A stretch of 20,000 nt of DNA from an uncultured virus (IMG/VR IMGVR_UViG_3300027896_000016) (IMGVR_UViG_3300027896_000016), one strand, 5' to 3'; positions 1-20,000 are shown, counted from the first letter of the stretch. Translations and numbers: made by a program. The notes: generated by a model from the sequence alone, not told the origin.

Positions 1-160
1 CAATAAGTTTAGCAGCCAATCTTAAAAAGAAATCCCAATTTTTCTTACTTTCAGTGACTAACTCTTGCATTTTTTGAATTGTATCTTCAGTTCCTCTCCA
101 ATCCGAAGGGATGTCGTATTCCTCTGAGTGACTACCTATATTTCTGAGAAAATTTAACAT
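1..160 (-). CDS. N-terminal fragment of a protein running off the window, possibly transglutaminase-like protein
   Basis: Hand-translated from ATG at 160: MLNFLRNIGSHSEEYDIPSDWRGTEDTIQKMQELVTESKKNWDFFLRLAAKLI..., open to the window edge and directly downstream of the 165-578 gene. The G-T-x-x-T-I-x-x-M-x-x-L-V pattern resembles N-termini of viral transglutaminase-like proteins (from recall only). Confidence 0.55.
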   Translation of the reverse strand, partial: MLNFLRNIGSHSEEYDIPSDWRGTEDTIQKMQELVTESKKNWDFFLRLAAKLI

Positions 161-164
161 TTAT

Positions 165-578
165 TTAGCCCGCTGAAATTTTTACCTTGGGTATTTCTAG
201 CTTAACTGGTGCAACCTCTTCTTTCGGGCCAAATGACAACATGTTCAAACTTTTACAACCCGAACCTTGGCACTTTACCTCAAGACTAAAATCAGATTTG
301 GTATTCTTTACGTAAACTTGTGCCATAAATCGGCCACACATGCGGCATTGTAATGAATAAGGTATTAAAGCTTTTGTCTCGTTATTGTATATTCTTGCAT
401 CTTCAAGTTTTTTCGTCGTGTCGATCTTGGGCGAAAACGGAAAAATATTCAAAGCCTTGCAATGTGAACGTTGACATTTTACCTTAAGTATAAAATCAGA
501 TTCTTCTGCTAAAATAGAGACATTAGCAAAAAATCTGGCACATTTAGAACATCGAAGTTCTTTAACCAGAGGCTTCAC
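165..578 (-). CDS. Tandem Mu Com-like zinc-ribbon protein (two CxxC...CxxxxC repeats)
   Basis: Repeats LRCSKCARFF...VKCQRSHCKALN and LQCRMCGRFM...VKCQGSGCKSLN match the Com-family pattern. GTG start with AAGGGG RBS. Confidence 0.7.
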   Translation of the reverse strand: MKPLVKELRCSKCARFFANVSILAEESDFILKVKCQRSHCKALNIFPFSPKIDTTKKLEDARIYNNETKALIPYSLQCRMCGRFMAQVYVKNTKSDFSLEVKCQGSGCKSLNMLSFGPKEEVAPVKLEIPKVKISAG

Positions 579-600
579 GCATTGCCCCTTAAATAAATTA

Positions 601-1050
601 TTAAACGATTTTTGCCTTTACTGTCTTTACCGCTACTCCATTATCAAAATTGTCTGTTGGAACATCTCCATCTGAATCATCGTCGTCATCGTCATCTTCG
701 TCGTCTTCATCACCATCTTCAATAGGCTGTTCTACAAATTCTTCATCATGAGATGCTAACACTAAAAGAGCGCAATCTTTCGGACTTAGCGGCTTATCCA
801 CAGCGGCCATTTTACATATTTCTAGCAAAGAATTTCCTAGCCAAGTAGCGATTCCAGAAACTTCTTCAAGATTTTCGGCCAAATCCTCAATATCTAATCC
901 TTTCAAAATACTATTTAATTTCACAATATTTTTATTCAAAATCGCTAATTGTTCAAGAATAGCCGAATTTTCACTTTGAGAACCTTTTATTGCCGCCTCT
1001 AAAAGTCCTGCAACAATATTAGGCTTCTGATTCTGTTGATTCTGATTCAT
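601..1050 (-). CDS. Hypothetical protein with acidic C-terminal tract
   Basis: Start re-assigned to MNQNQQ (ATG 1050, preceded by GAAGGGGAAG). It overlaps the end of the upstream gene and has a D/E-rich tail. Confidence 0.75.
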   Translation of the reverse strand: MNQNQQNQKPNIVAGLLEAAIKGSQSENSAILEQLAILNKNIVKLNSILKGLDIEDLAENLEEVSGIATWLGNSLLEICKMAAVDKPLSPKDCALLVLASHDEEFVEQPIEDGDEDDEDDDDDDDSDGDVPTDNFDNGVAVKTVKAKIV

Positions 1051-2995
1051 CGGAATCTTCCCCTTCATCTTCGTCACCATCCGGCGACTCTTCACCATTT
1101 TCCTCTTTTTTAATATCTTCAAATTCGGACTTAACAATAGCAAAACAACTTATACCCCATTTAATTACAGCCGGATTCTTAAGAAGCGCAACTAAATTAG
1201 CAATAAGATCTGGATTGGCATATTTGTTCAAAAAATCTACTACTTGCGGTTTACCAGTAAAAGACATTATTTCTTCGAGCATTTCTCGCGGTAATTTCGT
1301 TATAGCAAATTCAACCCAATTCGGTTCATTCTGCATAATTTTCGCGTCTTCGATCATCATAGCAAGTAATTCGTTTGTGTATTTATGCCAAATCATTTCT
1401 TTTTCTTGAACTGAAAATTGTGGCGCTTCAACAACTTGAACCTCTTCTTGTTTTGGCTGTTCTTGAGCCACAGGTGCCGGTTCCGATGTTTGCACTTGTG
1501 CTTGAGGCGTAACCCCTTGCTGCACCTGGACTTGTGGCACAACCAGCTTTGATTCCTGCGTTTTCTCCTTCCTTATCATAGTCGGTTGTGGTGCTGTCTC
1601 GGTTCTATTCAAAAGTCCAGGTTTTTCTTCTGTCACTACTTCAAGCATTTTTGGCGGTTTTACGATAATTGGCTGAATCGGCTGAACTGACTGAACTGGC
1701 TGCATTTGCGGTGGATTCTGAACACCAGTCAATTCAGGCATTCCCGATTTTCCAGCGAAACTAGCAATTAACGGAACCGCCTCACTAGCCAAATCCTTTA
1801 TTACTTCACCAGCGTCTTTGATCCAAGATTGTTTGCCGCTAGCATCGGCGGCATGATCCAATATCACTGTCATCATTTTCATTAAACTTTCGGACTTATC
1901 TTTCTGAGATGCAATTATCATCTCAGTCATAGCCTTCATCGTTTCCATACTACGGGCCATTGATTCGGCCTGAACACGACTCATATCGGCTTTTACTTTT
2001 TCGAGACTTTCGCTAGATCTTCCATCACGATCAGCCTGAATTTTCATAGCTTCAATTTGGGTTCGCATATTTTCAGATGCCTGTTGCGATTGCATTTTGA
2101 ATGTTTCTGCGATCATATTACTCTGTTGTTTCATGGCTTCGATCATTACTTGCTGAGAATTTGCAGTATTTGTGCTTTCTTTTGAATTAGCAATAGCAGC
2201 AACGAGAGCTTCAAAACCCTTAGAAACGTCGGCTTTTAGTGCTATAATCTTTTCTTCTTGCGCCCTGAATTTTTCGTCGATTTTCTTCTGTTCATCGACA
2301 TCCTTCATGAATTCTTTAATAGTATCGTCTACATTTGGTTCATTAGACTTATCTTTTTCTAGTTCTTTTAGCTCTTTTTCTAATTCAACAAGCCGCTTTT
2401 TTCTATGGGTTTCCTGAATTTTTTGCTCTAAATCCTGGCAACGATCTGATTCAATTGTCTTAAATTTGCCATTTCCACCGTTATCACCAGCACCAGAATC
2501 TAATTTATCCTCAGCTTCAATGGGATCGCCGGAAACTTCGGTCATGAAATTGCTGTGTATAGCGCCGGAATCATCATAAACTAGAATCCTGTACTTGCCA
2601 CCACCGAACAATTTTCGTATTGTTTCTTCTAATTCAAGTTTATTTGAAGGCTTTGTTTCAGAATGTAAATCGCGCTCTGGATAAATCTTGCCACTTTTAG
2701 GATGCTTATAAGTAGGTTTATTAACTTTCACGACCCATCCTTCATAATCTGTCGTTCCAATAAGCTGCAAAATATCCCAATTATTGCGAATTACACTGCC
2801 AATTCCAATAGGTCTATCAGGTTCTCGCAAAAAAGATGGAACTTCAACCCGATCCCTTTCGCGTTCTCGTATTGATTCCCGCCGATCTTCCCGAATTTTC
2901 CTTTCTTTGTCTTCTTCGGTTTCTTGAATAGGTTGAACTTCTGTCTCTTTAATCTCCCTCTTAATTGTAATCGCTTTCTCTTTTTCTTCGGCCAA
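1019..2995 (-). CDS. Large coiled-coil, Q/M/E-rich hypothetical protein
   Basis: Long ORF (track 1019-3028). The likely start is TTG 2995 behind AGGGAGG. It has an N-terminal globular segment (IRKLFGGGKYRILVYD), long heptad-rich helices, a P/Q-rich linker and an acidic tail. Confidence 0.85.
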   Translation of the reverse strand: MAEEKEKAITIKREIKETEVQPIQETEEDKERKIREDRRESIRERERDRVEVPSFLREPDRPIGIGSVIRNNWDILQLIGTTDYEGWVVKVNKPTYKHPKSGKIYPERDLHSETKPSNKLELEETIRKLFGGGKYRILVYDDSGAIHSNFMTEVSGDPIEAEDKLDSGAGDNGGNGKFKTIESDRCQDLEQKIQETHRKKRLVELEKELKELEKDKSNEPNVDDTIKEFMKDVDEQKKIDEKFRAQEEKIIALKADVSKGFEALVAAIANSKESTNTANSQQVMIEAMKQQSNMIAETFKMQSQQASENMRTQIEAMKIQADRDGRSSESLEKVKADMSRVQAESMARSMETMKAMTEMIIASQKDKSESLMKMMTVILDHAADASGKQSWIKDAGEVIKDLASEAVPLIASFAGKSGMPELTGVQNPPQMQPVQSVQPIQPIIVKPPKMLEVVTEEKPGLLNRTETAPQPTMIRKEKTQESKLVVPQVQVQQGVTPQAQVQTSEPAPVAQEQPKQEEVQVVEAPQFSVQEKEMIWHKYTNELLAMMIEDAKIMQNEPNWVEFAITKLPREMLEEIMSFTGKPQVVDFLNKYANPDLIANLVALLKNPAVIKWGISCFAIVKSEFEDIKKEENGEESPDGDEDEGEDSDESESTESEA

Positions 2996-3190
2996 GGCAA
3001 ATCCTCCCTTTTCTAATTGGGCTTCCAAGCCCTATTTTCTGAAACTATAGGAATTGACACCTATTACGAAATTACAGTTTAACAATTATGAAATAGTTAA
3101 TTAATTTGATAATTCGGCAATTCGATTATTTCTGTGTTCTGCATTTTTATGTTGGGCCAAAGCCTTAATCGAAAAACAATTCTTGTCACC

Positions 3191-3219
3191 ATTAGACCCT
3201 ATAAAACTTTAAAAGTCAA
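3191..3219 (-). promoter_or_regulatory. Putative leftward promoter TTGACT-N17-TCTAAT
   Basis: Minus-strand -35 TTGACT (3219-3214), 17-nt spacer, -10 TCTAAT (3196-3191). It points at the leftward operon and shares its -10 context with the rightward promoter. Confidence 0.6.
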
Positions 3220-3301
3220 GCCCTTTTTTAAGATATTTCGTGCATAAGCGCAAAAATGACCTACATAGTGCAATCCAAACGTTAAACTACCATTAGTGGT
3301 A

Positions 3302-3549
3302 TTACCAAATGGTAACACCACTACCAGTAGTGGTTTCATATACTAACCTTGTTAAGATTAGCATGACATAACCCTGCAAGGTGCAGACAAAATCAAGCAA
3401 TCACCTATCAGAAATTGCCTAGATTTACTCTTTTTTCTGCAAATTGGGCCAAGGCTACCCGTCGGTAGGATCATACCTAGCGGTAGCCCTAAACCAAAAA
3501 GCTACCATTTGGTAGGATTCTCCCGGTAGAGCATAATATTCGTCGGTAG
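3302..3549. repeat. Cluster of 14-bp palindromic boxes CTACC-N4-GGTAG (operator/iteron-like)
   Basis: TTACC-AAAT-GGTAA 3302-3315, CTACC-CGTC-GGTAG 3455-3468, ATACC-TAGC-GGTAG 3473-3486 and CTACC-ATTT-GGTAG 3502-3515, plus CGGTAG half-sites near 3524 and 3544. Confidence 0.65.
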
Positions 3550-3643
3550 ATTTGCGGACAACGCATATTATGCACCCGTGGGGCAAGGCATAACTCACAG
3601 TAAAACAAGGGGTTATGACGGCAAAAATAATCGAAAATTCGAC

Positions 3644-3671
3644 TTGACAACGGGGTACCTCATGGTCTAAT
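3644..3671 (+). promoter_or_regulatory. Putative rightward promoter TTGACA-N16-TCTAAT with extended -10 TG
   Basis: TTGACA 3644-3649, TG at 3663-3664, TCTAAT 3666-3671, with an A-rich upstream segment. Confidence 0.65.
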
Positions 3672-3673
3672 GG

Positions 3674-4090
3674 GTGTAGCTTCCATCGGTAGGGGTAGAC
3701 ACAAGCCCGCTACCCGGTAGCGTGTTACACGATCCTTGACAATCGCGGCGGTTCTGAGGCACGTAGCGGGAGATTACTTTCCCGCCGAACGGAAAACCGG
3801 CGATTTGCTGATTATTTGTAAAATCCGTAAATCTCAACCGGGAAAACGAAACGCCTTAAACGCTCAATCGGCTTGCAATCGCAAATTTGCGGTTTTAACC
3901 GTAAATTTACCGATTGTGACGGCTCTACAGATTATCACGCGGTAGGGGTGTTTATTTCCCCCTGCCGCTTTTCAGCGATTTGCGGTTTTTCTCGCAAATT
4001 TGCGAATCCCTGAAAAGCGGCAGTAGTGCCGTTTAGAAAATCGTGCCGATTTTGCGGTAATCGCACGATTTTAACAAAATACCGCAAATG
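3674..4090 (+). ncRNA. Highly structured ~420-nt leader or ncRNA with a 3' pseudoknot
   Basis: Consecutive long stems: 3873-3919; a perfect 14-bp stem 3962-3975/4010-4023; a 10-bp stem 4037-4046/4063-4072 whose loop region TTTGCGGTA pairs with TACCGCAAA 4080-4088. No credible ORF. Confidence 0.6.
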
Positions 4091-4103
4091 AGGGATTAGT
4101 AAA

Positions 4104-4550
4104 ATGGCTAAGAAGACTGAAGTTAGTGCGGTCCCGGTTGTCCCGGTAGCGGCTGCACCCGTCGCGCCCATGGCCCTTCCCGTCGCGCCCGTGGCCCCTG
4201 CCGCGAGCGTTCCGGCTCCCGAGGGTAAGGGGAAGCGGGGACGGCCAAAGGGATCGAAGGTTGAAGCGGTTCGGAATAACTACGCTTCCCTTATTTCGGC
4301 TGTAAGAGTTGATAAGGCCGAAAAGGTTACTCCCGATATGATCGAAAAGTATCGGGCCGAAATGGTAGCTTTCTACAGCGAAAAGGGTAATTTCGCTACG
4401 GATAAGCTTCCGGTCAAGATCTTGGAGCGTATGGGGATTGCGGCTCCGAAGTCCAGTAAGAAGGATTTGATTACGGAAGTCGCAAGCCTTAAGGCCGAAC
4501 TGGAAATGTTGCGCGCAATGAAGGCGCAAATGGAAGGGGGAAAGAAGTAA
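4104..4550 (+). CDS. AT-hook-containing protein with Pro/Ala/Val-rich N-terminus and C-terminal coiled coil
   Basis: KRGRPKGS AT-hook, GAGGGA RBS, followed by a terminator. Paralog of 5069-5587. Confidence 0.85.
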   Translation: MAKKTEVSAVPVVPVAAAPVAPMALPVAPVAPAASVPAPEGKGKRGRPKGSKVEAVRNNYASLISAVRVDKAEKVTPDMIEKYRAEMVAFYSEKGNFATDKLPVKILERMGIAAPKSSKKDLITEVASLKAELEMLRAMKAQMEGGKK

Positions 4551-4571
4551 CAAACTGCAAGTAAGGCAATT

Positions 4572-4607
4572 AAGCCCGAATGGGAAAATTCCCGTTCGGG
4601 CTTTTTT
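4572..4607 (+). terminator. Intrinsic terminator-like hairpin
   Basis: AAGCCCGAATGGGAA-AA-TTCCCGTTCGGGCTT followed by a T-tract. Confidence 0.8.
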
Positions 4608-4614
4608 GTTATAT

Positions 4615-4734
4615 TGGGAATGGCCGAAGAATAAAGGGCCGATAAAACCGCGTTTTTTACAGAAAACGCGCAATAATCGACCGCCCGCTGTAACGGGAAA
4701 GAAGCCAAATAAGGCTTCCGGCCAAATTTTCCCA
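4615..4734 (+). ncRNA. Structured RNA, kissing-loop four-way junction, copy 1
   Basis: P1 TGGCCG/CGGCCA; P2 arm ending in loop TTACAG (4657-4662); P3 CCCG/CGGG with loop CTGTAA (4688-4693); P4 GAAGCC/GGCTTC. Homologous to copy 2 with compensatory changes. Confidence 0.75.
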
Positions 4735-4746
4735 TATTTGTAGTAC

Positions 4747-4783
4747 TCCCCGATAGGTCTTTCCGGCCTATCGGGGATTTTTT
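4747..4783 (+). terminator. CCCCGRTAG-family hairpin
   Basis: TCCCCGATAGGTC-TTTCC-GGCCTATCGGGGA plus T-tract. Confidence 0.8.
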
Positions 4784-4834
4784 GTTATATTGCCGGTACT
4801 TAGCTGCGCAGCAAGCGGCAGCACTTACCGACTT

Positions 4835-4946
4835 GGGCATAGCCGAAATTAAAGGGTTGAATAAAATCTTGCTTTTTTGCAGAAAACAAGATTGAAACAA
4901 CCGCCCCTGCAAGGGAAATTGGCGCATAAGCCAACGACTATTGCCC
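4835..4946 (+). ncRNA. Structured RNA, kissing-loop four-way junction, copy 2
   Basis: GGGCA/TGCCC and TAGCCG/CGACTA closing stems; GGTTG/CAACC and AATCTTG/CAAGATT arm with loop TTGCAG (4877-4882); CCC/GGG with loop CTGCAA (4907-4912); TTGGC/GCCAA. Confidence 0.75.
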
Positions 4947-4947
4947 T

Positions 4948-4984
4948 TCCCCGATTGTCCTTACCGGGCAATCGGGGATTTTTT
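4948..4984 (+). terminator. CCCCGRTAG-family hairpin
   Basis: TCCCCGATTGTCC-TTACC-GGGCAATCGGGGA plus T-tract. Confidence 0.8.
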
Positions 4985-5068
4985 ATTATAGGCTATTATT
5001 AGCCGACAATATTCGCTAGAGCGTTCTAGCGAAAATCGAATAAACCCGAGGGATCGAAAGGGGATCGT

Positions 5069-5587
5069 ATGGCGAATCGAAAGGATAGGTCAATTGCTAG
5101 CACGTCTTTTGTGTCGTTTGTTGAGAAGCACAAAGGCAAGACAAAAAAGATTTCAGTCGAAAAGTTAGACGAATTGCGCGAAGAGTATATAGACGCAATT
5201 GGGGAAAACGATAATTTTGAATATGAAGCCGTTCCGATTTCACTGCGAAATATGGTCGAATGGGAAGATGAAGACGATAATTCGGACAACGATTCGGACG
5301 ATAATGAAGATATTGACGATGAAGACGATGAAGACGATGAAGACGAAAGGCCGCGCCGAAAATTGCGAAATTCGCGCAAATCGCGCAAAGTCGGCAACGC
5401 CGATATTTTGGCTGCAATTGTCGGCCTAACGAATGCAATTGCAGGAAAGACAACGCCAAAGCCGGAACAACCGGAAAAGCCGGAACCTAAACCGGAAACA
5501 AAAAAGGATTTGCGGGATCAAGTCGCGGCGCTTAAAGCCGAAATTGCGGCACAAACGGCGCAAACGGCAACGCCACAAAAGCCGTAA
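5069..5587 (+). CDS. Hypothetical protein with long acidic tract, paralog of 4104-4550
   Basis: AAAGGGGA RBS, D/E-rich insert, C-terminal KKDLRDQVAALKAEI. Confidence 0.85.
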   Translation: MANRKDRSIASTSFVSFVEKHKGKTKKISVEKLDELREEYIDAIGENDNFEYEAVPISLRNMVEWEDEDDNSDNDSDDNEDIDDEDDEDDEDERPRRKLRNSRKSRKVGNADILAAIVGLTNAIAGKTTPKPEQPEKPEPKPETKKDLRDQVAALKAEIAAQTAQTATPQKP

Positions 5588-5593
5588 TAAATT

Positions 5594-5682
5594 GAAAATC
5601 GGTAGCGGTGCAAAATCCGGGCGAAAGAACCGGACTGCACAGAGTAATTAAGCCGACGTTGCGAATCGGTCTACCGATTTTC
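5594..5682 (+). ncRNA. Putative three-way-junction structured RNA
   Basis: Perfect 12-bp closing stem GAAAATCGGTAG/CTACCGATTTTC enclosing a GTGCA-TCCGG/CCGGA-TGCAC arm and a GCCGA/TCGGT arm. Confidence 0.55.
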
Positions 5683-5686
5683 TTTT

Positions 5687-5721
5687 AACCCCGGTTGCTC
5701 GAAAGGGCTTCCGGGGTTTTT
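5687..5721 (+). terminator. CCCCG-family hairpin with GAAA tetraloop
   Basis: AACCCCGG-TT-GCTC-GAAA-GGGC-TT-CCGGGGTT plus T-tract. Confidence 0.75.
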
Positions 5722-5770
5722 CTATTGTGTAGTGTTGGGCAAAGGGAAATTTGGCAAAAAGGAGAAAAAG

Positions 5771-6028
5771 ATGCATTGGAAATGTCCAATAGAAGATTGT
5801 TCTAATTGCACCGGATATCTTTGCGACAAAGCCGATGAAAATGACGATGATTTGTTAGATGAGGAAATAGATAATAAGCCTTATTGGTTTTGCGAAATGT
5901 GCGGATACAAAAACGAAAAGAAGCCTATGCCGCTAGATCGTCAGAAATTTTACGATAAAGTGGCAAGTTCTCACGCGCCAATTTGCCCGAAATGCAAATC
6001 CGAAAGCCTTATGCCAGTAGGATTTTGA
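5771..6028 (+). CDS. Small Cys-rich zinc-finger protein
   Basis: Start re-assigned to ATG 5771 behind AAAGGAGAAA. Contains CxxC motifs (CEMC, CPKC) and an N-terminal Cys cluster. Confidence 0.8.
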   Translation: MHWKCPIEDCSNCTGYLCDKADENDDDLLDEEIDNKPYWFCEMCGYKNEKKPMPLDRQKFYDKVASSHAPICPKCKSESLMPVGF

Positions 6029-6031
6029 ATT

Positions 6032-6066
6032 AATCCCCAGTAGGCCGAAAGGCTTATCGGGGATTT
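6032..6066 (+). terminator. CCCCGRTAG-family hairpin
   Basis: AATCCCCAGTAGGCC-GAAA-GGCTTATCGGGGATT. Confidence 0.75.
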
Positions 6067-6122
6067 CTTATTTATAGAGAGTTTGTACAAAGGAGAAAGG
6101 AATTAGCATAAAGGAGAAAGAA

Positions 6123-7697
6123 ATGGAATTGCTGACAAATGCGCTTAAGGCGCGGATTCCGGGGATACATTTAAGATCCCTAGAAGAACGGCGAGCACTT
6201 GAAACAATTCTGAATTCGGTTCAGGAAATTAATACCGTATCCAAAGACAAAAAAGAACTATGGATATGGACGCTAAACGCCAAAGGCGCATTTCGAGTCA
6301 ATCCGAAAAGCACAAAATGGGAATTAGAGCCAATTGGCGACGACACTATTTCTTTCGATCAGGCTATGGATAAGTTTAATTCTTTGGGCGACAACGAAAC
6401 AAATCCACGAATTGTATTTTGTCTACTCGATCCTTGGGATAGCTTGACGCAAGCCATAAATTTGCGAATTTTGCGCGATTCTCTGGCTAACTCCCGAGCA
6501 AACGGACAATGTATTATTCTTTTGGGCAAATCGTGGCAGATTCCAGAGGAAATTCAACAAGATGTTATGATCTTAGATATCAATTTGCCAACAGTTGACG
6601 AAATTATTTATTATATCGGAGCCTTGTGCGATCAATACGTTCAAAGATTTGGCGGAAAAATTAAAGTAGAAAAAGATATTATACCGGAGTTCGCAAAAGT
6701 ATGTTCCGGTTTGACATTCAACGAGATTAAGAATATCGTCAGTCTTTCTATTGTAGAGTACAAGGAAATTTCGCCCAAATGTATCGCGCTTGCTAACGAT
6801 AATAAGAAACAAATCGTTAGCCGGGACGGTACGCTTTATTTCGAGGAATTGCTAAAGAGCATAGACGATATCGGCGGCATGGGCAATTTGAAAAGATGGA
6901 TTTTCCGGCGCAAAAAGACGAATCAAGACGCCGCGCAAAAGAAAGGTATCTATAACCCAAAGGGTGTGTTGCTTATTGGCCCGCCGGGTACGGGAAAGTC
7001 GGCTTGCAGCAAAGCCATTTCGACTATCTTTAATGTGCCGCTTTTAACTCTGAATATGGATCGAATATTGAATAAGTGGGTAGGGGAAAGTGAAAGCAAT
7101 ATGAGAAAAGCCTTTAAAACGGCAGAGGCATGTGCCCCGTGCTGTTTAAGGATTGACGAAATTGATAAAGCATTTGCCGCCGACACTTCGGGAGTCGGCA
7201 CAAAGCTATTGGGACAAATTTTAACGTGGATGCAAGAAAAAACGGCTAGAGTCTTTATTATTGCTACAGCTAATTCGATTGAAAACCTACCTGCACCCCT
7301 ATTCAGAAAAGGACGATTCAATGCGCTTTTCTTTGTTGATATGCCCGGCCTATCGGCTAGGCGCGACATTTTCAAGATTTACCTGAAAAAGTGCAAATTT
7401 GAGATTTCCGACAAAGATCTCAATATTCTAGCACAAAAGACCGATAATTATAATGGCGCGGAAATTGAAGATATTGTTCAAGATGCTTTGATCGAAGCGT
7501 TTGACGCCGATAGGGATATGGTAATTGACGATTTGCTCAGAGCAATTTCTGAAGCAACGCCGATTGCTATAACAATGTCGGAACAAGTTGACGCTATTCG
7601 GAAATGGGCCAAAGACAAAAAGGCCCAAATGGCCGATTTGCCCGAAAAGGCCGAAAAGAAAGGGGGGCTTTCTCTCCCCGATCTAGATCTAAACTAA
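6123..7697 (+). CDS. Ycf46/SpoVK-like AAA+ ATPase
   Basis: Walker A GPPGTGKS, Walker B CLRIDEIDK, pore loop KWVGESE, SRH ATAN...LFRKGRF, a degenerate N-terminal AAA-like domain, and a C-terminal MSEQVDAIRKWA typical of the Ycf46 group. Confidence 0.9.
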   Translation: MELLTNALKARIPGIHLRSLEERRALETILNSVQEINTVSKDKKELWIWTLNAKGAFRVNPKSTKWELEPIGDDTISFDQAMDKFNSLGDNETNPRIVFCLLDPWDSLTQAINLRILRDSLANSRANGQCIILLGKSWQIPEEIQQDVMILDINLPTVDEIIYYIGALCDQYVQRFGGKIKVEKDIIPEFAKVCSGLTFNEIKNIVSLSIVEYKEISPKCIALANDNKKQIVSRDGTLYFEELLKSIDDIGGMGNLKRWIFRRKKTNQDAAQKKGIYNPKGVLLIGPPGTGKSACSKAISTIFNVPLLTLNMDRILNKWVGESESNMRKAFKTAEACAPCCLRIDEIDKAFAADTSGVGTKLLGQILTWMQEKTARVFIIATANSIENLPAPLFRKGRFNALFFVDMPGLSARRDIFKIYLKKCKFEISDKDLNILAQKTDNYNGAEIEDIVQDALIEAFDADRDMVIDDLLRAISEATPIAITMSEQVDAIRKWAKDKKAQMADLPEKAEKKGGLSLPDLDLN

Positions 7698-7708
7698 AAC
7701 ATATTAAT

Positions 7709-7746
7709 TAAAACCCCGATAGGCTTAATTGCTTATCGGGGTTTTA
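7709..7746 (+). terminator. CCCCGRTAG-family hairpin
   Basis: TAAAACCCCGATAGGC-TTAATT-GCTTATCGGGGTTTTA. Confidence 0.8.
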
Positions 7747-7793
7747 TTATGTGTGGACATTTTTGTTAGGCTTTAGCAAAAAGGAGAAAGAAA

Positions 7794-7988
7794 ATGGCTG
7801 CGGGAGATTTGATTAAAGTCGAAATTGACAAAGAGGGAAAGGTACGACTTTCAATAATCTCGAACGATCCCAAACACGGGGATCTATTAGAACCATTCGA
7901 AAATATAGTTTCGAATGGAAATGCGAAATTGGTTGAAAAACACCGTTGCGATCATTCGCATAGTGTTGGGCATACGCATAGCCATTAA
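7794..7988 (+). CDS. Small protein, DUF2997-like partner of Ycf46-type ATPase
   Basis: IKVEIDKEGKVRL pattern, size and position next to the ATPase, AAAGGAGAAA RBS, His-rich tail. Confidence 0.65.
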   Translation: MAAGDLIKVEIDKEGKVRLSIISNDPKHGDLLEPFENIVSNGNAKLVEKHRCDHSHSVGHTHSH

Positions 7989-8025
7989 TTGTGCGAAATT
8001 AAACCTTAAAATAAAGGAGAAAATC

Positions 8026-8349
8026 ATGCCTTGCTGGACTGTCGTAAAAGTGCCTTTAGAGATGGACATTAAGGGCAACAATAAAGACATAGAAGAAGCC
8101 CTAAATAGAATGGGCTATGGAATTGACGTTAAGCGCGAGGGTTTTATTCGTGCAGATAACGTTACTTTGACAAAAACCGGCGATTCGTGGCGTCTTTCGA
8201 CGCCGAACAAGACTTTCGATAGAAAGAAGTTTATTCAGGAAATGAGTCGGGCAAAAATCTTGAATGAGGCCAAGCGCAAAAATTATAAGGTCATTCAAGA
8301 TGAAATTGACAAAAACGGCAATTTGTTAATGCGAATGATGGTGAGATAA
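8026..8349 (+). CDS. DUF1257/Ycf35-like protein
   Basis: Start re-assigned to ATG 8026 behind AAAGGAGAAA. IEEALNRMGY and C-terminal NYKVIQDEIDKNGNLLMRM resemble the family, and the gene context fits. Confidence 0.65.
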   Translation: MPCWTVVKVPLEMDIKGNNKDIEEALNRMGYGIDVKREGFIRADNVTLTKTGDSWRLSTPNKTFDRKKFIQEMSRAKILNEAKRKNYKVIQDEIDKNGNLLMRMMVR

Positions 8350-8358
8350 CCGAAAATA

Positions 8359-8484
8359 AAATTGGGTAACGATTTGCAGCGTCTTTTGGGATGGATTTTT
8401 GGTGATTTACTCTGCAAAAACCAAAGACCATTAGCCCGACTGGCTTATATTTCTTTAGCTAGGAAATAATAAGCTACCCAATTT
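8359..8484 (+). ncRNA. Structured RNA, four-way junction with TTTGCAG/CTGCAAA kissing loops (relative of the 4615/4835 copies)
   Basis: 10-bp closing stem AAATTGGGTA/TACCCAATTT, three internal arms, complementary loops at 8373-8379 and 8412-8418. G-U pairs favour the + strand. Confidence 0.6.
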
Positions 8485-8485
8485 G

Positions 8486-8517
8486 GCCCCGATAGCCTTC
8501 CCGGTTGTCGGGGCTTT
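8486..8517 (+). terminator. CCCCGRTAG-family hairpin
   Basis: GCCCCGATAGCC-TTCCC-GGTTGTCGGGGC followed by TTTATT. Confidence 0.7.
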
Positions 8518-8573
8518 ATTATTGACAGACATTGTGTAGTCAAAGGCGAAATTTTAGCAAAAGGAGAAAGATC

Positions 8574-9623
8574 ATGGTTGTAAAAGAAATTTCGGACATT
8601 GGTTACACTTTTTTTACTGATAATTTGCCCGCTGCAATTACAGTAGAAAAGGTCAAGTCGGCCCTTGAAGTCGCAAATCTCGATCCAGAAATGGCGCGAG
8701 AATTAGCAAAAAGGTTCTGTTTCGCACGGGCCAAAAACCATATGCATGATTTGGGCTTGATAGATCAAGTTATTGAAGACGAAAAACGCTGGATGTTCCA
8801 GTTAAGTAAGCGTTATTTCGAGCAAGAAGGAATTACTTACGAGAAACAAGCAATATTCTGGTATAACAAAGAAAGCCAAAGTATTGACTCTGACGACGAA
8901 AAAGTCAAAGCCAGAGTTGAAGAGTTATTTGCGCGTTTTGGTGAAGTTTACTTGCCGTCGGATTTGACGAAAATAATCAACAAGATCTTTAATCGTCAAA
9001 AAGGTATGATTGCCCTTAGACGGCATGGCGCAATTTACTTTGTGCCCGAAAAGTATCGGGAACTGCTAGACAAAATAATAATCTTTATGTGTGAAATCAG
9101 CGCTGATTGCGTTGTCTGCAATGTCGGCGCAAGTTCAAAGGGCGGAGTTAAGGAAAAAGCAATGTCGATGTTGAAAGACGACGTTCGCAATTTCCTTGAG
9201 AAAGTCAGTCAAGATGTTAAAGACCTTGACGCGGCTGTTAAGAACAAAGACGGCCCGAAGAAACAAGAACGGCGTATTTTGCAGAACCGCTTTGACGAAT
9301 TGTTCAATGAAATACAGAGAATCGCCAATTTCTGTATCTCGTGCGGCGAGGATTTTGCCAAGTATATCAAGGAAATCAAGACCGAAGAAATTAATTTGGC
9401 TGCAATCTTCGAAGCTGACTGCGATCCGGCAATTCTTGCAGCCGTCGCGCAAGGCGGCAATTTGTCGCAAACAATGGCGCGAATTGTTAAAGGTATCACG
9501 TTAGATCAGGAATTGCCCGTTGTAGACGTGGCAAAAGTTCAGGCAGTCGAGCTAATTTTGGCGGAATCCAAGAAAAAGCCCGATTTGCCCGTTGTGCAAG
9601 TCGGAGCAATGCCGCAAATTTAA
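8574..9623 (+). CDS. Hypothetical protein, possibly DUF3150/DUF6744-like
   Basis: Start re-assigned to ATG 8574 behind AAAGGAGAAAG. LRRHGAIYFVP motif followed by a helical region. Confidence 0.75.
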   Translation: MVVKEISDIGYTFFTDNLPAAITVEKVKSALEVANLDPEMARELAKRFCFARAKNHMHDLGLIDQVIEDEKRWMFQLSKRYFEQEGITYEKQAIFWYNKESQSIDSDDEKVKARVEELFARFGEVYLPSDLTKIINKIFNRQKGMIALRRHGAIYFVPEKYRELLDKIIIFMCEISADCVVCNVGASSKGGVKEKAMSMLKDDVRNFLEKVSQDVKDLDAAVKNKDGPKKQERRILQNRFDELFNEIQRIANFCISCGEDFAKYIKEIKTEEINLAAIFEADCDPAILAAVAQGGNLSQTMARIVKGITLDQELPVVDVAKVQAVELILAESKKKPDLPVVQVGAMPQI

Positions 9624-9667
9624 CAAAGATCCCCGGTAGCTACTTAAAGCCACCGGGGATCTTTGTT
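9622..9667 (+). terminator. CCCCGRTAG-family hairpin
   Basis: AACAAAGATCCCCGGTAGC...GCCACCGGGGATCTTTGTT, an extended stem overlapping the stop codon. Confidence 0.75.
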
Positions 9668-9700
9668 TAGGCCGAAATTTTTAATAAAGGAGAAATAATC

Positions 9701-9925
9701 ATGGTTTGGTCAGATGAAAAAGAAGCCGAAATGATTAAATTTGTCGAAAATAAGTTTGATTTAACTTTTTGTAAGGCAATAACCTATACTTCCAGTCAAG
9801 AACAGCCAAGATGGATGGAATTTGCTGATAAAAGACAAAACAGTGTTTTGTTTTACTTCAATGGTGAAGAGTTGTGGGGACCGTGGATTACGCGCGAAAA
9901 CCAGCCAATTTGGAAATTGGAGTAA
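9701..9925 (+). CDS. Hypothetical protein
   Basis: AAAGGAGAAA RBS, co-oriented with neighbours. Confidence 0.75.
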   Translation: MVWSDEKEAEMIKFVENKFDLTFCKAITYTSSQEQPRWMEFADKRQNSVLFYFNGEELWGPWITRENQPIWKLE

Positions 9926-9930
9926 TAATC

Positions 9931-10248
9931 ATGCCGCCAGAAAATTACGCTGAATTAACATCAAAAACATTTCAAGCTGTACTTAAAACAATTGAAAAAT
10001 GGCGGATTAATAAAGAAATTACCAAACAAATGAATGAATATAACAAAAAAATATTTAAAGAAGTCGGTTGTATTTATGGGGATGAAAATTTAATGATGGA
10101 TGATAAAGACAGTGAATGGAGCGAAACTACGCCATTAGACGAAAATCTAAGAGAAGAGATTAATAGAAATCAAAAGCCAAAACCAGAAACACCAGAAATT
10201 ACTGGAGAATTGCCGATTGTCGAAGGTAAAATGCCAATTCCCAAATAG
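9931..10248 (+). CDS. Hypothetical protein
   Basis: Start re-assigned to ATG 9931 (GGAG RBS) just after the previous stop. Confidence 0.75.
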   Translation: MPPENYAELTSKTFQAVLKTIEKWRINKEITKQMNEYNKKIFKEVGCIYGDENLMMDDKDSEWSETTPLDENLREEINRNQKPKPETPEITGELPIVEGKMPIPK

Positions 10249-10258
10249 GGGATAATCC

Positions 10259-10717
10259 ATGCCGAAAAATAGCACACTAAAAATAGTGATTTCGTGGGAC
10301 GAAAACGAAATTGTTCAAAGAGAACGAGATCGGCGGGCCGAAAATTGCCGCACTTTTGGCGAATATGAAGTAATTGACGAAAAGATTTGGAATGACGGCA
10401 AATTTTGGGACCGCGAATGCGAAAAGGCCCGAAAGGCAATTTTTGAATTGTCCCGGCGGCATATTAAACGCGGCCAAATTTGGCTAAAATTAGATTCTAA
10501 TGGGTTCAGTAATCAATCAAGATCTTATTTAAACAATTTCTTCGCAGATTTCGACGATTGCGAGTATGAATCTTTTAAGATCTATGAATCAGAGGCCCAA
10601 ATCGTTGTTAAATTATTTAATCCAGACGACGATAAAGAAATAACATTTAGTTTAGAGGCAATAGATAGGCCGAAAATTCGCAAAAGAAAGATTAAACCAA
10701 GAAAACACAAAAACTGA
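10259..10717 (+). CDS. Hypothetical protein with basic tail
   Basis: AGGGG RBS, tightly packed with neighbours. Confidence 0.75.
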   Translation: MPKNSTLKIVISWDENEIVQRERDRRAENCRTFGEYEVIDEKIWNDGKFWDRECEKARKAIFELSRRHIKRGQIWLKLDSNGFSNQSRSYLNNFFADFDDCEYESFKIYESEAQIVVKLFNPDDDKEITFSLEAIDRPKIRKRKIKPRKHKN

Positions 10718-10779
10718 ACATAAGCCTCTGAAGAGGCAAGTTTTATTAAGTCTCTTTTTAGAGACAAAAGGAGAAAGCA

Positions 10780-11340
10780 ATGAACACGATTTTGGAGCAA
10801 TTGGGATCTTTGAGCAAAAGAATCGAAGAGCAAGAAGTTGATCTAGTCGAGCAAATCGACATGCTCAGATTGCTATGGCAAAAGAAATTAAACGATCAGT
10901 TTACATTCAAAAAGGACGATATTATCAAGCCCTGGACGCGCAAGGTCTTTGTCGAGCAAGTATCGGTTGAGCCAAACATTGAATTTTCGATTTGCTTCGA
11001 TGGATACGAGAGAACCGGAACTTTGCTTACTATGCGAAATTTCGAGGGTACGAAAGACATTTTCTATTGCCATATTGCTCAAAGTAAAGAATTGCGTATT
11101 TTGGCTTATAGAACAAGTAACGGTGTGCGGCGATATTTTCTTAGATACGTCCCGCCGCAATTTTATACCTATAGAGACGGAGAAGACCCGGCGAAAGTCG
11201 GCGCTTTGAAGGCTATTTTGATTAACGGGCCGCAATGGCCTAGCAAGATTATTCACACGATTGAGATTATTCGTTGGGGAAAGAACCGTAACCCTCAATA
11301 TACTGCACCGCGAAGCATTTTGTGCAAGATTATTGATTAG
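10780..11340 (+). CDS. Hypothetical protein, paralog of 11950-12516
   Basis: AAAGGAGAAAG RBS. Shares LKAI, (R/K)W and SIL motifs with 11950-12516. Confidence 0.8.
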   Translation: MNTILEQLGSLSKRIEEQEVDLVEQIDMLRLLWQKKLNDQFTFKKDDIIKPWTRKVFVEQVSVEPNIEFSICFDGYERTGTLLTMRNFEGTKDIFYCHIAQSKELRILAYRTSNGVRRYFLRYVPPQFYTYRDGEDPAKVGALKAILINGPQWPSKIIHTIEIIRWGKNRNPQYTAPRSILCKIID

Positions 11341-11350
11341 AAAGGGGAAT

Positions 11351-11551
11351 ATGAAACCATACCTAGTAACACGAAAAATTATATTCGAAACTGAGCAACA
11401 AATCATATGCAATAACAAACGCGAAGCAAAAGCATCAGATATGAAAATAATAAGTGCTGCTATTGCTGAAATGGTAAGAAAATATAATCTTCATAACCCC
11501 TACGAATGTCTTGAAGTAGAAATCAAAAACGTCAAAATCGAAGAAATGTAA
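11351..11551 (+). CDS. Hypothetical protein
   Basis: Start re-assigned to ATG 11351 behind AAAGGGGA. Ends just before a family hairpin. Confidence 0.7.
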   Translation: MKPYLVTRKIIFETEQQIICNNKREAKASDMKIISAAIAEMVRKYNLHNPYECLEVEIKNVKIEEM

Positions 11552-11555
11552 GATC

Positions 11556-11595
11556 AATCCCCGGTAGCTTCTTATAGAGGCTATCGGGGATTTTT
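11556..11595 (+). terminator. CCCCGRTAG-family hairpin
   Basis: AATCCCCGGTAGCTTCT-TAT-AGAGGCTATCGGGGATT plus T-tract. Confidence 0.8.
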
Positions 11596-11624
11596 GTTTG
11601 GGCCACAAAAAAAAGGAGAGAGAA

Positions 11625-11867
11625 ATGACAAAAGAAGAGAAGACCGAAGTTTTGAGAAATGCGCTCGTAATGGAAATCAAAAATCGTATAATAATTGCAA
11701 GTTGCAAGAGAAAGGCGGTAATTTGGACAAATTATCTCAATAAAGTTGATAAAAATAAAAAATTACCGCAAAATTCCGACGTAGTAGATGTATTTGTATG
11801 GATTTGGAGAAATATGAAATGTATTCGCGGAAATTATCAAAAATTCTTTAATATTTTCTTTGCTTGA
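11625..11867 (+). CDS. Hypothetical protein (single gene between two near-identical hairpins)
   Basis: ATG 11625 behind AAAGGAGAG. Confidence 0.7.
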   Translation: MTKEEKTEVLRNALVMEIKNRIIIASCKRKAVIWTNYLNKVDKNKKLPQNSDVVDVFVWIWRNMKCIRGNYQKFFNIFFA

Positions 11868-11870
11868 ACT

Positions 11871-11908
11871 AATCCCCGGTAGCTTATAGTATAGGCTATC
11901 GGGGATTT
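11871..11908 (+). terminator. CCCCGRTAG-family hairpin
   Basis: AATCCCCGGTAGCTTATAGTATAGGCTATCGGGGATT. Confidence 0.8.
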
Positions 11909-11949
11909 ATTATTTACACATACAAATTGCCAATAAAAGGAGAAATAAA

Positions 11950-12516
11950 ATGGCTGAAACAATAATGCGCCAGTTACAAAATGCAGTACCGGAAATGGCA
12001 AAAGAAGCAATGGCTATTCAAAAGAAACAAGAATTCAATCTAGAGGCGAAAATTAAAACTTTTGAAGCAAAATTTAACGAATTCTTGGCGCATAAATTTT
12101 CGATAGCACAAGGTTTAGTGATACAACAATATGGTCACGCCACAAAAGGATTTGAATACAAGATTGACGATAGTTATACTTTGTTTATCAAAGTGTTCTT
12201 TCCAGGTTTTAAACGCTATGGTCCAGGCAAGATAATTGAATTAGAAAAGAACGGGAATAAAATCCCGACATTATTAATATATTCAAAACAAAGTCTGCAA
12301 TTATTCAAAAGGCGAGACAACGAAAGTAAGAGTTTGCTAATTTATAAGTTTGTTCGGCCACAAATCTTGAATCGAATTAATCCCGAGAAACTCAAAGGCT
12401 TAAAGGCAATTATTGTCAAGGGCCGAGAAAAAATCAAAGACGGCTTAGTAAATAAGATTAAAGTTATTAAGTGGGCCGAAAACAAGAAGAGTATTTTGGT
12501 TGAAATTTTGGAATAA
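11950..12516 (+). CDS. Hypothetical protein, paralog of 10780-11340
   Basis: AAAGGAGAAA RBS. C-terminal half aligns by eye with 10780-11340. Confidence 0.8.
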   Translation: MAETIMRQLQNAVPEMAKEAMAIQKKQEFNLEAKIKTFEAKFNEFLAHKFSIAQGLVIQQYGHATKGFEYKIDDSYTLFIKVFFPGFKRYGPGKIIELEKNGNKIPTLLIYSKQSLQLFKRRDNESKSLLIYKFVRPQILNRINPEKLKGLKAIIVKGREKIKDGLVNKIKVIKWAENKKSILVEILE

Positions 12517-12531
12517 AAAGGAGAAAAGGCC

Positions 12532-13140
12532 ATGCTTGAGTATGCTGTCTATAGCATAAAACTCGAATTTACTAAAAAAGTGTTAGGCGGCATTCCTGCC
12601 GACGCCGGGAAAGCCGCAAAATGGGCCGAAGACAAAAATATCCCGGCGACGGTTTTTGAACGAATGAAAGAAAATAAGTCAGCGGGCGATTATTACTTAG
12701 TGCGTGATTCAATTGGGCCATATATTCCCGATAAGCATGTAAAGGCACACTTGCGAGATAAATTAGTCGCAATGGAAGTATTTGATAAAGAACTAATCTC
12801 GCGCAAAATAAGCATCATGGCAACGATAGTTCCTAGAATAATTAGATTCTATCGTGACGACGAAATTATTACTAAATGCGAAGGTTTGGAAGAAGTCAAA
12901 GGCGTTTATTATGAGTATATCGACGCTGGCGCGCGAATAACGTTTGTTATTGCTATGCCCAAGCCCGTTGGATTTTTAAATTCAGTCAATATTTCGCGGG
13001 CATTTACGATTGGGCAAAATAGCGGTTTTGGGACAATACGCAATTCATATGGCATGTATAACTTGATTGGTTTCGAAAATCAACCTAGCGTTGAAATAGA
13101 GCCAGGGGAGAACATTGAGGTAGTTTTGGCACAGGAATAG
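12532..13140 (+). CDS. Stand-alone RAMP superfamily (Cas7/Csm3-like) protein
   Basis: N-terminal strand YSIKLEFTKKVLGG, PYIPDKHVKAHLR (compare the Csm3-type PYIPGSSLKGKLR), YEYIDAGARITFVI, and a C-terminal glycine-rich loop GQNSGFGTIRNSYGMYNL, all in RAMP order. Confidence 0.65.
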   Translation: MLEYAVYSIKLEFTKKVLGGIPADAGKAAKWAEDKNIPATVFERMKENKSAGDYYLVRDSIGPYIPDKHVKAHLRDKLVAMEVFDKELISRKISIMATIVPRIIRFYRDDEIITKCEGLEEVKGVYYEYIDAGARITFVIAMPKPVGFLNSVNISRAFTIGQNSGFGTIRNSYGMYNLIGFENQPSVEIEPGENIEVVLAQE

Positions 13141-13149
13141 GGCTATTTA

Positions 13150-13223
13150 GCTCCGGTAGCCCAATTGGCAGTGGCAACGGTCTTAAGAACCGTCAAGTGT
13201 GGGTTCGAATCCCACCCGGAGCA
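13150..13223 (+). tRNA. trnL: tRNA-Leu(TAA), short variable loop, CCA not encoded
   Basis: Acceptor GCTCCGG/CCGGAGC+A, anticodon arm ACGGT-CTTAAGA-ACCGT, T arm GTGGG-TTCGAAT-CCCAC. Confidence 0.9.
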
Positions 13224-13253
13224 CTTTTATTTTGTCACAAAAAGGAGAAAACA

Positions 13254-13442
13254 ATGAAAATAACCGACAAAGAGCGAAGATTATGGGTACTTAACGATGA
13301 AGGACTTTACAATCAAATGATTCGAACGGGTAGCAGCGATGTTTATAAGTTTATCAAGAACAATCGTGACGAAATTGATAAGATAATTAATAACGTCACT
13401 AGTGGTAAGAAACAAGCGCATTACAAGGCTTACGAAAGATAA
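13254..13442 (+). CDS. Small phage hypothetical protein (LWVLNDEGLYN motif)
   Basis: Start re-assigned to ATG 13254 behind AAAGGAGAAA, because the track start lies inside the tRNA. Confidence 0.8.
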   Translation: MKITDKERRLWVLNDEGLYNQMIRTGSSDVYKFIKNNRDEIDKIINNVTSGKKQAHYKAYER

Positions 13443-13466
13443 TAGGCACTAAAAAAGGAGAAAGCC

Positions 13467-14036
13467 ATGCGAGAAGAAACAATCAAAATCTTTAAGTTTG
13501 ACGAATTAGATAGTGCAGCAAAAAAGAAAGCAATTGATGAATATCGAGAAGAAAGCAATAAGAATTTTGATAGTCACGAAATAACCGAAATACTTAAAGA
13601 AAAATTGGCCGATCACGGTTTAGGAAATCTAGATTGCTATTGGTCTTTAAGTTATTCTCAGGGCGACGGTGTGGCGTTTTATGGTTTGGTAGATATTGCA
13701 GAATTTATTAAGAAGAACCCCAAATTCGATATAACCACTAAACTTCAAAAAGCATTAGAAACAGATCAATATTTTTCTATTAAGATTATAAAGAAAAACC
13801 CCCATTACGATCATTGCAACTCAATGAGATTGGAAATTGATGCTTGCAATAACGACGACCTTTATGTAATAATCACTTATAATTTTCTTGAGTTTTGTCA
13901 AAAACTTTCCAAAGAACTAGAATCAATTGGTTATAAAGCAATCGAATTTAGAAATTCAGATGAATATATAATTGACGAAATCGAAGGCAGAGAATTGGAA
14001 TTCTTCGAAAGTGGTTCAATGAGTTATAATTTATAA
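13467..14036 (+). CDS. Conserved phage hypothetical protein (F-D-E-L...SQGDG...S-D-E family)
   Basis: IFKFDELDSAAKKKAIDEYR, YSQGDGVAF and NSDEYIIDEIEGRELEFFESG match a common phage family of unknown function. Confidence 0.8.
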   Translation: MREETIKIFKFDELDSAAKKKAIDEYREESNKNFDSHEITEILKEKLADHGLGNLDCYWSLSYSQGDGVAFYGLVDIAEFIKKNPKFDITTKLQKALETDQYFSIKIIKKNPHYDHCNSMRLEIDACNNDDLYVIITYNFLEFCQKLSKELESIGYKAIEFRNSDEYIIDEIEGRELEFFESGSMSYNL

Positions 14037-14054
14037 TCAGGAGAACGTGTCAAA

Positions 14055-14357
14055 ATGCTCAAAATGATTAGTTTGCCCGAGGGAAATCTTAAAATATTTG
14101 TGCCCGAGGGCAAAATGCCGGAATTCCGCAAATTTTGCGAGTCGCGGGACCGCGATTTTCACATTATTTGGCAAAATTTGCCGGTTTTTGAAGAGACGGG
14201 GTTGGAGTCTTTTTCGCCGGATGACAAAAAAATGGTGATATTAGGTTATAAGTGTGAAGGAAGATGGACAGAGACGTGGTTTTATGCTGGAAATCCGGCG
14301 GTTGAATTGTTAAAACAAGGCTTTGTAATTTTTAAGATGATTGATTTTCAAACGTAA
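14055..14357 (+). CDS. Hypothetical protein
   Basis: AGGAG RBS, co-oriented with neighbours. Confidence 0.7.
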   Translation: MLKMISLPEGNLKIFVPEGKMPEFRKFCESRDRDFHIIWQNLPVFEETGLESFSPDDKKMVILGYKCEGRWTETWFYAGNPAVELLKQGFVIFKMIDFQT

Positions 14358-14427
14358 TCTTGCGTAATTGGCGACTTCCCGTGTGGCCCGGAGCCACATT
14401 CTCCCTCTCTCGCTGATTACGCAAGAT
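14357..14427 (+). ncRNA. Putative small RNA: 18-bp stem, pyrimidine-rich internal loop, apical hairpin
   Basis: ATCTTGCGTAATTGGCGA/TCGCTGATTACGCAAGAT (two G-U pairs), loop strands CTTCCC and TCTCCCTCTC, apical GTGTGGC/GCCACAT. Confidence 0.55.
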
Positions 14428-14440
14428 ATTTTAATTTCGC

Positions 14441-14514
14441 GGGACGGTAGCTCAGGGGTTTAGAGCAATTGACTCATAATCAATCGGTCGTGGGTTCAAT
14501 TCCCACCCGTCCCA
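14441..14514 (+). tRNA. tRNA with CAT anticodon (elongator Met or Ile2)
   Basis: Acceptor GGGACGG/CCGTCCC+A, anticodon arm ATTGA-CTCATAA-TCAAT, T arm GTGGG-TTCAATT-CCCAC. Paired 1-72 and no GGG/CCC anticodon stem, so not an initiator. Confidence 0.9.
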
Positions 14515-14539
14515 CTAGCCATTTAAGGAGAAAAATAAA

Positions 14540-14731
14540 ATGAAAACATACAAGGTTCAAAAGAAAGTTAAGAAAGAGAACATAGCAAAATGGCATACGG
14601 TTTACGAACGAGAATTTTTGACACAGGCCCAAGAACTATTTAATATGTGCCGGGAAAAGATGACTTCTGGTGAATGGATAAGATTAATTACTAGTGAAGA
14701 TGAAGTTTTGAATGAATGTCAGACTTTGTAA
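14540..14731 (+). CDS. Hypothetical protein between tRNAs
   Basis: AAGGAGAAA RBS. Confidence 0.75.
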   Translation: MKTYKVQKKVKKENIAKWHTVYEREFLTQAQELFNMCREKMTSGEWIRLITSEDEVLNECQTL

Positions 14732-14738
14732 TTTTTAT

Positions 14739-14816
14739 GGGACCGTAGCTCAGTTGGTTTAGAGCAAGAAATTTTTAATTTCTAGGTCGAGAGTTCGATT
14801 CTCTCCGGTCCCACCA
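14739..14816 (+). tRNA. trnK: tRNA-Lys(TTT), CCA encoded
   Basis: Acceptor GGGACCG/CGGTCCC+ACCA, anticodon arm AGAAA-TTTTTAA-TTTCT, T arm GAGAG-TTCGATT-CTCTC. Confidence 0.9.
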
Positions 14817-14837
14817 GCAAAAAAGGATGTATACAAA

Positions 14838-15428
14838 ATGAATGAAGAATGGGTTCCGCGGGTAATTAGAAAAACTGCATCAATAGGAAGATATACTTTT
14901 GCAGTAGTACCAGAACATCCTAGAAAATATGAGCATGATTATGTTTTAGAACATGTTATTGTAATGGAAAATCATTTAAAAAGATTATTAATGGAAGGAG
15001 AAATTGTTCATCATATTGATAATAACGGAAAAAATAATGAAATAGAAAATTTAGAATTAAAATCGAAATCAAAACATACAATTCATCATAAATTTTTGCG
15101 AAATGATTATGGAAGAAAAATGTTTATGTTTAGATGTCCAAATTGTTTAAAAATCTGTATAAGACAAAAAATTCATAAAACTTCATATAGATATGGAAAG
15201 GGATTAGATTTTTGTTCAAGAAATTGTTCAGGAGAATATTATCCTAGACTTAGAAAATATAATTTATTAAGAGATCAACTTGCCGCAAAGATAAATTTTG
15301 TAAAAGAATTTAAACAAATAACTGAAGAAAATTATTCAAAATATACCCTTAGAATGGGAGAAAGCCACGATACTGTAAATCCGGGTTCGATTCCCGCCGG
15401 TCCCACTATGCCAATGGGCCTTAGATAA
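14838..15428 (+). CDS. HNH homing endonuclease with C-terminal Zn-binding region
   Basis: YVLEHVIVMENHLKRLLMEGEIVHHIDNNGKNNEIENL HNH motif, CPNC...FCSRNC, visibly AT-rich relative to its flanks. Confidence 0.9.
   Translation: MNEEWVPRVIRKTASIGRYTFAVVPEHPRKYEHDYVLEHVIVMENHLKRLLMEGEIVHHIDNNGKNNEIENLELKSKSKHTIHHKFLRNDYGRKMFMFRCPNCLKICIRQKIHKTSYRYGKGLDFCSRNCSGEYYPRLRKYNLLRDQLAAKINFVKEFKQITEENYSKYTLRMGESHDTVNPGSIPAGPTMPMGLR
15381..15405 (+). pseudogene. tRNA 3'-half remnant (T arm + acceptor 3' strand)
   Basis: CGGG-TTCGATT-CCCG followed by CGGTCCCA, the same acceptor strand as tRNA-Lys. No adjacent D arm or 5' strand. Confidence 0.7.
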
Positions 15429-15443
15429 GGAAAGGAAAAGACT

Positions 15444-15611
15444 ATGATACTTACCCAAGATTGGTATGAATCCCGAAAAGGTTGGATAGTGACAATCTTT
15501 ACCGCCAGCGTTGTCCGCTTTGACCACAAAGACCGCGCCAAAGCCCAAGAATTCGTGCGGCAAGAAGAGAAAAAAGGACATAAGGTCGAGGTTCGCCCGG
15601 TTATTGACTAA
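15444..15611 (+). CDS. 55-aa hypothetical protein (not in the ORF track)
   Basis: AAGGAAAGGA RBS, MILTQDWYESRKGWIVTIF...EVRPVID*, followed by a terminator. Confidence 0.7.
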   Translation: MILTQDWYESRKGWIVTIFTASVVRFDHKDRAKAQEFVRQEEKKGHKVEVRPVID

Positions 15612-15625
15612 CCTATGCTATAAAT

Positions 15626-15667
15626 TGCCCTTTCTATGGCTAGATTTGCCCTGGAAAGGGCATTTTT
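15626..15667 (+). terminator. Intrinsic terminator-like hairpin
   Basis: TGCCCTTTCTA...TGGAAAGGGCA plus T-tract. Confidence 0.65.
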
Positions 15668-15713
15668 GTTTGTCAATTTGACAAGAAAACGGTCATGTAG
15701 AAAGGACTGACAA

Positions 15714-16076
15714 ATGGCGTCACAAAAGAAAAAGTTAAAAAATAGCCAAAAAGTACTTGACTTTTCGCAATCCGATTGTATAGTTCTATTGGAATTGCTG
15801 ACTGACCCCAAGCTCCTTGAAAATCGAATCAGAGACGAAAACCTTGCACAATGTGAGTGCCAACTGCACAAAGTCCCATGCCACGGGCCAGTCTTGATGA
15901 TTGTGAAACATGAAGATAAAGAAATTAAAGTATGTCCAAGGTGTACATCAAAAGACGATCAATTGATTAAAATAGTACCAGTAAAAGATCATCAATGGCC
16001 CATTTTTATAGCATGGTTCCTTTCCGGGTCTAATATCGAAGTAGCTGCAAGAGAGTTGCGCCAATGCAAAACTTAG
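15714..16076 (+). CDS. Hypothetical Cys/His-containing protein
   Basis: AAAGGA RBS, CEC..H..CHG...CPRC. Confidence 0.75.
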   Translation: MASQKKKLKNSQKVLDFSQSDCIVLLELLTDPKLLENRIRDENLAQCECQLHKVPCHGPVLMIVKHEDKEIKVCPRCTSKDDQLIKIVPVKDHQWPIFIAWFLSGSNIEVAARELRQCKT

Positions 16077-16894
16077 AATTAATTGCCTTAATCGGCAAAT
16101 TGTCAAAATTAGATAGAGAAAGATTATTCGGTCTATTTGAAAAGAAGTTTTTGCGAAAACCTGAATTGCAGTCAAATCAGGAAATTATTAAAGCAATCGT
16201 TATGTATCTAATGGTCGAAGAAGTAATAAATAAAAACGATTATATAGGATCGGGCCTATTAAATGACGCCAAAAATAGTTTTGCGCCATTTCAAGAAGGA
16301 AGTGAATTAACTAGGATCGAAAAAATAGTAGATTTGGAATGGCAAAAACGTTCTGGTGAAACTGAAAAACCAATCACACAAAAATCGCCCAAACCTGTTT
16401 ATGTTAAAGATTCAGAACTGGCCAAAAGATCATGGCAAGAGAAAAGAGAGGAAATAAAGGTAAGAAATACAGAAGAAATAGAAAAGAACGGCAATCCTGT
16501 AATATGGGGAAGACCCGGAAGCGCCGAAAGAATTATTTTAACGGAATTAAAAAATGGTTCGATACTTTCGGAAATTGCATTTAAACTTATAGAAAAAGGA
16601 TTTTACAACATAAATGAAAAAGATAGAGCATTTGCTAGAGTAAGATCAACATTTTATCATAGAATAAAAGGTGGTGGAAGTGGAATACTTTATAAATGGA
16701 AAAAAGACGAAAATAAGAAAATAACAGTTTGGTGGGACGGCGAATTTACAGACAGTGTAATTGGTGAGCAAACAAAACAAAAATTTCTCCGGTGGACGGA
16801 GAAGGACGGGGCAAATAAGCCCCAAATTAAGGAAGGAGTAGTAAAAGATGGCGACAAAGACGGCAGATCTCAAGAAGGAATTGGACAAGGTTAA
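16064..16894 (+). CDS. Hypothetical protein
   Basis: 276-aa ORF overlapping both neighbours, consistent with translational coupling. Confidence 0.8.
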   Translation: MQNLELIALIGKLSKLDRERLFGLFEKKFLRKPELQSNQEIIKAIVMYLMVEEVINKNDYIGSGLLNDAKNSFAPFQEGSELTRIEKIVDLEWQKRSGETEKPITQKSPKPVYVKDSELAKRSWQEKREEIKVRNTEEIEKNGNPVIWGRPGSAERIILTELKNGSILSEIAFKLIEKGFYNINEKDRAFARVRSTFYHRIKGGGSGILYKWKKDENKKITVWWDGEFTDSVIGEQTKQKFLRWTEKDGANKPQIKEGVVKDGDKDGRSQEGIGQG

Positions 16895-17183
16895 TCTCGG
16901 TGGCGAGAAGGTAAAGCGGACTCGAAAGAAAATGGAAGTTCTTTCGCCCGCCAAGTGGAAGAAAGCGCAAAAAGAGGCCGGTGCGGATAAGGCTAAGTTG
17001 ACTTGGGCGAATTACTGGATTGATTACTGGCTTCCGACCGCACAGAAGTATGCCGAAGTTATGAGCAAGACGCCGCCGATTCCGCCCGCGATGACCCCGG
17101 AGCGCGTTGACGAGCGCATTAAGAAGGCTACGGAGAGACTGGCGAAACTGGAAGAGCTTAAGAAGTCTTTGGCGAAAGGCTAA
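16848..17183 (+). CDS. Basic hypothetical protein
   Basis: Strong AAGGAG RBS, Lys-rich, followed by a terminator. Confidence 0.8.
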   Translation: MATKTADLKKELDKVNLGGEKVKRTRKKMEVLSPAKWKKAQKEAGADKAKLTWANYWIDYWLPTAQKYAEVMSKTPPIPPAMTPERVDERIKKATERLAKLEELKKSLAKG

Positions 17184-17213
17184 TATCGGAAAGAAGTAAT
17201 CTATCGCCCCTCG

Positions 17214-17244
17214 AATCCCCCTGTAGCAATGCAGGGGGATTTTT
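17214..17244 (+). terminator. Intrinsic terminator (divergent CCCC-family member, GCAA tetraloop)
   Basis: AATCCCCCTGTA-GCAA-TGCAGGGGGATT plus T-tract. Confidence 0.8.
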
Positions 17245-17272
17245 ATTTGTATAGGCAATTTGGAGGGAAATA

Positions 17273-18070
17273 ATGCCGATTAAATTAAGTCCAAGTAGAA
17301 TTAGTTTATATATTAGTTGTCCAATGAAATATTTCTTCAAATATATTAAAAAATTATTAATAGTTCCAAACGTTAACCTATTTAGTGGTTCTATGGTACA
17401 TAAAATGGCTGAACTGGATTATAAAAACAAACTATTAAATAAACAATTATTGAATTTAGATAGCTTAAAGAAAAATTTTAAAGAATATTGGAACAAAGGT
17501 CAAACGGATCGTGAAGAAAAAACAACAGCCACTATTGAGGAAATATTGAAAACAAGCACTTCTACAGAAGAATCTGTCAAAAAGATGATTATTGGTTGCG
17601 TATTTAGTTATAGAAACAAAATTGCTCAATTTGTTGAGCCGGCTTATGTTGAACAAGAACTTACTTATGAAGAAAATAATATTTTGATGACATGTTACAC
17701 AGATATCATTGATGAAGATGAGTCTATTCGAGATATTAAAACTAGTAAGGAGTTTTATAAAGAAGATGAAATAAATAAAAGTATTGCTTTACCTATTTAC
17801 AATCATGGTTATTATAAAAAATTTGGAAGATATCCAAAATATAATGTTTTAGATATTATTATCAAAAATTCAGAGAAAACACAGATATTAACCAAGAAAG
17901 TAGAACAAAAAGATATTGATTTTGCGTTAAATAACGCCATTATAATCGCAAGGGCAATTTCAAATGGAATTTTTTACAGAAGGGAGGTTAAAAAAGGAGA
18001 CTGGACTTGTAATTATTGTGACTATAAAATTCAATGCGCAAATTGGAATGGAAATTTAGATTACAAATAA
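17273..18070 (+). CDS. PD-(D/E)XK nuclease, Cas4/RecB/AddB-like
   Basis: LSPSRISLYISCPMKYF, GSMVH, TDII...IRDIKT, and C-terminal CNYCDYKIQC (one N-terminal plus three C-terminal Cys, the Fe-S staple pattern). Confidence 0.85.
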   Translation: MPIKLSPSRISLYISCPMKYFFKYIKKLLIVPNVNLFSGSMVHKMAELDYKNKLLNKQLLNLDSLKKNFKEYWNKGQTDREEKTTATIEEILKTSTSTEESVKKMIIGCVFSYRNKIAQFVEPAYVEQELTYEENNILMTCYTDIIDEDESIRDIKTSKEFYKEDEINKSIALPIYNHGYYKKFGRYPKYNVLDIIIKNSEKTQILTKKVEQKDIDFALNNAIIIARAISNGIFYRREVKKGDWTCNYCDYKIQCANWNGNLDYK

Positions 18071-18111
18071 TTTTAAAGAAAATAAGGTCAAATTTTTGAT
18101 CAATTTGTGAA

Positions 18112-18300
18112 CTAATTAACAGCCGCCTTTAAATATAACGGTTCAGAATGTCCTAGCCAATAGGCAACTTTCTGACGTAAGTGTTAATTAGACAGCTTGT
18201 AACTGAACAGCCTAATCCGTGGTAGGATGAAACACATTGGAGATGCCACCCTAGTTTCCATTCCCTGTGACTGTCAGTGTCGAAGGGTTGTATAGATGAT
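18112..18300 (+). ncRNA. omegaRNA scaffold of IsrB (boundaries approximate)
   Basis: Non-coding region directly upstream of isrB with a CTAATTAAC/GTTAATTAG stem, GGAGATGCCACCCTAGTTTCC, and GTCGAAGGGT able to pair with ACCCT, as in IscB/IsrB omegaRNAs. Confidence 0.7.
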
Positions 18301-18353
18301 AGAGTTTTCTTTGAATTACTTATAATAATTCAAGGAATTTTGGAGAAACAAAA

Positions 18354-19394
18354 TTGAAGAAAGTAATGGTTCCGGTAGTAGACAAAAATAATAAACCACT
18401 TATGCCAACTACTTGTTGGAGAGCTTCCAAATGGATTAAGTCTAGAAAGGCTACTCCATTTTGGAAACACGGTATATTTTGTGTAAGATTGAATGTTGAA
18501 CCTTCAGCAAGAAATATTCAACCAATAGTAGTTGGTATTGATCCAGGCAGTAAAAGAGAGGCATTTACGGTTAAGTCAAAAAAGAATACATATTTGAATA
18601 TTTTGACACATGCTGTTACTTGGGTTAAAGATGCAATTAAAACGCGAAGAAGTGCTCGTAAAAGACGTAAATATAGAAAAACTCCATATAAAAAATCTAA
18701 AGAAAATAGAAAAAGAGGAAATTTACCACCCTCCACCAAGACTAGGTGGCAGTTAAAATTTAGAATTATTAATAAGCTTATTAAAATCTTTCCGATTTCC
18801 CAATTTGTTATAGAAGATATTAAGGCTAAAAAGAAAAGTGGAAATAAAAAATGGAATTCTAATTTTAGTCCTTTAGAAACTGGTAAAAAGTGGTTTTATG
18901 AAGAACTTGGGAAAATTGCTCCCGTCAAACTCATGCAAGGTTGGGAAACATGTAATTTAAGAAATCAGCTTATGCTAGAAAAAAGTTGTTTAAAATTAAC
19001 AGAAGAGTTTTCTGCCCATAATGTTGATAGTTGGGTATTAGCATGGAGTGCAGTTGGTGGAAAAGAAGAACCAGATAATGAATCTTTATTAATTATTGTT
19101 CCGTTAAGGTTTCATCGAAGACAATTACATTATTTACAATTTTCTAAAAATGGAAAGCGTAGACCTTATGGTGGAACAAGAAGTTTAGGATTAAAACGAG
19201 GAAGTTTAGTGGATCATTCAGGATATGGACTTTGTTATATTGGAGGAACATCCAAGGGTATGATAAGTTTACATTCACTTGTAGATGGTGAAAGGATTTG
19301 TCAAAAAGCAAAATTAGAGGAAATTAAATTTAAATGTTATAGTAGTTTTAGATTCTACAGAAAGGAGGATATCACAGATCCCTTTGTTGCTTAA
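18354..19394 (+). CDS. isrB: IsrB (OMEGA RNA-guided nickase; PLMP/RRXRR + split RuvC, no HNH), IS200/IS605 superfamily
   Basis: KPLMPT, RuvC-I VGIDPGSK, Arg-rich bridge helix RRSARKRRKYRK, RuvC-II VIEDI, RuvC-III AHNVDS. 346 aa with no HNH or CxxC insert. Confidence 0.85.
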   Translation: MKKVMVPVVDKNNKPLMPTTCWRASKWIKSRKATPFWKHGIFCVRLNVEPSARNIQPIVVGIDPGSKREAFTVKSKKNTYLNILTHAVTWVKDAIKTRRSARKRRKYRKTPYKKSKENRKRGNLPPSTKTRWQLKFRIINKLIKIFPISQFVIEDIKAKKKSGNKKWNSNFSPLETGKKWFYEELGKIAPVKLMQGWETCNLRNQLMLEKSCLKLTEEFSAHNVDSWVLAWSAVGGKEEPDNESLLIIVPLRFHRRQLHYLQFSKNGKRRPYGGTRSLGLKRGSLVDHSGYGLCYIGGTSKGMISLHSLVDGERICQKAKLEEIKFKCYSSFRFYRKEDITDPFVA

Positions 19395-19503
19395 AACAAT
19401 AATTTTAGTAAATACGCTATAAGCCAGCAAAACCTATAGAAACAAAATAATGGCTCTATAAGACTAGACTATATGTGCCCGTAGTTAAGGGAGACTTTTA
19501 GAA

Positions 19504-20000
19504 ATGGTTATTATGAAAGTCGGTTCTTCGAGTTCAGATTGGGAAACTCGTCCGCTCATGAACACAGATGAGTTTTTAAAGGCAAAGTGTACAGACTGGA
19601 AGGAAAAGAAACAAAAGGCGTATCAGTCTGAAGAGATGGAAGATCATATTATTTTATCGTTTGATATTATTGATGCAGAAGTTAAATTTACCGATCAAGC
19701 CGATAATCCTATTGATCCAGGGCCGGATCGTGGCGACATTTGCAAAGTTTGGGCAAATGTTCGAAAATCGCTACATCCCAAGAGTACGTTGTATAAGTAC
19801 TCTTGTGAAATATTGAATAAAGAACTGAAAGAAGGCGAAGAATTAGACCTAGATGAATTGAAAGGCAAGTATTGCAAAGTGCTTTTAGTTACTAAACCGA
19901 GAAAGAATGAGAAAGGTGATACCTACAAAGCCCAAAATATCAGCATAATTAAGTCTTACAAAGACACTACATCAGCAACGGTAGCCAAGGCGGCAAAGGA
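19504..20000 (+). CDS. Truncated phage single-stranded DNA-binding-like (OB-fold) protein
   Basis: Hand-translated from ATG 19504 (AAGGGAG RBS), open to the window end: ...HIILSFDII...SLHPKSTLYKY...ELDLDELKGKYCKVLL..., a pattern typical of phage SSB-like proteins. Lies near the exonuclease gene. Confidence 0.6.
   Translation, partial: MVIMKVGSSSSDWETRPLMNTDEFLKAKCTDWKEKKQKAYQSEEMEDHIILSFDIIDAEVKFTDQADNPIDPGPDRGDICKVWANVRKSLHPKSTLYKYSCEILNKELKEGEELDLDELKGKYCKVLLVTKPRKNEKGDTYKAQNISIIKSYKDTTSATVAKAAK

Follow-up and report, generated by a model that had tools for sequence, protein, structure and literature searches.

Two diverged tandem copies of a four-helix RNA fold with complementary, co-changing loops on a phage-like contig

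We found that a 20,000-nucleotide stretch of DNA (the window, by which we mean the whole stretch that was analysed) contains two tandem copies of a conserved RNA fold that has been evolving compensatorily. The contig looks like a phage, uncultivated and from freshwater, and the two copies lie 3' of its first rightward gene. The reading that we prefer, tentatively and at a little below an even chance, is that the copies are two paralogous stand-alone small RNAs of an undescribed family, which would kiss in trans to form rings or filaments and act as an RNA scaffold.

Both copies have four helices arranged as a four-way junction, in the order P1, an A-rich linker of 9-10 nt (J1/2), P2, a single G, P3, AAA and P4. 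P2 is a long arm of ~15 bp, P3 has 3-4 bp, and P4 has 5-6 bp and a loop that ends in ATAA. P4 abuts P1 directly (a 0-nt linker), and the linker between P2 and P3 is 1 nt. J1/2 reads CCGAA...AAAGGG and the tip of the P2 arm is TTTT-loop-AAAA in each copy, the junction nucleotides are common to copies 1 and 2, and both P2 arms contain an A-rich 5x5 internal loop in which ATAAAA is conserved on the 5' side. The parts of the two RNAs are as follows.

4615-4734, + strand: RNA copy 1, 120 nt (MFE fold, covariance model and structural alignment A5)
4615-4626 with 4719-4734, + strand: P1 of copy 1
4627-4636, + strand: J1/2 linker of copy 1
4637-4682, + strand: P2 arm of copy 1, with an internal loop and with loop L2 at 4657-4662 (TTACAG)
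4683, + strand: single G linking P2 and P3 of copy 1
4684-4697, + strand: P3 of copy 1, with loop L3 at 4688-4693 (CTGTAA)
4698-4700, + strand: AAA linker of copy 1
4701-4718, + strand: P4 of copy 1, loop AAATAA
4835-4946, + strand: RNA copy 2, 112 nt (MFE fold, covariance model and structural alignment A5)
4835-4845 with 4935-4946, + strand: P1 of copy 2
4846-4854, + strand: J1/2 linker of copy 2
4855-4902, + strand: P2 arm of copy 2, with loop L2 at 4877-4882 (TTGCAG)
4903, + strand: single G linking P2 and P3 of copy 2
4904-4915, + strand: P3 of copy 2, with loop L3 at 4907-4912 (CTGCAA)
4916-4918, + strand: AAA linker of copy 2
4919-4934, + strand: P4 of copy 2, loop GCATAA

The copies arrive at this identical architecture when each is folded separately (MFE). 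On the + strand, copy 1 has an MFE of -49.3 kcal/mol (z = -5.78) and copy 2 one of -36.2 kcal/mol (z = -3.59), and in neither case was any of 200 shuffles as stable. A covariance model built from copy 1 only was able to recover copy 2 (48.0 bits, E = 1.7e-9). Elsewhere in the 20-kb window this model scored at most 11.5 bits, bar one match of 23 bits, which is the near-palindromic P2 arm of copy 1 itself on the - strand.

To compare the copies pair by pair we made a structural alignment (A5) in which they are aligned via the covariance model, because MAFFT misaligned their 3' halves, and to which the loop-loop helix was added. In A5, whose counts lean towards the copy 1 structure because the alignment is fitted to that structure (n = 2 sequences), 96.3% of cells pair, and 9 of the 42 pairs have both partners changed, and no pair has a change in just one partner. 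When the 3' partners were slid by 1-3 columns as controls, there were 0-1 both-side changes and 32-47% pairing. Identity between the copies is ~72% in the stems (49 of 68 columns) and in the unpaired columns (23 of 32) alike, so they are well diverged and nearly every change in a stem has been compensated. Just two sites are half-compensated, one in P1 of copy 2 and the other in P2 of copy 1, and both are C.A on the + strand. All of this evidence comes from two sequences in one metagenomic contig.

The loops L2 and L3 are complementary at 6/6 positions in both copies (TTACAG/CTGTAA in copy 1, TTGCAG/CTGCAA in copy 2), and they differ between the copies by one compensatory swap of A-U to G-C. 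Complementarity of this extent is rare by chance: when the 18 letters of the copy 1 loops were shuffled 100,000 times, 126 of the shuffles gave 6-nt complementarity between some pair of the three hairpin loops. An earlier note on this DNA had described two copies with this anatomy, folding identically, swapping their stems compensatorily and keeping their loops complementary by changing them together, and on all of these points our analysis bears it out. Calculated energies of the cognate L2-L3 duplexes are -4.1 kcal/mol for copy 1 and -6.1 kcal/mol for copy 2. For cross pairs between the copies they are -1.2 kcal/mol (L2 of copy 1 with L3 of copy 2) and -4.1 kcal/mol (L2 of copy 2 with L3 of copy 1). 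Because the loop swap weakens just one of the cross pairs, the paralogues would be insulated from each other only partly, in one direction.

Helices in a junction that are joined by short linkers stack coaxially, and two fully paired 6-nt loops normally make a helix that is collinear with both of their stems, as in TAR/TAR* and RNA I/RNA II. By these rules P4 would stack on P1, and P3 on P2, because the linkers between them are 0 nt and 1 nt long. L2 and L3 would then sit at opposite ends of a rod of ~25 layers, and loops so placed could not meet within one molecule, so the geometry of P2-P3 stacking would make pairing between L2 and L3 more naturally intermolecular. L2 of one molecule would pair with L3 of the next, head-to-tail, which would yield filaments, or rings if the P2 internal loop bends. 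Junction-stacking rules are thus what points to pairing in trans, which we regard as the most likely arrangement. The fullest form of this model is a self-assembling phage RNA of ~115 nt in which the P2+P3 rod and L2-L3' kisses build RNA-only rings or filaments, in two partly orthogonal versions; we consider this possible, if doubtful. A self-assembling or scaffold role would seem to suit the anatomy better than the other functions suggested in the earlier note.

The same two small RNAs might instead kiss within one molecule, with P2 bending at its 5x5 loop into a compact fold that would bind a protein or a small molecule and serve in trans as a decoy, sponge or scaffold. All the evidence from the fold and from the pairing of the loops fits this arrangement equally, and the internal loop with its conserved ATAAAA, present in both arms, could allow the arm to fold back. 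Intramolecular loop-loop kisses lock the junction RNAs of purine and lysine riboswitches, and P2 of the lysine riboswitch does fold back. However, P3 is just 3-4 bp long against the ~15 bp of P2, and the 1-nt linker between them favors end-to-end stacking. By a rough geometric estimate, a collinear stack of P3, the kiss and P2b would also need the 5-nt strands of the internal loop to span ~35 A. We take the intramolecular kiss seriously, as the main rival of our reading, while thinking it unlikely.

We rejected the possibility that the conserved region is protein-coding. The ten gapped columns between copies 1 and 2 amount to seven indels of 1 nt and one of 3 nt, which leaves no reading frame common to both copies, and ORFs that overlap the RNA region, on either strand, contain no Pfam family. 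By searching Rfam 15 with the whole window at gathering scores we found nothing but three tRNAs. At E-values up to 10, the interval 4500-5100 gave 12 weak matches, the best of them with 20.7 bits where the gathering score is 80, and riboswitches, ribozymes, manA, ROOL, GOLLD, pRNA and C4 are not among them. The earlier note had not recognised a known riboswitch or ribozyme here and had proposed an Rfam search, and the outcome agrees with it, since no Rfam family matched. Its suggestion that the RNA might nevertheless be a ribozyme found no support, as no Rfam ribozyme family matches. Literature searches found no account of the RNA pair.

The possibility of an antitoxin, also raised previously, fared no better. 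The type III antitoxin ToxI consists of ~36-nt tandem repeats beside a toxin gene. There is no ToxI-like array of short repeats in 4400-5200, where the only arrays are of 12 nt (x2.1) and 11 nt (x3.1) and lie outside both RNAs, and the four adjacent ORFs contain no defence or toxin family. PADLOC families were absent from these four, at 4104-4550, 5069-5587, 5732-6028 and 601-1143, and from ORF 1019-3028.

We searched for relatives with a second covariance model, R2, built from copies 1 and 2 and run over every locus that was fetched; as a positive control, it scored the window copies at 142 and 114.7 bits. At least 332 loci came from exact-pattern scans, of which five covered IMG/VR and one each JGI metagenome contigs and GTDB genome contigs. 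In one IMG/VR scan (105 loci) R2 gave a single match, of 23.1 bits, at 99-198 on the - strand of locus L039. We rejected it, because it lies away from where the pattern matched and consists of near-identical GGGTCCAGAAATTGGACCC hairpins in a row. This unrelated viral contig has at least four near-identical hairpins, AAAGGGTCCAGAAATTGGACCCTTT, arrayed along 40-260 of the locus (- strand). Two other IMG/VR pattern loci were rejected because there was no hairpin architecture around the pattern and R2 gave 0 matches. The best R2 score was 12.5 bits in an IMG/VR scan with 34 loci, and 14.6 bits, among the matches listed, in one with at least 120 loci; in a crude script screen, 0 of the 120 loci listed had two or more of the hallmark features. 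The best of 53 further IMG/VR loci reached 17.5 bits and was also rejected, being preselected by the pattern, poorly aligned and without P4. The 15 loci from JGI metagenome contigs scored at most 12.0 bits, and the 3 from GTDB genome contigs at most 13.7 bits. These blanks are weak evidence, because an exact-pattern scan misses any relative that differs in the chosen blocks.

Searches that started from the neighboring genes and from the nucleotide sequence also gave no homolog. The 524-aa ATPase encoded downstream has 14 IMG/VR loci at 28-36% identity, and R2 found the RNA to be absent from these 14 loci and from 14 whole records, which are of distantly related phages. The ORFs flanking the RNAs, at 4104-4550 and 5069-5587, have no relatives in IMG/VR. 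Among GenBank phages, a megablast search with 3000-9000 had no match, and blastn with 4560-5000 matched nothing beyond a 28-nt piece in three Erwinia phage records, by chance. Among sequencing runs, a single public DNA run was listed as containing the locus, namely a freshwater metagenome from which the window may have come, and no RNA run was listed. Contigs from sequencing runs yielded one of 5,965 nt that is identical over 4300-5300, with no variants, and one unrelated piece of 37 nt. A family beyond the two copies, as the earlier note had it, is not supported: the pattern and model searches of IMG/VR, JGI and GTDB contigs and the similarity searches of GenBank phages yielded no homologue. 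The RNA is so far an orphan, and the phage lineage is so far essentially unsampled.

Each copy is followed on the + strand by a terminator hairpin, and a further one precedes copy 1.

4572-4607, + strand: T1, terminator hairpin and T-run; 14-pair stem at 4572-4603; ends ORF 4104-4550 and adjoins copy 1
4602-4616, + strand: 15-nt string TTTTTTGTTATATTG, ending exactly at the first G-C pair of copy 1
4747-4783, + strand: T2, terminator hairpin and T-run; 13-pair stem at 4747-4777, then TTTTTT; 3' of copy 1
4778-4792, + strand: identical second copy of the 15-nt string TTTTTTGTTATATTG, after T2, ending where the extra hairpin begins
4794-4830, + strand: extra hairpin in the gap between T2 and copy 2 (MFE fold of 4784-4992); copy 1 has no counterpart on its 5' side
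4948-4984, + strand: T3, terminator hairpin and T-run; 13-pair stem at 4948-4978, then TTTTTT; 3' of copy 2

T2 and T3 belong to a family of TCCCCGAT..ATCGGGGA hairpins whose members also stand after the protein genes at 7709, 8485, 11556, 11871 and 17213, so the RNA copies occupy gene-like slots. That each copy fills a slot like a gene had been claimed before, and it is what we see: an inter-gene hairpin of this family with its T-run comes after each of them. Both copies thus have an intrinsic terminator of their own (T2 and T3), as a stand-alone sRNA gene should. The family follows most of the rightward genes on the + strand, in the form (A)TCCCCGAT/GGTAG...ATCGGGGA(T) with a T-rich tail. 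At the other end of the copies, the only + strand occurrences of TTTTTGTTATA, the core of TTTTTTGTTATATTG, are at 4603 and 4779, and TTTTTTGTTATATTG may be a phage promoter-like element or a mere terminator tail. A promoter-motif scan found no sigma-70-like promoter 5' of copy 1 or copy 2; it found 53 promoter-like sites, against 51.2 expected by chance.

The functional strand is very probably the + strand. T2 and T3 have their T-runs on this strand only, it carries all the genes from 4104 onward, and A makes up 69% and 59% of its unpaired positions in the two copies, an enrichment that is typical of structured RNAs. We also considered a functional transcript from the - strand, either one antisense RNA running from 4985 to 4570 or two RNAs, with the + strand hairpins being incidental. 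The - strand is slightly the stabler of the two (MFEs of -55.0 kcal/mol, z = -6.45, and -41.1 kcal/mol, z = -3.90), both of the half-compensated C.A sites would become G.U on it, and there is a weak sigma-70-like site (9/12 match) at 5093-5064. However, promoter-like sites in the window are at chance level, U would make up 59-69% of the unpaired positions, unusually for structured RNAs, the T-runs would terminate nothing, and the transcript would run against every gene from 4104 onward. We judge a - strand transcript improbable.

It is also quite unlikely, to a further degree, that the copies are a tandem riboswitch or cis-acting leader, in which two aptamers with terminators gate ORF 5069-5587 and the genes beyond it. 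The order of elements (aptamer, terminator, aptamer, terminator, ORF) resembles that of known tandem riboswitches; copy 2 and T3 lie 85 nt before ORF 5069-5587, the conserved nucleotides are those of the junction, and copy 1 follows the T1 stem so closely, after 11 nt, that no space is left for a promoter. On the other hand, the RNA domain and its terminator coexist in MFE folds of both units, and T2 and T3 still form fully when the 5' strand of P1 is barred from pairing, with no antiterminator appearing. This independence of T2 and T3 from P1, the fact that they are generic hairpins found after protein genes as well, and the presence of a strong terminator (T1) upstream of the first copy argue against a terminator-type riboswitch, and no Rfam riboswitch family matches.

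The RNA locus sits in an early or replication-type region. Apart from orphan ORFs, which are many, the contig encodes an AAA ATPase (phrog_8638; PHROG, E = 2e-114), HNH and PD-(D/E)XK nucleases and a Com-like zinc ribbon. By tblastn, the GenBank proteins closest to the ATPase come from a Streptococcus satellite phage and from Corndog-like mycobacteriophages and are <30% identical to it.

6123-7697: AAA ATPase, 524 aa, which also matches PADLOC IetA models (E = 6e-26)
13150-13224: tRNA gene, Leu-TAA
14441-14515: tRNA gene, Met-CAT
14739-14816: tRNA gene, Lys-TTT
14838-15428: HNH endonuclease gene, interspersed with the three tRNA genes

The RNA copies come just 3' of the first rightward gene, ORF 4104-4550, an orphan with a Pro/Ala/Val-rich N-terminus, its own terminator (T1) and a KRGRPKGSK stretch that we take to be AT-hook-like. 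ORF 5069-5587, which starts 85 nt past T3, is an orphan too, in which a basic patch comes after a long acidic D/E run; a repeat, GGGATCGAAAG x3.1 at 5050-5084, covers its RBS and start codon. The leftward and rightward gene blocks are separated by ~1 kb without a convincing gene (3030-4100), which is dense in CGGTAG-type repeats (among them CCGTCGGTAGG x3 and CGGTAGGGGT x2) and in GCAAATTTGCG palindromes, and which might serve as an origin or in early regulation.

Two further explanations draw on this context. One is that the copies are a cis-acting RNA for processive antitermination, like HK022 put, which would modify RNA polymerase and so let it pass the many terminators between genes. A hairpin and U-run stand between most of the + strand genes, and in one case a hairpin of the family is followed by the next start codon after only ~33 nt (11593-11625), which makes read-through or antitermination seem common, even necessary, in this phage. 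Within the rightward transcription unit the RNAs have an early position, and put, too, comes as two diverged copies of a single fold, putL and putR. However, T1 is upstream of both copies, the fold is unlike the two-hairpin put RNA, and the complementary loops are left unexplained, which makes antitermination very unlikely in our view. The other, which we think least probable of all, is that a DNA-level element is conserved here and no RNA, such as single-strand initiation or origin hairpins beside the repeats of 3030-4100: the copies are ~500 nt from this ~1-kb non-coding CGGTAG/GCAAATTTGCG region, and compensatory change would keep hairpins in ssDNA equally well, but the terminator after each copy, the 59-69% A at unpaired + strand positions and the covarying complementarity of the loops would all be unexplained.

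Our preferred reading, of two stand-alone small RNAs that kiss in trans, can be set beside several known systems. OmrA/OmrB and PrrF1/PrrF2 are tandem paralogous sRNAs, side-by-side diverged copies with terminators of their own. The present pair is similarly tandem and diverged, with a terminator for each copy, but those RNAs are loosely structured and act by Hfq-type base-pairing through single-stranded seeds, whereas nearly all of the RNA described here is structured, and the motif scan gave no promoter for it. Purine and lysine riboswitches have a closing stem, a junction with conserved nucleotides and a loop-loop kiss, followed by an intrinsic terminator. The present RNAs share the closing stem, the conserved junction nucleotides, the loop complementarity and the terminator, but differ in having no antiterminator, very unequal arms and terminators that are generic inter-gene hairpins.

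The pRNA of phi29 is close in size (~120 nt), and it too has two complementary loops that covary among relatives; they pair between molecules and close a ring. The present RNAs also have two complementary, covarying loops, a likeness of principle only. The pRNA, a single-copy RNA of small phi29-like phages, is built round a three-way junction and makes its loop contact through 4 bp, in contrast to the four-way junction, 6-nt loop pair and two copies found here, and we recognised no phi29-type genes (packaging motor) in the 20-kb window.

The manA RNAs of cyanophages (<200 nt) are described in a preprint as assembling through intermolecular kissing loops into 8-, 10- and 60-mers, seen by cryo-EM (bioRxiv 10.64898/2026.07.01.735769), and the habitat given for manA (RF01745) is T4-like cyanophages and marine metagenomes (PMC2864571). 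Like them, the RNAs in the window are small, phage-borne multi-helix RNAs with loop-loop complementarity. They differ in having four helices and one loop pair where manA has up to nine loops, and in that each copy ends at its own terminator, in a freshwater phage, whereas manA lies in a 5' UTR; the Rfam model of manA did not match either copy, even at E-values up to 10. The ROOL and GOLLD RNAs, encoded by phages and prophages and often located near tRNA genes, are reported to form RNA-only assemblies via covarying kissing loops, and these loops, first noticed by covariation, proved to be intermolecular bridges (PMC12286853). The present window has three tRNA genes as well, though they are 8-10 kb from the RNAs. 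ROOL and GOLLD are far larger, with 500-800+ nt and ~20 or more helices, compared to 112-120 nt and four helices here.

Whether a 'pseudoknot' backed by covariation is a tertiary or a quaternary contact is the question that has recently reshaped the understanding of manA, ROOL and GOLLD, and an RNA with a single, fully complementary loop pair is well suited to asking it. The small size of the RNAs permits direct synthesis, loop-swap mutants and cryo-EM, and two partly orthogonal natural versions are at hand. The structured RNA pair is well supported and forms a new family in sequence and structure, and in kind it is one of the phage-borne structured RNAs, like others; it adds to the evidence that phages carry such RNAs in gene-like slots. 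If it is real, it is a new, compact four-helix family of phage RNA without a relative in Rfam or in the collections that we searched. Should the self-assembling model also be true, it would be smaller and simpler than any natural RNA quaternary module seen so far, in a family apart from manA, ROOL, GOLLD and pRNA.
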